Of a stretch of DNA of 61,376 nt, positions 1-61,376 are shown piece after piece (positions within the stretch are counted from its first letter, which is position 1; every line of letters starts with the position of its first letter). The notes under the pieces are model-generated. The model was not told the DNA's origin. It saw nothing but the letters and a program-made list of their open reading frames with translations, and did no database searches. The stretch is from positions 1 to 61,376 of the IMG/VR virus record IMGVR_UViG_3300001847_000619. The stretch is one strand, 5' to 3'. Made by a program: the position numbers and the translations under genes. Source of the DNA: a virus. Its lineage: Duplodnaviria; Caudoviricetes.

Positions 1-79
1 TATCTGGTGGTCATTATTATTTTAAACTACATAATGACATGGACTTAGATTGGTGGGTGGTAAAATCAAAAGATAAATC

Positions 80-325
80 ATGATAATAGAAACCCAAATA
101 GAACTTGTAAATACCAAGATGGAAGAAATCTTAGGTAAATCAGAAGCTTTAAGAGTAAATATGGCATTTGACTTAAATGATGTATCTGCTATAAGAGAAG
201 TTGCTGAAGATGATTGTACAGATATACAACCTGATAAATGTCATATATATTTAAAGAGTGGAGAGTATTTTATGATATTCACTCCATATGAAACTATTTT
301 GTCACACTTTAAACATAAGTCATGA
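80..325 (+). CDS. hypothetical phage protein
   Basis: 81-aa ORF, ATGA overlap with next gene. Confidence 0.7.
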   Translation: MIIETQIELVNTKMEEILGKSEALRVNMAFDLNDVSAIREVAEDDCTDIQPDKCHIYLKSGEYFMIFTPYETILSHFKHKS

Positions 326-1188
326 AAGGAATATTATTAAAAAGAAATAATAGTTGGTTTATAGAATATACTAGTATTAATGGTGCTCCAAATCTAATTG
401 AAATACATCCTGAGTATGAAAAATGTTATTTCTTAGATGAAGATGCTGATGGTGGTGAAGTGGAGTTTGAAATAGTAAACAAATTATGGGGAGTTAATGA
501 TGCTATTATTTCTTATGCTAAATTAGTTAAACCTACTGTACCAAAACTAGGTAATGAAGACGTGCCAAAATTAGGTTATGATGTTAAAGGTGGTGAATTA
601 GCTACCTTTAAAAATGATGATGTTAGGGAAGATGATGTAGAGAAGTTAGAAAATAGAAAAGACAAACTTGAAACATTAGCGAAACTATTAGCCAAGTGTT
701 GGTTTTATTGTGATTGGAGATGGGAAAATCCAAACGAAAGAGTAATGCAAATGCTTATGCAGGATTTAGGTCTATATCCATTTAAAGATGAAGATGAAAT
801 GATACAACAAACAAAAATAGATGAAGGATTGGATAAACAGTTATACAAAGAAGCAAGTATGAGAATCCCTACATATGGAAAACTATCTGAAGATATAGTA
901 GAAAGTAAAATAGAAGATGATGTAGAAGTACATCCACTTGAAATTTTAAGAAATAAGATAAAGAATGAGATAGGTAAGCCAATGATGTCATCATCTTATT
1001 ATGGTGGGTATAAACAAGGGCTAATTGAAGTTGAAAATATGGTTATGGATATGTTAGCACAATTTCCCCAACAAAAAGAAAACACCTATACAGAAGAACA
1101 AGTTATGGAAGCAATAGAAATGGCTAAAAAACAACTATTTATTTATACATCTGAAGAAATCATCATATCACTTAAACAACCTAAATAG
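322..1188 (+). CDS. mosaic hypothetical protein built from short modules (VPKLG x2, EDDVE x2, C-terminal YTEEQV...SLKQPK)
   Basis: 288-aa ORF with internal peptide and DNA repeats. Confidence 0.75.
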   Translation: MKGILLKRNNSWFIEYTSINGAPNLIEIHPEYEKCYFLDEDADGGEVEFEIVNKLWGVNDAIISYAKLVKPTVPKLGNEDVPKLGYDVKGGELATFKNDDVREDDVEKLENRKDKLETLAKLLAKCWFYCDWRWENPNERVMQMLMQDLGLYPFKDEDEMIQQTKIDEGLDKQLYKEASMRIPTYGKLSEDIVESKIEDDVEVHPLEILRNKIKNEIGKPMMSSSYYGGYKQGLIEVENMVMDMLAQFPQQKENTYTEEQVMEAIEMAKKQLFIYTSEEIIISLKQPK

Positions 1189-1285
1189 TTATGAAAATAA
1201 TTAAAGACTTTAAAGGACAACTTTGGTTATTTGATAGATATTGGAAATTTACTATAAAACTTCAATCACTTAAACAACCTAAATA
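1167..1285 (+). repeat. 21-bp direct repeat ATCACTTAAACAACCTAAATA at the 3' ends of two adjacent genes
   Basis: copies at 1167-1187 and 1265-1285. Confidence 0.9.
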
Positions 1286-1286
1286 A
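1191..1286 (+). CDS. 31-aa peptide MKIIKDFKGQLWLFDRYWKFTIKLQSLKQPK
   Basis: read manually; starts 2 nt after previous stop and shares its SLKQPK terminus. Confidence 0.6.
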   Translation: MKIIKDFKGQLWLFDRYWKFTIKLQSLKQPK

Positions 1287-1583
1287 TGCCAAAAGTGCAA
1301 AATAAAATAGGTTTTGGCGAAGTATAAACTAAAATAGTGTAAAATATCTGTCGCAAATATTGTAAACTTTTGAGAAAAATGGGTGCGATGCGTTAAAAGT
1401 GGGTGCAAATATTTGACAATTATTAAAAAAATTGGCTAAAATTAGGTTATTAGGATGTGTAAAAATTAGGTTAAGATAACTAGCCCTTGGTGCACAGGGA
1501 ACGAAATACATGAACAGCTCTCAGAATGGACTTCATGTCCTGCACAGCTTAAGAAATCATCCTAATCGTTGGTGGGCACAGTT

Positions 1584-1619
1584 TTGGTAGTTCTGGGGGT
1601 TATAAAAACTACCATTTTT
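1584..1619 (+). terminator. probable intrinsic terminator
   Basis: TGGTAGTT...AACTACCA stem followed by TTTTT. Confidence 0.6.
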
Positions 1620-1694
1620 AAACTTATCAATGTGTCATAAAAAGGACAAACTAATACTTGGTCAATTCCCATATAAGGGATAAATTTAACAAAA

Positions 1695-1988
1695 ATGGAA
1701 TATAAAAAATTTAAAGAAATCATTACTTCCCTTCAAGAATCAGACAAAAGAATAAACCAAGCAAATAAGTTAAAAATAGACCTAATAGACTTTGTAGATG
1801 AATATCATAGTATAATAACTAAACTATTTGAAGAAGTATATGGTAAAGAGGGATATGATTGGATAAGTTGGTTTTGTTATGAAAATAATTATGGTCAAGG
1901 GGAACTTAAAGGATGGGATAATAAAAAACCAATATGCTATGATATAAAAAGCCTTTGGGAATATGTAGAATCTAAAATTAAAAAATAA
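1695..1988 (+). CDS. hypothetical phage protein
   Basis: 97-aa ORF, A-rich leader, DWISWFCYE motif. Confidence 0.8.
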   Translation: MEYKKFKEIITSLQESDKRINQANKLKIDLIDFVDEYHSIITKLFEEVYGKEGYDWISWFCYENNYGQGELKGWDNKKPICYDIKSLWEYVESKIKK

Positions 1989-2248
1989 TGGCAAAAGCGA
2001 CACTTGAATTTGATTTAGACAATGAAGAAGACTCAATGTTATTTAGTAGAATGCATAAAGCTACAGATATGGCATCTGCATTATGGACTATACTTTATAA
2101 TACTAAAAAAGGTATTGTATGGGAAGTAGAAAAAAACGAAAAAGAATATAAAGAAAACCCATACGAATTAGTAGATAAAATATATGCTAAGCTATGGGAA
2201 ATAACTTCAGAAGAATATAATATTAATTTAGACAATTTAATAAACTAA
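1988..2248 (+). CDS. hypothetical phage protein (MAKATLEFDL start)
   Basis: 86-aa ORF coupled to upstream stop. Confidence 0.8.
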   Translation: MAKATLEFDLDNEEDSMLFSRMHKATDMASALWTILYNTKKGIVWEVEKNEKEYKENPYELVDKIYAKLWEITSEEYNINLDNLIN

Positions 2249-2249
2249 A

Positions 2250-2639
2250 ATGACACTAGCAGAAAACATCATTAGAGAATTTAACTATTCAGAAAAAAAA
2301 TCATTTAGCAAACAAGAGGTAGTTAGAATTATTAAGAATTGCACATCTTCCCATCACAGACCAGATTTAGAAAGCAATGGAGTATTAATAAGCCCAGAAA
2401 AAGATTTAATTTTTGTAAATGGAAAAGAAAAAAGAGTTCCTCAAAGAGTTTTTAATCTACTATATTATTTTATAGAAAACAAAAACAAAGTAGTAGAAAG
2501 GGGAAGTTTATTAAGAGATGTTTGGGGAACTGATATTGTTGTTTCTCATAGAACCATAGATGTTCATGTTTGTAAAATAAGAAACTTAGATATTCCCTTT
2601 ATAAAAACATTAAAACACGCATATATATGGCAGGAATAG
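2250..2639 (+). CDS. OmpR/PhoB-type winged-helix DNA-binding protein without receiver domain
   Basis: FNLLYYFIENKNKVVERGSLLRDVWG...RTIDVHVCKIR matches Trans_reg_C pattern. Confidence 0.85.
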   Translation: MTLAENIIREFNYSEKKSFSKQEVVRIIKNCTSSHHRPDLESNGVLISPEKDLIFVNGKEKRVPQRVFNLLYYFIENKNKVVERGSLLRDVWGTDIVVSHRTIDVHVCKIRNLDIPFIKTLKHAYIWQE

Positions 2640-2692
2640 TTGTCTTTTGTATCTTTACTGCTAGAATAAACCTTACATATAAACTATAAACA

Positions 2693-2800
2693 ATGATAAA
2701 ATTTACATCTATACTTATAGTAGCTGTTTTATTAAGTACTACTGCATATATTGTACTTAAAATAATTAGCTCTGATTACGATAGCGATAAAGAAAATTAA
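2693..2800 (+). CDS. 35-aa single-TM peptide
   Basis: manual translation MIKFTSILIVAVLLSTTAYIVLKIISS... Confidence 0.5.
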   Translation: MIKFTSILIVAVLLSTTAYIVLKIISSDYDSDKEN

Positions 2801-2803
2801 TAA

Positions 2804-2890
2804 ATGATAGCTAAGATTCTTATTTATTTTGCATTTTTATTTTGGTATGGTATTGGATATATATTTGGGAAGTACCGAGATAAAGATTAA
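2804..2890 (+). CDS. 28-aa single-TM peptide
   Basis: manual translation MIAKILIYFAFLFWYGIGYIFGKYRDKD. Confidence 0.5.
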   Translation: MIAKILIYFAFLFWYGIGYIFGKYRDKD

Positions 2891-2914
2891 ATTGTATTAT
2901 TAAATAAGAACGAA

Positions 2915-3109
2915 ATGAAAGGGAGCTTTTGTGAATATAATTTTCATGACTGGTCTTTAATTAAAAACATATATGTAAAGGATGGGGCTTTTGATGTTGG
3001 ATGCTTTAGATTGTGTTCAAGATGTAAAACCCTAGTTCAAATAAATGAAGAGGAGTTTGATTTAAACTCTGATACTTTTATAGAGGATGAGTATTTCTTT
3101 TATAACTAA
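2915..3109 (+). CDS. small Cys/His zinc-binding protein
   Basis: C-x4-H...CxxC pattern (FCEYNFHDW...CSRC). Confidence 0.65.
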   Translation: MKGSFCEYNFHDWSLIKNIYVKDGAFDVGCFRLCSRCKTLVQINEEEFDLNSDTFIEDEYFFYN

Positions 3110-3558
3110 TGGCAAATTATGATTTTAATAAGGATTTGATTATTGGAAACAAGGGGGAAGAAGTTGTATTAAATGACTTAATTTCCCTTGGAGCTATTGT
3201 ATTGATAAATAGAACAGATAATAGCGATTATGACTTTATGGTTTCCCAAAATGGGAATAATATAACTTATGAGTGTAAAACTGACTTCTTCCCAGACACA
3301 GGAAATATTTTCATAGAAACAAAATGCAGAGGTAAAGATTCAGGAATATATGTAACTAAAGCAGATTGGTTTGTTACCTATTTTACATCTACAAATGAAA
3401 TATGGTATATAAAAACTAAAGACCTAAAAGAACTTATAGAAAATGTTCCCCATAAAAAAACAAAAAACGCTGGAGATAAGGGAAGTGGAACTGAAGGATA
3501 TTTAGTAAGAAAGTCAAAGTTTAGAAATAATTTTATAATTAGAAAAGTATTACAATAA
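3109..3558 (+). CDS. PD-(D/E)XK restriction-endonuclease-like protein
   Basis: GE...YDF...YECKTD...GNIFIE catalytic pattern. Confidence 0.65.
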   Translation: MANYDFNKDLIIGNKGEEVVLNDLISLGAIVLINRTDNSDYDFMVSQNGNNITYECKTDFFPDTGNIFIETKCRGKDSGIYVTKADWFVTYFTSTNEIWYIKTKDLKELIENVPHKKTKNAGDKGSGTEGYLVRKSKFRNNFIIRKVLQ

Positions 3559-4128
3559 TTTAGATTCTACTATTTTAAGTTTTGCTCTATAATCTATAAG
3601 AAGTTGTTTTAGTTCTTCCCTGCTATATTTATATATTTCTCTGCTTTCTTCTCTTAATTGTTCGGGAAGTCCTGGGTGTTCTTCATTTAATCTTTTGGTA
3701 TACTCTTCCATATTGCCATGCATATTGCAATTACAATTAGGGCATTGTGGTTTCCCATTTCTAGAATCCCACCTAAGTAATGTATCTGAACGCTTAATAT
3801 AATGACCACATTGTAGGTACTTCCAATGGTCTTTCTTCCCACAAGTATAACATTCTGCAATCCCTTTATTATTAGATTCTCTTATTCTTATGTAACGGGA
3901 AAAAGTAAAATCTAAATCATTAATCAATGATTGCCTTTCAGATAATCCATCATCACAAATAAGCCTCCTTAGTTTTGTTTTTAAGTGTGCCTTTTCTGTA
4001 TATTGCTTTGCTTTTTGTTGATTTCTACATGGGATACAATATAAGTTTTTCCCGTTCTTAACAACATTAACATCTCTATCTCCACATTCACTACAATTTC
4101 CAAATTTACTTTTAGGTATCATATTCAT
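3550..4128 (-). CDS. ninG: NinG/Rap-family recombination nuclease with N-terminal zinc finger
   Basis: FSRYIRIRE, CYTCG, CGHY, LRWD..N...QCPNCN motifs. Confidence 0.85.
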   Translation of the reverse strand: MNMIPKSKFGNCSECGDRDVNVVKNGKNLYCIPCRNQQKAKQYTEKAHLKTKLRRLICDDGLSERQSLINDLDFTFSRYIRIRESNNKGIAECYTCGKKDHWKYLQCGHYIKRSDTLLRWDSRNGKPQCPNCNCNMHGNMEEYTKRLNEEHPGLPEQLREESREIYKYSREELKQLLIDYRAKLKIVESKLL

Positions 4129-4132
4129 AAGT

Positions 4133-4164
4133 CAAAAATAAAAAAACAAGAAGTTATTTCCAAA
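4133..4164 (-). promoter_or_regulatory. Bacteroidota sigma-A type promoter for ninG
   Basis: minus strand TTTG-N20-TATTTTTG. Confidence 0.6.
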
Positions 4165-4228
4165 AATATTTTAAATTTTTTTTGCAGAATGATAAATAGT
4201 TCTTTTATTTGTAAAAAAATATACAAAC

Positions 4229-4450
4229 ATGAATCATTTAGAAAACTTAAAGGAACGAAGAAAAGAATTAGCAAAGCAATTAAAAAAGGTAAAACTTCCC
4301 AACACTAAAGAATCAATTACTTGCTGGGAAGTAGGCTCTGTATTAGGATGTAGTGGTGTTACAATAAAAAATTACTTGTCAGGGAATGTAGCTGATGGAT
4401 ATCTAGGGGAAGCTATAGTAGAAGTTTTTAAAGAAAAAAAATTAATGTAA
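4229..4450 (+). CDS. Cro-like HTH protein
   Basis: TCWEVGSVLGCSGVTIKNYLSG HTH pattern; divergent from ninG. Confidence 0.65.
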   Translation: MNHLENLKERRKELAKQLKKVKLPNTKESITCWEVGSVLGCSGVTIKNYLSGNVADGYLGEAIVEVFKEKKLM

Positions 4451-4541
4451 AATGATAAACTGGAATCCTTCAGATGGAATAGAAGACCCATCAGAAATGG
4501 CAGAATGCGATAGTAGTATTACTGAATCACAATTTTAATTT

Positions 4542-4787
4542 ATGGTAGATGAATTTTATTTAATTGAAGATGTTTTAAATTCTAAAACAAAAGAGCCTTA
4601 TGCAGTCAAGGGGGAAAAAGTAAAATTCATAGCAGACCATGATAATTGTTATATAGTCGAATCTGAAAAAAATATTCGATTTGGTGTCGCTTTATCTTTA
4701 CTTTCAGAAGAAAAAATTGAAAAAGAAATAATTTTAAAAACACAAAACACTAAAAAAAATGACAAAAAAAGAACTACTAAAAGATAA
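4542..4787 (+). CDS. hypothetical protein (SH3-like beta pattern)
   Basis: 81-aa ORF. Confidence 0.6.
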   Translation: MVDEFYLIEDVLNSKTKEPYAVKGEKVKFIADHDNCYIVESEKNIRFGVALSLLSEEKIEKEIILKTQNTKKNDKKRTTKR

Positions 4788-4971
4788 GGTATTAGAACTA
4801 CATTATCAAGGGTTATCAAATAAAGAAATATGCAATAGGTTAGAAATGAGCTCTACAACTGTTTGTGTTTTAATAAAATATTACACAAAAGGCAATGATG
4901 TTAAAGAAGGATGTTTTAATGTAGATGAGCATGAATGTTGGATTTTCCCTGCTACAAAAGAAAAATTTTGA
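4759..4971 (+). CDS. HTH DNA-binding protein
   Basis: VLELHYQGLSNKEICNRLEMSSTTV. Confidence 0.75.
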   Translation: MTKKELLKDKVLELHYQGLSNKEICNRLEMSSTTVCVLIKYYTKGNDVKEGCFNVDEHECWIFPATKEKF

Positions 4972-4996
4972 TAATTGAAAAACTTAATTATCTTTG
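4967..4996 (+). promoter_or_regulatory. Bacteroidota-type promoter of replication operon
   Basis: TTTG(4967)-N18-TATCTTTG(4989). Confidence 0.7.
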
Positions 4997-4999
4997 TAG

Positions 5000-5135
5000 T
5001 GCTAAAGATTGTTAATTATGTATCAACTTAAAATTATTTTAAAAATATTGGGAAGTCCTTGTTGGGTTATCTTATCTGCTTTTCTATAAGCAAATTAATA
5101 ATCTTTAGCAACAACAAAGGCTTCCCTTAAATTTT
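5000..5135 (+). promoter_or_regulatory. structured leader / attenuator upstream of replication initiator
   Basis: 5000-5017 pairs with 5093-5110; 5050-5064 pairs with 5112-5126; U-rich tail. Confidence 0.6.
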
Positions 5136-5214
5136 ATTATGGGAAAAGAAATTAGAATTGAAGAATGCGGAGAATTAAAAAGTTTTATTAATAACGAGTT
5201 AAAAAATATCTAAA

Positions 5215-5997
5215 ATGGCATTTATAAAAATAGATAAAGAAATACTCAATAGTTATTGTTTTTCAAATCCTAATCATTTAAAAATATGGATATGGATGTT
5301 AGTAAAAGCGAACTATAAAAAATGTTTTATTCCAGTAAATTCTGGTAGAGGAACTACAACAATAGAGGTTGATAGGGGTCAATTTATTTTTGGAAGATTT
5401 AAGGCTGAAGAAGAGTTAAATTTGAATGGTTCTCTAATTTATAGAACTTTACAAAAATTTGAAGAATTAGGTCAAATAAATCTGCATTCGAACAACCAAT
5501 ATACCGTCATAACTATTTGTAAATATGACGATTATCAAAATAAAAATGATAGAAACGAACAGCAAACGAACAATGAAAGAACAATGAATGAACAATCATT
5601 GAACAATGAACGAACAATGAATGAACAATCATTGAACACATCTAAAGAAATTCTAGAAGATAAAGAATATAAAGAAAATAAAGAAGAGTATATAGGCAAA
5701 AACGCAAACTTTAATTCTAATTTAAACAGAAAACCAAATATTCCAACTAAAGAAGAAGTTTGGGAAGTTTTTCAAAGAAGTGGAGGAACAAAAGAAATGG
5801 CTAAATCATTTTTTGAAAAATACGAATCTGTAGGATGGGTTACGAATACGGGAGCAGTTACAAACTTTATTCCATTAGCCAATAGATTTATTTCTACTTG
5901 GAATACAATCGAAGAAAAATCAAAACAGAAAAACAATCCACAACAACAACCAGTAAAAATAAAACTCAAGTCCATAACTTCCCCTAATCATGATTAA
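5215..5997 (+). CDS. phage replication initiator (lambda O / DnaD-like organiser)
   Basis: N-terminal wHTH (AFIKI...RGQFIFG...TVITICKYDDYQ), repeat linker, C-terminal FFEKYESVGW domain, upstream of DnaB. Confidence 0.8.
   Translation: MAFIKIDKEILNSYCFSNPNHLKIWIWMLVKANYKKCFIPVNSGRGTTTIEVDRGQFIFGRFKAEEELNLNGSLIYRTLQKFEELGQINLHSNNQYTVITICKYDDYQNKNDRNEQQTNNERTMNEQSLNNERTMNEQSLNTSKEILEDKEYKENKEEYIGKNANFNSNLNRKPNIPTKEEVWEVFQRSGGTKEMAKSFFEKYESVGWVTNTGAVTNFIPLANRFISTWNTIEEKSKQKNNPQQQPVKIKLKSITSPNHD
5557..5641 (+). repeat. iteron array (probable origin): 8 copies of an 11-bp GAACAATnnnn-type unit
   Basis: GAAC at 5557, 5568, 5579, 5590, 5601, 5612, 5623, 5634; A-rich tract follows. Confidence 0.8.
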
Positions 5998-7396
5998 AGA
6001 CAAAATACCACCTCAATCAGCAGAAATTGAAGAAGCAATCATTGGAGCTCTTTTGTTAAATTCTGACTCTTTAAACCTCGCAATGTCAAAATTATTCGAG
6101 GATATGTTTTACAGAATCGATTATAAGGCTATTTTTAAGGCAATAGAGACACTTTATGACACCAACCAAGGGATTGACCTTATAACAGTAATTGAGGAGC
6201 TTAAAAGGCAAAATAAACTTGAAGAGGCAGGGGGAAGTTATGGGGTAGTAAAAACCACAAATTCTGTAGTTAGTTCTGCAAACATCGAAAGTCACATTTT
6301 AATTTTATCAGAATTGTACTTAAAAAGACAGATGATAAAAATTTGCCATGAAGGTTTTTCTAAGTCTTTTGATGACGAAACTGATGTTTTTGATTTGATA
6401 AGCAATACTGATGATAAAATTCAGAAAGCTCAAGAAAGAGTTATTGCTGGATTGTCAAAAAATATTGAGTATTTTGGGATGAAGGTTTTAGAACAGCATG
6501 CAACTGTTAAAGAAACTGGAGTGTTAGGTATTAAGACGGGAATTGATGAGTTAGATAAGGCTACTAATGGTTTAGTATCTCCAGATTTGATGATTATTGC
6601 TGCTAGACCAGGTGCTGGAAAAACCAGTTGTGCGTTATCATTAACTTATAATACTTCTGTTCTTGGAGATATTCCTTGTGCTTGGTTTAGTTTAGAGATG
6701 GATGGTGTTCAGCTTGTAAGAAGATTAGTTTCTATGGATACAGGTATTCCTCATGAAAGAATAAGGAACGGGAAGACCTCAAATGAAGAGGATAAAATGA
6801 TAGGTCAATCTATTGATAAAATTAGTTCTTCAAAGATATTTATCGAGGATAAAACTAGTATGAATATTAGAGATATAAGGACTAGGGCTTCCCTCTTGAA
6901 AAAGAAAAATAACATAGGATATATCATAGTAGATTATATTCAGTTAATGAGTGGTGTTGATGCCAAGGGGAAAAACAGAGAACAAATAGTTTCAGATATA
7001 AGCAGAGGATTAAAATGTATAGCAAAAGAACTTGAAATACCAGTTATAGCATTAAGTCAATTAAGTAGAGCAGTAGAATCAAGACCTGATAAAATGCCAC
7101 AACTAAGCGACCTAAGAGAATCTGGAGCTATAGAACAAGATGCAGATAGTGTTTTATTTTTAATGCGACCAGAATATTACAACATGACAGACCCTATTGA
7201 AATAGGAGATGTACAATTTCCTGTTCAGAAATTAGCAATTTGCTCTATAGCAAAGAATAGACATGGCTCAACAAGAAATATAGCTATGGAATTTACAGGG
7301 AATACAATGCATTTTAAAAACCATCATCTTTTAGAAAAAACATCACTTATAAATCAACCTTCTAGCAATTGGAAACCATTAAATTCTGAAATATAA
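5990..7396 (+). CDS. dnaB: replicative DNA helicase DnaB
   Basis: PPQS.EIE, AARPGAGKT Walker A, VDYIQL, LSQLSR, DLRESGAIEQDAD, AKNRHG. Confidence 0.97.
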   Translation: MIKDKIPPQSAEIEEAIIGALLLNSDSLNLAMSKLFEDMFYRIDYKAIFKAIETLYDTNQGIDLITVIEELKRQNKLEEAGGSYGVVKTTNSVVSSANIESHILILSELYLKRQMIKICHEGFSKSFDDETDVFDLISNTDDKIQKAQERVIAGLSKNIEYFGMKVLEQHATVKETGVLGIKTGIDELDKATNGLVSPDLMIIAARPGAGKTSCALSLTYNTSVLGDIPCAWFSLEMDGVQLVRRLVSMDTGIPHERIRNGKTSNEEDKMIGQSIDKISSSKIFIEDKTSMNIRDIRTRASLLKKKNNIGYIIVDYIQLMSGVDAKGKNREQIVSDISRGLKCIAKELEIPVIALSQLSRAVESRPDKMPQLSDLRESGAIEQDADSVLFLMRPEYYNMTDPIEIGDVQFPVQKLAICSIAKNRHGSTRNIAMEFTGNTMHFKNHHLLEKTSLINQPSSNWKPLNSEI

Positions 7397-7399
7397 ACA

Positions 7400-7768
7400 A
7401 TGAAAAACAAAACACAAAAAACAGAAAAGTTTACAGACAACACATTTAGCTTAGCTAAGGCATTACATCACGTATCAATAGCTCAACAATATTTTGAAGA
7501 TGTAAGACTTGGGTCTTCCCTTGATGTAAAAATGATTTTCAATCAATACATTCAAAAATGCCAATGGATTATATCTAATCTTAAAGATAGACTTAGTAAA
7601 GAAAATAGAGAAATACTTGCAAAAGAATTAGAAGATTCTTTATCTATAGATGCAATATCTGACAAAGTTGTTTTATTAGATAACAAAAAAAGAGCTTTTA
7701 TAGAAGATTTACTTGATTCTATGATACGAGGGGAGGAGGTAATAATGATTAAAGATGAAAAAAAATAA
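7400..7768 (+). CDS. hypothetical protein
   Basis: 122-aa ORF in operon. Confidence 0.75.
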   Translation: MKNKTQKTEKFTDNTFSLAKALHHVSIAQQYFEDVRLGSSLDVKMIFNQYIQKCQWIISNLKDRLSKENREILAKELEDSLSIDAISDKVVLLDNKKRAFIEDLLDSMIRGEEVIMIKDEKK

Positions 7769-7770
7769 TT

Positions 7771-8832
7771 ATGAAATTTAATTATAAATGGAATTTAAAA
7801 GACATTGTATTTACTAAAGATAAAGGTAAAGTGTTTAGTTGTTTTGCTTGTGGCGGAGGTAGTTCTATGGGATATAAGCTTGCAGGATTTGATGTAATAG
7901 GTTGCAATGAAATTGACCCAAAAATGATGGAATGTTATATTACTAATCATAATCCTAAATACTCTTATTTAGAGCCAATACAGTCATTTAAGTTAAGGGA
8001 AGATTTGCCAAAAGAATTATATGAATTAGATATACTTGATGGAAGTCCACCTTGTAGTAGTTTTTCAATGGCAGGAAATAGAGAAAAAGATTGGGGAAAA
8101 GAAAAAAAGTTTAGAGAAGGACAAGCAGAACAAGTTTTAGATACATTGTTTTTTGATTTTATAGATTTAGCAAAAAAACTTCAACCAAAAGTAGTAGTTG
8201 CTGAAAACGTAAAAGGAATATTATTAGGAGATGCTAAAAACTATGTTATTGAGATTTACAAACAATTAGATGAAGCTGGTTATTATGTTCAGCATTTTTT
8301 ACTTGATGCTTCTAAAATGGGAGTGCCACAACGTAGAGAAAGAGTTTTTTTTATTGGGTTAAGAAAAGATTTAGCAAATCCATTTTTATTTCAAAAAGAT
8401 ATGTTTACTCAATCAGTTAAACTTGAATTGAATTTTAATGAAAAAGAAATATTTTTTGGAGAGTTTAAAGATGAAAATGGTCGTGAACTTTCTAATAATA
8501 TGAAAAAGATATGGAATGGTAAAAAAGATGGAGATACATCAATGGAACAATCTTGTTTTAGATTAGAAGGTAGACGTAGTTTTTTTTCTCAAAGCTATTT
8601 ATATAAAAATAAAGTTTGCCCTACAATAACAAGTCATGAAGATAGTCTCGTTTTATTTGATGCTCCAAAATATACAAGCAAAGATGAAGTTTGTAAAATT
8701 GGCTCATTCCCCTTGGATTATAACTTTGTAAAATCAAAACCACATTATTTAATAGGAATGAGTGTGCCACCATTAATGGTTGCTCAAATAGCATCTAATA
8801 TTTATCAACAATGGTTATCTAAAATAAAGTAA
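7771..8832 (+). CDS. DNA (cytosine-5) methyltransferase, orphan
   Basis: FACGGG motif I, GSPPC motif IV, ENV motif VI, PQRRER motif VIII, IGMSV motif X. Confidence 0.93.
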   Translation: MKFNYKWNLKDIVFTKDKGKVFSCFACGGGSSMGYKLAGFDVIGCNEIDPKMMECYITNHNPKYSYLEPIQSFKLREDLPKELYELDILDGSPPCSSFSMAGNREKDWGKEKKFREGQAEQVLDTLFFDFIDLAKKLQPKVVVAENVKGILLGDAKNYVIEIYKQLDEAGYYVQHFLLDASKMGVPQRRERVFFIGLRKDLANPFLFQKDMFTQSVKLELNFNEKEIFFGEFKDENGRELSNNMKKIWNGKKDGDTSMEQSCFRLEGRRSFFSQSYLYKNKVCPTITSHEDSLVLFDAPKYTSKDEVCKIGSFPLDYNFVKSKPHYLIGMSVPPLMVAQIASNIYQQWLSKIK

Positions 8833-8834
8833 AA

Positions 8835-9113
8835 ATGCAAAAAGGAATAAAAGAAACAGAAAAGAAATTAATCTATGACATTGATTTTAATTATATAAAG
8901 CTAATGGCTGAAAGAATGCAGCTAAATAGAGATAAATATCCTGTAGGGAATTGGCAAAAACCTATTGATGTAGAAAGTTTAAAACAAGCATTGTTTAGGC
9001 ATTGTATTGAAATAATGAAGGGAAATTATTCTGATGAACAAGAGTATGGTCATTTAGTAGCTATGGGTTGCAATGCATTTATGATTGTAGAGCAATTAAA
9101 AAAAACAAAATGA
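8835..9113 (+). CDS. dATP/dGTP diphosphohydrolase-like domain protein (DUF5664-type)
   Basis: KYP..NW......ALFRH...HL.A.GCNA pattern. Confidence 0.6.
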   Translation: MQKGIKETEKKLIYDIDFNYIKLMAERMQLNRDKYPVGNWQKPIDVESLKQALFRHCIEIMKGNYSDEQEYGHLVAMGCNAFMIVEQLKKTK

Positions 9114-9241
9114 TTGAAATTAATTGGGTTGATGGTTTAATTATATTACAAGGAATTATTAATTTGTGCAAAGAAACTTCTAATGACCAAGAATTAGGAG
9201 AAAAAATAAGACAATTAATAATTAATTATAATGAAAAATAA
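9110..9241 (+). CDS. 43-aa hypothetical protein (NDQELGEKIR motif)
   Basis: manual translation; ATGA overlap with upstream gene. Confidence 0.6.
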   Translation: MIEINWVDGLIILQGIINLCKETSNDQELGEKIRQLIINYNEK

Positions 9242-9560
9242 ATTTGGAGATAAGTTAGCAGATAAAATAACTGGATTTGTTGGGTCTTGGATTTTTATAA
9301 TAATTCAATCAATAATACTAACAATTTGGGTTATTTTAAACTTTAAGCATATTGTTTGTTTTGACCCGTATCCTTTTATTCTTTTAAATTTATTCCTTTC
9401 ATTTCAGGCAGCTTATGCTACCCCTATGATTTTAATGTCAGGAAATAGGCAAGCTGAAAAAGATAGAAAACAATTAAAAGATGATTTAGTTTTAGATACA
9501 GAAACAAATAAATTACTAAAAGAATTAATAAAACACATGAAAGAAAAAGAAAAAAAATAA
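9231..9560 (+). CDS. DUF1003-family membrane protein
   Basis: ADKITGFVGSW.FI...FDPYPFILLNLFLSFQAAYATPMILMS.NRQ. Confidence 0.92.
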   Translation: MKNKFGDKLADKITGFVGSWIFIIIQSIILTIWVILNFKHIVCFDPYPFILLNLFLSFQAAYATPMILMSGNRQAEKDRKQLKDDLVLDTETNKLLKELIKHMKEKEKK

Positions 9561-9562
9561 TT

Positions 9563-9808
9563 ATGTTAAGAGATTTAAGCCATGAAGAATATTTAATAAA
9601 ATACAACAAATTCCCTAAAACAAAATATTTATTACAGGTAAATGGGAAGCCTTTTTATGAATTTACTACAACAAGTAGAGGAGAAGATGAAAGTGTTTCT
9701 ATATTAAAACAAAAAATAAAAGAAATGAATTACATATCCGTAAAATACTATAAAATAATTTCTGAAAAAAACGGAGAAAAAAAACTTTTATATTCGGGTA
9801 AAATATAA
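9563..9808 (+). CDS. hypothetical protein
   Basis: 81-aa ORF. Confidence 0.65.
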   Translation: MLRDLSHEEYLIKYNKFPKTKYLLQVNGKPFYEFTTTSRGEDESVSILKQKIKEMNYISVKYYKIISEKNGEKKLLYSGKI

Positions 9809-9809
9809 T

Positions 9810-9817
9810 TATATTTG
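9810..9817 (+). promoter_or_regulatory. -7 promoter element TATATTTG upstream of GroES/glycosylation operon
   Basis: TAnnTTTG 22 nt upstream of ATG. Confidence 0.55.
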
Positions 9818-9839
9818 TGAAAATTCAAATCAATAAAAA

Positions 9840-10118
9840 ATGAAACTAAAGCCAGTAGGAAGTAAATTACTTGTTCTTCCCCTTGAAACAAAAAACTACG
9901 TAACTAATACTAACATTGAATTAGTTGAAACAGAATTAGCAAGAGCTAAAGTTGTAGAAGTGTCAGATGAGCTTTCAAATATTTATAAGATTGGAGATAT
10001 TGTAATGTATCCAGATAAAGCAGGGATTCTTCAAATTTACAATGGAGATAAATGCCTTTGGTTAAATGGAATGGGATTTCCAAATGGAGATGTTTGGGCT
10101 ATAACTGATGAAAATTAA
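9840..10118 (+). CDS. GroES-like co-chaperonin
   Basis: MKLKPVGSKLLV...AKVVEVS...KIGDIVMY. Confidence 0.8.
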   Translation: MKLKPVGSKLLVLPLETKNYVTNTNIELVETELARAKVVEVSDELSNIYKIGDIVMYPDKAGILQIYNGDKCLWLNGMGFPNGDVWAITDEN

Positions 10119-10121
10119 TTT

Positions 10122-10844
10122 ATGTCAAAAATACTTGTAAAGTATGCATCAAGGGGAAGACCAAAAAAATTTTTAGCTGGGCTTGAAAACATATATGCTA
10201 CTTGTTCTAATGTAGAGCAAATAAGAGTATTAGTAACAGCAGACATAGACGATAAGTCAATGTGTAATGAAGAAATGAGAGATAAGATACAATCATTTCC
10301 GAATTGCAAAGTAATATATGGCACATCTAAAAATAAAATAGATGCTATAAATAGGGATTTATATATTTTACCAAATGGATTTGAAGATTGGACTATATTA
10401 GCTAATTTTTCAGACGATATGAGATGGACGGTTCCATATTGGGATGAATATATAATATCTGACTTTAAGCAAAATTGTGATGACTATTCTGGATATATGG
10501 CATATTTAGACCCAGATACGCATGGAGTTTTAAGTACATTATTTATTGCAGGAAGAAAGTGGGTTGATACATTTGGATTTATTTACGACCCAAAGTTTGT
10601 TTCTTTATTTTGTGATAATCTTGTTGAAGATTGTGCTAAAAAATTAGGTAAGTATTTTTATAATTCTTTATCAATATATAGACATTTTAATCCAGCATAT
10701 AACTATCCTGATTTTCAAAGAGATGAAATGTTTAATGAACAACAAAGAATAGGGTGGGATGTTGACCAAAAGTTATACCATAAAATACATGAAGAGGGAC
10801 TTGATAAATATTTAGAACAATTTAATATTGAAAAATTAAAATAA
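10122..10844 (+). CDS. GT-A (GT2-like) glycosyltransferase
   Basis: ASRGRP, KIDAIN, FSDDM, FCDN, RH motifs. Confidence 0.8.
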   Translation: MSKILVKYASRGRPKKFLAGLENIYATCSNVEQIRVLVTADIDDKSMCNEEMRDKIQSFPNCKVIYGTSKNKIDAINRDLYILPNGFEDWTILANFSDDMRWTVPYWDEYIISDFKQNCDDYSGYMAYLDPDTHGVLSTLFIAGRKWVDTFGFIYDPKFVSLFCDNLVEDCAKKLGKYFYNSLSIYRHFNPAYNYPDFQRDEMFNEQQRIGWDVDQKLYHKIHEEGLDKYLEQFNIEKLK

Positions 10845-10847
10845 TTC

Positions 10848-11444
10848 ATGACTTCCCCACTATTAACAATAATGCTTCCTACAACAATAGATAGAAGAAA
10901 TATATTTTATCCATTGTTAGAAGAAATACAAAGACAAATAAAAGAAAACAAATACGAAAATACGGTTGAAGTAATAATAGATGAAGATAATAAAGAAAAG
11001 TCAATAGGGAAAAAAAGGCAAGATTTATTAGAAAAAGCAAGGGGAAAATATGTTGTTGGAATAGATTCGGACGATTGGATTGCAGAAGATTATTTGGACT
11101 GTATCGTAACTTCCCTTCAAGAAAATCCTGCAATAGAACATATAGGTTTTTTAGAAGATTGCAATATTAATGGAGAAAAGTCAATTTCAATATTTAGTAT
11201 AAGAAATAAACTTTGGGCTGAAAACCAAGACGGATACGACCACATAAGATGTGCTAATCCCAAATCTGTAATATTAAGAGAAAAAGCATTAAAAATAGGG
11301 TTTGAAGATAGTAGATATGGGGAAGACAGGGTGTTTAGCGAAGCTGTTACAGCTATTTTAACATCAGAAGTTTTTATTAATAAGCCATTATACAAATATA
11401 GATATATCAGTAGTTCACATAATGAAAGATATGGAATAATATAA
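10848..11444 (+). CDS. GT2-family glycosyltransferase
   Basis: LLTIMLPT, GKKRQ.LL..ARGKYV..IDSDD, YGED. Confidence 0.88.
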   Translation: MTSPLLTIMLPTTIDRRNIFYPLLEEIQRQIKENKYENTVEVIIDEDNKEKSIGKKRQDLLEKARGKYVVGIDSDDWIAEDYLDCIVTSLQENPAIEHIGFLEDCNINGEKSISIFSIRNKLWAENQDGYDHIRCANPKSVILREKALKIGFEDSRYGEDRVFSEAVTAILTSEVFINKPLYKYRYISSSHNERYGII

Positions 11445-11447
11445 ATT

Positions 11448-12131
11448 ATGGAAAACATAGGTAAAAAAGCAGTTATTATTAGTGCAGGAATAGGAGGATG
11501 GTATGCTCAAGGAGTATCAAGGCTTGAGAGGTCTTTGTTATTTGAAGGATGGGCGGGAGGTATATTGACATGGAAAGATGAATATCCTATAAATAGTCAT
11601 AAGCATGAGGACTTCCCTTACTACATGAAAATAGCTGCATTTGAAGAGGCTTTAAGAAGAGGATATACGCATATATTATGGCTTGATGCATCATTTTGGG
11701 CAGTAAAAAACCCAATGAAAATGTTTGACTTAATAAATGACCAGGGGTATTATTTTTTTAGTAGTGGATATAATTTAGCTCAATCTGTAAATGATAATGC
11801 ATTAGATTATGTAGGATTAAATAGGGATGATGCAGAAAAAATAATAGAATGGGCTTCTGGATGCGTTGGAATTAATTTTGAAAATGAAGATGGGAAAAAC
11901 TTGTACAATAAATGGAGAGAGTTTATGGATGCTGGTTTAAGTAAGGGAAGTAGACTACACGACAATCAAAGTGCAGACCCAAGATTTTTATTTCATAGGC
12001 AAGACCAAAGCTGCCTATCGCTTGCTTGTTGGAGTCTTGGATTAAGCAATAAAAAAGGACTTGATATGGTTTCTTATAAGGGAACGGGGTATAATGAAAA
12101 TGAATTAATATTTTTTATAGGAGGTATTTAA
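11448..12131 (+). CDS. GT-A nucleotide-sugar transferase
   Basis: MKIAAF, ILWLDASF, HRQDQS motifs. Confidence 0.75.
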   Translation: MENIGKKAVIISAGIGGWYAQGVSRLERSLLFEGWAGGILTWKDEYPINSHKHEDFPYYMKIAAFEEALRRGYTHILWLDASFWAVKNPMKMFDLINDQGYYFFSSGYNLAQSVNDNALDYVGLNRDDAEKIIEWASGCVGINFENEDGKNLYNKWREFMDAGLSKGSRLHDNQSADPRFLFHRQDQSCLSLACWSLGLSNKKGLDMVSYKGTGYNENELIFFIGGI

Positions 12132-12132
12132 T

Positions 12133-12906
12133 ATGAAAGCAGTACTATCGGCAACAGAACATGATTTTTATGCAATGCCATTGCCTTTTGTTGTTTATTC
12201 TTGGAATAAAATAGGAATAGATTGTATTGTTTTTGTACCAAATGGGAATAACCCAAAAATAGAATTATCTAAAAAGTATTGCAATTCTGCTAAATTTTAT
12301 GAATTTGATTGTGAAGAAAAAAGAATACCTACATATAGCCAAGTATCAAGACTATTTGGGTCTTGTGTATTAGAAGATAAAAACGAAACAATTATAACTG
12401 GGGATTCTGACTTAGCTGTTTTTGGTAATATGTTTAGTTCGCTAAATGATGGCAATATTCATGTAGTTGGAGCAGACCTTACAAATAATAATGAATATCC
12501 AATGTGTTTTATAGCTATGCCAGGACATAAATGGGATAGTGTTATGAATATAAATAAATCATATCAAGAACACCTTTCTGAATTAATAGACCCAATAGAA
12601 GGAGATAATATTAGAGGGAATAATTGGTTTCTTGACCAGTTTTTAATAAAAAAATATCTTGATGAAAATGGGGAAAATGTAATATTACATAATAGGTCTA
12701 ATGGTCAAAATCAATTTGCTATGCATAGAGCAGATAGAGATGGTTGGCATTATGACATAAATACAATAATAGATTCTCATTTTCCCAGACCATTAACAAA
12801 TGAAGATAATTTTAACAAGGTTTATAATTTATTTAAAGAAAAATATACTCAAGATGATTTGCAGTGGATGATAGATTATAAAAATGAATATCTAAAACTA
12901 ATATAA
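12133..12906 (+). CDS. putative GT-A glycosyltransferase
   Basis: QVSRL, ITGDSDL (DxD), W.LDQ, IDSH.PRP; cluster context. Confidence 0.6.
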   Translation: MKAVLSATEHDFYAMPLPFVVYSWNKIGIDCIVFVPNGNNPKIELSKKYCNSAKFYEFDCEEKRIPTYSQVSRLFGSCVLEDKNETIITGDSDLAVFGNMFSSLNDGNIHVVGADLTNNNEYPMCFIAMPGHKWDSVMNINKSYQEHLSELIDPIEGDNIRGNNWFLDQFLIKKYLDENGENVILHNRSNGQNQFAMHRADRDGWHYDINTIIDSHFPRPLTNEDNFNKVYNLFKEKYTQDDLQWMIDYKNEYLKLI

Positions 12907-13478
12907 TGAATACAAGCGAATTAGTAGAGTGGCAAATAAGAGATTATGATGGATTAGTGATGCCTTGGTGGACTCATCCTTTTCTTGAAGAATTAAAAAA
13001 ATGGGATACAAAAGATAAAAATTGGTTAGAATTTGGAGGGGGAAGAAGTACAGCTTGGTTAAGAAAAAATGCAAAATGGGTTGATACTATTGAAGCTAGT
13101 ATAGAATGGACTACACAATCAGAATTAGATTGCGAATCTAATGCATTGATTAATGGTAAAATATATTCTAAAGAGCTTCCAGATGGCATTCAAGAAAGAA
13201 AGCAAGAGTTTTTTGATTTAATACCAAATGATAAACAATATGATATTATTTCGGTAGATGGAATTTGGAGGTATGAATGCTTAGAATGGGCTTTAAATCA
13301 TTTTAAGGGAAGAAGTGGAATTATAATAGCAGATAATTGGCATCAAGATTATGTGTGGATTTCCCCTCCATCAGAAGAATTAATGAGCAAATATGACATT
13401 AATGTATATATTCAACCTAATCATACTAATCACGAGGGGAATCCTTGGAAAACAGTTTATTGGAAAATAAATGGATAA
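12906..13478 (+). CDS. class I SAM-dependent methyltransferase (probably sugar O-methyltransferase)
   Basis: WLEFGGGRSTAW, YDIISVDG..R, GIIIADN. Confidence 0.8.
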   Translation: MNTSELVEWQIRDYDGLVMPWWTHPFLEELKKWDTKDKNWLEFGGGRSTAWLRKNAKWVDTIEASIEWTTQSELDCESNALINGKIYSKELPDGIQERKQEFFDLIPNDKQYDIISVDGIWRYECLEWALNHFKGRSGIIIADNWHQDYVWISPPSEELMSKYDINVYIQPNHTNHEGNPWKTVYWKING

Positions 13479-14400
13479 AAATTCAAAAATATACATTGCT
13501 GGTCATAATGGGCTTATGGGCAGTGCTTTAGTTAGGCAATTAACAAAGCAAGGATATAATAATGTACATACAGCAAGTTCTTCTAATTTAGATTTAAGAA
13601 ATCAGAAATTAGTAAATGATTATATTAACTATTTGAAGCCAGAATATGTATTTATCTGTGCAGGGAAAGTGGGTGGAATAGGAGCAAATGTTGCAGAACC
13701 AGCAAGTTTTATTTATGACAATTTAATGATTCAGGCTAACATAATAGAAGCCTCTTATAAAAATAATGTAAAAAAATTATTAGCACTAGGAAGCTCTTGT
13801 ATATATCCAAGATTTTCCCAACAGCCAATAAAAGAAGAATATTTATTACAAGGGGAACTTGAGCCAACAAACGAGTATTATGCAGTAGCAAAAATAGCAG
13901 CACTAAAAATGTGTGATGCATATAGAAAGCAATATAAATGTGATTTCATTTCAGCTATGCCAACAAATTTATATGGTATTAATGATAATTATGATTTACA
14001 AAACTCTCATGTTCTCCCTGCATTATTAAGAAAAGTAATAACTGCTAAAAGTAAAAATGAAGAAATAGAAATATGGGGAACGGGAACAGTTAAAAGAGAG
14101 TTTTTATATTCAGAAGATTGTGCAGATGCGTGTATATTTTTAATGAATAATTATAGCGATTATGGTCATATGAATATTGGGACTGGGGAAGATATAGAAT
14201 TAAATGAGCTTTTAAGTATAATATGTAATGAGGTTGGGTATAAATGGAAGATAAATCATAATCTATCTAAGCCAGATGGAATGAAACAAAAAAAATTAGA
14301 TGTTTCAAAAATAAATAGTCTTGGATGGAGTGCTTCAACTTCCCTTAAAGATGGAATTAAAAAAACAATAGAAAGCCTAGATATTTCTAAATGGATATAA
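13471..14400 (+). CDS. fcl: GDP-L-fucose synthase
   Basis: IYIAGHNGLMGSA, KVGGI.AN, GSSCIYP, YAVAK, MPTNLYG..DNY, SHVLPAL, WGTG...REFL, KPDG. Confidence 0.96.
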   Translation: MDKNSKIYIAGHNGLMGSALVRQLTKQGYNNVHTASSSNLDLRNQKLVNDYINYLKPEYVFICAGKVGGIGANVAEPASFIYDNLMIQANIIEASYKNNVKKLLALGSSCIYPRFSQQPIKEEYLLQGELEPTNEYYAVAKIAALKMCDAYRKQYKCDFISAMPTNLYGINDNYDLQNSHVLPALLRKVITAKSKNEEIEIWGTGTVKREFLYSEDCADACIFLMNNYSDYGHMNIGTGEDIELNELLSIICNEVGYKWKINHNLSKPDGMKQKKLDVSKINSLGWSASTSLKDGIKKTIESLDISKWI

Positions 14401-14954
14401 TACCACAAATACTTTATGATGATAGGAGAAGCGAGCTTTTCCCCTTGATAATACAAGAAATGCAAACTCAAGGAATATCTAAGTATAATTTTGTATCTCC
14501 TATACTAACAAGTGATGTAGTTAACTCAATAAATATATCTCAAAAAGAAATAATAAAAAAAGCTAAGGAGCAAGGGGAAAAAGAGGTATGCATAATGGAA
14601 CATGATATTTGGTTTCCACGTGAAACAGGATGGAAATATTTTATAGAAAATAAACCTTCTGATTATGATATTTACTTGGGAGGAAGTTATCTTATTGATT
14701 GCACAATAAACTATATAGCACCTATAACTAAAATAAATTCATACGTAGGACATCATTGTATAATTGTACATGAGAAATATTACGATAGGTTTTTAGAAAC
14801 GCCAGAAAACCTGCATATAGATACAGCTCAAGCAAATAAAGGAGATTTTTATTTATGCTATCCTATGCCAGCATTACAAAGACCTGGATTTAGTATGAAT
14901 AATAAGTCATTAGTTGATTACAATAAAATACTAGAAGAAAAGCATATTTTATGA
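14391..14954 (+). CDS. GT25-like glycosyltransferase
   Basis: R.E start, VCIMEHDI, YDIYLG, G.HC, HID, ALQRPGFS. Confidence 0.7.
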   Translation: MDIIPQILYDDRRSELFPLIIQEMQTQGISKYNFVSPILTSDVVNSINISQKEIIKKAKEQGEKEVCIMEHDIWFPRETGWKYFIENKPSDYDIYLGGSYLIDCTINYIAPITKINSYVGHHCIIVHEKYYDRFLETPENLHIDTAQANKGDFYLCYPMPALQRPGFSMNNKSLVDYNKILEEKHIL

Positions 14955-15241
14955 GTAAGCCATATATTATATACACTGAAGGGGATGGTTTTTTTATATT
15001 GCAGAAGGACTTCCCTCACTTTATAGGAAAAATAACCCATAAAATAGAATCTAATGTAGCCCAATATCCAATATCTGGATATAATTTATATGTTTCATTT
15101 GCTGGTACATTAAAGGGAAGATATATGCCAGCAGATAAATTTATACTTGAAGAAGCTCAACATATATATGCAGATATGGCTAATTATCTATTAGACACAA
15201 AAATAAAAAATAGCGAAGAATACGAAAAATATAAAATATGA
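14951..15241 (+). CDS. hypothetical protein
   Basis: 96-aa ORF overlapping both neighbours. Confidence 0.75.
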   Translation: MSKPYIIYTEGDGFFILQKDFPHFIGKITHKIESNVAQYPISGYNLYVSFAGTLKGRYMPADKFILEEAQHIYADMANYLLDTKIKNSEEYEKYKI

Positions 15242-15873
15242 TACAATCTCCAGAAAACAATGTAATTGTAAAAGTAAAAACAAAATACATAGGTAATATT
15301 TCTAAAATCCTTCAGTTGTCATCTATTCAAAATGGGGCTTCTGTAGATAGCGTTGACCTTGTTAATATTATAGGCGAAGTGGTAAGTCTTCCTCGAACTA
15401 TAAGTAATAAAATAGGATATAAGGGATTTTCAACAAAAGATATAAATATTGGAGATACAGCCATATTTAGCTACAGTATAATACACGATTTTGTAATACC
15501 ATCAGAAGATGCCGACCCTATCTATAGAAACAGAATGTTTTATAAGGGAGAGGAATATTTTTTAGCAGACATAACAAAGATTTTTGGAGTTATAAGAGAT
15601 GGAGAAATAAAAATGATTAATGGATATGTTATGGCTTCCACATTTTCGGAAAGTGTATTAGTTCTTCCCTCCGCATTAAAAAAACTCAAAAAAGCAGCAG
15701 AAACAGAAGTAATGCACATTGGAAATCCAAAAACAACAGAAGCCTCAATTGATATAAATCAAGGGGATAAAATATACTTCAATTCAATGACAGCTCAAAA
15801 ATACCAAATCAATAATAAACATTTTTCCGTAATTTCACAAAATAAAATATTCGGTAAACTTATTTCAGATTAA
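15238..15873 (+). CDS. tandem GroES-like domain protein
   Basis: GEVVSLP...INIGDTAIFSY and EVMHIG...INQGDKIYF...YQINNK..SVI. Confidence 0.6.
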   Translation: MIQSPENNVIVKVKTKYIGNISKILQLSSIQNGASVDSVDLVNIIGEVVSLPRTISNKIGYKGFSTKDINIGDTAIFSYSIIHDFVIPSEDADPIYRNRMFYKGEEYFLADITKIFGVIRDGEIKMINGYVMASTFSESVLVLPSALKKLKKAAETEVMHIGNPKTTEASIDINQGDKIYFNSMTAQKYQINNKHFSVISQNKIFGKLISD

Positions 15874-15882
15874 AAAAAATAT

Positions 15883-15890
15883 TACTTTTG
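15883..15890 (+). promoter_or_regulatory. -7 element TACTTTTG upstream of tail operon
   Basis: TAnnTTTG in intergenic gap. Confidence 0.55.
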
Positions 15891-15906
15891 ATTAAAGTAT
15901 ATAAAA

Positions 15907-16587
15907 ATGACCCTACAAGAAGCATTTGATTTTTTAAATTTTTGGATAAATAAATATACTGGTTCTTGGTATACCATTCCAGAACTTGAACAAATATGCG
16001 ATAGAGGGCAGCTTAGTTTATATCAAGATTTAAGTGCTCAATATGCTACATCTCAAAGAATAAAAGATGCTTTAGCTCCATTTAGAGCAACTTATGATTT
16101 TGTACCATCAAATACAATATCTGGAGTAGTAGTTGTTCCCACTAGCTCCAATTTAATGAATTTATTAGATTTACAAATAAGATATACGGATTCTATTAGA
16201 ACTAATTATATTTCTGTTAAGATGTATAATGAGGATGAAATATCTATGAGGCTAATGTCACAAATAGACCCAATAAGTTCTACATTTCCAATAGGAGAAG
16301 TTCTTGCTCCAAGATACTATAGACTATATCCAGCTCAAGGGTATACGGGAACTGTTACTTATTTTAGAAGACCTAAAAAACCAGTATTTAATTATACAAT
16401 TATAAGTGGTAGGATTATAGTTTACAATCCAGTTGGTTCTATTGAATTAGAGTTTCCAGAAAATTGGCAAAATGCAGTTTTAGTTAAAGCCTTATCAAGT
16501 ATAGGAATAAATATTGGAGAGCAAGATATAATGCAATATGCTGAACTTAAAACACAGGCAAATTATACGGGTCAAAATATGTTATAA
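15907..16587 (+). CDS. tail tubular / head-tail adaptor protein
   Basis: YRLYP...VTYFRRPKKP...ELEFPE..Q..LV pattern; position before tail genes. Confidence 0.65.
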   Translation: MTLQEAFDFLNFWINKYTGSWYTIPELEQICDRGQLSLYQDLSAQYATSQRIKDALAPFRATYDFVPSNTISGVVVVPTSSNLMNLLDLQIRYTDSIRTNYISVKMYNEDEISMRLMSQIDPISSTFPIGEVLAPRYYRLYPAQGYTGTVTYFRRPKKPVFNYTIISGRIIVYNPVGSIELEFPENWQNAVLVKALSSIGINIGEQDIMQYAELKTQANYTGQNML

Positions 16588-16604
16588 TATATAAAAAATA
16601 AAAA

Positions 16605-16841
16605 ATGACAAACATCACAAAAGTATCTAATATTGTTTCTATTAAACAAGATACAAATCTTGCTAAATCTTATTTTGGTTCAGTTGGTAAATTTGATGCA
16701 AATACTGTATCAAATGTTTTTGTAATAAATATAGCAAGAGATTATTTTGAAATACCATTAGGTAGTTTGCAGGTTAATGGAGTAACTATAACGACAATGA
16801 GTCAGGGCATATCTATGCTATCTGCTGTTTTTAGTTCATAA
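16605..16841 (+). CDS. small structural protein
   Basis: 78-aa beta-rich ORF in tail operon. Confidence 0.6.
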   Translation: MTNITKVSNIVSIKQDTNLAKSYFGSVGKFDANTVSNVFVINIARDYFEIPLGSLQVNGVTITTMSQGISMLSAVFSS

Positions 16842-16856
16842 TATAAAATATAATTA

Positions 16857-17549
16857 ATGGCACAAACCATATATAGATTGGCAGAACAGGCATATTCTCT
16901 TATAGAGGGAGGCGACCCTGGTGTGGCTTCATCTATAAGCATGAATGAATTAAAAATATCTGTAGGTCAAGTTATCAATCAAAAGCTTAGAATTGACTAT
17001 TTTAATACGGGATTAAAATTAGGAGAAGCTATACCAAATAGTACTGTAATAGCAAAATATGATAATATAATTGTTACGCAAAATGGCATAGGAAAAAGTA
17101 AAGCTGTTCTGCCTATTAAACCATTAAGCTTACCACGAAACATGGGAGTTTGGTCTATTTATTTACCAAATAGTCCAGAAAAAGAGTTTATTCCATTACA
17201 AATGGGGCAGTCTAATTTATTGAGGTCACAATTAATGATTAATGACCTATTAGGTCAAATTGGATATGAAGTAAGAGGTCTGGATATTTATTTTACAAAA
17301 GATTTAACTACTTTAGATTATGTAGAAGTTTCAAATGTTAGGGTTACGTATATAAATGTAGAATTAGCAATTTTAGATGTTTCTAAATATGGAGATTACG
17401 ATATACTTCCCGTTCCTCCAGAAATGGAATGGGAAATAGTTCAAGAAGTTTATAAATTATATATTACACAACCTACAGCAGATAAAATTGTTTCTGCTAC
17501 AGCTAAAGAGGATAAGGGTACACCACTTAGACAACAAGAAGAATCATAA
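16857..17549 (+). CDS. tail ring/adaptor-like protein
   Basis: LPVPPEMEWEIVQEV terminus resembles adaptor paralogues; context. Confidence 0.55.
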   Translation: MAQTIYRLAEQAYSLIEGGDPGVASSISMNELKISVGQVINQKLRIDYFNTGLKLGEAIPNSTVIAKYDNIIVTQNGIGKSKAVLPIKPLSLPRNMGVWSIYLPNSPEKEFIPLQMGQSNLLRSQLMINDLLGQIGYEVRGLDIYFTKDLTTLDYVEVSNVRVTYINVELAILDVSKYGDYDILPVPPEMEWEIVQEVYKLYITQPTADKIVSATAKEDKGTPLRQQEES

Positions 17550-18301
17550 TGACATACGCAAATTTAGATATGATTGTAAGGAGAAGCCTTTTAGAAAAGG
17601 GCTATCCTATTCATTATTATGCAGAGTATTTGCTTCATGCATCTTCATGTATTAGGCAATTAACAACAGATACTCTTAAAGTAATAAATACGGTAAATCT
17701 TCCCGTAAACAGTTATTATGCAGTCGATTTGCCATCTGATTTTGTTGACGATATATCTGTATGTGTTTCATCTGGTAATTTTTTAAGACCAGTTCCTAAA
17801 AATGACAGCATAAATCCATTGAGAACAATGGATTCTTCAGGAAATTTCATTCCATACAAAGACAGAACAAAAAACCAACAAGAAACAGTATTTGGAATAA
17901 ATCCAAGCTGGTTATGGTATTGGAATGTTAATGATTATGGAGAACCTACTGGAAGATTTTATGGGGCAAGTGGAGGAGAAAGAGCAAATGGATATAAAGT
18001 AATTAAAGAAAGAAGGCAAATACAATTAACTGAAACATTTGCTGCCGATAGCATTGTTTTGTTGTATATATCTGACGGTCAAAGTATTGATAATGCTACT
18101 CAAATAGATATGCTAGCTTTTAGCTGTATTCAAGCTTATATAGATTGGAAAACATCTAGAAATGCATCCATAAAAAGTAGCCCAGAAGCAGCTACTTATT
18201 TAAGCGAAAAAAGATTATTAAGAGCTAAATTAAACGACCTAACATCTGTTGATATTAAAAATATTGTTAGGAAAAACTATATGGCTTCAGTTAAAAATTA
18301 A
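17549..18301 (+). CDS. tail ring/adaptor-like protein
   Basis: VDLPSDFVD, IVLLYISDG, IQAYI.W; context. Confidence 0.55.
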   Translation: MTYANLDMIVRRSLLEKGYPIHYYAEYLLHASSCIRQLTTDTLKVINTVNLPVNSYYAVDLPSDFVDDISVCVSSGNFLRPVPKNDSINPLRTMDSSGNFIPYKDRTKNQQETVFGINPSWLWYWNVNDYGEPTGRFYGASGGERANGYKVIKERRQIQLTETFAADSIVLLYISDGQSIDNATQIDMLAFSCIQAYIDWKTSRNASIKSSPEAATYLSEKRLLRAKLNDLTSVDIKNIVRKNYMASVKN

Positions 18302-18303
18302 TT

Positions 18304-18591
18304 ATGCCTGTATTAAAGGGAAATACTAGTGGTTCTATATATTTAGCTGGATATAATATTCCATCTACAATAAGGTCATATATAATATCAAACAAAGCAA
18401 ACACATCTGTATCTGTAACAGTTTATATAACAGACACATTAGGAGCTAGTGGAACTGCTGTATCTGCTGTTTCATATAGTTTAGCTGCTGGGCAAGCATA
18501 TATACGAGATATTCCCATAAAAGTAAAACCAAATAATTATATTTACATAATAGCTAGTGGTTCTGTAGATTATTATTTTTCAATAGATTAA
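18304..18591 (+). CDS. small beta-sandwich virion protein
   Basis: 95 aa, S/T/Y/I-rich, tail operon. Confidence 0.55.
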   Translation: MPVLKGNTSGSIYLAGYNIPSTIRSYIISNKANTSVSVTVYITDTLGASGTAVSAVSYSLAAGQAYIRDIPIKVKPNNYIYIIASGSVDYYFSID

Positions 18592-18593
18592 TT

Positions 18594-19871
18594 ATGATTT
18601 CATCATTAGAGTATGGAAATGGCAGATATATAAATGACCAAATGAATTATTTAGGCAATAATATAATTTTTGGGGATTCTGCAAGCATAGATGCTTTTAG
18701 TAGATTAAGGATAAGTAATCCCCTTACTTTATTTTCATCTCAATTTACTTATAATCTAAACCCTTTATTATTAGAACAAATAACAAATGGAACGGGAGCA
18801 AGTATAACACACGATACTACAAATAGATGTGCATTAATGACATTTGCTAATACTCCAACAGGAGGAAAGTCTTACATGCAATCTTATGAATATCTTCCCT
18901 ACCAACCATCAAAATCACAATGTGCATTAATTAGTTTTAATTTTAAAGAAGGGGTATCAAATGTTTTAAAATTTGCAGGATTATCAGACGGTACAAATGG
19001 TATTGAATTTCAACTTAATGGGACTACAAAGCAATTTGTAGTATATTCAGCAAGCTCATCTGGCAATGAAACCGTTACTCAATCTTCTTGGAATGTAGAT
19101 AAATTAGATGGAACGGGAGTAAGTGGTATAACTCTTGATATAACAAAAACGCAAATATTAGTATTAGATTTTCAAGCATTATATGTTGGCAGAATTAGGA
19201 TTGGATTTGATATAAATGGAATGATAGTATATGCACATGAATTTAATCATGCTAATTTAATAGCATATCCATATATACAAACAGCAAACCTGCCAATAAG
19301 ATGCGGAATGACTTGCACTGGAACGGTTAGTACTACAATGAACTTTATATGCTGTGCGGTTGTTTCAGAGGGAGGCGTTGAAGATGTTAATGCTTTTGGT
19401 TATTCTTTTCAACAAGGAACTGCTGCGATTTCGGTTACTACTACTCCAACGCACATTCTTAGTCTTAGACCAAAAACAACATTTAATGGAATAACAAATA
19501 GAATTAGAGTAGCCTATATAGATGCTGAAATATTTAACAATGGCAATCAGCCAGTATATTGGCAACTTGTAGTTGGTCAAGCTATAACAGGAACTACATC
19601 ATTTACAGATGTAAATACAACATATTCAAGTGTTGAATATAATGTATTAGGTACTGCAAATGGCAACCCATCTATAATTATAGATGGAGGTTGGGTTTCA
19701 GCAACAGGCGGTTCTAAAACGGTTACAAATGCAACTATTGCATCAAGGTATCCGATAACTCTTGATGCTGCTGGCAATCAAAGATTATTGGGAACAATAA
19801 GCTTAATTGCATATTCTATAAGTGGGACTCAATCTTGTTATGGAGCAATAAAATTTAGAGAAATAAGATAA
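18594..19871 (+). CDS. virion protein with DAFSRLRIS motif (putative lectin-like tail component)
   Basis: DAFSRLRISNPLTLF, YQPSKS, QSSWNVDKLDGTG.SG, YVGRIRIGF, NLPIR. Confidence 0.7.
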   Translation: MISSLEYGNGRYINDQMNYLGNNIIFGDSASIDAFSRLRISNPLTLFSSQFTYNLNPLLLEQITNGTGASITHDTTNRCALMTFANTPTGGKSYMQSYEYLPYQPSKSQCALISFNFKEGVSNVLKFAGLSDGTNGIEFQLNGTTKQFVVYSASSSGNETVTQSSWNVDKLDGTGVSGITLDITKTQILVLDFQALYVGRIRIGFDINGMIVYAHEFNHANLIAYPYIQTANLPIRCGMTCTGTVSTTMNFICCAVVSEGGVEDVNAFGYSFQQGTAAISVTTTPTHILSLRPKTTFNGITNRIRVAYIDAEIFNNGNQPVYWQLVVGQAITGTTSFTDVNTTYSSVEYNVLGTANGNPSIIIDGGWVSATGGSKTVTNATIASRYPITLDAAGNQRLLGTISLIAYSISGTQSCYGAIKFREIR

Positions 19872-19873
19872 TT

Positions 19874-20122
19874 ATGGCAGCACCATTACTAGTATTAAAT
19901 AAAGGTCAGATTTTGTTAATACAAAATCCTCCAAAACAAGCACTTGTTTTGACTAATACTGACTATATTTCAACTCTTGTTGTAGCTGTAAATAATCTTT
20001 CCGAATTATATACTGTTGGGGATTATGTCACATTTAATCCATCAGGAGCAACATTAATAAATTATGATTCAATTACTTATTATTTAACAACAGAAGATAA
20101 AATAATATTTAAAGAGCAATAA
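19874..20122 (+). CDS. divergent GroES-like protein
   Basis: VVAVN......VGDYVTF...G.......YYLTTEDKII parallels GroES C-terminal half. Confidence 0.5.
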   Translation: MAAPLLVLNKGQILLIQNPPKQALVLTNTDYISTLVVAVNNLSELYTVGDYVTFNPSGATLINYDSITYYLTTEDKIIFKEQ

Positions 20123-23100
20123 TGGAAAACGAAAAAAAATATTTCTTATCTCCTGATAGTACATTAGATGCTGATTCGGCAGATTTTGTAGTTTCCCAAA
20201 ATTCATGGGTTAATATGCAAAATGCGAGAACGGGAAGTACTGACAAAGGAGTTATTGGTACTGTAGAAAGTATTGGGAGTACAAAACTTATATCTTCCCC
20301 ACAACCATCAGTAGTATTCAATGCAATAGGGACAGCAGACGATGTAGAAAATAAAAGATTCGTTACTTTTTATTATAATAAATATGATTCCACAAATCAT
20401 AAAATAGATTGCTGTTATACAAATTCAAATACTATTTATACAGTATTATTATCAAGTCAAGTAACAGGAGGATTAAATTTTACTTCAGAACCAATACATA
20501 GTGCTAAAATTACAAATGGTATATTATCTTGGGTAGATGGGAAAAATAACGAGCCTAGAAAAATAAATATAGAATCAGGAATAGTTGCAAATAATCCATC
20601 ATTCCCAACAACAGCACAACCATATTCATTTCCGTTAAATTTTTCGGAAATAACAATGATTAAGCCACCTCCATCATTTGCTCCAAATATCGCAAAAGCA
20701 TACGATTCTATTTTTTTAAATAATTTAATTCAGTATAACTCTTTCGAATTTGCATTTCAATATCAATATTATGATTCAGAAACTACTGTTGTTGGAGCAT
20801 ATAGCCCTTCATCTAAATTAAATTTTCAATCTCAAAACTATAATTACATAAATGTAACTATGGATGGAGCTGAAATAATACCAAAAACAGTCAAAATAGT
20901 AAAACTTATATGTAGAATAAGTGATGGTACTAATCAAGGGGGAACAGATGCAGTAGTTATAAAAACATGGGATAAATCTATAACATCTGAAGCAGCACAA
21001 ATAACAGCACAAAACAACGGCACTCCATTATCTTATAATTTCTATAATAATATAACAGGGGAAAATATTGCACAAGATGATGTATTAAGACCTTTTGACA
21101 ATGTCCCAATATACTCTCAAACACATGAAGTAGCAAAAAATAGATATTTTTTAGCAAATAATACTGAAGGTTATGCAACTCCAGGAGTTACGTCTTTGCA
21201 GGTATCAATGTCAAATCTTCAAACAATAAGCCAATCTTCTCAACAATATCAAATTTATAGATTTTATTGGGCAACAGGAAATGGTATCCTTTTTAATTCT
21301 TTAAACAGATGGGGATTTAATGGATATTTAATAAATGGAACTATAAATGGGAATACTGGGTGGTTTTTGTTGGGGTCTTATTATAATATATCATTTGATG
21401 GTAATTTGCCATCTACACCAGGAGCTGCCCCATCTTCTTTTGCAGCAAGTGCATTAGTTTATCTTGGGGTCACTATTAGTAATATAGTTTCTAAAATTAG
21501 GGAACTATATGCTCCAGGAAGAAGTACTTTGTGGAATTTTTTTGATACACTTAAAAATCCAGCTACAGATTATTTTACAATACTTACTGGACTTTCAAAT
21601 AATACATATCAAGTCTTCCCTCAAAAATCAACATATAAATTTGGGGTGGTTTTTTATGATTATGCAATGAGAAAGTGTGGCGTTGTTCCAAGAGTAATAA
21701 CAAATAATCAAAAAATATATAGTTTAAGTTCAAATGTTAGCACATTGCTTTCGTTACCAAATAGAATTGTATTTTCTGCTGCAATAACGCAATATATGAA
21801 TGTTTCTGACCAATTAATAATATCTGGTGGAACTGCTATGGATGGCACATATACAATAACAGGTATAATTAATAGCAATTCTGTTTTTGTTGCAGAAAGT
21901 GTGCCATTAACACCAGTTCCAACAGCAGCAATAGTTGATATTTACAAATATTCTACGCAAGACCTAACAACGCCACAAAGAAATTATGTATATACAAATG
22001 CTATTGGGGGAATAAAATGGCAATTAGATAGTACAAATAGGTTATCAGAAATACCAACATGGGCGAGATATTATTCTATAGTTAGAACATTAAACTTGAG
22101 AACCAGATTTTTTATTCAAGGAATAGATAATGCTACAAGGTATGTAACAAAAAATAGCACAGGAGAATATAATTATGATAATTTTACATACAATACATTT
22201 AATACATACGGTATTGGGATAAATACAGCATCTCTTGTAAAATCTGGACTTGGTTATCAATATCAAGATGGAGATTCTTGCATTTTAATAAAAGATGATA
22301 ATACATCTTGGGATATCCCAGTTATTGGTCAAGATGGTAATTATATTATTTTAAAAGCTCAAGATATAGGTGCATTAAATAGCCCAACGCATAATTTTAT
22401 ATTTGAAATATATTCTCCTTATAAAACAAGCGAACAAGAACCATATTATGAAATGGGAGAAATTTATTCAATTCAAAATCCAGGAACAACAAATAGGGAT
22501 TATTCTATAATATCAAATTATTTTAATGGAGATACTTATGTGTTTTCTAGAGATTTTTCAAACATAACATATAATGCAAATGCAATGTGCCCTAATGATT
22601 TGTATTATAAAAGATGGGATACGGATGCAGGAAAAACTAATTTTATAACAAAAATAGGGCAGCAACAAAAAACAACAAGCATATCTTGGAGTGATACATA
22701 TGTTGCAGGAGCTCAAATTAACGGTACAAGTACATTTAGAGCATTTAATGAAACAACAGTACCTCAAGATTGTGGGGCTATAAGCAAGCTTCAGCTTACT
22801 TCTAAAATACAAGCAGAAGGTACGATAATGCTTTCTATTTGCACCAATGAAACCAATTCTATGTATTTGGGAGAAACTCAAATTACAGATAGTACTGGAG
22901 CTGTTCAATTTTTTAGTGCAGATTCTTCTAAAATAATAAGTACTATTAATACATTAAAGGGAAGTTTTGGCACAATAAATCCAGAAGCGGTTACAGAGTT
23001 TAGGGGTAGCGTTTACTTCTGTGATGCGAATAGGGGCGTTTGGGTGCAATATTCTTCTAATGGACTTTTTCCCATTTCTAATTATAAAATGACAAGATTT

Positions 23101-23850
23101 TGGAAACTATTCTTCCAAAGATATTTAAGTCCAGAGGGAAAACAAGAAATGGCTGCAAATGGTATTAGACCATACATATTTACAACAGTTGATGCTAGCC
23201 ACATGGAATTGCTTATATCAATACCAAAGATATATCAAACTCCACCTAGCGGATATCTTCCCGACTATCCATCTATAATAAACCCATTTGATATATATGA
23301 TGGAGTAGGGAAAACGATAGTTTTTTGTTTAGAAAATACAGGCATTCAAGCACATTGGCAAGGGTCATACTCGTTTAACCCTGAAGCATTTATGTGCATT
23401 CAAAACAAATTGTATTCTATTTACAATGGAGGAATGTATATCCATAATCAAACGGATACGTACAATAACTTTTATGGAATACAATATCCATCAAGAATAA
23501 TGATAATTTCAAATCAATTGCCACAAAGACCAAAGGTATATAACAATATATCTGTGGAGGCAAATATGAAGCCATCATTTACATATTTATACAATAACTA
23601 TCCTTATGTTCAAACATCTGATTTAGCAGATATAGATTATAGGGATTTTGAAGGCGTTTTTTATTCTACTCTTTATAGAAACAAAATAGTTCCAACGGCA
23701 ACAGGGTATAATACAAACGGGTTGTTAACAGGGGAAAAGCTTAGAAATGTAGCAATGAAGATAATGCTTGAATTTAGCGTGTCAAATGTTCCCCTTGAGT
23801 TAAAATTTGTAAATATTGGTTATCAAATATCAAGAGGTCATACAACATGA
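20122..23850 (+). CDS. tail stabilisation/nozzle protein (P22 gp10-like role)
   Basis: 1242 aa; MQNAR, W.DG..EPRKIN, FAFQYQY.D.E, N.YFLAN..EGY, YKFGVVFYD...R, YF.D..RG, EGVFY. Confidence 0.7.
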   Translation: MENEKKYFLSPDSTLDADSADFVVSQNSWVNMQNARTGSTDKGVIGTVESIGSTKLISSPQPSVVFNAIGTADDVENKRFVTFYYNKYDSTNHKIDCCYTNSNTIYTVLLSSQVTGGLNFTSEPIHSAKITNGILSWVDGKNNEPRKINIESGIVANNPSFPTTAQPYSFPLNFSEITMIKPPPSFAPNIAKAYDSIFLNNLIQYNSFEFAFQYQYYDSETTVVGAYSPSSKLNFQSQNYNYINVTMDGAEIIPKTVKIVKLICRISDGTNQGGTDAVVIKTWDKSITSEAAQITAQNNGTPLSYNFYNNITGENIAQDDVLRPFDNVPIYSQTHEVAKNRYFLANNTEGYATPGVTSLQVSMSNLQTISQSSQQYQIYRFYWATGNGILFNSLNRWGFNGYLINGTINGNTGWFLLGSYYNISFDGNLPSTPGAAPSSFAASALVYLGVTISNIVSKIRELYAPGRSTLWNFFDTLKNPATDYFTILTGLSNNTYQVFPQKSTYKFGVVFYDYAMRKCGVVPRVITNNQKIYSLSSNVSTLLSLPNRIVFSAAITQYMNVSDQLIISGGTAMDGTYTITGIINSNSVFVAESVPLTPVPTAAIVDIYKYSTQDLTTPQRNYVYTNAIGGIKWQLDSTNRLSEIPTWARYYSIVRTLNLRTRFFIQGIDNATRYVTKNSTGEYNYDNFTYNTFNTYGIGINTASLVKSGLGYQYQDGDSCILIKDDNTSWDIPVIGQDGNYIILKAQDIGALNSPTHNFIFEIYSPYKTSEQEPYYEMGEIYSIQNPGTTNRDYSIISNYFNGDTYVFSRDFSNITYNANAMCPNDLYYKRWDTDAGKTNFITKIGQQQKTTSISWSDTYVAGAQINGTSTFRAFNETTVPQDCGAISKLQLTSKIQAEGTIMLSICTNETNSMYLGETQITDSTGAVQFFSADSSKIISTINTLKGSFGTINPEAVTEFRGSVYFCDANRGVWVQYSSNGLFPISNYKMTRFWKLFFQRYLSPEGKQEMAANGIRPYIFTTVDASHMELLISIPKIYQTPPSGYLPDYPSIINPFDIYDGVGKTIVFCLENTGIQAHWQGSYSFNPEAFMCIQNKLYSIYNGGMYIHNQTDTYNNFYGIQYPSRIMIISNQLPQRPKVYNNISVEANMKPSFTYLYNNYPYVQTSDLADIDYRDFEGVFYSTLYRNKIVPTATGYNTNGLLTGEKLRNVAMKIMLEFSVSNVPLELKFVNIGYQISRGHTT

Positions 23851-24299
23851 TAAAATTTGAAGAAATATCACTAGATGAATTGAAAAATTTAATATATTTA
23901 TCTTGTGAAAATGATAATGAGCTTGTAGAGAAATATCATAGCTTAAATTTAGATAGCGAAGAAAAATATACTTTAGAAGATTGTGTTAATGAAACATTTC
24001 AAAGAATAGTAGATGCAGAAGAAGAAATAGGAGTAGATAAGTATAGAGTTGTTTATCAAGGGGAAGATATAGGATATGTTGTTTTATTTGAAGATATTTT
24101 ATATAGCTACGCAATAGCTATAAAATATAGAACAAAAGAAATATTATCTTTGTGGTGGAAGGGAATATGTGATTTATTTGAAAATGAGTTCGTTACAATG
24201 ATTTATAGTAATAATACAAGATGTTTGAATTTCTTATTAAAAAATAATATGGAAATCGTGGAAACTGAAGATAACATTTTAATGCTTAAAAATATATAA
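23847..24299 (+). CDS. GNAT-like protein between nozzle and ejection genes
   Basis: I..KYR, NTRCLNFL.KN pattern; T7 gp13/P22 gp14-type position. Confidence 0.5.
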   Translation: MIKFEEISLDELKNLIYLSCENDNELVEKYHSLNLDSEEKYTLEDCVNETFQRIVDAEEEIGVDKYRVVYQGEDIGYVVLFEDILYSYAIAIKYRTKEILSLWWKGICDLFENEFVTMIYSNNTRCLNFLLKNNMEIVETEDNILMLKNI

Positions 24300-24301
24300 T
24301 T

Positions 24302-25048
24302 ATGCCAATAATAATCGGTGCTGGCTTAGGTTTAGCTGGCGGTATAGGAAAAGCTATAGGAAGAGCAAGGTCTAATAGAGAATTAAGAGGAATAATGAGC
24401 AGGATGCCTCAATATAAAGAAAACCCTTTGTATGCTCAAAGATTAGGTTTAGCTCAAACTTTACTTAATGCTAGAACTCCTGGAGCAGCAGCAGCAGAAA
24501 GAAATATCTATCAAGCACAAGCAAATCAAATGGCTGGAGCTGAAAGAGCAGCCACAGACCCTAATCAATTATTATTGACTGGAGCAGCAGCAGCAGGTCA
24601 AGCTAATCAGGCATTTAATCAGCTTGGTCAAATGGAAGCTCAAGATTATCAACGCAGATATGCAAATTTAGCATCAGCTCAAGAAGCATCAGCTCAAGAA
24701 GCTCAAAGAAAATATGAAGATGAATTAAGGAGATATCAAATGCAAACTCAAATACAAGGAGCTATTAATGAGAATAGACAAAATATGTTTGGAGATATTT
24801 CAAATGCAGGATTTGGAGTAGCTATGCTAGGAGCTCAAGGGGCATTTAAAGGGACGGGAACTCCTCAACAAAGAGTACAAGCAACAGGTAGTGGATTTTC
24901 CCAAACACCACAAAATATACCAGGAACAGTTATACCAAGCGATGTATTGAGTCAAGGATATGGATATCAAAACCCATACTCTTGGATGCCTAATAATTGG
25001 GCAAGTCAAGGATATGGTACTACTCCAAAGTACCCTTGGATAAGATAA
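24302..25048 (+). CDS. putative DNA ejection protein (small)
   Basis: N-terminal GAGLGLAGGIG, Ala/Gln-rich coiled coil. Confidence 0.65.
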   Translation: MPIIIGAGLGLAGGIGKAIGRARSNRELRGIMSRMPQYKENPLYAQRLGLAQTLLNARTPGAAAAERNIYQAQANQMAGAERAATDPNQLLLTGAAAAGQANQAFNQLGQMEAQDYQRRYANLASAQEASAQEAQRKYEDELRRYQMQTQIQGAINENRQNMFGDISNAGFGVAMLGAQGAFKGTGTPQQRVQATGSGFSQTPQNIPGTVIPSDVLSQGYGYQNPYSWMPNNWASQGYGTTPKYPWIR

Positions 25049-25073
25049 TAAAATAAATTAAACTAAATAAATA

Positions 25074-26597
25074 ATGGCATTAGATTTATCAGGATTTGTA
25101 ACCCCAGAACAAAAGTTTGAAGGTTTGTATAAGCTAGGGGAAGAATTTGCAGCTAAAAGAAAAGCAGAAGCAAAAGCAGCAGAAGAAGCAAAAGCTGAAA
25201 AAGCCACTATGTCAACTATGCTTCAAAAGATGGTTGACCCAAAAGATTATTTATCTGGAGCTCCAACAGACCCTCAAGTTGTAAAAGGATTTAATGATGT
25301 TTATCAAGAGGGAATAAATCTTATAAATCAAAATAAAGGGATGAATAATGCTATGCTATCAGCAGCACTTTTTCCCCAAATAAATAAATTAGCACAATAC
25401 GGAACAGCAGCAAAAGTCATTAAAAAGAATCTAGACGAATCATTAAAAAACTACGATAAAAATTATTACAATATTCCAACATTAAAAGAAAAAGCACTTA
25501 ATAAAATATACTTTAATGATGATGGAACTCAAAAAGACATATCTGAAGTTTCTTTTGACCCAAGTTATCTTGATGATGTTGTAAGGGAAAATGCTCCAAC
25601 TATAGTTAATTCAAGAGTAGTATCTGATATGCTTTCAAAATACCCAAATATACAAAATGTTGCAACTGATGTTACAAGGGGGAAAGACGATAGGCTAATA
25701 TCCACCACAAAAAATGTTACCTATAAACCATACGAGCAGTTAAATCCAGAAACAGGAGAATTTGAACCAATGCATGAATTAGCTACAGATGCAGGAACTC
25801 CAATAAAACATAATGGAGAATTTATTAAAGTTATTCCAGAGAATATTTATAATGATATGAGGATGCGAGGGGGAAAACCTTTCGAAGATTGGATAAATGG
25901 TCAAGCTCAATTACATTTAAAAGAATACCAAAAACAACAAGTACCTACGGCAGGAGCTCCCCTTGAATCAACTGAAATAGACATAAATAGTCCACAAGCG
26001 GAACTTGTAAAAAGAAACATATTACACGACTTGCTTTATCAAAACAGAACAGCAAAACAAATAAACGTAAAAAAAGACATACAAAGACTTTCTCAAAGAA
26101 AAGGAGGAGGCAATAATTATTATTATGGCGGAGCAGGCAGAGGTCAAGGGGAACAAGCACAAGGATTAGTATTAGACGAAATAGGTAAAACAGCCCCATT
26201 AAAACTTCAAAATGGGCAATATACAGTAGAAAATGGGAATGTTTCTGATAGTCAAGGGAATCCATATAATGGAGAAATATATGTATCTAGAGAAAATCTT
26301 CCCACTAGCTTAAAAACAATAATGAAAGCAGGAGGCATAGACATAGGTAAAGGAGTAAACTTTGTAGTAGAAGATGGAGTGATACAAGCGGCAAAAACAA
26401 AACAAGGAATTACTGATAGAAATGCCATTTGGAATTATCAACAAAAATGGAATACAGAAAGCCAAAAAGCACCACAACCTGGATGGGGAGCAAGAATAGC
26501 AAATGCCGCAAAAGGAGCTATGAATACAGTTAAAAAAGCTGTAACTCCAAAACAAGGGGGAGTTAAAGGAACAAGCAAGAATATTTTTAAACAATAA
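25074..26597 (+). CDS. putative DNA ejection protein (medium)
   Basis: 507 aa, helical, position in ejection triad. Confidence 0.55.
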   Translation: MALDLSGFVTPEQKFEGLYKLGEEFAAKRKAEAKAAEEAKAEKATMSTMLQKMVDPKDYLSGAPTDPQVVKGFNDVYQEGINLINQNKGMNNAMLSAALFPQINKLAQYGTAAKVIKKNLDESLKNYDKNYYNIPTLKEKALNKIYFNDDGTQKDISEVSFDPSYLDDVVRENAPTIVNSRVVSDMLSKYPNIQNVATDVTRGKDDRLISTTKNVTYKPYEQLNPETGEFEPMHELATDAGTPIKHNGEFIKVIPENIYNDMRMRGGKPFEDWINGQAQLHLKEYQKQQVPTAGAPLESTEIDINSPQAELVKRNILHDLLYQNRTAKQINVKKDIQRLSQRKGGGNNYYYGGAGRGQGEQAQGLVLDEIGKTAPLKLQNGQYTVENGNVSDSQGNPYNGEIYVSRENLPTSLKTIMKAGGIDIGKGVNFVVEDGVIQAAKTKQGITDRNAIWNYQQKWNTESQKAPQPGWGARIANAAKGAMNTVKKAVTPKQGGVKGTSKNIFKQ

Positions 26598-26631
26598 TAA
26601 ATGCTATCTTTAGCAAAAATAATTCTATATA

Positions 26632-29600
26632 ATGGCAGAAGAATTAGAGCAAATACAAGAAGAAAATATTGAGCCAACTCAAGAACAAGATATTCAAGGG
26701 GAACAAGTAGAGCAAACGCAACAAGAAACACAACAACAACCTCCATCAAAGGCAAGTGTATTATACAATAATTTATTAAAAGACGGATATACCAAGCAAA
26801 ATCTTGGAGATGAACAATCTTTTATAAAAAACGTATCAACAAAAGAAGGGGCAGCTAAAATACATTCTGTATTGTTATCGGATGGGTATACAGAAGCAAA
26901 TCTTGGGAATGTAAATGATTTTACAAATAACCTTGTGGCACAACCTCCCGTTCCAAAACAAGCTCCTTTATATACAGCAAAAGGATTTATAGAACAAGAA
27001 AAGAAAAAAGCAGAAGAACAATTACTTCCCGTTATACCACAAAAAAAGGCAGAAGTTAAACCATCAGCTCCCCAAAGACCATCAATAACTCAATATGATA
27101 GAAAAGAAGATGAAAATGGATTTATGAGTGCATTGGGAACAGCTACAGATTATGCTAAACATCTTTATAATAAAATATTAGATGGCGTTGGATATGTTGC
27201 TTCTGGAGCTTTAGAAACGCAAGCAGCTACAACATCTGCATTAATAAATGCTGCACAACAAATAACTGGGGATAAAGGATTTGATTCGCAAGAATTTCAA
27301 AATCACATAAATAATGAGATAGTTCCAAAAATAAAAGAAAAGATAAAATTAGCAGAAGCTACAGTACCAAAAGAATCACAAAAAAAATTTGATGATAGTT
27401 TTTTATTATCATCAATATCAGGATTGGCAGAATTTGCACCAGCAATGCCATTAGGAGTAGCAGGAATGTTGGCTGCTGGAACTGATATGGGCATTCAAGC
27501 TATAAACAATAGTGAAGTTGGTAAAAAATTACCAGAAAGCATTAAATCTATATTTGGAATAACTACAGGTACAGCTACAGCCCTTCTTACTGAATTAAAA
27601 TTAGATAAGATATTTGGAAAGCAAACCGAAAAAGTAGCATCCAAATTAGCAGTAGAAACTCTAGATGGATTATTGAAAAAATCCACAGAGCCAATAACTG
27701 CCGATGCTTATAATGCTGCTCTTCAAAACGCTGCAAAATCATTAAAGGAAAAAGTTGTATCTTCTGGAGGAAAAATGTTAAAAGGCGGTGCTATAGGTTC
27801 TTTATTTGGTGGGTTAAACGAATCAACAAATTTATTAGCTGAAGATATTACAAATAGATTAACGAATCAACAAGTATTTGAACCAACTAGTTTTGGTAAA
27901 GCATGGTCAAGAATATCAAAAGGAACTGCATCAATGGGTGTAGGTGGTATTATATTAGGAGGAGCTCATATTCCCTTCTCTAAAACAGAAAATTATATAA
28001 AAAACAAAGTATCAGAAGCTAAAACCATAGATGATATAAATAATCTCAAGAGGGAAGTAACGCAACAAGTACAAGGAGGAGATGTTTCAATAAACGATGC
28101 AAATAGAGTACTTGATTTAATTGACCATTATACAAAAATAAATAGCTCAATTCCAGTAGATGTTCCCAACAAATCACAAGTAATAGACAAAATAAAACAA
28201 AGAGATGATTTACATCAACAAGCCAATGATATATTAACAGAAGCTCAAAATTTAGACCCTGCATTTCAAGAACAAAAAATAAAAGAAGCTCAAACATTAA
28301 CAAATGCAGCAGACGATATACATAATCAAATAGCAGGTAAACCTGTTTATAGAATAGGAGAACAAGAAGTAGATAGAGATACATTTAACAATTATTTAGA
28401 TAGCGAAGCAGCAAAAGGCAATAAAGATGAATTATATGTAGAGAATGATGACGAAATGAGTTCTAAGTTAGAGAAACAAGGGGGAAAAACTACTATAGAT
28501 GAAGAATTAGGGACTCCTGTTACTACAAATAAAGTAGAAGAAGTTCCCGTTCCTACGACAAAAGAAAAACCACAAGAACTAATAAATACTACCATATTTG
28601 ATGAAAATATGATTCCAATATCAGATGAAAACGAATCATTAGCTAATAAGGTAATAGACAATGCTATTTCTAAATCAAAATCCTTAGAAAATTTTCATTC
28701 AAAACTAAGCCAATTAGGATATAATTTTAGAAGTCAAACAATTGAAAGTTTAAACAAATTTGTTCAAGATAGGATTGATGGCAAAACAAATCAATCATTT
28801 GAAGATTGGAGAAATCAAAATAAAGAAACAACAAAAACAAAAGAAAATGATACACAAAACATCACAGGGATACCAAGTGTTATCGGAGAAGGGGAAACCA
28901 CTATCAAAGCCAAACCTATCGAAGGCGGAGGCACACAAGAGATTAGCGGTGGTGGAGTACTTCAAGAAAATGTCCCCAGCAGACAAGGCGAAATGGCAGA
29001 AAAGCCACAAGAAGTAAAGCAAGGGGAAGAAACAAAAAATGAATATATAAAAAGAAAACAATCTGAAATATTATCTGAATTAAAAAACAAATATCCAACG
29101 CTAATAACTGGAAATGATATAAACCCAATGGTGGCACAACCAAGGTATATGTCAAATACAGATATAGAATTAGCTAAAAAGTTTTTAGACCCTACAATAT
29201 TAGAAACTCAATACAATCTAGAAAAATCAGAACTTCCCAAAACAAAAGAAAAAATACCTGCAAAAGAAAAAGTATTTTCTAAAGCATCAGTAAATAGAAC
29301 AGAAGCTAAAAAAGTATATAATCATGTTTATTCATTAGATGACCCAACAGATGCAAGGGGAATAGCCAAAAAATGGCTTTCATTAGGGGGTAAGGTATCT
29401 ATAGATTCTTTTGCAGATGAGGTTACTGGATTAATAAAAAGTAGGGGTCAAGCTAAAATAATAATACCTAAAGAGGCAAGAGAAAGCGAGTTTACGGATT
29501 CTAAATCTTCCCTTACAGTAAGCAAAGCAGCTCATGACCTATGGGATAATCTACCAGATGAACTAAAAGATTCAATATCAGATTCAGATATAAAAGATGC

Positions 29601-32600
29601 ATTAATAGAAGAAATGCGTTCTTACAATAAAAGAGTAGATATAGCTAAAGATTTTATATTAGAATATGACCCAGAAGAAGCAGTAAAAAGATTTTACGAA
29701 AAAGATATCGAAGAAAACAAAGCAGCTTATGAAGCAGAAAGAAAAGCAGTAGAAGATTGGTATAATGAGCAAGCTGATGAGAATTTCGATTTAATGCAAG
29801 ACGATGAATTTATCAACCAATTAATTAAAGAATATGAACAAGAATATCCAGAACAAGTTAAGGGAAGTACTGAAGAAATTACCACAGGAGAAAAGGGAAG
29901 AGGCGTTAAAGAGGCTATCGGTGGAGAGGCTATTCAAGAAGAAGGAGCAAAGCCAACAAAAGAAGTAGAAGTTCCCCTTGCTGAAAATCCATTCGAAAAA
30001 ACCCCTAAAACACAAGTAGCAAGAGATAAATACTTCAAGCAAACATTTGGAGAAAACGCAGATAAAGCAGAAGAAATTTATAATAAATATAAAGATACTA
30101 ATGACTTTGAAGCAATGCAAAAGGAAATGCAAGGGGAAGTGCCAAAAGCCGAAAAACCTGTGGCAGAACCTCCCGTTCCTCCAAAAGAAGAAAAACCAAT
30201 AGAAACACCTTCTGAAGAAGAAAAGTGGACTGCAATAAGAAAAGCTAAATTAGAAGAAATAAAAGGAGTTAAAGAGATGTTTGAAAAAGAAACATCCAAA
30301 CCTTGGACTAAAATACAACAAGAAGCATTAGAAGATGTAGCTAAAGAGTTTCCAAAGAAAACATTAAACGATGCTATAAGAACTAAAGTAGAAAGGCTTG
30401 CTGCTAAATACGATGCAAAAGAAGATTATAACCCTACTGCAAAAGATTTAGCTGTAATACAAGAGTTTAAAAGGCAAACAGAAAGCAAAATAAATGCTGC
30501 AAAAGAAGAACTACAATCAGATAATGATATAGAAAGATTTGCTGCTATAGCTGAAATGACAAGCTATGAAAATGATTTATTAAATGCAAGCAAAGCTTTA
30601 TTTACACAAGAAGCAGGTAGGGCATTTGGATTTAGGCAATCGGAAAGCATCAAGGATGAAAATGCAGGGCTTCAAATAAGGAGAATGCAATTAATGAGAG
30701 CTAATGGAATGGAGAAGCTTTCAGATGCTGATAATAAATTTTTAGAATCTCAATGGGAAAAAGAAAAAGAGTTGATGAAAAAAGAACAAGAGATTCGTGA
30801 GCAATCACTAAAAGAAGCATTTGATAATGAAGTCGCTAAACTACAAGAGGAGTATGAAAATAAACTAAAAGAAAAAAAGATATCAGCTACAGATAAAAAA
30901 GCATCAGATAAGCTAAGGAAATTTGCTGAAAAAATAAGGAATAGCAAAACCCTGGATATGCTTGGACTTGGAACTCCTATTGAAGGAGAAGCAAAAGGTA
31001 TATCTTTTAATACAAAAGAAGCTTTAGCAAAAGTTATAGAAAAAATGGCTGATGGAATGGATAAAGTTGAAGCCATAGCAAAAGTGCTAAAAGAATATGG
31101 AGTAGACAAATCAAAAGAGTTTTCTGATTTAGTAGATAAAGCTTTAATAAAAATAGCAAAACCTGATACAGATGAAGTTTTATCTAAAATAAAAGATTTA
31201 GCAAGCAAAACAGACGAAAAAAATGTAACTAATGAAATGGTTGCTAAAGGTCTTATTAGAGATTATGTAAATTCTTTTATTGGGGAAGTTGATAAAAGTA
31301 AAGTATTAAACGAAGCAGCTACAAAACTTAAGGAAGTTCTTCCCGATTTGGATAGAAAAACATTAAGAAATGCATTTTTAAAAGAAGGCGAATTTAAACA
31401 ACCTACAAAAAAATCATTAAACGAAGCTCTTAATCAAGCAAAAAGAGATTTATTAAAAATAGAAAAAGAACAAAGCAAAAAAGAAGCAACAGAAGATGAG
31501 CTTCAAAAGAAAAAATTAGAGCAAGAAAAAGAAAAAGCACAAAAAAGCATAAGGGATTATCAAAGAAGATTAGATAATGAAAAATATGAAAAAGAAGAAC
31601 CAATAGTGCTTAAAAAACAAGATGCAGAGCTAATAAAAATAAATAAAGAGAAAAATCAAATTAAATCCGAATTTGATAAAAAAAGAAAAGAATTAGAAGA
31701 AAAGAATAAGCATTGGTTACAAAGAGCAGCAGATTTTGTTAGGTCATCATATATAGCATCATTAATAGGAAATCCTGTTACATTAGCAAAAGTTGCTTAT
31801 ATGTCTATTATAAGACCAACTTCCGAAATAACAAGAAAAGTTATATTAGGTAATTTGTTTAAAACCATTGCTCCTAATTATTATGAAGCTGCATTAAAAG
31901 GAGGAGAAAGTAAAAGTTTAAAAAGTATTGAAGCTGGACTTAATGCATATTTCAGACAGATGGGAGAAAAAAAGATGCAAGAAAAGTTTCAAAAAGCAAG
32001 CAATGAATTTGACCAAGCAGCTAAAAAATATTACGATGCAGTAAATGCTAAAGCTGATGAAAAAACATTATCCAAGTTGAAAAAAGATATGGATAATAAG
32101 AGGTTGGCTGCTATGGGGAATATTGTTTATCAATTTATTGGGGGGAGCTCTATAAAAGATGCGTTACAATCATTAGTAAATAGAGCAAATGAAATAGAAA
32201 GGCAATTTGGTAAAACTGAAACAGAAAGCATAAAAGATGGCAACGCATTAGATAAATTAAATTATATTTTAGGGTTTATAGGTCGTTCTCATAGTGCTGC
32301 TAAAACATTTTCAGGAAGATTTAGCTATGCAGCAAGCTTTATGGCTAGATTAGAAGGTGCTGCAAGAGATGGAAGCATATCAGACCCAAACAGAATATTA
32401 GAAATAGCACATGAAAGTTACATAGATTGGGAAAGAGGTAAATATCAACAAGATAATTGGGTAACTAAGAAATGGAACGATGTAATAAAATCAATAAAAG
32501 AAAAAACAGCAGGAAAAGGAGAATGGAGTAAATACGATAAGGCACTAGAAGCATTGCTTAAGACAGATGTAGCTATAACAAGAGTTCCCGTAAATATAAT

Positions 32601-33702
32601 TCATGAAGCTGTAACAGAATATACATTAGGAGCATTTAGAGCACCAATATTAGCCTATAGGGAATATGCAAAAGCTAAAGGCAAGGCAATAGAAGAAGGA
32701 TATAGCAAAACATTAGATAGTAAAGAATTTAAAGCAAGAGTTGGCGAATTGATATCTAAAATGGATGCAGAACAAGCGGCAAAAATATATAGATTATTTA
32801 CAAAAGGAGGATTAGGTGCTGGTCTTTATGGTCTTGCATTAACTACTGGATTAGTTCAATTTGGAGTCTTCCCTCACAAAGGACAAAAGAAAAAGAAAGA
32901 AGAAATATATCTAAAAGAAGGAGAATTAAATCCAGGTCAAATAATGTTTGGTAATGATAGGCTTGGCGAAACAGCATCTAAATTAATAGAACATACACCT
33001 GCCTTGTGGACTACATTTATGGGATTAGGGATAGCCAAAATATATGCAGATGATGTTAAAGAAGGGAAGATGTCATCTCAAGCAGCATGGGATGCAGCAT
33101 ATACGCATATGCAAATAATAGAATCATCTATACCTCAAACAAAAGTAGTTAGCCCATTAGAAGTGTTAAAAGGTGCAGGAAAATCTTTTGCAGGTAAGCT
33201 AAGTGATTATGGTATTCTTGATAATTATATTGACAGTAAAGGAGCATTTATAAATCAAGAAAAGAAAAAACTTGAAATGACGACATCTGAAGTATCTCGC
33301 TTAAAAGATTATAAAGTAGAACCACCAAGATTAGGAGTAAGAAGTCAAAATAAAATAGAAGTAGATGCAAAACATCCAAAAGTTGGATTATCAAAAGATG
33401 GCAAGCCTTATGCTTATATGAATGATTTTGAATGGGATAAATTCAATGAATATAGAAAAAAATATATAAACGATGCTTTGAAAGAAATATATGATGCTGC
33501 TGATGCAGGAGATATTAAATTAAATCAAGAAAATTTAACAGATGCGTTAACTAGAATAACTAAACAAGCAACATCTATAGCTAAAAGTAAATTAATTGAT
33601 GAGGGATTTTTATCTGAAAAGAATAAGGAAGATGAGGAAGATGAAAATATAGAATCTATAAACACAATTATAAAAGATATATACAAAGAAGCTAAAGAGT
33701 AA
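26632..33702 (+). CDS. giant internal virion / ejection protein
   Basis: 2356 aa; Gly/Ala membrane-like segments near aa 250-450, long coiled coils; no catalytic motif recognised. Confidence 0.65.
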   Translation: MAEELEQIQEENIEPTQEQDIQGEQVEQTQQETQQQPPSKASVLYNNLLKDGYTKQNLGDEQSFIKNVSTKEGAAKIHSVLLSDGYTEANLGNVNDFTNNLVAQPPVPKQAPLYTAKGFIEQEKKKAEEQLLPVIPQKKAEVKPSAPQRPSITQYDRKEDENGFMSALGTATDYAKHLYNKILDGVGYVASGALETQAATTSALINAAQQITGDKGFDSQEFQNHINNEIVPKIKEKIKLAEATVPKESQKKFDDSFLLSSISGLAEFAPAMPLGVAGMLAAGTDMGIQAINNSEVGKKLPESIKSIFGITTGTATALLTELKLDKIFGKQTEKVASKLAVETLDGLLKKSTEPITADAYNAALQNAAKSLKEKVVSSGGKMLKGGAIGSLFGGLNESTNLLAEDITNRLTNQQVFEPTSFGKAWSRISKGTASMGVGGIILGGAHIPFSKTENYIKNKVSEAKTIDDINNLKREVTQQVQGGDVSINDANRVLDLIDHYTKINSSIPVDVPNKSQVIDKIKQRDDLHQQANDILTEAQNLDPAFQEQKIKEAQTLTNAADDIHNQIAGKPVYRIGEQEVDRDTFNNYLDSEAAKGNKDELYVENDDEMSSKLEKQGGKTTIDEELGTPVTTNKVEEVPVPTTKEKPQELINTTIFDENMIPISDENESLANKVIDNAISKSKSLENFHSKLSQLGYNFRSQTIESLNKFVQDRIDGKTNQSFEDWRNQNKETTKTKENDTQNITGIPSVIGEGETTIKAKPIEGGGTQEISGGGVLQENVPSRQGEMAEKPQEVKQGEETKNEYIKRKQSEILSELKNKYPTLITGNDINPMVAQPRYMSNTDIELAKKFLDPTILETQYNLEKSELPKTKEKIPAKEKVFSKASVNRTEAKKVYNHVYSLDDPTDARGIAKKWLSLGGKVSIDSFADEVTGLIKSRGQAKIIIPKEARESEFTDSKSSLTVSKAAHDLWDNLPDELKDSISDSDIKDALIEEMRSYNKRVDIAKDFILEYDPEEAVKRFYEKDIEENKAAYEAERKAVEDWYNEQADENFDLMQDDEFINQLIKEYEQEYPEQVKGSTEEITTGEKGRGVKEAIGGEAIQEEGAKPTKEVEVPLAENPFEKTPKTQVARDKYFKQTFGENADKAEEIYNKYKDTNDFEAMQKEMQGEVPKAEKPVAEPPVPPKEEKPIETPSEEEKWTAIRKAKLEEIKGVKEMFEKETSKPWTKIQQEALEDVAKEFPKKTLNDAIRTKVERLAAKYDAKEDYNPTAKDLAVIQEFKRQTESKINAAKEELQSDNDIERFAAIAEMTSYENDLLNASKALFTQEAGRAFGFRQSESIKDENAGLQIRRMQLMRANGMEKLSDADNKFLESQWEKEKELMKKEQEIREQSLKEAFDNEVAKLQEEYENKLKEKKISATDKKASDKLRKFAEKIRNSKTLDMLGLGTPIEGEAKGISFNTKEALAKVIEKMADGMDKVEAIAKVLKEYGVDKSKEFSDLVDKALIKIAKPDTDEVLSKIKDLASKTDEKNVTNEMVAKGLIRDYVNSFIGEVDKSKVLNEAATKLKEVLPDLDRKTLRNAFLKEGEFKQPTKKSLNEALNQAKRDLLKIEKEQSKKEATEDELQKKKLEQEKEKAQKSIRDYQRRLDNEKYEKEEPIVLKKQDAELIKINKEKNQIKSEFDKKRKELEEKNKHWLQRAADFVRSSYIASLIGNPVTLAKVAYMSIIRPTSEITRKVILGNLFKTIAPNYYEAALKGGESKSLKSIEAGLNAYFRQMGEKKMQEKFQKASNEFDQAAKKYYDAVNAKADEKTLSKLKKDMDNKRLAAMGNIVYQFIGGSSIKDALQSLVNRANEIERQFGKTETESIKDGNALDKLNYILGFIGRSHSAAKTFSGRFSYAASFMARLEGAARDGSISDPNRILEIAHESYIDWERGKYQQDNWVTKKWNDVIKSIKEKTAGKGEWSKYDKALEALLKTDVAITRVPVNIIHEAVTEYTLGAFRAPILAYREYAKAKGKAIEEGYSKTLDSKEFKARVGELISKMDAEQAAKIYRLFTKGGLGAGLYGLALTTGLVQFGVFPHKGQKKKKEEIYLKEGELNPGQIMFGNDRLGETASKLIEHTPALWTTFMGLGIAKIYADDVKEGKMSSQAAWDAAYTHMQIIESSIPQTKVVSPLEVLKGAGKSFAGKLSDYGILDNYIDSKGAFINQEKKKLEMTTSEVSRLKDYKVEPPRLGVRSQNKIEVDAKHPKVGLSKDGKPYAYMNDFEWDKFNEYRKKYINDALKEIYDAADAGDIKLNQENLTDALTRITKQATSIAKSKLIDEGFLSEKNKEDEEDENIESINTIIKDIYKEAKE
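28847..29017 (+). CDS. nested +1-frame 56-aa basic protein MIHKTSQGYQVLSEKGKPLSKPNLSKAEAHKRLAVVEYFKK...
   Basis: A-rich leader, protein-like sequence, shares motif with 29834-29968. Confidence 0.65.
   Translation: MIHKTSQGYQVLSEKGKPLSKPNLSKAEAHKRLAVVEYFKKMSPADKAKWQKSHKK
29834..29968 (+). CDS. nested +1-frame 44-aa basic protein MNKNIQNKLREVLKKLPQEKREEALKRLSVERLFKKKEQSQQKK
   Basis: manual translation; EAxKRLxVxxxFKK motif shared with 28847-29017. Confidence 0.55.
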   Translation: MNKNIQNKLREVLKKLPQEKREEALKRLSVERLFKKKEQSQQKK

Positions 33703-33746
33703 TATATCTTCCCCTTGCAAATAATAACCAAATCAAACATATAAAT

Positions 33747-34067
33747 ATGACCGAATCAAGAAAAATAGAACAACTAGAAGCACAACTAAGAAAGTACGAA
33801 GAAAACGGAGTAGCTAAACTGTATTATAGTCTAAACAGAAAAGCAAACGAAATGGCTGAAGTTTTAAATGCTAACGACCTAAAAACATTAGATATAGATG
33901 ACCCTAAATCAAAGGCATTTGAAAGACTAAAGGTTATTTGGACTGGAGCATCAGAAATAGCAGCAGCAGTAAAAGCATTAGGAGAGAATGCAGGTATAAC
34001 AGGAGATGAGAAAAAAGATGTAGAAAAGAAGCCTTTTGTAGAAACAATAGCTGAATCAAGAAGATAA
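33747..34067 (+). CDS. putative terminase small subunit
   Basis: 106-aa helical protein just upstream of TerL; positional inference. Confidence 0.4.
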   Translation: MTESRKIEQLEAQLRKYEENGVAKLYYSLNRKANEMAEVLNANDLKTLDIDDPKSKAFERLKVIWTGASEIAAAVKALGENAGITGDEKKDVEKKPFVETIAESRR

Positions 34068-34097
34068 TTTCTTAACTTTATAAAAAAATAATATAAA

Positions 34098-34595
34098 ATG
34101 AAACAAGCATTATTAAATGCAGGCTGTATTAAAAAGTTTGAATCTGCATTAAAATTTGAATTAGGGCATTTCTATCTATATAGCATGCTAGCAAATAAAA
34201 TGCAAATGCTAGGGTATTTTGGTGCTTATGATTATTTTATTGTTGAACGGGAAGAAGAGATAGGGCATTATCAAAAGCATATTAGCTTCTTGAATGATGA
34301 AGGTATACTTCCTAAATTGCCTACGCTTGTGCCTGAAACGGATTCAGCGACTTCCCTTAAAGAAGCAATACAAATGGCTTACGACAACGAACTAGACCTA
34401 TTAAAATACTATCGTGAAATGTATAACGAAGAAGAAGAAGAATATGCAGAAGTAGGTCAGCATCTTTTATTTTTCCTTGAAACCCAAAGAACAGCAGTAG
34501 GCTTCTACGGCGACTTATTGGCAACAATGGAGTCAGAAAAAAATAATCCCAATATCAATATGATTATTGATAAAAAACTTAAAGAATTGGCTTAA
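34098..34595 (+). CDS. ferritin-like protein
   Basis: E(L)....Y..LA......GY.GA..YF.....EE..H..K...FL.D.G; E-ExxH-E di-iron ligands. Confidence 0.85.
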   Translation: MKQALLNAGCIKKFESALKFELGHFYLYSMLANKMQMLGYFGAYDYFIVEREEEIGHYQKHISFLNDEGILPKLPTLVPETDSATSLKEAIQMAYDNELDLLKYYREMYNEEEEEYAEVGQHLLFFLETQRTAVGFYGDLLATMESEKNNPNINMIIDKKLKELA

Positions 34596-34603
34596 TATCC
34601 ATA

Positions 34604-36682
34604 ATGGGGGATAAAATAGAAATATATCATACAATAATAGAACTTCCCGAACAGCCATCAATAGAAAATATTGAAAACTGGGGAACAGAAAATCCATTAG
34701 AGCAATATTGGAGAAGAAGGGAATTGCCATCTTATTTAGAGCAAGTTGAATATGATAAAGATGGAAATGCTTTATTAGATAGCAAACAAAGAGAATATGC
34801 TTTAGAAGAAGTTAGAAGATGCAAAGATGGATTTTGGTTTATGAATAGAGGCATTCCTACTTATATAACAGGGAAAAATTACTTTTATTTACAATGGTGG
34901 AAACTTGAAGATGATATATATCCCGATTATAGAGATTTAGATAGAAGATATTTTCTTTATTTGAATTACTGGGAAAATACTCCTTGGTGTTTAGGAATAA
35001 TGATAGGTAAAAAAAGAAGGCAAGGGCAAACATCTATAGGCACATCTAATTTAGTATATGAATGCGTTTTCTTTAAAAATAGTTTTTGTGGATTAACAAG
35101 CAAAACACAAATAGATGCCAAAAATACATTTACAAATCTTGTTGCTTTTGGATATAGACAATTGCCAGTATTTTTAAAACCAAAGCAACTTAACAATAAA
35201 GATTCTGTAAGCGAATTGGTATTTGCCCATAAATCAGTAGAAGTAAAAGGGTCAAAAGGGAGTGCTATAGATTCAGATACAGGACACAGGTCTAAAGTCG
35301 ATTATCGTGCTCCTGGTAAAAACGCCTATGATTCGGGTAGACTTAGTCGGGGACTCTTTGATGAGGGTGGAAAATTCCCCCCAGAAGTTCCCTTCTCTGA
35401 ATTTATATCTATTGTAAGCAAAACGATGGTAAAAGGGGTTAAAAGAGTTGGTTTTATGGAACTGCCATCAACTATGAACGATATGACTAAGGGAGGTGGA
35501 GAGCAATATAAATTATTGTGGGATAAAGCAGACCATAGTAATGGTAGAACTCCTAGTAGACTTGTAAGATATTTTAGCCCAGCTTATGATGGATTTATGG
35601 GTTTTATAGATAAGTACGGGATTAGTGTTATAAATGAACCTACAGAAGAACAATACAAATATTTAGTAGAAAATTTTCTTGGTCTTGGGGATTTGACAGA
35701 GGAAGACGTGAAGTTAGGAGCAAAGCAATATTTGATTAATAAAAGAGTTGGATTAGAAGGAACATTGCTTGAGGAAGAGATTCGTATGAATCCTTTTGAT
35801 GAGAAAGAAATGTTTCAATCTGCTATTGCATCTTCCCTTTACAACTCATTTAAACTAAATCAACAATTAGATTTTTTAAGTTATAATGAACTAACAGAAA
35901 GAGGTAATTTAGTATGGGAAGATGGACATGAAATTTATAAAGAAGAACTTAATAGTCAAGGGGAACTCATAGGAATAAAACCAAGTAAAGTAATATGGAT
36001 TCCAAATGAAAATGGAAAGTACGAAAAAGTAAAAGGATGGAAACCAAAAGAATCTAATAATGTATATGAAAGCAATGGCTCATTTTCCCCTGGCGGCAAA
36101 TATGCAATAAGAATAGGATGCGACCCTTTTAAATACGATAAGACAAAAGACAATAGAAAGTCAAATTGTGCAGCTTATGCATATCAATTAGAAGATTTAT
36201 CTGATGAAAATTCAGAATTTAATGATATGTTTGTGATGAAATATGTAGATAGACCATTAACTACTGATTTACAATATGAATCAGTATTAAAAATGGCTTG
36301 GTATTGTGGCACACAAGTTCTTTTTGAAAGAAACGTAGAAGGATGGAAAAAGTACTTTAATTATAATAAATGTGGAGGATTCTTAATGTGGTTGCCAAAA
36401 GAAGTAGAACCTGGCATATATACTGATGGGGCAGGTAAGACCACACAAATGATATGCGACTTTACGGAAGCGTACATTGAAAAGAACATACACAAAGTAT
36501 ATTTTAAATCCCTTATAGAAGAAACAGCAGGATGGCTTGGATTCGAGGTGGGAAATACTCAAAAGTATGATGAGGCGATGGCAAGTGGATTTGCTTTAAT
36601 AGCAGCAAAACAAAAAAGATACATAAAAGAAGAACAAAGAAAGAAAAACGTTGAATTTATAATACCTTATACAATAGCTTAA
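34604..36682 (+). CDS. terminase large subunit
   Basis: YITG..YFYLQW, K.RRQGQT Walker A, FDEGGK Walker B, GCDPF nuclease, Y.DRP, ERN, YDEAMASG. Confidence 0.92.
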   Translation: MGDKIEIYHTIIELPEQPSIENIENWGTENPLEQYWRRRELPSYLEQVEYDKDGNALLDSKQREYALEEVRRCKDGFWFMNRGIPTYITGKNYFYLQWWKLEDDIYPDYRDLDRRYFLYLNYWENTPWCLGIMIGKKRRQGQTSIGTSNLVYECVFFKNSFCGLTSKTQIDAKNTFTNLVAFGYRQLPVFLKPKQLNNKDSVSELVFAHKSVEVKGSKGSAIDSDTGHRSKVDYRAPGKNAYDSGRLSRGLFDEGGKFPPEVPFSEFISIVSKTMVKGVKRVGFMELPSTMNDMTKGGGEQYKLLWDKADHSNGRTPSRLVRYFSPAYDGFMGFIDKYGISVINEPTEEQYKYLVENFLGLGDLTEEDVKLGAKQYLINKRVGLEGTLLEEEIRMNPFDEKEMFQSAIASSLYNSFKLNQQLDFLSYNELTERGNLVWEDGHEIYKEELNSQGELIGIKPSKVIWIPNENGKYEKVKGWKPKESNNVYESNGSFSPGGKYAIRIGCDPFKYDKTKDNRKSNCAAYAYQLEDLSDENSEFNDMFVMKYVDRPLTTDLQYESVLKMAWYCGTQVLFERNVEGWKKYFNYNKCGGFLMWLPKEVEPGIYTDGAGKTTQMICDFTEAYIEKNIHKVYFKSLIEETAGWLGFEVGNTQKYDEAMASGFALIAAKQKRYIKEEQRKKNVEFIIPYTIA

Positions 36683-36684
36683 AT

Positions 36685-39030
36685 ATGAGATATACTCAAA
36701 TGGGAATTGGAAGTTCCTACCCTTATCCAGACCACAATATAGCACCTGAAAAGAAAGATGCTGAATGGTGTATGCAATATGCAAAAGCGGTATATTACGA
36801 TTTTACATATGCGTATCCAAAGGGAATATTTGCTAACAATAATGGCGACTATGAAAAGTTCAGAATGTATGCTTTGGGCAAACAGCCAATATCCCCATAT
36901 AAAAAATTATTAGGCGTTGATGCACAAACAAATCATACTTGGTTATCTGTAGATTGGACTGCTAGAGCAGTTGTTAGTTCTTATAGAGATAAGGCTATAA
37001 GTAGATTAATGAAAGATGACTTTGGATTGATTTGTACTCCAATAGATATGTTGGCTAAAGATGAAAGAGAAGATTATTATAATCAATTAAGAATTAAATT
37101 GATTATGAGGGAACAATTACAAAAGCAAAATCCAGAGCTTGCAAATCATCCTGCATTAGCATTAAATCCAAATGAACCTTCTGATTTAGAAGAGTTAGAA
37201 ATGAGATTGGATATGGATGAGCAATTCATAAGAAGTAAAGATGCAGAACAAGCAATAGAATTAGCATTTTATCAAAATAACTACAAAGCACAAAGAAGGC
37301 AAATATTTGAAGATTTGTTTGATTATGGAGTAGCAGGATATAAGGATTGGTTAGGAGATGACAATAAGGTTTATTATAGAAGAGTTAATCCAGAATGTGT
37401 AGTTACAAGCTATTGTAAAAATGGAACATTTAGTGATATTGTTCATGCTGGGGAAGTCATAGATGTTTCTCTTGTTGAATTGGGAACAATAAAAGATAAA
37501 GATGGTAATGCAATGTTTACCGATGAAGAATTGCAAGAATTTGCAGGTTCTATTGCAGGTAAATTTGGAAATCCTGCTCAATTAGGAAAAGGAACTGGAT
37601 GGTTTAAAAGCTACGATAGATTTAAGTGTAAGGTTTTAGATTTAGAGTTTTATACTTATAATGAAAACGTATATAGAGAAGCAGTAGATGAAAATGGGAA
37701 TGTTGATTTTAGAAAAGCTGATTTTAATAGAGGGAAGAAGTCAGAAAAGTATAAAAGAAAAAGAATCCAATATGTATATAAATGCAAGTGGATTATAGGA
37801 ACAGATAAGTGTTACGACTGGGGGATGGCTTATGACCAAAAAAGAAGTAATGACCCAAAGAAAAAAACAAAAGCGAGATTATCATATAATTTCTGTGCTT
37901 ATAACTTCTATGAAATGAAGGGGCAATCATATATGGAACGACTTATTCCCTACATTGATGATTATCAATTAACCATTCTTAAAATACAAAACTTTAAAAA
38001 TAGAGCTGTACCTTCTGGATGGTGGATAGACCTTGACTCATTAGAGAAAGTAGCACTTAATAAAGGGGGTGCTAATATGCAACCAAAAGAGTTATTACAA
38101 ATGTTCTTTGAAACAGGTATACTAGTGGGAAGAAGTGTAACAGAAGCAGGAGAGCCGCAATCTCCCAACTGGAAACCCGTAATACCCATTGAAAATACAG
38201 CAGCAAGCGAATTAGCTATGTTTTATCAGGACTTAGTTAACAGCATTTCTATGATAGAAAGAATAACAGGATACAATGATGTTACTTCTGGAAATCCAAA
38301 TCCAAAAACTCTTGTTCCTGGATATCAAATGGCAGAACAAAGTACAAGTGATGCTCTTTATCCAATGGCATTTGCAGAGGAAGATATAACACTTAGACTT
38401 GCAGAAGATTGCCTTTGCAGAATGCAACAAGGAATCAAAAAAGGAGGAATGGTATCAGGCTATGCTCCTGCATTAAATTCTAACACTCTTAAATTTATGG
38501 AGATAGCTCCAGATATTGCACTTAGAGATTATGGCATTGAATTGGAAAGAAGAACAAGTAATGATGAAAAAGCATGGCTATTACAACAAATGCAAGTTGA
38601 TATTCAAAATGGGTTATTAGACACATCTGATGCCGTATTGCTTGTGAACACAAAGAATGTTAAACAAGCTCAAATGATATGGGCACACAGAGTGAAAAAA
38701 GCTAAAGAAAAAATACAACAACAAGAATTAGAAAAGATTCAAGCCAATAATGAAGGGCAGCAACAAACTGCAATGGCAGCACAGCAAATGCAACAGCAAC
38801 AAATGCAAATGCAGTATCAGTTTGAATTGCAAAAAGAACAAATGCGTATTCAAGCAGAATTAGAAAAAGAAAGGATGAAAATAGAATCTATGGAAAGAAT
38901 AGCAATGCAAAATAGTCAAACTAAAATTGCTGTGGCTCAAGAAACAGGAGATTCTAAATTAAATTCTCACATGATAATGGGTAATTCATCTATAGAAAAA
39001 CAAAAAATCGCAAATCAAAAAACAAAATAA
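36685..39030 (+). CDS. portal protein
   Basis: 781 aa after TerL; DL..YGVA..K, RVNP, ITGYND...G, Gln-rich C-terminal barrel. Confidence 0.88.
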   Translation: MRYTQMGIGSSYPYPDHNIAPEKKDAEWCMQYAKAVYYDFTYAYPKGIFANNNGDYEKFRMYALGKQPISPYKKLLGVDAQTNHTWLSVDWTARAVVSSYRDKAISRLMKDDFGLICTPIDMLAKDEREDYYNQLRIKLIMREQLQKQNPELANHPALALNPNEPSDLEELEMRLDMDEQFIRSKDAEQAIELAFYQNNYKAQRRQIFEDLFDYGVAGYKDWLGDDNKVYYRRVNPECVVTSYCKNGTFSDIVHAGEVIDVSLVELGTIKDKDGNAMFTDEELQEFAGSIAGKFGNPAQLGKGTGWFKSYDRFKCKVLDLEFYTYNENVYREAVDENGNVDFRKADFNRGKKSEKYKRKRIQYVYKCKWIIGTDKCYDWGMAYDQKRSNDPKKKTKARLSYNFCAYNFYEMKGQSYMERLIPYIDDYQLTILKIQNFKNRAVPSGWWIDLDSLEKVALNKGGANMQPKELLQMFFETGILVGRSVTEAGEPQSPNWKPVIPIENTAASELAMFYQDLVNSISMIERITGYNDVTSGNPNPKTLVPGYQMAEQSTSDALYPMAFAEEDITLRLAEDCLCRMQQGIKKGGMVSGYAPALNSNTLKFMEIAPDIALRDYGIELERRTSNDEKAWLLQQMQVDIQNGLLDTSDAVLLVNTKNVKQAQMIWAHRVKKAKEKIQQQELEKIQANNEGQQQTAMAAQQMQQQQMQMQYQFELQKEQMRIQAELEKERMKIESMERIAMQNSQTKIAVAQETGDSKLNSHMIMGNSSIEKQKIANQKTK

Positions 39031-39031
39031 A

Positions 39032-39454
39032 ATGGCAAAAGCAAAAAAAACAAAAGTAACTGAAGAACCAATATTAGAATCTCCCCTTGTTTCTGAATTA
39101 GAAAATAGCACATCTGAAGAAACTATATTAGAAAATGAAGCAATTGTAGAAGAGAAAAAAGAAGATATTGTTTTAGAATCTAAAGAACAAACATTAGAAG
39201 AAAAAATATTATCTTTAGCTAGTAACGATTATAAAAAAATCAACGATTTACTTATTTCTATTTATACTTTAAAAATGTCAGATGATATATCTGTTAATAA
39301 GAATATAAAGGAAATATTGAGCAATATGGTAAACAAGGGGGAAATCGAGGTTTCTGCTAATAGACACATGGATTTAGCAATGACCTATTATGATGATGAT
39401 GCAAAAGCTAAAAAGCATAATATTTTAAACACAGATATTTTTATAAAAAAATAA
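39032..39454 (+). CDS. hypothetical acidic protein
   Basis: 140-aa ORF in head module. Confidence 0.7.
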   Translation: MAKAKKTKVTEEPILESPLVSELENSTSEETILENEAIVEEKKEDIVLESKEQTLEEKILSLASNDYKKINDLLISIYTLKMSDDISVNKNIKEILSNMVNKGEIEVSANRHMDLAMTYYDDDAKAKKHNILNTDIFIKK

Positions 39455-39512
39455 TTGTTTGTGATAATAAAAAAATATAATTTTACTTAACCAATCTTAA
39501 AACCAAATCAAA

Positions 39513-40667
39513 ATGAATATTAAAAAGTTCTATGAAGCAGAGCCAGAAGGAGCTAATCAAGGAGGCGGAGAACCTGAAAGTATAGCATCATTAATGGCAA
39601 AGCAAGGGAAAATGAGCCACGAAAATAGCCCAGTAGTACCTAGTGTGACAAAAAAGTCAGAACCAAAAAGCGAAACTAAAGTTCAAGAGCCGACTCCTGT
39701 TGAGCCAACAAAAGAAAGCATTGAATCAAAAGTTGAGCCAGAAGTTCCCAAAATAGCTAAAGAGGAAGTGCAAACTACTCAATGGCAAGAAGTTCTTAGA
39801 CAACAACAACCTGAAGCAATCTTAAAGGAACTTGGTTTCAATGAAGATGCTGTAAGTTTACTAAGTGACCTTAAAGAAATTGACCCTAAAATGGCTAAAT
39901 TTCTTAACACTTGGAAAACTAATGGGGATGGGATTAAAGAATATCTAAAAGAAATGACAACGGATTATAGCAAGATGCCAGCCGAAGATGTGATGCGACA
40001 TCAACTTCGTGAAGAGTATCCAAAAGCTACCGAAAAACAATTAGATGTTCTGTTTAGAAAAGAAGTTATCGAAAAGTACAACCTTGATTCTATGGATGAA
40101 GATTTACAAGAAGAAGGAAAGTTATTGCTTGATGCAAAAGCTGAAATGTACAGAGATAAACTTGTTCAAAAACAACAAGAATATCTTCTTCCCCAATATA
40201 CTCAAAAAACTGATGATTCAGAAGAAAGAGCACAGCAAGAATTTGAAAACTACAAGAACAATGTCTTGGGTAGCCAATTAACGCAAGATATGATGCAAAA
40301 CAAAAGATTATCTATAGGCGAAGGGGATGAAAAATTCAATTACTCATTGACAGACCCCAATAGCGTTGTAAATAATCTATTTGATAGTAATGCTTGGTCA
40401 AATAAACTCTTTGAAGTACAAAAAGATGCCAACGGGAATGAGCAATTTGTTCCCAACATAGAAAAGCAATTACTAATATCTGCAATACTTGAAGACCATA
40501 AAGGCTTCCTAAGAGAAATGGCAAAACATTACAAATCTCTTGGAGGTAAAGCGACAATTGATTCTTTAGATAACCCAAGTCCAATAGGAGGTTCAGCTCC
40601 ATCTAAGCCAGCTACAGAGCCTAAAAGCCCTGCTGAATGGATGGCTAAAAACGGAAGGTTGGTATAG
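39513..40667 (+). CDS. putative scaffold / capsid assembly protein
   Basis: acidic disordered N-terminus, helical, immediately upstream of MCP. Confidence 0.65.
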   Translation: MNIKKFYEAEPEGANQGGGEPESIASLMAKQGKMSHENSPVVPSVTKKSEPKSETKVQEPTPVEPTKESIESKVEPEVPKIAKEEVQTTQWQEVLRQQQPEAILKELGFNEDAVSLLSDLKEIDPKMAKFLNTWKTNGDGIKEYLKEMTTDYSKMPAEDVMRHQLREEYPKATEKQLDVLFRKEVIEKYNLDSMDEDLQEEGKLLLDAKAEMYRDKLVQKQQEYLLPQYTQKTDDSEERAQQEFENYKNNVLGSQLTQDMMQNKRLSIGEGDEKFNYSLTDPNSVVNNLFDSNAWSNKLFEVQKDANGNEQFVPNIEKQLLISAILEDHKGFLREMAKHYKSLGGKATIDSLDNPSPIGGSAPSKPATEPKSPAEWMAKNGRLV

Positions 40668-40711
40668 TTTAAAAAATAACAATTTTATTAACTCAATTTA
40701 ATTTTAAAACA

Positions 40712-42079
40712 ATGCCAGTTACACAAGGAACAATGATTAAGTCGTATGTATCTGCAATCGACTTTCTTGACCAAAGGGATATTGACCCTAACATTTACGA
40801 CCAAAGTCGTGATAAAGCGTTTACCGACATCATGAAAATGGTAAATCGCTACAAACCTGCAACAATGTTTAACTACCATAACTTCGTTAATAACGATGTT
40901 TATGAAGTTGGAACAATTAGCTCTGTAAGCTCTACAGGTTTGGCTCAAATTCAATTCACAATCAACACAGCATCTACATTCCCTCGTGTTGGAGATTTGA
41001 TTATGACATCAAATGCTAACAACAATACAGCTACAGGTGCTAAACAAGCTCGTATCCAAACCGTATCTTTTGGTTCTGGTACTGCTACTTTAACTGTTCG
41101 TTCAGTAGGTGGTAACTCTGCTGCTTTCTATGCTACAGTTGGAGATAAAGTTGCTTTCTCTTCTAATGCATTTGCTGAAAAATCAGATGCTCCTACAAAT
41201 CGTAGATATGGTTTAACTAAGTACTATAACTTAATTCAAATCTTCAGAGAAGTAGATGAGATTTCTGATATTCAGAAAGTGGCTAAAATTGAAGTTAACG
41301 TAGGTGGCGACTATCACATTCTCCCTTACCAAACAGTACAAAAGTACATCAAGCTTCAAGGAGATATCTCTGTTCAAATGTTGGCTGGTGCTCAATCAAG
41401 CACTTTGTTCAATGATTCTAACCCATTCTTAGCTGACCCAAGTTCAGGATTGCCTATCCAAACTACAGGTGGTCTTGACTGGTATGTAACTACTTATGGT
41501 ATTACTGACCAAGCTGCTGTATTGGGTACTTTTGGATTCACTGAATTAGATGCTATTATCGATAACTTTATCGCTAATAAAGCACCTACAGACCAAATGG
41601 TATTCATGGGTTCTAAAGCTTATCGTATCATCAGCAAGTTCTTGAAGAATCTTGGTTCATCTGGTGTAACATCAGTTCGTTTGAATATCGATGGTAAGAC
41701 TTTGGATTTTGAAGTTGAGCACCTTTCTTATGGTGGATACGAATTTGATTTCGTTCATGTTCCTATCTTCGACCATCCACAATTATTCTCTACAACTTTA
41801 AGAGCAGATGTTAATGGTTCATTATACTTTGTTCCTAAAGACCAAGTAGATACAGTTGATAATGGTCGTCAGCCTCGTATGCAAATCCGTCACACTCCTA
41901 CTCCATTTATGGGTAACGCAGCTAATAAATCAGCTAACGGTATCGTAACAGAGTGGAGAACAGGAGCTTTGGCTGAAATTCCTACAAATAGCACTATGCA
42001 ATTGCATACTGACTGGGAAACAGGTCAAGGTCTTGAGTGTCTTGCTGTGAAGCACTTCCAAAAATACCGTATCGTTTAA
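40712..42079 (+). CDS. major capsid protein
   Basis: 455 aa; strong high-expression codon bias (CGT, ATC, TTC, AAC); N..QIFR, T.GGL; followed by strong terminator. Confidence 0.88.
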   Translation: MPVTQGTMIKSYVSAIDFLDQRDIDPNIYDQSRDKAFTDIMKMVNRYKPATMFNYHNFVNNDVYEVGTISSVSSTGLAQIQFTINTASTFPRVGDLIMTSNANNNTATGAKQARIQTVSFGSGTATLTVRSVGGNSAAFYATVGDKVAFSSNAFAEKSDAPTNRRYGLTKYYNLIQIFREVDEISDIQKVAKIEVNVGGDYHILPYQTVQKYIKLQGDISVQMLAGAQSSTLFNDSNPFLADPSSGLPIQTTGGLDWYVTTYGITDQAAVLGTFGFTELDAIIDNFIANKAPTDQMVFMGSKAYRIISKFLKNLGSSGVTSVRLNIDGKTLDFEVEHLSYGGYEFDFVHVPIFDHPQLFSTTLRADVNGSLYFVPKDQVDTVDNGRQPRMQIRHTPTPFMGNAANKSANGIVTEWRTGALAEIPTNSTMQLHTDWETGQGLECLAVKHFQKYRIV

Positions 42080-42094
42080 TTACGATAAATCAAG

Positions 42095-42126
42095 GGGAAG
42101 TAGTGAAATCACTACTTCCCTATTTT
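42095..42126 (+). terminator. intrinsic terminator after MCP
   Basis: GGGAAGTAGTG-AAAT-CACTACTTCCC-TATTTT. Confidence 0.9.
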
Positions 42127-42151
42127 AATAACCAATCAAAAATCAATCAAA

Positions 42152-43036
42152 ATGTCATTAGAACAAATTGCTCATTACAATAACCTATCTCCTAAATTAA
42201 GAGATGAGTTATACGAAAAATTACAAAGCTTTGGCAAAAGAGTTAGGTATAAATTTGATGTAAGTAAACCTAATCCTGACCCAGAAAAATATAATGGAAC
42301 TATAATATATCCAAATTCATACACTTTAGACCCTTGTGTTTTTGATATATTAGACCAATATGAAGAAAAAGGAAAAACAAAATCTAAAAAGATTGCGTTA
42401 GTTGAAGATGTAGATGAAAAAGGAATACCAAATAGATTTGGGAAAATAAGAATAACAGCATCAGAAAGAGGAATATTGGATTTAGATTTAACAGAAGGAG
42501 GAGAAGGATGGTATAAAGCAATGTATCTTGAATTGCATCCTAAGTTATTAAATGGTATGTTCGCTGACCCAAGTAAGCATCCAATTGTTTCAAGGATAGA
42601 TGAAGTTAAAGCTGCTCAAGATTCTAAATCTGAAAGAAGTGCAAGGCTTAAAGCATTAAATGCCACAATGGATATGAAGGATAAGGATATAGTGAATTTT
42701 GCAGATGCGATGCTTTGGGATAGTACAGAAAATATATTAGTTCTTAGAAATAAAGTAGAAGAATTAGCAGATACAAACCCAGAGTTCTTTAATGATTTAG
42801 TTGCTGGCAAAACAATAGAATATAGAGCTACTGTTAAACAAGCTATGACTAAAAGAGTTATTGAATTTGACCAAGCGGAATATAAATTTGTTTGGGCTGG
42901 AAATAAACAGACAATTACGGTACTTTCTCCCTCTGGCGACAAAAATGAAGTTGAAAAACTTGCAGAATACTTGCAGACAGGAGGAGAAAAAGCTGACACA
43001 GTATATAAAAAGATAAAAGAATTAAATAAACAATAA
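42152..43036 (+). CDS. conserved head-associated protein following MCP
   Basis: 294 aa, YLELHP motif; context. Confidence 0.6.
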   Translation: MSLEQIAHYNNLSPKLRDELYEKLQSFGKRVRYKFDVSKPNPDPEKYNGTIIYPNSYTLDPCVFDILDQYEEKGKTKSKKIALVEDVDEKGIPNRFGKIRITASERGILDLDLTEGGEGWYKAMYLELHPKLLNGMFADPSKHPIVSRIDEVKAAQDSKSERSARLKALNATMDMKDKDIVNFADAMLWDSTENILVLRNKVEELADTNPEFFNDLVAGKTIEYRATVKQAMTKRVIEFDQAEYKFVWAGNKQTITVLSPSGDKNEVEKLAEYLQTGGEKADTVYKKIKELNKQ

Positions 43037-43039
43037 CTT

Positions 43040-43096
43040 TTTTGATTTGGATTGGTTATACGGCAGATTGGATACCTTCGTATTATCGCCCTTTTT
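43040..43096 (+). ncRNA. candidate antisense RNA / 3'UTR element complementary to late-gene leaders
   Basis: TTTTGATTTGGATTGGTTA complements TAACCAATC...ATCAAAA leaders; ends in hairpin + CTTTTT. Confidence 0.4.
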
Positions 43097-43127
43097 AAAA
43101 TCCAAATAAAAATTAAAATAATATAGC

Positions 43128-43661
43128 ATGCCATTTACTCAAAACTTTGCAACATCTCAAACAGTAGGACTTCCCAGTTATATAAATATAACAGATACCT
43201 CAACAGGAACTCCTTCTCAAACAATAGCTAGTCGTAGAGTATATTTCATCACATCACAAAATACTTATTTAGTACAAGAGGGAACTACTACTAGTTACGA
43301 AGTTTGGGAAGCAGGAGCAATGTCAGTATCTTTTGATGTCCTAGATAAAGATTATGCTTTATATGTAAGAGTTGAATGGTTAAATTCATCAAATGTAGTG
43401 CTATATGTAAAAACATCTCTTATAGGATATACATTATATAATGAGTCATTCGATTATCAAATGACTCAAATGCTTACAGGAAATCCATTACTTATAAATG
43501 ATAATGGATTTTTTGAGCATAAAAATGAATTAAGAATTTTGATAGATTCTGGAAATCAAGCAATAGCATTAGCTAGCGACAGTTATAATGCACAAAAATG
43601 TTATGATAAAGCAACAGAACTTAGATTAAATTCGCAATATTATTTTAATACAAATAGCTAA
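43128..43661 (+). CDS. putative virion (neck/fibre adaptor) protein
   Basis: ITDTSTG Ig-like start, helical C-terminus; context. Confidence 0.55.
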   Translation: MPFTQNFATSQTVGLPSYINITDTSTGTPSQTIASRRVYFITSQNTYLVQEGTTTSYEVWEAGAMSVSFDVLDKDYALYVRVEWLNSSNVVLYVKTSLIGYTLYNESFDYQMTQMLTGNPLLINDNGFFEHKNELRILIDSGNQAIALASDSYNAQKCYDKATELRLNSQYYFNTNS

Positions 43662-44548
43662 TGAATACACCAGAAGATATAATTAAAGTAGCTAAAATAA
43701 GTCAATACTTAATCCAAGATGATATCCAAAAAAAAGGTCTTTATGGAGGTGGTATTGATTTACTTCTTCCCCAAAAAATATATAATATAAGAAAAAGCGT
43801 AGAATGGGCTAATAATAATGAAACCCTTCCAGCAAACGCTACTTCTACTATAACAATTACATCTGGGAATGGTAATGTATTTATTAACTATATAAATGTC
43901 TATGTAGATGACCCAATATTAGGGGTTATTCTTTTAGGAAATGCTAATTCTATTGGGCAGAATGCTAGCGTTAATGATATAGCTTATGCCTTATGGACAG
44001 GTATAAATAATAGCGATAATAATTATGGATATAATCCAGGGGTTGAGCCAATAAATACTAATACTTTTACTATAACTGCTCCATCAGGAAGAGGTCAATC
44101 AATGAATGGGATATCTATATATCTTGGAATATCTAATGCAAGTTTTGGCTATACAATAACCCCATTTGCAGGGGGAAAAAATGAAGTTAATTTGAATGCA
44201 ACTTCTACCTCAAATTATTTGAATGCTTTATGTGGAAAATATGGATTAGAGGCTGCTAATTTAATAAATCAATATGGAGGATTGATTTCTTCTATAACGT
44301 ATCCTATGTCTGTTCCTACTCCTATTGAATTTATAGTATCTTCTACATCATTAATTCCCACTAATAGTAGTTCTGCTGTAGTAAATTCTTTCATAGGGTT
44401 TAACTTGTTATTTATAAGAAATGGAATATCTCAATCAATTTTAAATAATGGAGGTTCTTATTTTTCTTGGAATAAAGATACAGGAGTTTTCATTTGTTAT
44501 CCAATAGCTAGTGAAGGAGAATTATTTCAATTATATCCATTTATATAA
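43661..44548 (+). CDS. putative virion protein
   Basis: N/S/T/G-rich, TITAPSG...FAGG insert. Confidence 0.55.
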   Translation: MNTPEDIIKVAKISQYLIQDDIQKKGLYGGGIDLLLPQKIYNIRKSVEWANNNETLPANATSTITITSGNGNVFINYINVYVDDPILGVILLGNANSIGQNASVNDIAYALWTGINNSDNNYGYNPGVEPINTNTFTITAPSGRGQSMNGISIYLGISNASFGYTITPFAGGKNEVNLNATSTSNYLNALCGKYGLEAANLINQYGGLISSITYPMSVPTPIEFIVSSTSLIPTNSSSAVVNSFIGFNLLFIRNGISQSILNNGGSYFSWNKDTGVFICYPIASEGELFQLYPFI

Positions 44549-44553
44549 AAAAT

Positions 44554-47500
44554 ATGAAAAAAATAATATTATTAATTTTATTAGCTTTTAGTTTTGCTAT
44601 CACATTTTCCCAAACATACCCAGTAACTCAAATACTTGGTTCTCCTCAAACATTAGTATTATCTAAGGGAGGTCTTAAAGCAGATAGCTCTTTAATAATA
44701 CCATCTTTTACAGATACAAATGCTGCTAATAAATCTACCTATATAAAAAACTATCCTGGTAATATTATAAGAGCTGGAGACCAAGTTTATGTTAGAAATG
44801 CAAATGCTACAAAATGGTTAATATTTGCACAATCTGGAGGAATATCAGGTACTGTAACAAGCATAAGTCAAGGATATGGAATTTCAAATTCTCCAAATCC
44901 AATAACAACCACAGGAACAATAAAAGTTGATACATCAGTTTCTGGATTGAGTGGTAAATATGTTAGGATATTAGATACATCAGTCATGCTATCAAAATAT
45001 CTAAGAAAAATAGATACTGCTACTCTTTCTAATAGGATTAACTTAAAGGTTAATATTTCTGATACCTCATCTATGTTATCTTCATATTTAAGAAAGGTGG
45101 ATACTGTTTCTTTGTCTAACAGGATTAATTTGAAAGTGAATGTTTCAGATACATCATCAATGTTGTCTCCTTATTTAAGAAAAGTTGATACTACAAATAA
45201 ATTTGTAAATAGCATCACAAGAATACCAGGAAAGGATTCTATAATATTTTATGTAAATAGCAATAGATATGCAATTAAAGATAGTTCAGGTGGAGCAGGA
45301 ACAGTTACAAGGGCTGTTGATACGATTTACAGAACGCCTGGTAAAGATTCAATAATATTTACTATTAATGGGATTAGAAGAGCAATAAAAGATAGTTTAG
45401 GAGTAGGTGGAAGCGGCACTCCAGGAGGACCAACTAATTCATTGCAATATAATAATAATGGAAATTTTGGAGGAGATGCAAATTTAATATATAATGGAAA
45501 TTCATTAGGTATTGGAAATCCACCATCTTTGTATTCAAAATTAGTTATAAATGATACATTTCATAGCGTTTTTAATAATAATGATAATATTCCAAATGCA
45601 AATATTTGGTTAAATAATGTTAATTATGGACAAAATACTATTTTTTCATCAATAAATAATCTTAATTCAGCGAAATGGCGTTCAGATTATTTTGGTAATA
45701 GTTATTTGGTAGCTTATGCTGGTAATCATTATTTTTTGACTCAGTCAGATTATGGAGAATCAGAGATTGCACCTAAATTAGGATTAGAGATAATTAATAA
45801 TGGAGATGTTGCAATAGGAGATAGCCTTTTTTGGAAATCAAGTAATAATAGATTAAGTATTAATGCAGGAACAAATCCAAATTCTGCATTAACAGTTAAT
45901 GGTGCTGATGGAATTAATTTTAAAGGATTGCCTAAAACTAATTATAATTATGTATTAGCTTATGATAGTGCAAGTGGACAATTAGGATATAAAACTAGTA
46001 CTGGGGGAAGTGGAACGGTTACAAAAGCGGTTGATACGATTTACAGAATACCTGGTAAGGATTCAATAATATATACAATTAATGGAACAAGAAGAGCAAT
46101 GAAAGATAGTGTTGGTAAACCAGCAGGTCAAAATTATTCATTACAATATAATAATAGTGGAACTTTTGGAGGTGATGCCAAATTTTTATATAATGGCTCA
46201 AATCTTTTTCTTGGAGACGTAAGTAGTTCTTATTCTAAATTATGTGTTGGTGATACATTTACTACTATTCAAAATAGTTATGGAAGTTCAAATGCACAAA
46301 TACAATTGCAAAATAATGATTTTAATGGTGCAACTGCTATTTATTCAGAAATAGGTGGTGGTCCAGTAGGGAAGTGGCGTTCAGATTATAATGGTAGTAA
46401 TTATTGGGTAGCTTATGGGGGGAATCATTATTTTTATACGAATGGAGATATTCCAGATGGAGGAACTAGTAAATTAACAATATTTAATAATGGAAATGTT
46501 GCAGTAGGAGATAGCCTTTTTTGGAAATCAAGTAATAATAGATTAAGTATTAATGCAGGAACAAATCCAAATTCTGCATTAACAGTTAATGGTGCTGATG
46601 GAATTAATTTTAAAGGATTGCCTAAAACTAATTATAATTATGTATTAGCTTATGATAGTGCAAGTGGACAATTAGGATATAAAACTAGTACTGGGGGAAG
46701 TGGAACAGTTACAAGGGCTGTTGATACGATTTACAGAACGCCTGGTAAAGATTCAATAATATTTACTATTAATGGGATTAGAAGAGCAATAAAAGATAGT
46801 ATAGGAAGTGGTGGAGGTGGAGGCATTTCAAGTTATGGTTATTTTTTTGATAAATCAGAGCAATGTACTGATAGTAGTACCACAGGACAATCTATTCTAT
46901 TAGAAATAAAAGACACAGCTATTGCTAATGGATTTCATATAAGAAGTGGCTCAAAAGGAGAAATAATTGCAGATAGTACTGGATTATTTAATTTTCAAAT
47001 TTCAGTTCAATTTTGGGGAAGTGAAGATAGAGGACCTTATGATGCAAGTGTTTGGATGAAAAAAAATGGACATGTTATTCGAGATGCAATAAAAGCAATA
47101 AAATGGATAGATGGTTTTGCAGTACTTACTTATAATAATATTTTAAGCATAAATATTGGAGATACTATTGAATATAATTGGACACATGCAGAATTAAGAG
47201 ATAATTTAGCATTAATATGTATTAAACCAGGAGAAAACAAGGTATTATTAGAAGAAGAAAAAGGAGCTTCTGTTACATTATCTATAACTCCAGTATTAGG
47301 AGGTGGGGGAAGTCAAGATTTACAAAGTGTATTGAATATTGGACATTCTTTAATTAATGAAAGAAATTATCAAGGAACAGATGCAGGAAGTGGTAATACT
47401 GGAAATTATGTAAATGCATTTGGATTAGAAGCAGCAAAAAATAATTCTGGAAATGATGTAAATGCAATAGGAACAGGCTCAGCTTATGGTAATAATGGAA

Positions 47501-48561
47501 ACCATGTAAATGCAATGGGAGGAGCAAATAATAATATTGGAAATGATGTAAATGCATTTGGAGGAGGAGCTGCACAAAGTAATTCTGGAAGTGCTGTAAA
47601 TGCATTTGGAGGTTCTACTGCACAAGGAAATTCTGGAAGTAGTGTAAATGCATTTGGACCTTATGCTGCACAAGGAAATTCTGGAAGTAGTGTAAATGCA
47701 TTTGGACCTTATGCTGGACAAGGAAATATATTTTCAAATGTAAATTTATTTGGTCAAGAAGCATCGGCATCTGATAATAATCAAGTTGTTTTTTCAAAAT
47801 CAGCAGAAAATATTGTTAATGCAAGAATAGATTATAATTGTATAGATGCAAATCATAAATATAGTTTACCAAATAAAGATGGTTATTTTATGAATGCTAA
47901 TCTTCCAATAATAATAAATTCAGAAGATTCAAATGAAGTATACTTAACTAATCCAGATAATTATGAAGTAATAAATTTAAGAGATGATACATATTCAATG
48001 TTGCTTCACTTCCCTGACGCATCAAATGGATGTTTAAGTAATGGACAAAGAATGGTTATTACAAATAAAGTTATAGATAATAACAAAACAGGAGCAATAC
48101 AATTAGCAGGTAATAACATATTTTATAGAGGAACAAATATACCAGTTACAAATATAGGACCAGGAGAAACAGTTGAATTTTTAGCAGAAGTAGATGAAAA
48201 TAATAATGGTAATTGGAGAACCATTACTTCCCTTCCAGAACCAGCAGTTACTTTAGATATGGCTACATTGGGAAGTTATTATATTCATTCAAATGGAACA
48301 TATTTAATAACATCGCAAAGTGAGGGTACAATATATTTTCCTGCTCCATGTAACATGCAAGGTTCTAAAATAACATTGATAAACATTGCTGAAACTGATG
48401 TATATAACCAAGCAATAGAATCATTAGCTCCAAGTAATTGTGATAAATCTAAAATTGTAAATGCAAATTTAACTGAAATAACAGTTCAACAATTAGGAAC
48501 AAGCTCAACATATGTAGCAGTAGGAGATGCATGGTATAAAATTAGTTTTCAATCACCTTAA
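44554..48561 (+). CDS. modular fibre/adhesin-like protein with N-terminal signal peptide
   Basis: MKKIILLILLAFSFAITFS-Q; DT..LSNRINLK repeats; LQYNN.G.FGGD; 16-aa NSG..VNAFG repeats. Confidence 0.8.
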   Translation: MKKIILLILLAFSFAITFSQTYPVTQILGSPQTLVLSKGGLKADSSLIIPSFTDTNAANKSTYIKNYPGNIIRAGDQVYVRNANATKWLIFAQSGGISGTVTSISQGYGISNSPNPITTTGTIKVDTSVSGLSGKYVRILDTSVMLSKYLRKIDTATLSNRINLKVNISDTSSMLSSYLRKVDTVSLSNRINLKVNVSDTSSMLSPYLRKVDTTNKFVNSITRIPGKDSIIFYVNSNRYAIKDSSGGAGTVTRAVDTIYRTPGKDSIIFTINGIRRAIKDSLGVGGSGTPGGPTNSLQYNNNGNFGGDANLIYNGNSLGIGNPPSLYSKLVINDTFHSVFNNNDNIPNANIWLNNVNYGQNTIFSSINNLNSAKWRSDYFGNSYLVAYAGNHYFLTQSDYGESEIAPKLGLEIINNGDVAIGDSLFWKSSNNRLSINAGTNPNSALTVNGADGINFKGLPKTNYNYVLAYDSASGQLGYKTSTGGSGTVTKAVDTIYRIPGKDSIIYTINGTRRAMKDSVGKPAGQNYSLQYNNSGTFGGDAKFLYNGSNLFLGDVSSSYSKLCVGDTFTTIQNSYGSSNAQIQLQNNDFNGATAIYSEIGGGPVGKWRSDYNGSNYWVAYGGNHYFYTNGDIPDGGTSKLTIFNNGNVAVGDSLFWKSSNNRLSINAGTNPNSALTVNGADGINFKGLPKTNYNYVLAYDSASGQLGYKTSTGGSGTVTRAVDTIYRTPGKDSIIFTINGIRRAIKDSIGSGGGGGISSYGYFFDKSEQCTDSSTTGQSILLEIKDTAIANGFHIRSGSKGEIIADSTGLFNFQISVQFWGSEDRGPYDASVWMKKNGHVIRDAIKAIKWIDGFAVLTYNNILSINIGDTIEYNWTHAELRDNLALICIKPGENKVLLEEEKGASVTLSITPVLGGGGSQDLQSVLNIGHSLINERNYQGTDAGSGNTGNYVNAFGLEAAKNNSGNDVNAIGTGSAYGNNGNHVNAMGGANNNIGNDVNAFGGGAAQSNSGSAVNAFGGSTAQGNSGSSVNAFGPYAAQGNSGSSVNAFGPYAGQGNIFSNVNLFGQEASASDNNQVVFSKSAENIVNARIDYNCIDANHKYSLPNKDGYFMNANLPIIINSEDSNEVYLTNPDNYEVINLRDDTYSMLLHFPDASNGCLSNGQRMVITNKVIDNNKTGAIQLAGNNIFYRGTNIPVTNIGPGETVEFLAEVDENNNGNWRTITSLPEPAVTLDMATLGSYYIHSNGTYLITSQSEGTIYFPAPCNMQGSKITLINIAETDVYNQAIESLAPSNCDKSKIVNANLTEITVQQLGTSSTYVAVGDAWYKISFQSP
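45298..46800 (+). repeat. ~99-bp identical direct repeat (45298-45396 and 46702-46800), diverged third copy near 46012-46110
   Basis: encodes TVTRAVDTIYRTPGKDSIIFTINGIRRAIKDS. Confidence 0.85.
45815..46706 (+). repeat. ~202-bp identical direct repeat inside fibre gene (45815-46016 and 46505-46706)
   Basis: by-eye alignment, offset 690. Confidence 0.85.
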
Positions 48562-48591
48562 AAAATCTTTTTCTCATTTTAATTTAATATA

Positions 48592-48599
48592 TATATTTG
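48592..48599 (+). promoter_or_regulatory. -7 element TATATTTG upstream of lysis cassette
   Basis: TAnnTTTG in intergenic region. Confidence 0.55.
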
Positions 48600-48686
48600 C
48601 TAAGGATAAACAATTATTAAAAACAACAAAAAATACTTAAAATAATTAAAACAAAATAAGTATATTTATATATAAATAGAAATAAA

Positions 48687-48875
48687 ATGAACCACACACC
48701 TGATTTTGGAAATTTTTACTTATCAGTAATAAGTGCCTTTTTTGCGGCAATTTCATTTACTACTGTTCAACCTGTATTACAATTGTTAGCCACTTTAGTA
48801 GCTATATTTTCGGGAATATATTCCATACATATTAATTATAAAAAATCAAAACGTAAAAAAAATGAAAAGTTATAA
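48687..48875 (+). CDS. holin-like small membrane protein
   Basis: hydrophobic segments, basic C-terminus, lysis context. Confidence 0.6.
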   Translation: MNHTPDFGNFYLSVISAFFAAISFTTVQPVLQLLATLVAIFSGIYSIHINYKKSKRKKNEKL

Positions 48876-49044
48876 AACAACTTTAGTAGGAGCTGGTCTT
48901 GCTGTATTAATGGCATTGCAGCCAATTATGGAAGGTACTGGATACCATTTAAACAAAGAAACAATTGGTAAATTGCTATTCGCTGGAATGTTAGCTGCAT
49001 TCGGGTATTTAGTTAAAGACCATGATGTTTCTGGTAAACCATAA
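48862..49044 (+). CDS. holin-like 2-TM protein
   Basis: MKSYKTTLVG...GYLVKD, two TMs. Confidence 0.65.
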   Translation: MKSYKTTLVGAGLAVLMALQPIMEGTGYHLNKETIGKLLFAGMLAAFGYLVKDHDVSGKP

Positions 49045-49108
49045 TAATAAAAAGGAGCTTGTAGAAACAAGCTCCGCCTATTAACCTATGTTTATGAAAA
49101 AAAAGTTA
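49042..49108 (-). ncRNA. candidate small RNA 1 (promoter-seed-terminator cassette)
   Basis: minus-strand TTTG-N19-TATATTTG at 49142-49112; hairpin 49054-49075 with TTTCTA core and U tail. Confidence 0.6.
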
Positions 49109-49134
49109 ATACAAATATACAAAACATTTAGGTT

Positions 49135-49638
49135 ATGCCAAAATTATTTTCAATTTTATTTCTATTTTTTTTAGTAGGTTGCTATTCCCCCAAAAAAGCT
49201 GAAAAACAAATAAATAAAGCACAGCTCAATTTCCCTGAAGTTTTAGCCAAAAAATCAAAAGAATTATATCCTTGTAAACCTCAAAAAGGCGGTTCTGATT
49301 CTAGCAGATACAAGACAATTATTAAGAAAATAAAGCAGATAGATACTGCATATTTTTATACTACAGATACAGTATGTAGATTGGATACAGTTCTTATAGA
49401 AAAGAATTGTACAAAAGTATTATATAAGTATAGGGAAATTCTAAAAGAACTCCCTGCTGTTCATGATACTATTAATATTACTGATGAATCTGCTGTGACT
49501 TCCCTTACATATCAATTACAAAATAGCGTTGCAATAGCTGATAAGTACAAGCAAAAATATACCAAATCTTTATGGTTTTCTATATGGTTGTTAATAGCTA
49601 TTGCAGGATTAATATTGGTTATTAAATTTAAAAAGTAA
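49135..49638 (+). CDS. putative unimolecular spanin (lipoprotein + C-terminal TM)
   Basis: signal peptide with LVG-C lipobox; C-terminal LWFSIWLLIAIAGLILVI-KFKK; lysis cassette. Confidence 0.65.
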   Translation: MPKLFSILFLFFLVGCYSPKKAEKQINKAQLNFPEVLAKKSKELYPCKPQKGGSDSSRYKTIIKKIKQIDTAYFYTTDTVCRLDTVLIEKNCTKVLYKYREILKELPAVHDTINITDESAVTSLTYQLQNSVAIADKYKQKYTKSLWFSIWLLIAIAGLILVIKFKK

Positions 49639-49949
49639 TGTTTAGCTATCCTAATGTATGGGTAATGATATTAGCAGTCCTAATAGGAATGTGTTTTATT
49701 TCATATTGTGTTTATTATGTAAATAAACTATTTATTAATCAAACTAAAGATGTATTAGTTAGGTTTATACTTTTAGTTTTTGCATCACTTGTTGGGGTTT
49801 TTATTGTAGATAAGGTAATAGCATTTAGAATAAACTTATTAAGTGATGAGCAGAATAATCAATTGTTTGATTTAATTAAAACATTAACGCTAATGATTTT
49901 CTCATATTATTTTGGCTCACAAAAATCTAATAAAAATGAAGACAGGTGA
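49638..49949 (+). CDS. holin-like 3-TM protein
   Basis: three hydrophobic helices, SYYFGS terminus, upstream of endolysin. Confidence 0.7.
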   Translation: MFSYPNVWVMILAVLIGMCFISYCVYYVNKLFINQTKDVLVRFILLVFASLVGVFIVDKVIAFRINLLSDEQNNQLFDLIKTLTLMIFSYYFGSQKSNKNEDR

Positions 49950-50373
49950 TAAAGGAATAGCATTAATAAAAAAATGGGAAGGATGCAAACTTGATGCCTA
50001 TGTGTGCGAAGCAGGAAAAAACACAATTGGGTTTGGTAACACTTTTTATGAAGATGGTACAAAAGTAAAGCCAGGAGATAAAATAACTAAAATAAGGGCT
50101 GAAAAACTGCTTATGAATCTTCTTCCAAAGTTTGAGAATGTAGTAAATTCTAAAGTAAAAGTTCCCCTAACACAAAATCAATTTGATGCACTTGTATCTC
50201 ATACATGGAATAGTGGGGGAAGTAGTACCTTGTTTGAATTGATAAATAACAAAGCACCAAAAGAAAAGATAGTAGAGTGGTTTACTACAAAGTATATTAC
50301 AGCTAATGGGGAGTTCAAGCAAGGGCTTTTGAATAGGAGAAAAGAAGAAGCTGATTTGTTTTTTACACCTTAA
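49936..50373 (+). CDS. GH24 lysozyme endolysin
   Basis: GIALIKKWEG...AY.C.AG..TIGFG.T, LTQNQFDALVS...N.G, GL..RR..E..LF; start moved to MKTG. Confidence 0.93.
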   Translation: MKTGDKGIALIKKWEGCKLDAYVCEAGKNTIGFGNTFYEDGTKVKPGDKITKIRAEKLLMNLLPKFENVVNSKVKVPLTQNQFDALVSHTWNSGGSSTLFELINNKAPKEKIVEWFTTKYITANGEFKQGLLNRRKEEADLFFTP

Positions 50374-50382
50374 TAATACCCA

Positions 50383-51381
50383 ATGACAAAGTCAGACGTA
50401 GCTAAAAAGTATAGGGCTAAATATCCCGACTTCCCTACATTAAAATTAGCTAGAATCATGTACAAAGAAAACAATCTTTTATTTACTACAATAGAAGATG
50501 CTAGAAGTACATTAAGATATATAGAAGGTAAGATTGGAGAAAAAAATAGAGTAAGTAAAGTAAAAGAAAGCGAGTTTTTTAAAGAAGAAGAAAGACCTAA
50601 GAATCCATATAATTTACCACAAAGTTATAAGCAAGATAGAACTCCATTCGTATTGCCAATTGGATGCAATAATATTCTTTTAATATCAGACCTACATATT
50701 CCCTACCATGATATAGATGCAATAACAATAGCCTTAGATTATGGCAAAGAACATAATGTAAATACTATATTTATTAATGGAGATTTGATAGATAATGCTC
50801 AAGTTAGTAGATTTGAAAAAGACCTTAAAAAACGTAGTGTAAGGGAAGAATTTGATGCGACAAAGAAATTCTTAGTAGAGTTAAGGAAAGCATTTCCTAA
50901 TGCAGAAATATATTGGTTAAAAGGGAATCATTGTGCCCGCTGGGAGAAATTCTTAGCACAAAAAGTTACAGAAATTTGGGATGACCCTTATTTCCATTTA
51001 GAAGAAAGATTGAGATTGCATGAAGAAAGAATAAAAATACTTGATGATTCAACTCTTGTTAAGGCAGGGAAGTTATCTATTACGCATGGGCATCACATAT
51101 TTAAGGGTATATTTTCCCCTGTATCTCCAGCAAGGGGAGCTTACATGAAAGCAAAGCAAAGTGTTATAGTTGGGCATTTGCATAGAACTTCTCAAAATTC
51201 AGAAATGGATTTAGATGGTAATGTAGTTAGTTGTTGGTCTCAAGGTTGTTTGTGTGAGCTTAGAACAAACTATTCTCCTATAGCAAGTAATTCGCAACAT
51301 GGATTTGCTCATATTCTTGTTCAACCTAATGGAGATTACAATGTACATAATTATCAGATAATCAAGGGGAAGATACATTAA
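50383..51381 (+). CDS. calcineurin-like metallophosphoesterase
   Basis: SDLH, NGDLID, GNH, HGH, GHLH. Confidence 0.9.
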   Translation: MTKSDVAKKYRAKYPDFPTLKLARIMYKENNLLFTTIEDARSTLRYIEGKIGEKNRVSKVKESEFFKEEERPKNPYNLPQSYKQDRTPFVLPIGCNNILLISDLHIPYHDIDAITIALDYGKEHNVNTIFINGDLIDNAQVSRFEKDLKKRSVREEFDATKKFLVELRKAFPNAEIYWLKGNHCARWEKFLAQKVTEIWDDPYFHLEERLRLHEERIKILDDSTLVKAGKLSITHGHHIFKGIFSPVSPARGAYMKAKQSVIVGHLHRTSQNSEMDLDGNVVSCWSQGCLCELRTNYSPIASNSQHGFAHILVQPNGDYNVHNYQIIKGKIH

Positions 51382-51438
51382 TAATAAAGCCCTATAGAAA
51401 TAGGGCTCGCTTATTATCAAAATTAACTAACTATGTCA
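51378..51438 (-). ncRNA. candidate small RNA 2 (promoter-seed-terminator cassette)
   Basis: minus-strand TTTG-N19-TATATTTG at 51472-51442; hairpin 51388-51407 with TTTCTA core, U-rich tail. Confidence 0.6.
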
Positions 51439-51460
51439 ATGCAAATATAACCAATCAATT

Positions 51461-51637
51461 ATGAAAAACAAAATAGAATTATTATTACAAGGACTTCCCA
51501 TTTCAGAAAAAATAAGTATATTAGAATCGCTTTGTAAAAAGTATAGAAGAGAAAATAGCGTTAGAATAAATGCTAAACAAATGGGAAGAAGAGTAGATGA
51601 AGAACGACCAGATTTACAAACCTTAAAATCACGATGA
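51461..51637 (+). CDS. 58-aa hypothetical protein
   Basis: manual translation MKNKIELLLQGLPISEKI...; ATGA overlap with next gene. Confidence 0.6.
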   Translation: MKNKIELLLQGLPISEKISILESLCKKYRRENSVRINAKQMGRRVDEERPDLQTLKSR

Positions 51638-51996
51638 AAAAAAGTAAAAAGATTAAGCTATCTACTTATAACTGTAATTTAATTGTAATAATAACAGATA
51701 GATTAACAGAAGAAGTAAATAGTATTTATAAGAGGCTTAATCATAACGAATCTTTTCAAGGGGAAGCAGAAGGGGTATTGCTTACAATAGATATAGATAA
51801 TTACTATCTTATATATGACATAAATTACCTTAGCCATAATACCATAGCTCACGAAATATATCATGCAGTAGTAAAGGTAACAGAGGATAGAGATATTGTA
51901 GAGGAAGAGCCACAAGCTTGGTTATGTGGTTATTTAGCTGAAGAAGTATACAAGTATATTCAGAAGAATAATTTTAAAATAATCAAGGGAAAGTAA
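51634..51996 (+). CDS. HExxH zincin-like protein
   Basis: TIAHEIYHAV...EEPQAW. Confidence 0.75.
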   Translation: MKKSKKIKLSTYNCNLIVIITDRLTEEVNSIYKRLNHNESFQGEAEGVLLTIDIDNYYLIYDINYLSHNTIAHEIYHAVVKVTEDRDIVEEEPQAWLCGYLAEEVYKYIQKNNFKIIKGK

Positions 51997-51997
51997 A

Positions 51998-52023
51998 AAG
52001 GCTCTCATTTATTAGAGAGCCTT
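51998..52023. terminator. hairpin between convergent gene blocks
   Basis: AAGGCTCTC-N8-GAGAGCCTT. Confidence 0.75.
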
Positions 52024-52090
52024 GTATTTATTCTCAATAAAATTTAATTGCAATATCATTTCCATTGCATTTTCTATCCCATTGACTTCC

Positions 52091-52369
52091 CTAAATTTCA
52101 GTATCTTTTTTATCAATTTTAACATCTGTTTTTTGAATTATTAGTGTTATGTCTTTCCCATTTTCCATTATTACTATTTCATCGGGCAAATGAGTAAATA
52201 CTGCATTTTTTAAACTACTTGGATACTCACTCATCTTCCCCTTGCAATAACTTGTTATATCCCCCAATGAATAGGATGCTTTACCTTCATTATGTATTGC
52301 GATTAAACCAAATAAATCGTTATTTAATAAACCTCTTCTTTTAATGATAGGTTGTAATTCTGTTGTCAT
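52091..52369 (-). CDS. hypothetical protein
   Basis: 92-aa ORF, A-rich leader. Confidence 0.65.
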   Translation of the reverse strand: MTTELQPIIKRRGLLNNDLFGLIAIHNEGKASYSLGDITSYCKGKMSEYPSSLKNAVFTHLPDEIVIMENGKDITLIIQKTDVKIDKKDTEI

Positions 52370-52454
52370 GTTTTTGTTTTTTTAGATTATGAAATAAATT
52401 ATTGTTACGATAAATATAAAAGCCATAATTAATTCTGCTTTTTGTTCTTTTTTA

Positions 52455-52778
52455 TTAAGTTTTTTCATGTTTGATAGTTTTTAGTATTTCTTTTTTATAT
52501 TCTCGATGCTCTCTTATTGCTTTAGTATGCTGTTCTTTTTTGTAATATATTTTACTCCCTCCTCGTTCTTTTCTTCTTTCTAAATTGCTTTTATGTGAAT
52601 CTGGATTTATAATAAATTGAATAAGTCGTTTACTTACATTAAACATCTTTGCTATTTTGTTTTTACCTAAGCCACGACTTCCCCAATATATAACCATTTC
52701 TTTTTGACAAGGAAGTAATTTGCTACTACGTTTTAAGAATGGGCAATCTATTGCTATATTATCAGTTATTCTCGGCAT
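52455..52778 (-). CDS. HTH DNA-binding protein
   Basis: GLGKNKIAKMFNVSKRLIQFI. Confidence 0.8.
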   Translation of the reverse strand: MPRITDNIAIDCPFLKRSSKLLPCQKEMVIYWGSRGLGKNKIAKMFNVSKRLIQFIINPDSHKSNLERRKERGGSKIYYKKEQHTKAIREHREYKKEILKTIKHEKT

Positions 52779-52971
52779 CTTGTTGCTCTTTTAATTTATC
52801 TACTTCGGGAAGTATTACCACTCCTTCAAATATTCCCATTCTTTTTGCGGATTCTATTATAGATTTTCCCATATTAAAATAACTATCATCAGATTGACAA
52901 GCATGGATAAGTTCTCCAATGAATACAATTTTCTCAAAGTGTCCTAATTTTTCGTAGTTTTTGCAGAGCAT
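52762..52971 (-). CDS. hypothetical protein
   Basis: 69 aa; ACACTAAAAA leader. Confidence 0.7.
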   Translation of the reverse strand: MLCKNYEKLGHFEKIVFIGELIHACQSDDSYFNMGKSIIESAKRMGIFEGVVILPEVDKLKEQQDAENN

Positions 52972-52990
52972 AGTTTTTAATTTTTAGTGT

Positions 52991-53188
52991 TTATAAATTA
53001 TTTAATTCTTTTAATACTTCATTATAATAGTCATTTAGATGTTCCCTATCCTCAATAACTATATAGTTACTTATTTCTTCCAACATTTCTTCTACACATA
53101 CTATTGCACACAATCTTGCTTGTGGTCTTGTTTGAGTGTATTGAAAAAATGTGTTTACCAATTCTTTTGCTTTTTCTTTTCCAGTCAT
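52991..53188 (-). CDS. hypothetical protein (KEKAKELV...CA...V.E...Y..EV..E.. family)
   Basis: 65 aa; paralogous pattern to 53201-53443. Confidence 0.75.
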   Translation of the reverse strand: MTGKEKAKELVNTFFQYTQTRPQARLCAIVCVEEMLEEISNYIVIEDREHLNDYYNEVLKELNNL

Positions 53189-53200
53189 AATGTTTAGTTT

Positions 53201-53425
53201 TTATATGTTTTTTACTTCGTTTTTTACATCTTCCCAATATTGAATAGTAATAAATTTATTACCTTCCAATGAATCCCCAAATGTGTTTATTTCTTCTATG
53301 TTATTATCGCATACCATTAAGCAACACTCTTTGGATTTTCCCCTTGCTTCTATATAATCACATAATCTTGAATATCCTTTTAAGAATCTTTCATATAATT
53401 CGTAGGCTTTTTCTTGTGCATTCAT
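53201..53425 (-). CDS. hypothetical protein paralogous to 52991-53188
   Basis: MNAQEKAYELY...YWEDVKNEV; start moved to MNAQ. Confidence 0.7.
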   Translation of the reverse strand: MNAQEKAYELYERFLKGYSRLCDYIEARGKSKECCLMVCDNNIEEINTFGDSLEGNKFITIQYWEDVKNEVKNI

Positions 53426-53429
53426 AGTA

Positions 53430-53660
53430 TTATATAATTTCAATGTTAGTGTATATTGTTTTTAATTCATTTAGCAAGGGGAAATAATACTCTGGCTCTA
53501 CTTCCCTTGACTCCTTAATATAATCCTCTGAACATAATGAATGTTGACCTATTGTAGAATAACAGCTCATAAATTTGCCAAAAATGTTTTTAACTATTTC
53601 AGTAGGGAAAACAGCAAATAGGTCAGCGTTTTCTTCGTTGTATAAAAATTTAACTTTCAT
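53430..53660 (-). CDS. hypothetical phage protein (AVFP...CY...GQHS)
   Basis: 76-aa ORF. Confidence 0.8.
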   Translation of the reverse strand: MKVKFLYNEENADLFAVFPTEIVKNIFGKFMSCYSTIGQHSLCSEDYIKESREVEPEYYFPLLNELKTIYTNIEII

Positions 53661-53677
53661 GATATAGTTTTTAGTTT

Positions 53678-53926
53678 TTAATAAATTGATAATGAATTTA
53701 AAATAACATTGTATTGCCTTTCATTCAGCATGGGTAATATATCTACTCCACTTCCTGCAATTATTATTTCTACGTTATTAATATCTACTATTGAATTGCC
53801 TTTAAAATCTTCCCCAACATGATAAGTTACTGTTAATTCAATGCCGTCTTGGTCAATAATTGTTTCGTATTTACGTTCCATATCTTTAAATTTTAAGGTT
53901 GTTATTGTGCTAAAAATTGTTGCCAT
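53678..53926 (-). CDS. hypothetical protein (true start possibly 53881)
   Basis: ORF track. Confidence 0.6.
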   Translation of the reverse strand: MATIFSTITTLKFKDMERKYETIIDQDGIELTVTYHVGEDFKGNSIVDINNVEIIIAGSGVDILPMLNERQYNVILNSLSIY

Positions 53927-54254
53927 GATTCTTTTTTGTGGCTTGTCTCAATTTGTTTTTTTAGCTTTTTAATTTTGTTTTTTAGTGCAAATTTATTTGA
54001 GGCGTTCCCCTTGTTTAATTTAATTGTAAGGGCTTTAATTTGTTGGATGTCTTTTAGTGTATTCATATTGTTATTGTTTTATTTTTATAAAATGTACGTT
54101 ATCTATTTTAATTAGTTCCCAATTAGTGTTTTTGCCTTGTTGCAATAACTTATAAATATAACCTACATTTACTCCTATTCCATTTCTTTTGCTTGGGTAT
54201 TGGTCGGCAAAGTTTTTTACTGTCATTAATTTTTCTTTTGTTTTGGTCATGAGT

Positions 54255-54503
54255 TTAATTGTTTATATGGTTTATAATTTTTTTTATGGTTCGGGAAATT
54301 CTTACGTAGTTTTTACTTTCAATATCATCAATTAAACTGCTGTAAGCAAAATAATTGTCGCTTATAACTTCCCCTTGATTATTAAGCATAATTACACTCG
54401 CATTTTCATCACATTCTTTGTAATTAACGTAATAATGAAAGTCATTTGTTTGTAAGGCATGATAATAAGTGCCGAAGTAATGGCGAAATAAAGATTTTTT
54501 CAT
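54255..54503 (-). CDS. hypothetical early protein
   Basis: start moved to MKKSLFRH, which follows a promoter and ACACTAAAAA leader. Confidence 0.7.
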   Translation of the reverse strand: MKKSLFRHYFGTYYHALQTNDFHYYVNYKECDENASVIMLNNQGEVISDNYFAYSSLIDDIESKNYVRISRTIKKIINHINN

Positions 54504-54526
54504 GTTATTATTTTTTAGTGTGTGAA

Positions 54527-54557
54527 CAAAGGTAAATACTTTGACTTTAAATTCAAA
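54527..54557 (-). promoter_or_regulatory. Bacteroidota-type early promoter
   Basis: TTTG-N19-TACCTTTG on minus strand. Confidence 0.75.
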
Positions 54558-54594
54558 AAAATTTTGCAACTTTATTTATATTATTTTCCCTTTA

Positions 54595-54801
54595 TTAATA
54601 ATCATTTTCGGCGTATATCTTTACAGCTTTAATGTCTTCGTAATATTCAAGTGTTTTGTCATATCCTTTTATATTTTCGTAGGCTTTATTTACTTGCCCT
54701 CTTAGATAGCTATCAAAACTGCAAAGATTATAATATGATTTATTGTATTGGTCGCAAAGTTTTTTATATATGTTATGCTGTTTTTTTGTTAATGTGTGCA
54801 T
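54595..54801 (-). CDS. hypothetical early protein
   Basis: 68 aa, AACACCATGCACAC start context. Confidence 0.7.
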   Translation of the reverse strand: MHTLTKKQHNIYKKLCDQYNKSYYNLCSFDSYLRGQVNKAYENIKGYDKTLEYYEDIKAVKIYAENDY

Positions 54802-54846
54802 GGTGTTTTATTTTTTGGTTTGTAATGTGTTTTATTTTGAATTTAA

Positions 54847-54881
54847 GCAAGGGGAAAATGTTTTCAAGGTCTTCCCCTTGC
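54847..54881 (-). terminator. hairpin formed by two inverted TTCCCCTTG motifs
   Basis: GCAAGGGGAA-N15-TTCCCCTTGC. Confidence 0.5.
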
Positions 54882-54919
54882 CGATAAATTAAAGGGCTTT
54901 AAATAGCTTTATATTAGCT

Positions 54920-55087
54920 TTAATTAAGTAGCTCTAATTCATCAATAAAAATATAAGTATTATTAATTTTAATTACTGACTTTTCCTCTAATATCCTCAC
55001 AACTTCATTAAATTGATTAACTTTTAGGCAAGTATTAATAATATACTCCGTTGCCTGTTCAATGTTTTTAAAGGTTTTAATGTTCAT
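54920..55087 (-). CDS. 55-aa hypothetical early protein
   Basis: manual translation MNIKTFKNIEQATEYII...; CACTAAAAA leader. Confidence 0.6.
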   Translation of the reverse strand: MNIKTFKNIEQATEYIINTCLKVNQFNEVVRILEEKSVIKINNTYIFIDELELLN

Positions 55088-55110
55088 GATAGTTTGTTTT
55101 TAGTGGTTAA

Positions 55111-55338
55111 TTAATTATTACATTTTATTAAAAATTTATATTTTTTATCTTGCATTATTATAAAATTTTCAATTTTCCCCTTGCTATTAAATAAGTCAAA
55201 TATTTTGCATTTATTACCTGTAAATATGTTTGTATTTTCTTTTATTTCTATATTGCTATAAAAATAATCGTTAACAACTTTATTAATTCCATGTATTGTT
55301 GGCGAAGTTGCAAGTAAATTAAAGTTTGTATTTTTCAT
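55111..55338 (-). CDS. hypothetical early protein
   Basis: 75 aa; ACACTAAAAAA leader. Confidence 0.7.
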   Translation of the reverse strand: MKNTNFNLLATSPTIHGINKVVNDYFYSNIEIKENTNIFTGNKCKIFDLFNSKGKIENFIIMQDKKYKFLIKCNN

Positions 55339-55364
55339 GATATTATTTTTTAGTGTTTAATTAA

Positions 55365-55556
55365 TTATCTTAATAATATATTTATGTATTCCAATTCAAT
55401 AGTGTATTTAAACATTATTTCGTTGGGTAGTTTTATTTCGCTGTTAAATTCCTGTATTAATTTGTTTTTACAGGTTTTTAGTTGCTCTGCGGTTAAATTT
55501 CCGTAAAATTTAACAAGGTTTTTACCTATGTAGTGTGTTATTTTATCAATAGTCAT
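55365..55556 (-). CDS. hypothetical early protein
   Basis: 63 aa, tandem array. Confidence 0.65.
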   Translation of the reverse strand: MTIDKITHYIGKNLVKFYGNLTAEQLKTCKNKLIQEFNSEIKLPNEIMFKYTIELEYINILLR

Positions 55557-55580
55557 AATATTATTTTTTTTAGTTGTTAA

Positions 55581-55769
55581 TTAACTATTTCTTTTGTCTA
55601 ATATTCTACAAATAGTATTTATTTGTTTTTGCACTGTTTCAACTAATTCGGCTTTTTCGCTTATTACGTGCCTATAATCATATAATTTAGCTCTAATATT
55701 AGCCAAACAGTCTAAAATTTCCTCCAGCTCATAGGTGCTTTTTTTCTTTAATTCAATTATGCTGTTCAT
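55581..55769 (-). CDS. hypothetical early protein
   Basis: 62 aa, coiled-coil-like. Confidence 0.65.
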   Translation of the reverse strand: MNSIIELKKKSTYELEEILDCLANIRAKLYDYRHVISEKAELVETVQKQINTICRILDKRNS

Positions 55770-55788
55770 GGTATTAAAATTAAAAAGG

Positions 55789-55983
55789 TTAAATAATTAT
55801 TGTTATTTCTTCTTTTTCTTTCATGTAATTGAGGCAATTAGTAATACTATTACTGCCGAAAATTATTTGCTTATCTCCCGTAAGTAATACAATTACGTAC
55901 CTTTCCGAACCTTGATAAGTTGAATTATTCGCAATTATTGCCGTTTCCGTTTCTCCTAAATATTTAAATTTGTATGCTTTCAT
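55789..55983 (-). CDS. hypothetical early protein
   Basis: 64 aa. Confidence 0.65.
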   Translation of the reverse strand: MKAYKFKYLGETETAIIANNSTYQGSERYVIVLLTGDKQIIFGSNSITNCLNYMKEKEEITIII

Positions 55984-56187
55984 TTTATATTATTTTTTTA
56001 TAAATTAAAATATTTTATTAATTCATTTTCTTGCTTGTCAGTAAGTGTTAATTCGCCTTGGGTGTATAAATTTAAAATTTCGTTATCGCTTGGAGTGTAT
56101 CCGTATTTTTTAAAATAATTTGCTTTTATTTTTTGCATGGTAATATTTTTAAAGTGTTTAAAATGTTTTATTTGTTCCCCTTGATTA

Positions 56188-56412
56188 TTAAAAATACGAC
56201 TTCATATATTCAATACTGTTTGTCTCTTCGTTTATTATTTCAACTTTCCAACCTTCGTATTTTATAGCGTGGTTTATACTGTTACTTTGTACCCTTAGCA
56301 TATAGCCAAAAATACAAAGGTCGTTTGGCTGGTGTTCAAATGTTTTCTTTAATTTGTTATCATGATAAATATTATAAGTAAATAAATATTGATTTTGTTT
56401 TTTTGTGTTCAT
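56188..56412 (-). CDS. hypothetical early protein
   Basis: 74 aa, A.KYEGWKV motif. Confidence 0.7.
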   Translation of the reverse strand: MNTKKQNQYLFTYNIYHDNKLKKTFEHQPNDLCIFGYMLRVQSNSINHAIKYEGWKVEIINEETNSIEYMKSYF

Positions 56413-56599
56413 GGTGTTAATTTTTAATATTTTATAATGTTTTCAATATTGTTCTTATGTTTTTTAAAATAGCCCTATATTTTTTTTCTTTTTTTTCGCT
56501 GGAAGTTGCATTATGTTTTTTCACTAAATAATTATATCTATTAATTAATTCTTTTTTTGTCAGCGTGTTTGTGTGCATGGTGTTAAATATTAAAGGTTA

Positions 56600-56642
56600 A
56601 AAAAAAATAATAAGCAAGGGGAACGGGTAAAATTTCCCCTTG
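56600..56642 (-). terminator. terminator formed by inverted TTCCCCTTG motifs
   Basis: CAAGGGGAA-N10-TTCCCCTTG, followed on the minus strand by CTTATTATTTTTTT. Confidence 0.6.
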
Positions 56643-56651
56643 ATAAAAAGA

Positions 56652-57119
56652 TTAATTAAAATAAAGTCTCGACACTCTACGGCTAAGTAAATTACGTAAT
56701 GCCTTGCGTATGTCATGCCCTGTTTCATAATAAGGTGTACCGTCGGAATTTTTAGCGTTCATTAATTCCCTCCATAAAATTGACTTAATAACACGATTAG
56801 CGGCGGGGCGGTATTCAGTAGGGTAATATTGACCGGTAATATATTGTAATTTCCCGTTATTATATGTTAACCTATCATTTGAAGCGGTTAAATATTGCCC
56901 TATCTTATCATTTAATTTATCAACACGCCAACGGGCTACGTTTAATAGTTCATAAAAATCGGCTCTATCTTTTGTAATTTCTCGGCTTTCGGCTTTATAT
57001 ATTTTTATATCGCCGTAATCGTTAAAATCTAAACAAGGGCGGGAATTTACAAACTTGCAAAGTAGTTCAATGAAATCTACATTGTTTGCGGTTTTTGTGG
57101 TTGTGTGTGTTGTGTTCAT
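56652..57119 (-). CDS. conserved hypothetical early phage protein (GQYYPTEYR motif)
   Basis: 155 aa, FVNSRP.LDF.DYG...YITGQYYPTEYRPAA. Confidence 0.8.
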   Translation of the reverse strand: MNTTHTTTKTANNVDFIELLCKFVNSRPCLDFNDYGDIKIYKAESREITKDRADFYELLNVARWRVDKLNDKIGQYLTASNDRLTYNNGKLQYITGQYYPTEYRPAANRVIKSILWRELMNAKNSDGTPYYETGHDIRKALRNLLSRRVSRLYFN

Positions 57120-57150
57120 GGTTTAAAATTTAAAGTGTTTAAAATATTAA

Positions 57151-57255
57151 TTAATTACAAAAAACAAAGTGAATAAAAAACATAATTTTAATAAGTAAGT
57201 AAATAAACAAGGATAAAACAGGAATGAGGCAAAAAAGGAATTTCAATTTTTTCAT
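57151..57255 (-). CDS. 34-aa hydrophobic membrane peptide, first gene of leftward operon
   Basis: manual translation MKKLKFLFCLIPVLSLFIYLLIKIMFFIHFVFCN; leader ACACTAAAAAAACTATCATG. Confidence 0.55.
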   Translation of the reverse strand: MKKLKFLFCLIPVLSLFIYLLIKIMFFIHFVFCN

Positions 57256-57284
57256 GATAGTTTTTTTAGTGTGTTGATAAAAAA

Positions 57285-57316
57285 CAAAGATAAGAGTAAA
57301 TACTTTTACTTTCAAT
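57285..57316 (-). promoter_or_regulatory. early leftward promoter
   Basis: TATCTTTG at 57292-57285 with ATTG 20 nt upstream. Confidence 0.65.
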
Positions 57317-57349
57317 CAATGTAAACAACTTTTAACAAAATTTTAACAA

Positions 57350-57800
57350 TTAGCTAAATAGTTTAGTAAAGCTAAAAAATTTAGCATTTCTCTTTTTCCC
57401 CTTGTTCCATACAATAACCCCCCACCCAATAAAACAAAATAAAACAAACCAAACAAACCAACGCCAAAAACCCCCATTTTCCCCTTGCTAAATACCTTAG
57501 TAATGCTTACTAATATCCTTAGCATACAACACAATACCCCCGTAACGAATTTATAGCCAATTTAACGCCCTTTATTCGCCTTTCCTTTGTCTTCCCCTTG
57601 CCCAACAAATTAAACCCCATAAAATCGCCTTAAATTAAGCCGTTAAAAATTCAATCCCATATTTAAAAACCAAAAACCGAAACCGAAACCCAAAAACAAA
57701 CTCCCGCCCCTTTGCCGTTTACAAATTCCCAAACCGAGAGCCGCCCCCCTATTCCTAGCGTACAATGTCCCCCCCTCTAAGAGTTGTATAGGTTTTTTAT
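57350..57800. other. non-coding, strongly C/A-skewed divergence region; candidate genome terminus / pac region
   Basis: G-poor plus strand, C-runs, AAAC and AAACCG repeats, no credible ORF. Confidence 0.45.
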
Positions 57801-57849
57801 TTAAAAATACGTTTTGAAAAATGAACGGGAAAAACTCGTAGCTTTACAA

Positions 57850-57907
57850 TCTCATGGATAGTTTTTTTTAGTGTACCCCTGGTGTTTCTACATTGGGGGT
57901 TTTCTTG
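57850..57907 (+). ncRNA. candidate small RNA 3, antisense to early-gene leaders
   Basis: seed CATGGATAGTTTTTTTTAGTGT then ACCCCTGGTG-TTTCTA-CATTGGGGGT-TTTCTT terminator; TAGCTTTA -7-like element at 57839. Confidence 0.65.
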
Positions 57908-57919
57908 TTAAAAAAAATA

Positions 57920-57951
57920 TTTGGATAATACAATCTACTTTTGTAGATTTG
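57920..57951 (+). promoter_or_regulatory. promoter of recombination operon
   Basis: TTTG-N20-TAGATTTG. Confidence 0.65.
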
Positions 57952-57972
57952 TGGGAACTAAAAAAATCCATT

Positions 57973-58656
57973 ATGACACTAAAAGAACAAATGCAAGATG
58001 CAGAAGCTATCTTTCAAAAGATAGACGCCTTTGTAAAAGAAGGTAAAATCAGCCAAGCTTACGAAGTTATTCAATCAGAAAATCCTCCTAATTCATGGCT
58101 TATTGAATTAGACTCTCGCTTAAAAAAAGGAGAAAAATACAAGTCTATTAAATTAGAATTATTAGAGGCGGCAGTAAGAAGAATATTTGGTGTTTGCGAA
58201 CTACAAACAATAGAAAATCCAGTTATTCATAGTGACAAATCTGGTACTATTTCTGTCACAATTATTGCAAAAATCGAAACAAAATATCTTGATGGAAAAC
58301 CCTATCCACTTGTGCTTTCAGGCATAGCAACAGAGATTGTAGATAGTGCAAAACTTCTTCCCCTTGCAACACCAAAGGCATCAAGTATGGCAGTTAAAAA
58401 CGCTATTAAACAATTAGGTAGATTATTTGGAAAGTATCTTAACAACGAATCAGAAGAACTGGAACTTCCCATACAATCAGATGACAATATGCTAACTCCA
58501 GAAGAAGAACTAAAAGCAATAACAGATGGCATAATAACTGCAAAAGCTATTAAAGATTTAAAATCATGGAGGCATCTTGTGTATCAAAAAAAGAATACAG
58601 AACTACAAGATTTATACGAATCAAAACTAAGACAACTACAAGTTGTAGTCAACTAA
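57973..58656 (+). CDS. Sak/Rad52-like single-strand annealing protein
   Basis: PKASSMAVKNAIKQLGRLFG..LN; start moved to MTLKEQ; next to exonuclease. Confidence 0.7.
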   Translation: MTLKEQMQDAEAIFQKIDAFVKEGKISQAYEVIQSENPPNSWLIELDSRLKKGEKYKSIKLELLEAAVRRIFGVCELQTIENPVIHSDKSGTISVTIIAKIETKYLDGKPYPLVLSGIATEIVDSAKLLPLATPKASSMAVKNAIKQLGRLFGKYLNNESEELELPIQSDDNMLTPEEELKAITDGIITAKAIKDLKSWRHLVYQKKNTELQDLYESKLRQLQVVVN

Positions 58657-58657
58657 T

Positions 58658-58852
58658 ATGGAAACAAATAAAGCTATACTAAAATTCAATAATGGCAACC
58701 TGGCTATCCTTTGTTCGGATTGCAGCAAAATATTAAAGACTGGGAAAGAATTTAATAAGGAAGAATTGTTATATGCTATAGGGGAGTTGCATTATTTATC
58801 GCCGCAATTTTGCGATGAATGTATGAAAAGTCGGTTATTATCAACAAAATAA
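58658..58852 (+). CDS. small zinc-finger protein
   Basis: KFNNG..AILCSDC...FCDEC. Confidence 0.75.
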   Translation: METNKAILKFNNGNLAILCSDCSKILKTGKEFNKEELLYAIGELHYLSPQFCDECMKSRLLSTK

Positions 58853-59024
58853 GGGTTAGTGAATGAAATAAACCACATTTTGCACGATAAATCTGTCAAG
58901 TTTATCATGCAATTAACTTGACAAAACTTGCAAAAAATACAAGTTTTGATATTATAATGGAAAAAATTCTCCAAAATGCATGAAATAATGGAAAAAATTC
59001 ATGCAGATATCGGAAAAAATACGA
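58803..59024. repeat. tandem array of unrelated abutting palindromes
   Basis: TGTCAAGTT/AACTTGACA, CAAAACTTG/CAAGTTTTG, TGCATGAA/TTCATGCA and others. Confidence 0.75.
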
Positions 59025-59047
59025 TTAACCACTAAAAAATTAACAAC

Positions 59048-59899
59048 ATGAGTAACGTAGACTGGTCAAAAGCATTATTTAGATGTTCTTGCATAGGCAA
59101 GATTATGACAGAAGGCAAAGGTTCTGTAGTAACAGAAAAACAATTACAAGAATTAGAACGACTGCAAGGACTTCCCAAACGCACAGAAAAACAAGAAGCA
59201 ACAATAGCAGAGATAATAGCAAAGATGAATGCTCCTGCTAAACTAAGCGATACTTGCATAAGCTATTTAAAAGAAGTTTATGTTTATTACAAGTATGGAA
59301 AAGAACCATTAGGAGGTGCAGAAAGAAGCATATACACAAAGAAAGGAAAGCTTGTAGAAGAAGAATCTATAATGATGCTTAGCCGAATAGACGGAATGGC
59401 TTATTCGAAAAATGAACAAAGATTTACAAATGATTATCTAACTGGAGAACCTGACATTATAGTAACGCAAGACGATATTATGTCAAAGATTATAGACATT
59501 AAGTCTAGCTACGATTTTGCCACCTTATTGTCAAATTATGGGTCTTCCCTTAATCCATTATATTATGCCCAAGTAAACGGTTATATGGCTCTTACAGGAG
59601 CTAAAGAAGCAGAAGTAGCATATTGCCTAGTATCTATGCCTCAAGAGATAGTAAACGGAGAAAGAAGAAGGATATTTTACGCCATGAATCCATTAACTGA
59701 AGAAGACCCTCTATACAAAAAGGCAATAGAAAGAATGGAGAACAATTACACCTTTGATGAAATTCCAATTACAGAAAGAGTGCTAAGATTTCCCGTTCCT
59801 AGAAACGAAGAATTTATCCAAAAGGTATACAAGAGAATAGAAGAATGCAGAGAATGGCTAAAGCAATTCGATGAAGTACATACCAATTTATACAAATAA
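59048..59899 (+). CDS. YqaJ/lambda-exonuclease-like PD-(D/E)XK nuclease
   Basis: FRCS.IG.IM, KG..VE, LTGEPDI, IIDIKSS, YY.QV.GYM.LTG. Confidence 0.88.
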   Translation: MSNVDWSKALFRCSCIGKIMTEGKGSVVTEKQLQELERLQGLPKRTEKQEATIAEIIAKMNAPAKLSDTCISYLKEVYVYYKYGKEPLGGAERSIYTKKGKLVEEESIMMLSRIDGMAYSKNEQRFTNDYLTGEPDIIVTQDDIMSKIIDIKSSYDFATLLSNYGSSLNPLYYAQVNGYMALTGAKEAEVAYCLVSMPQEIVNGERRRIFYAMNPLTEEDPLYKKAIERMENNYTFDEIPITERVLRFPVPRNEEFIQKVYKRIEECREWLKQFDEVHTNLYK

Positions 59900-59917
59900 T
59901 CTATTAAAATCTACATT

Positions 59918-60103
59918 ATGCTACAAAACGACACAAATGTGACAAACACAGTAAGACTGAACAAGGAAATTATTGAAAGAGTTAAAATTGTATCCAGGCA
60001 AAAAGGTCAAACCATATCAGGATACATAACAACAACAATCATGAAACAGTTAGATAGGGATTGGCAAAAATTCAACTCCAATGATAAAAAAAGTAGTATT
60101 TGA
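59918..60103 (+). CDS. ribbon-helix-helix protein
   Basis: TVRLNKEIIERVK......GQTISGYI. Confidence 0.7.
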   Translation: MLQNDTNVTNTVRLNKEIIERVKIVSRQKGQTISGYITTTIMKQLDRDWQKFNSNDKKSSI

Positions 60104-60536
60104 TATAACCCCCCAAACAAATGTTAGGGCAACTCAAGGAGATAGAGTTTTCTTTAGAATACCTAGAGAAAAACTTAGACCCGATGGATTAAAAAGATTG
60201 TTAAGGTTAGAAAAATATAATGACTATAAAGTTTCTATACTTGCATTAGCTAAACAAAAAAGATTCATCTTGCCAGAGCAAGGAGTACATATAATATTTT
60301 ATTTTCCCGTTCCTAAATCATGGGCTAAATACAAAAAAGAAGAAATGCACATGAAGTTACATCAATCAAAGCCTGATATTGACAACTGCATCAAGGCTGT
60401 ATTTGACAGCTTAATGTCAGAAGATAAATACATAGCAGACTTTAGGGCAACAAAAAGATGGGTTAATCAAGACAATGGATGGATAGAATTTATAATAGAT
60501 ATTCCAACAATTCCAAGTAAAGATGTTCTTGTATAA
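60081..60536 (+). CDS. rusA: RusA-family Holliday junction resolvase
   Basis: FYFPVPKSW, KPDIDNCIKAVFDSL..EDKYI...ATKRW. Confidence 0.9.
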   Translation: MIKKVVFDITPQTNVRATQGDRVFFRIPREKLRPDGLKRLLRLEKYNDYKVSILALAKQKRFILPEQGVHIIFYFPVPKSWAKYKKEEMHMKLHQSKPDIDNCIKAVFDSLMSEDKYIADFRATKRWVNQDNGWIEFIIDIPTIPSKDVLV

Positions 60537-60573
60537 AAAATATTTAGTAACTTTATAAAAAGATATTTTTTTT

Positions 60574-61251
60574 ATGTTATTGCCAATTAATATTCTTTCA
60601 TTAAAAAACCTATCTTATGCACCTGCAAAATATGGTGCTCTTAGTCCTTTTTTTATAAATAAACCAGAAAAAATTAGCAATTTAAATTTATTTTCAAATC
60701 CATTAATTAATGATAGTTTATCTATAGGTAGTGAATTTAATATACCTACATCATTAGGCAATATATCTGGTTCTTATGAAAGAGATATAAAAAATCCAAA
60801 TTTTTATCAAGCAGGAAGTTTAAAATATTTATCTCCAGCAGGTGCTATATTAAGTGGAAGATATAGCCCCCAAACTGGTGTTAATGCCAACTATACATCT
60901 CCATCTGGTATGGGAATTAACTTAGGGTATGGAAAAGATAATAATTACAATTTAGGATATACTTCTCCATCTGGAAGTAATTTAAACTTAAACTATAGTA
61001 ACGATAGTTATGGAATTGGATACAATTCACAATCTGGTAGAGGTATAAACATTCAATCAAATCCAGAAGAAACATCTTTAGAATATTACACACCAAAGAG
61101 TAAATCTATAAATTTAGGGTTATCAAAAGATAAAAAATCTTTTGATGTTGAATATGGAACAGAAAAAGGGAATAGATATGGACTTAGATATGACCCAGAA
61201 AGCGGCGTTAGATTAAGAGCAAATATCAAATTAAATAAAAACAAAAAATAG
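60574..61251 (+). CDS. beta-hairpin repeat protein (YxSPSG turns)
   Basis: about 6 repeats of 21-23 aa with alternating Gly/aromatic strands. Confidence 0.65.
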   Translation: MLLPINILSLKNLSYAPAKYGALSPFFINKPEKISNLNLFSNPLINDSLSIGSEFNIPTSLGNISGSYERDIKNPNFYQAGSLKYLSPAGAILSGRYSPQTGVNANYTSPSGMGINLGYGKDNNYNLGYTSPSGSNLNLNYSNDSYGIGYNSQSGRGINIQSNPEETSLEYYTPKSKSINLGLSKDKKSFDVEYGTEKGNRYGLRYDPESGVRLRANIKLNKNKK

Positions 61252-61273
61252 TATTTTTATTTATAAAAAGGTC

Positions 61274-61376
61274 ATGATAAAAGAAATACTTAAATATTCG
61301 AAAAAGAAAGAAATGATTAAGAGAGCCGATGGCTCTTATTCAAAAAGAGGTTTATGGGATAATATTCGTGAGAATA
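61274..61376 (+). CDS. partial small basic protein (KRADGSYSKRGLWDNIR), truncated by window end
   Basis: manual translation, open to end. Confidence 0.6.
   Translation, partial: MIKEILKYSKKKEMIKRADGSYSKRGLWDNIREN

What the first reader, a model, noticed from the sequence alone, without database searches (positions are those of the whole stretch)
57839..57907. Candidate trans-acting sRNA antisense to the shared leader of a class of phage genes
Seen: a ~55-nt plus-strand unit with a -7-like TAGCTTTA, the seed CTCATGGATAGTTTTTTTTAGTGT and a terminator ACCCCTGGTG-TTTCTA-CATTGGGGGT-TTTC. The seed is the reverse complement of the start region ACACTAAAAA..(CTA)TCATG shared by many genes. Leftward genes read on the plus strand: 57253 CATGATAGTTTTTTTAGTGT, 55336 CATGATATTATTTTTTAGTGT, 55085 CATGATAGTTTGTTTTTAGTG, 54501 CATGTTATTATTTTTTAGTGT, 52969 CATAGTTTTTAATTTTTAGTGT, and weaker at 53658. 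Rightward genes also fit: Sak (ACTAAAAAAATCCAT, 57957), exonuclease (CACTAAAAAAT, 59030) and the HTH gene at 4759 (ACACTAAAAAAAATG). Inference: one sRNA could silence translation of the early/recombination gene class by covering leader and AUG, an RNA-based switch that would explain why this leader is conserved.
Basis: partly seen in the sequence, partly recalled or inferred. Interest (0 to 1): 0.88.

Follow-up and report, generated by a model that had tools for sequence, protein, structure and literature searches.

The report
Phage small RNA matching early-gene leaders
A freshwater Bacteroidota phage carries a tiny promoter-to-terminator unit whose single-stranded part is the mirror image of the start regions of its own early genes, and related phages keep the same unit while changing its sequence in step with their own gene starts, which points to an RNA brake on early-gene translation.

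Summary
At 57839-57910 (+) lie a Bacteroidota -7 box (TAGCTTTA), a 28-nt U-rich stretch and a 10-bp hairpin plus U-tract. All listed leader copies sit at the stated coordinates.

The unit is conserved. A covariance model finds it next to the Rad52-fold 'Sak' gene in almost every related contig with enough upstream DNA.
- All 10 stem pairs show two-sided changes.
- 35 of 36 anti-leader units carry TAnnTTT[GA].
- 14 of these 36 lie on the strand opposite Sak yet keep the order box, seed, hairpin, U-run.
- The seed changes with each phage's own Sak start region. Own pairs share 10.5 nt of perfect complement on average, foreign pairs 7.0, with 0 of 200,000 permutations reaching this.

In the window, 14 of 94 start regions pair at -14 kcal/mol or better, against 1.8 for shuffled seeds. 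No conserved opposite-strand ORF exists.

Best reading: a roughly 57-nt trans-acting antisense RNA that occludes early-gene start regions. Expression and repression are untested, because no RNA runs were listed. It is a new variant of phage antisense control such as c4, sar and OOP.

The parts
57824..57834 (.). Conserved AACGGGAAAAA block just upstream of the -7 box. It is an inverted copy of the TTTTCCCCTT(G) motif repeated at 57393, 57477 and 57592. Possible binding site for a regulator of the sRNA promoter (inference).
   Evidence: Inverted repeats I7 and I13 and direct repeats D3 and D6. The block is conserved in L004 and L003 in alignment A4.
57839..57846 (+). -7 box TAGCTTTA of the proposed sRNA promoter. 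The predicted start is near 57851 (+/-2), because the box occupies -12..-5.
   Evidence: Sequence. Box position from passages of PMC9723704. A box 18-48 nt upstream was found for 15 of 17 hairpins that were located without using the box; the chance rate per hairpin is 0.07. 35 of 36 class A units have TAnnTTT[GA] (the model was trained with the box, so this count leans towards it).
57847..57874 (+). Seed: a 28-nt U-rich single-stranded stretch that mirrors a leader plus AUG. CAT at 57853-57855 is the anti-start codon and TTTTTTTTAGTGT is the anti-leader.
   Evidence: Fold with free 5' end. Target scan against shuffles. Seed co-varies with the Sak start region across relatives.
57875..57900 (+). 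Terminator hairpin: 10 pairs, loop UUUCUA at 57885-57890.
   Evidence: Covariation on A3: 10 of 10 pairs changed on both sides, 91.6% of cells paired against 59.8% in shuffles, 0 of 500 shuffles reaching.
57900..57909 (+). U-tract TTTTCTTGTT. The expected 3' end gives an RNA of about 57 nt.
   Evidence: A T-run follows the hairpin on the sRNA strand in the related units.
57936..57943 (+). Separate -7 box TACTTTTG for the rightward (Sak) operon. The predicted start near 57948 gives a 5'UTR of about 25 nt.
   Evidence: The block CTACTTTTGTAGATTTG is conserved in L004 and L005.
57957..57975 (+). Target: leader ACTAAAAAAATCCATT plus the ATG of the Rad52-fold (Sak-like) gene 57973-58656.
   Evidence: Inverted repeat I4, 57858-57872 against 57957-57971, 87% complementary. 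dG -12.1. Rad52 fold: Foldseek E 2e-7.
57253..57292 (-). Best target: -7 box TATCTTTG (57292-57285), a 5'UTR of about 25 nt with ACACTAAAAAAACTATC, and the ATG (57255) of a 34-aa hydrophobic ORF that heads the leftward small-gene cluster.
   Evidence: (dG -20.7, a near-continuous duplex over leader and AUG).
59030..59050 (+). Target: leader CACTAAAAAATTAACAAC plus the ATG of the exonuclease gene 59048-59899.
   Evidence: dG -17.6. phrog_5715 exonuclease, E 7e-40.
55085..55105 (-). Target start region of the 55-aa gene 54920-55087.
   Evidence: dG -20.6.
55336..55356 (-). Target start region of the 75-aa gene 55111-55338.
   Evidence: dG -17.5.
54501..54521 (-). Target start region of the 82-aa gene 54255-54503. 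It has its own TACCTTTG box upstream.
   Evidence: dG -15.9. Upstream sequence.
52969..52990 (-). Target start region of the 69-aa gene 52762-52971.
   Evidence: dG -15.7.
4747..4761 (+). Target start region of the 70-aa HTH (GerE/LuxR-type) gene 4759-4971.
   Evidence: 13-nt perfect match, dG -14.0. Pfam GerE E 1e-5.

Best explanation
Positions 57839-57910 are an autonomous small-RNA gene of a Bacteroidota phage.

How it is made (inferred). Host sigma-A RNA polymerase starts about 5 nt after the -7 box, near 57851. It stops at the hairpin and U-tract near 57907, giving an RNA of about 57 nt. The first ~24 nt are unpaired and the rest forms the terminator stem-loop.

How it acts (inferred). 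The unpaired part is the antisense image of 'A/C-rich leader + AUG'. It can pair with the translation start regions of:
- the gene heading the leftward small-gene cluster (57255);
- several further leftward genes;
- the Rad52-fold recombinase gene (57973);
- the exonuclease gene (59048);
- an HTH gene (4759).
Pairing over -20..+5 would keep ribosomes off these SD-less mRNAs and probably expose them to decay, damping or shutting off the early and recombination gene class. Because the sRNA uses the same kind of promoter as its targets, I picture a delayed brake or threshold rather than an on/off switch.

What is shown: the anatomy, its conservation, stem covariation, the seed changing together with the start regions, and excess complementarity.

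What is inferred: that the RNA is made, that it pairs in vivo, and that the outcome is repression.
For: 1. Anatomy.

2. Conservation next to the same gene in divergent phages (protein identity 36-77%).
- Model R1 gives 41 hits in 24 sources and 83 hits in 70 metagenome sources.
- 61 of the 69 loci tabulated with a Sak match (68 metagenome loci plus the window) carry a hit. Three of the 8 without a hit have under 100 nt upstream.
- Weaker units appear in L057, L058 and L070 with filters off, and those of L058 and L070 show 9- and 12-nt matches to their own Sak leader.
- There is also a hit on a phage-like contig of a Bacteroidetes MAG.

3. Stem covariation: 10 of 10 pairs changed on both sides; 91.6% of cells paired against 59.8%; 0 of 500 shuffles reach this; slid controls give at most 57%.

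4. Promoter.
- A box lies 18-48 nt upstream of 15 of 17 hairpins found by stem and loop alone. The chance rate is 0.07 per hairpin, though the 17 are related sequences.
- 35 of 36 class A units have TAnnTTT[GA].

5. Inversion test: 22 class A units lie on the Sak strand and 14 on the opposite strand. All keep the order box, seed, hairpin, U-run.

6. Seed changing together with the start regions.
- Across 17 viral contigs, own-pair dG averages -19.3 against -11.8 foreign. The longest perfect complement averages 11.9 against 7.1 nt. 0 of 100,000 permutations reach this.
- Across 22 start-region clusters from metagenomes the means are 10.5 against 7.0 nt. 15 of 22 clusters reach 10 nt or more, against 13% of foreign pairs. 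0 of 200,000 permutations reach this.
- By my reading there are roughly 12 different seed/leader word types.

7. Many targets in the window.
- 14 of 94 start regions pair at dG <= -14, against 1.8 +/- 1.4 for shuffles.
- 12 of these 14 lie in the 41 start regions of the early-side blocks, a grouping I drew after seeing the map (Fisher p = 0.0008).

8. Replication in a second, 59-kb relative: 14 of 77 start regions at dG <= -16 against 3.0 (maximum 9) in 100 shuffles. Sak ranks 3 and the exonuclease ranks 5.

9. Precedent in the phylum: GibS of B. thetaiotaomicron represses mRNAs by pairing a single-stranded 5' seed with their SD-less start regions (passages of PMC7366714).
Against: - No expression data: no RNA run was listed, so the transcript is unproven.
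- The box ends in A rather than the consensus G, and no -33 TTTG lies at the right spacing in the window (my reading).
- The U-tract is interrupted (UUUUCUUGUU).
- Within the window's own clade the seed does not single out its own Sak start region. The window seed pairs better with L003's (-21.7) than with its own (-12.1).
- Over the 22 clusters the diagonal is the strict row-best in only 5-6 cases, because related clades tie.
- Both permutation tests ignore relatedness between contigs.
- Model R1 was trained with the box and hairpin, so hit-based counts lean towards them.
- A/C-rich leaders may be conserved for translation efficiency alone.
- 7 of 22 clusters show less than 10 nt of perfect match. 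Some of these captured only the class B unit, and some have bulged matches.
- Two further units of the same build in the window (U2, U3) show no trans-target excess. The build alone therefore does not imply an anti-leader function.
Confidence: 0.6

Rival explanations
1. Promoter-proximal terminated transcript, or attenuator, of one of the two divergent early operons, in the manner of lambda 6S or StxS. The box and hairpin form a regulated stop in front of an operon. The short RNA is a by-product, and the anti-leader stretch acts in cis on read-through transcripts or not at all.
For: - In the window the unit lies in tandem 63 nt upstream of the Sak gene.
- Relatives carry a second unit (class B, 23 distinct sequences) 19-45 nt before the Sak gene with no seed complementarity. 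That unit looks like a true attenuator.
- In the inverted clades the class A unit points towards the leftward genes, so in both orientations it heads an operon.
- The abstract of PMC7547250, seen in the listing, describes a short RNA made by early termination at a phage late promoter.
Against: - A separate conserved -7 box stands between the terminator and the Sak gene in the window, L004 and L005. By my reading of the start regions printed, the same holds in L006, L010, L022, L009 and L053. Sak transcription therefore does not need read-through.
- The unit can sit 560 or 1351 nt from the Sak gene (L079, L080).
- An attenuator has no need for a leader that mirrors start regions and changes with them.
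- The two readings are not exclusive: a terminated by-product can still act in trans.
Confidence: 0.15
2. A relic or recombination linker. The segment is an inverted copy of a gene-start cassette, the boundary sequence shared by the small early genes. It was left by module shuffling, and the neighbouring box and hairpin serve other purposes.
For: - The seed's complement reads like a full start region, with leader, ATG and a few codons (MRL-stop here; MKTTA, MKTQS and similar in relatives).
- The leader is repeated at many gene junctions in the leftward cluster.
- The phage encodes a recombination module.
Against: - A neutral relic would not persist across relatives with 36-77% protein identity while tracking each phage's current start-region words.
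- It would not keep box, hairpin and U-run in one order through an inversion.
- Similarity to the best target (57255) is confined to about 22 nt, with no flanking homology.
- 9 of 30 class A unit variants have no ATG at all on the opposite strand.
Confidence: 0.08
3. A DNA-level signal. The ACACTAAAAA word is an operator or a phage-specific promoter element bound by a protein such as the HTH protein of 4759. The copy at 57874 would be one more binding site in the divergent control region.
For: - In at least three promoter-proximal cases the word sits about +7 to +18 after a -7 box (57272, 57957 and 54521). That is a typical operator position.
- The control region holds other palindromes and iterons.
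Against: - Most copies lie inside the polycistronic leftward cluster with no -7 box nearby, always 8-12 nt before an ATG.
- In clade B relatives the matched word lies inside the coding sequence just after the ATG.
- This reading does not explain the box, hairpin and U-run around the inverted copy.
Confidence: 0.05
4. The RNA is real but aims at host mRNAs (host takeover). The likeness to phage leaders would reflect shared Bacteroidota start-region composition.
For: U-rich seeds pair readily with A-rich start regions in general. Shuffled seeds still hit 1.8 of 94 at dG <= -14. The host genome is unknown, so host targets could not be scanned.
Against: The seed follows phage-specific words, not composition. 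Own pairs beat foreign pairs although all are A/C-rich.
Confidence: 0.07

Closest known systems
c4 antisense RNA of phages P1 and P7 (passages of the review PMC12197685)
   Same: - It is a phage-encoded small RNA that blocks translation of a phage gene by pairing around its ribosome-binding site.
- Its specificity differs between related phages, which is the basis of heteroimmunity. This resembles the roughly 12 seed/leader word types seen here.
   Different: - c4 acts on one mRNA (ant). From recall, it is cut out of the same transcript as its target, with seeds presented in loops.
- The unit here has its own promoter and terminator, a linear 5' seed, and predicted targets on both divergent operons.
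- It comes from a phage of SD-less Bacteroidota.
OOP RNA of lambda and sar RNA of P22 (same review)
   Same: They are short phage RNAs with their own promoter and intrinsic terminator. They are encoded in the early control and replication region and reduce expression of a phage regulator by antisense pairing.
   Different: OOP and sar are cis-antisense: they overlap the gene they control on the opposite strand. Here no gene lies opposite the unit, and the targets are 50 nt to more than 50 kb away.
GibS, a trans-encoded sRNA of Bacteroides thetaiotaomicron (passages of PMC7366714)
   Same: - It is from the same phylum.
- It has a TAnnTTTG-type promoter context, a single-stranded extended 5' seed and a Rho-independent terminator.
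- It represses by pairing with SD-less translation start regions.
   Different: GibS is chromosomal and targets metabolic mRNAs. No sequence relation was sought or seen, and Rfam gave no hit for the window. The unit here is phage-borne and aims at phage genes.
StxS / lambda 6S-type short RNA from early termination (abstract of PMC7547250, seen in the listing)
   Same: A promoter followed within about 60 nt by a terminator in front of a phage operon, yielding a short RNA that can itself regulate.
   Different: Those RNAs arise at the late promoter under Q antitermination. Here a separate promoter serves the downstream operon, and the unit also occurs inverted.
T4 RegA translational repressor
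   Same: It produces the same logic at class level: one phage factor binds the start regions of many early mRNAs and turns their translation down.
   Different: RegA is a protein. Here the factor would be an RNA reading a shared leader word.

Membership tests
Trans-acting base-pairing sRNA (generic bacterial/phage class) | Own promoter | tested here: met
   The -7 box is at 57839-57846. A box was found upstream of 15 of 17 hairpins located independently of the box, and in 35 of 36 class A units. This is sequence evidence only.
Trans-acting base-pairing sRNA (generic bacterial/phage class) | Intrinsic terminator defining a short transcript | tested here: met
   Covariation in 10 of 10 stem pairs. 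A U-run follows on the sRNA strand.
Trans-acting base-pairing sRNA (generic bacterial/phage class) | Accessible seed complementary to target mRNAs encoded elsewhere, beyond chance | tested here: met
   (against shuffles). (own against foreign start regions).
Trans-acting base-pairing sRNA (generic bacterial/phage class) | The RNA is detectably expressed | not testable with these tools
   No RNA run was listed for this phage.
Trans-acting base-pairing sRNA (generic bacterial/phage class) | Target expression changes when the sRNA or the pairing is altered | not testable with these tools
   This needs an experiment.
Cis-antisense phage RNAs (OOP/sar type) | Overlaps its target gene on the opposite strand | tested here: not met
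   The opposite strand has only MRL-stop here. In 30 class A variants the opposite-strand ORFs are 0-21 aa with no shared peptide.
P1/P7 c4-type RNA | Processed from the same transcript as its target, with target sites upstream of ant (feature recalled) | tested here: not met
   The unit has its own box and terminator. It lies on the strand opposite its conserved target in 14 of 36 class A units.
Promoter-proximal attenuator of the downstream operon | Downstream operon depends on read-through, with no promoter between terminator and gene | tested here: not met
   A conserved TACTTTTG box lies at 57936-57943 between the terminator and the Sak gene. The feature is met for the separate class B units of relatives.
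Any Rfam 15 family | Score at or above the family's gathering threshold | tested here: not met
   There were 0 hits in the whole window. In 57300-58000 the best sub-threshold hit was PyrR at 22.9 bits against a threshold of 54.
Rad52-type single-strand annealing protein (the 'Sak' label of the main target gene) | Rad52 N-terminal fold | tested here: met
   AlphaFold2 model with pLDDT 82.9. Foldseek against human RAD52 chains gives E 2e-7 to 2e-6 and TM 0.38-0.52. There was no Pfam, PHROG or PDB sequence hit.

The most novel reading that the evidence does not exclude
The seed and the leader form a private, co-evolving 'address code'. Each phage lineage marks its early mRNAs with its own A/C-rich leader word and carries one small RNA that reads that word.

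The roughly 12 word types among close relatives would then be immunity specificities. A resident or first-arriving phage would silence the early genes of any incoming phage that shares its word, and lineages would escape by changing seed and leaders together. This would be RNA-based heteroimmunity, or superinfection exclusion, in virulent-looking Bacteroidota phages.

In several clades the seed appears to have two parts. The part next to the hairpin matches the recombinase start region. The 5' part with the anti-AUG matches the first leftward gene. One RNA would thus couple both divergent early operons.
Probability: 0.15. Interest if true: 0.85.

Novelty: new variant of a known kind. Interest (0 to 1): 0.68.

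Why it matters
- Regulatory RNAs of phages are known almost only from enterobacterial and a few Gram-positive phages. A 2025 review of phage-derived sRNAs contains no word beginning with Bacteroid or Flavobacter. My four other literature searches brought up no report of such an RNA in Bacteroidota phages among the titles and abstracts listed.
- This would be a conserved phage sRNA family in a phylum that lacks Shine-Dalgarno-based initiation and Hfq-type chaperones.
- The family comes with a natural series of matched seed and leader variants. That series makes the pairing rules testable with simple reporters.
- It would explain how one small gene can set the level of a whole class of early genes, including the recombination pair (Rad52-fold protein and exonuclease).
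- It offers a ready-made, programmable knock-down scaffold for Bacteroidota.
- If the seed variety reflects immunity specificity, it would also bear on how related phages compete in freshwater communities.

Tried and rejected
Searches and checks that gave nothing:
- Megablast and tblastn against the GenBank phage collection found no match.
- tRNA scan found none.
- Rfam gave no hit at gathering threshold and only noise at E up to 10.
- Pfam, PHROGs and a PDB sequence profile gave nothing for the Sak-like protein. Its fold was then obtained.
- RNA evidence: no RNA holder was listed.
- Read laying on three DNA runs returned contigs only. The unit was identical in the same phage from three studies, plus one short contig of a relative. 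This says nothing about expression.
- No tyrosine integrase (PF00589) was found in this roughly 80%-complete record. A fragment cannot show absence, so lifestyle stays open.

Ideas considered and dropped:
- Heterologous seeds as a negative control on the window's start regions were not usable, because seed lengths differ (18-48 nt) and longer seeds score lower energies.
- The UUUCUA loop is not a phage-specific scaffold. R1 hits in 4 of 120 other Bacteroidota genomes are ordinary terminators or 5'UTR hairpins with the same loop next to prfA, gcvH, an H+-pyrophosphatase gene and a DUF2490 gene. Only 39 candidates per genome were scored.
- The window's two other units (49042-49119 and 51377-51449, minus strand) are not trans anti-leader RNAs: no excess over shuffles.
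- The minus-strand ORF from 57855 is rejected.
- A conserved leftward promoter to the right of the hairpin was sought by eye in the window and L004, and none was found.
- The sigma-70 promoter scan is irrelevant for this phylum and was not above shuffles.

Supplements of the cited papers were not opened. Tables of Bacteroides and Flavobacterium sRNAs and terminators there might list related hairpins.
Full report
**Setting**

The window is a 61,376-base IMG/VR virus record. It is linear, about 80% complete and 30.6% G+C.

A crude ORF map shows three blocks:
- plus-strand genes from 80 to 51996, covering replication, structure and lysis. These include DnaD-like and DnaB-like proteins, NinG and a GerE-type HTH, and an endolysin;
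- a block of about 30 small minus-strand ORFs from 52091 to about 57300;
- a rightward block from 57973 holding a 227-aa protein, a PHROG exonuclease (59048) and RusA (60081).

The 227-aa protein has no Pfam, PHROG or PDB sequence hit.

The finding lies in the divergent non-coding region 57300-57972 between the two early blocks.

- The box TAGCTTTA (57839-57846), the seed, the 10-pair hairpin (57875-57900, loop TTTCTA) and the tail TTTTCTTGTT are as described.
- In Bacteroidota the sigma-A -7 box TAnnTTTG occupies -12..-5 (passages of PMC9723704; also PMC7366714). This puts the start near 57851 and the RNA length at about 57 nt.
- The RNA folds with a free 5' stretch and a -16 kcal/mol hairpin.
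- ACACTAAAAA occurs 5 times on the minus strand, all between 52990 and 57874, and once on the plus strand.

**Conservation**

With the Sak-like protein as an independent handle I fetched related contigs:
- 14 loci, then 24 loci, from viral contigs;
- 1 from genomes, a Bacteroidetes MAG;
- 74 from metagenomes.

Reading the upstream DNA of L003, L004 and L005 showed the same plus-strand order: -7 box, 20-40 nt ending in TTTTAGTGT, a hairpin whose two arms change together, a T-run, and then a second box for the Sak gene.

A hairpin scan that used only stem and loop found 17 such hairpins. Of these, 15 had TAnnTTT[GA] 18-48 nt upstream. The chance rate in this genome is 0.07 per hairpin, although the hairpins are related, so they are not 17 independent trials.

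A covariance model built from 15 units (A2, R1) gave these results:
- 41 hits in 24 sources;
- 83 hits in 70 metagenome sources;
- 61 of the 69 loci tabulated with a Sak match (68 metagenome loci plus the window) carry a hit. Three of the 8 without a hit have under 100 nt upstream. With filters off, three more (L057, L058, L070) have weaker units, and those of L058 and L070 show 9- and 12-nt matches to their own Sak leader;
- in the window it finds three units: the finding, 49042-49119 (-) and 51377-51449 (-).

On the 41-hit alignment:
- all 10 stem pairs show changes on both sides;
- 91.6% of cells pair, against 59.8% in shuffles (0 of 500 reach this) and at most 57% when the partner column is slid.

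That alignment was fitted to the model, which favours the structure. The slid control and the hand-read examples agree with it.

**The key result: the seed changes with the targets**

The stretch between box and hairpin is not conserved in sequence. In each phage it is the complement of that phage's own Sak start region.

Words read as the complement of the seed:

| Word | Contigs |
|---|---|
| ACACTAAAAAAA | window, L003, L004 |
| ACACTAAAAC | L005 group |
| AAACTAAACTA | L006 group |
| ACACTAAACTATTA | L011 group; here the match lies just after the ATG |
| ACCTAAA..CATTAA | L010 |
| ACCTAAAACA | L022 |
| ACACTACAAAACAA | L013 and L015 |
| AAACAAACAAACAAT | L016 group |
| ACAATAACAAGA and AACAAGAAAAACGC | L027 and L029 groups |
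| AATCACTAAAC | L058 and L070 |
| TATGACAA-TCAGA | L053 |

The numbers are as follows.
- For 17 viral contigs, own seed against own start region gives a mean dG of -19.3 kcal/mol and a mean longest perfect complement of 11.9 nt. Foreign pairs give -11.8 and 7.1. 0 of 100,000 permutations reach the observed sums.
- For 22 start-region clusters from metagenomes, using all units upstream of Sak in each locus, the means are 10.5 and 7.0 nt. 15 of 22 clusters reach 10 nt or more, against 13% of foreign pairs. 0 of 200,000 permutations reach this.

The limits are as follows.
- The permutations ignore relatedness.
- Neighbouring clades tie, so the diagonal is the strict row-best in only 5-6 of 22.
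- Inside the window's own clade the long A-run makes all members cross-match.

**The inversion test**

Of 65 distinct unit sequences:
- 36 have at least 8 nt of perfect complement to their own Sak start region (class A);
- 35 of these 36 have the box;
- 22 lie on the Sak strand, 45-1351 nt upstream;
- 14 lie on the opposite strand, 163-206 nt upstream.

In both orientations the order box, seed, hairpin, T-run is kept. This is what an autonomous transcription unit predicts. It is not what a leader relic or a Sak attenuator predicts.

**Many targets in the window**

- 14 of 94 start regions pair with the seed at dG <= -14.
- 200 shuffles give 1.8 +/- 1.4 (maximum 6), the reversed seed gives 3, and gene interiors give 3 of 89.
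- 9 of 94 have a perfect match of at least 10 nt, reached by 0 of 100 shuffles.
- 12 of the 14 lie in the early-side blocks. I drew that grouping after seeing the map (Fisher p = 0.0008).
- The top targets are 57255 (a 34-aa hydrophobic ORF that heads the leftward cluster behind its own TATCTTTG box; dG -20.7), 55087, the exonuclease at 59048, 55338, 54503, 52971, 55556 and 53660.
- Likeness to the 57255 start region is confined to about 22 nt. It is therefore not a recent block duplication.
- In a second, 59-kb relative (42% Sak identity), the unit's seed hits 14 of 77 start regions at dG <= -16, against 3.0 (maximum 9) in shuffles. The top hit is a 71-aa leftward gene, Sak ranks third and the exonuclease fifth.

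Here it reads MRL-stop. Across 30 class A variants the opposite-strand ORFs are 0-21 aa with no shared peptide, and 9 variants have no ATG at all.

**What the hairpin is**

I first took the conserved UUUCUA loop for a special scaffold. R1 then found the same loop in 4 of 120 other Bacteroidota genomes. There it sits in ordinary terminators or 5'UTR hairpins beside housekeeping genes (only 39 candidates per genome were scored). The loop is therefore a host-type terminator feature, which supports reading the hairpin as a real terminator.

The window's two other units have no trans-target excess. They may be cis-antisense RNAs, or they may be nothing.

**Mechanism**

The best-supported reading is a short RNA made by host polymerase. 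Its free 5' part covers leader and AUG of a class of early mRNAs and lowers their translation.

The same mechanism is documented in the phylum for GibS. According to passages of PMC7366714, pairing with SD-less start regions represses, and AT-rich sRNAs there use extended seeds.

Expression, pairing in vivo and the sign of the effect are inferences. The main rival is a promoter-proximal terminated transcript. This rival is real for a second unit type (class B) that sits 19-45 nt before the Sak gene in other clades. It fits the class A unit poorly, because a separate promoter serves Sak and because the unit can be inverted or lie far away.

**Comparison and novelty**

The closest known systems are the phage antisense RNAs c4 (P1/P7), sar (P22) and OOP (lambda), from passages of the review PMC12197685, and GibS for the host-side mechanism.

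The unit differs from them in four ways:
- it is trans-encoded with its own promoter and terminator;
- it aims at a shared leader on both divergent early operons;
- it forms a family in which seed and leaders have changed together many times;
- it belongs to phages of Bacteroidota.

For Bacteroidota phages, the review holds no mention (0 words beginning with Bacteroid or Flavobacter). My other four searches brought up no such report in the listings I saw. Rfam has no matching family. I therefore rate it a new variant of a known kind.

**Verdict**

Confidence in the antisense-sRNA reading is 0.6. Interest is 0.68.

Noticed in passing
window 49042-49119 (-) and 51377-51449 (-): Two more units of the same build: TATATTTG box, 33-36 nt, UUUCUA-loop hairpin and T-run. 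They point against the flow of the plus-strand late and lysis genes, in the gaps after 48862-49044 and 50383-51381. Their seeds show no excess of trans matches to start regions. They may be cis-antisense RNAs against the late polycistronic mRNA.
   Followed up: partly
window 57325-57850: About 0.5 kb of non-coding DNA with extreme strand asymmetry (GC skew -0.56 to -0.72, C far above G on the plus strand). It contains three copies of TTTTCCCCTT(G) and one inverted copy just upstream of the sRNA box. Blocks such as cttccccttgcc and gcgtacaatg recur in L003-L005. It is a candidate origin or iteron region, and the 60-aa ORF at 57343-57525 inside it is doubtful.
   Followed up: partly
window 57353-57385 and 57486-57524: Operator-like palindromes of the form GCTAAAT...TTTAGC, two to three copies, sit between the leftward promoter and the C-rich region.
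   Followed up: no
L013 479-550, L016 5904-5971, L027 2897-2958, L034 2901-2971 and about 20 metagenome loci: Class B unit: a promoter, a short 5' part (often ..AGCAAGCAATCGTT..), a UUUCUA-loop terminator and a T-run, standing 19-45 nt before the Sak ATG with no complementarity to it. It is probably a transcription attenuator of the recombinase operon. A near-identical 5' part precedes a DUF2490 gene in a Bacteroidota chromosome (L045).
   Followed up: partly
L007 about 3960-4085, L011 about 1830-1940, L072/L073/L079: In this clade the Sak ATG is abutted by a terminator-like hairpin (GCCCC...GGGGC followed by T-rich sequence). The hairpin ends a structured 5'UTR of about 95 nt. Here the anti-leader unit lies 180-1350 nt further upstream and matches the first codons rather than the leader.
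   Followed up: no
L003, L013, L015 (whole contigs): These viral contigs read as inverted duplicates of themselves: every unit and gene appears twice, on opposite strands. They are likely assembly artefacts, and duplicates were not counted twice.
   Followed up: no
window 57285-57292 (-), 57936-57943 (+), and the TACCTTTG box upstream of the 54503 start: Three consensus -7 boxes each place the ACACTAAAAA-type word at about +7 to +18 of a 5'UTR of about 25 nt. This suggests a reused promoter-plus-leader cassette. It fits the 23-nt modal 5'UTR reported for B. thetaiotaomicron.
   Followed up: partly
L005 5200-5250: Five tandem copies of a roughly 10-nt word (TGTTACG-type iterons) lie at the far edge of the same control region in a relative.
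   Followed up: no
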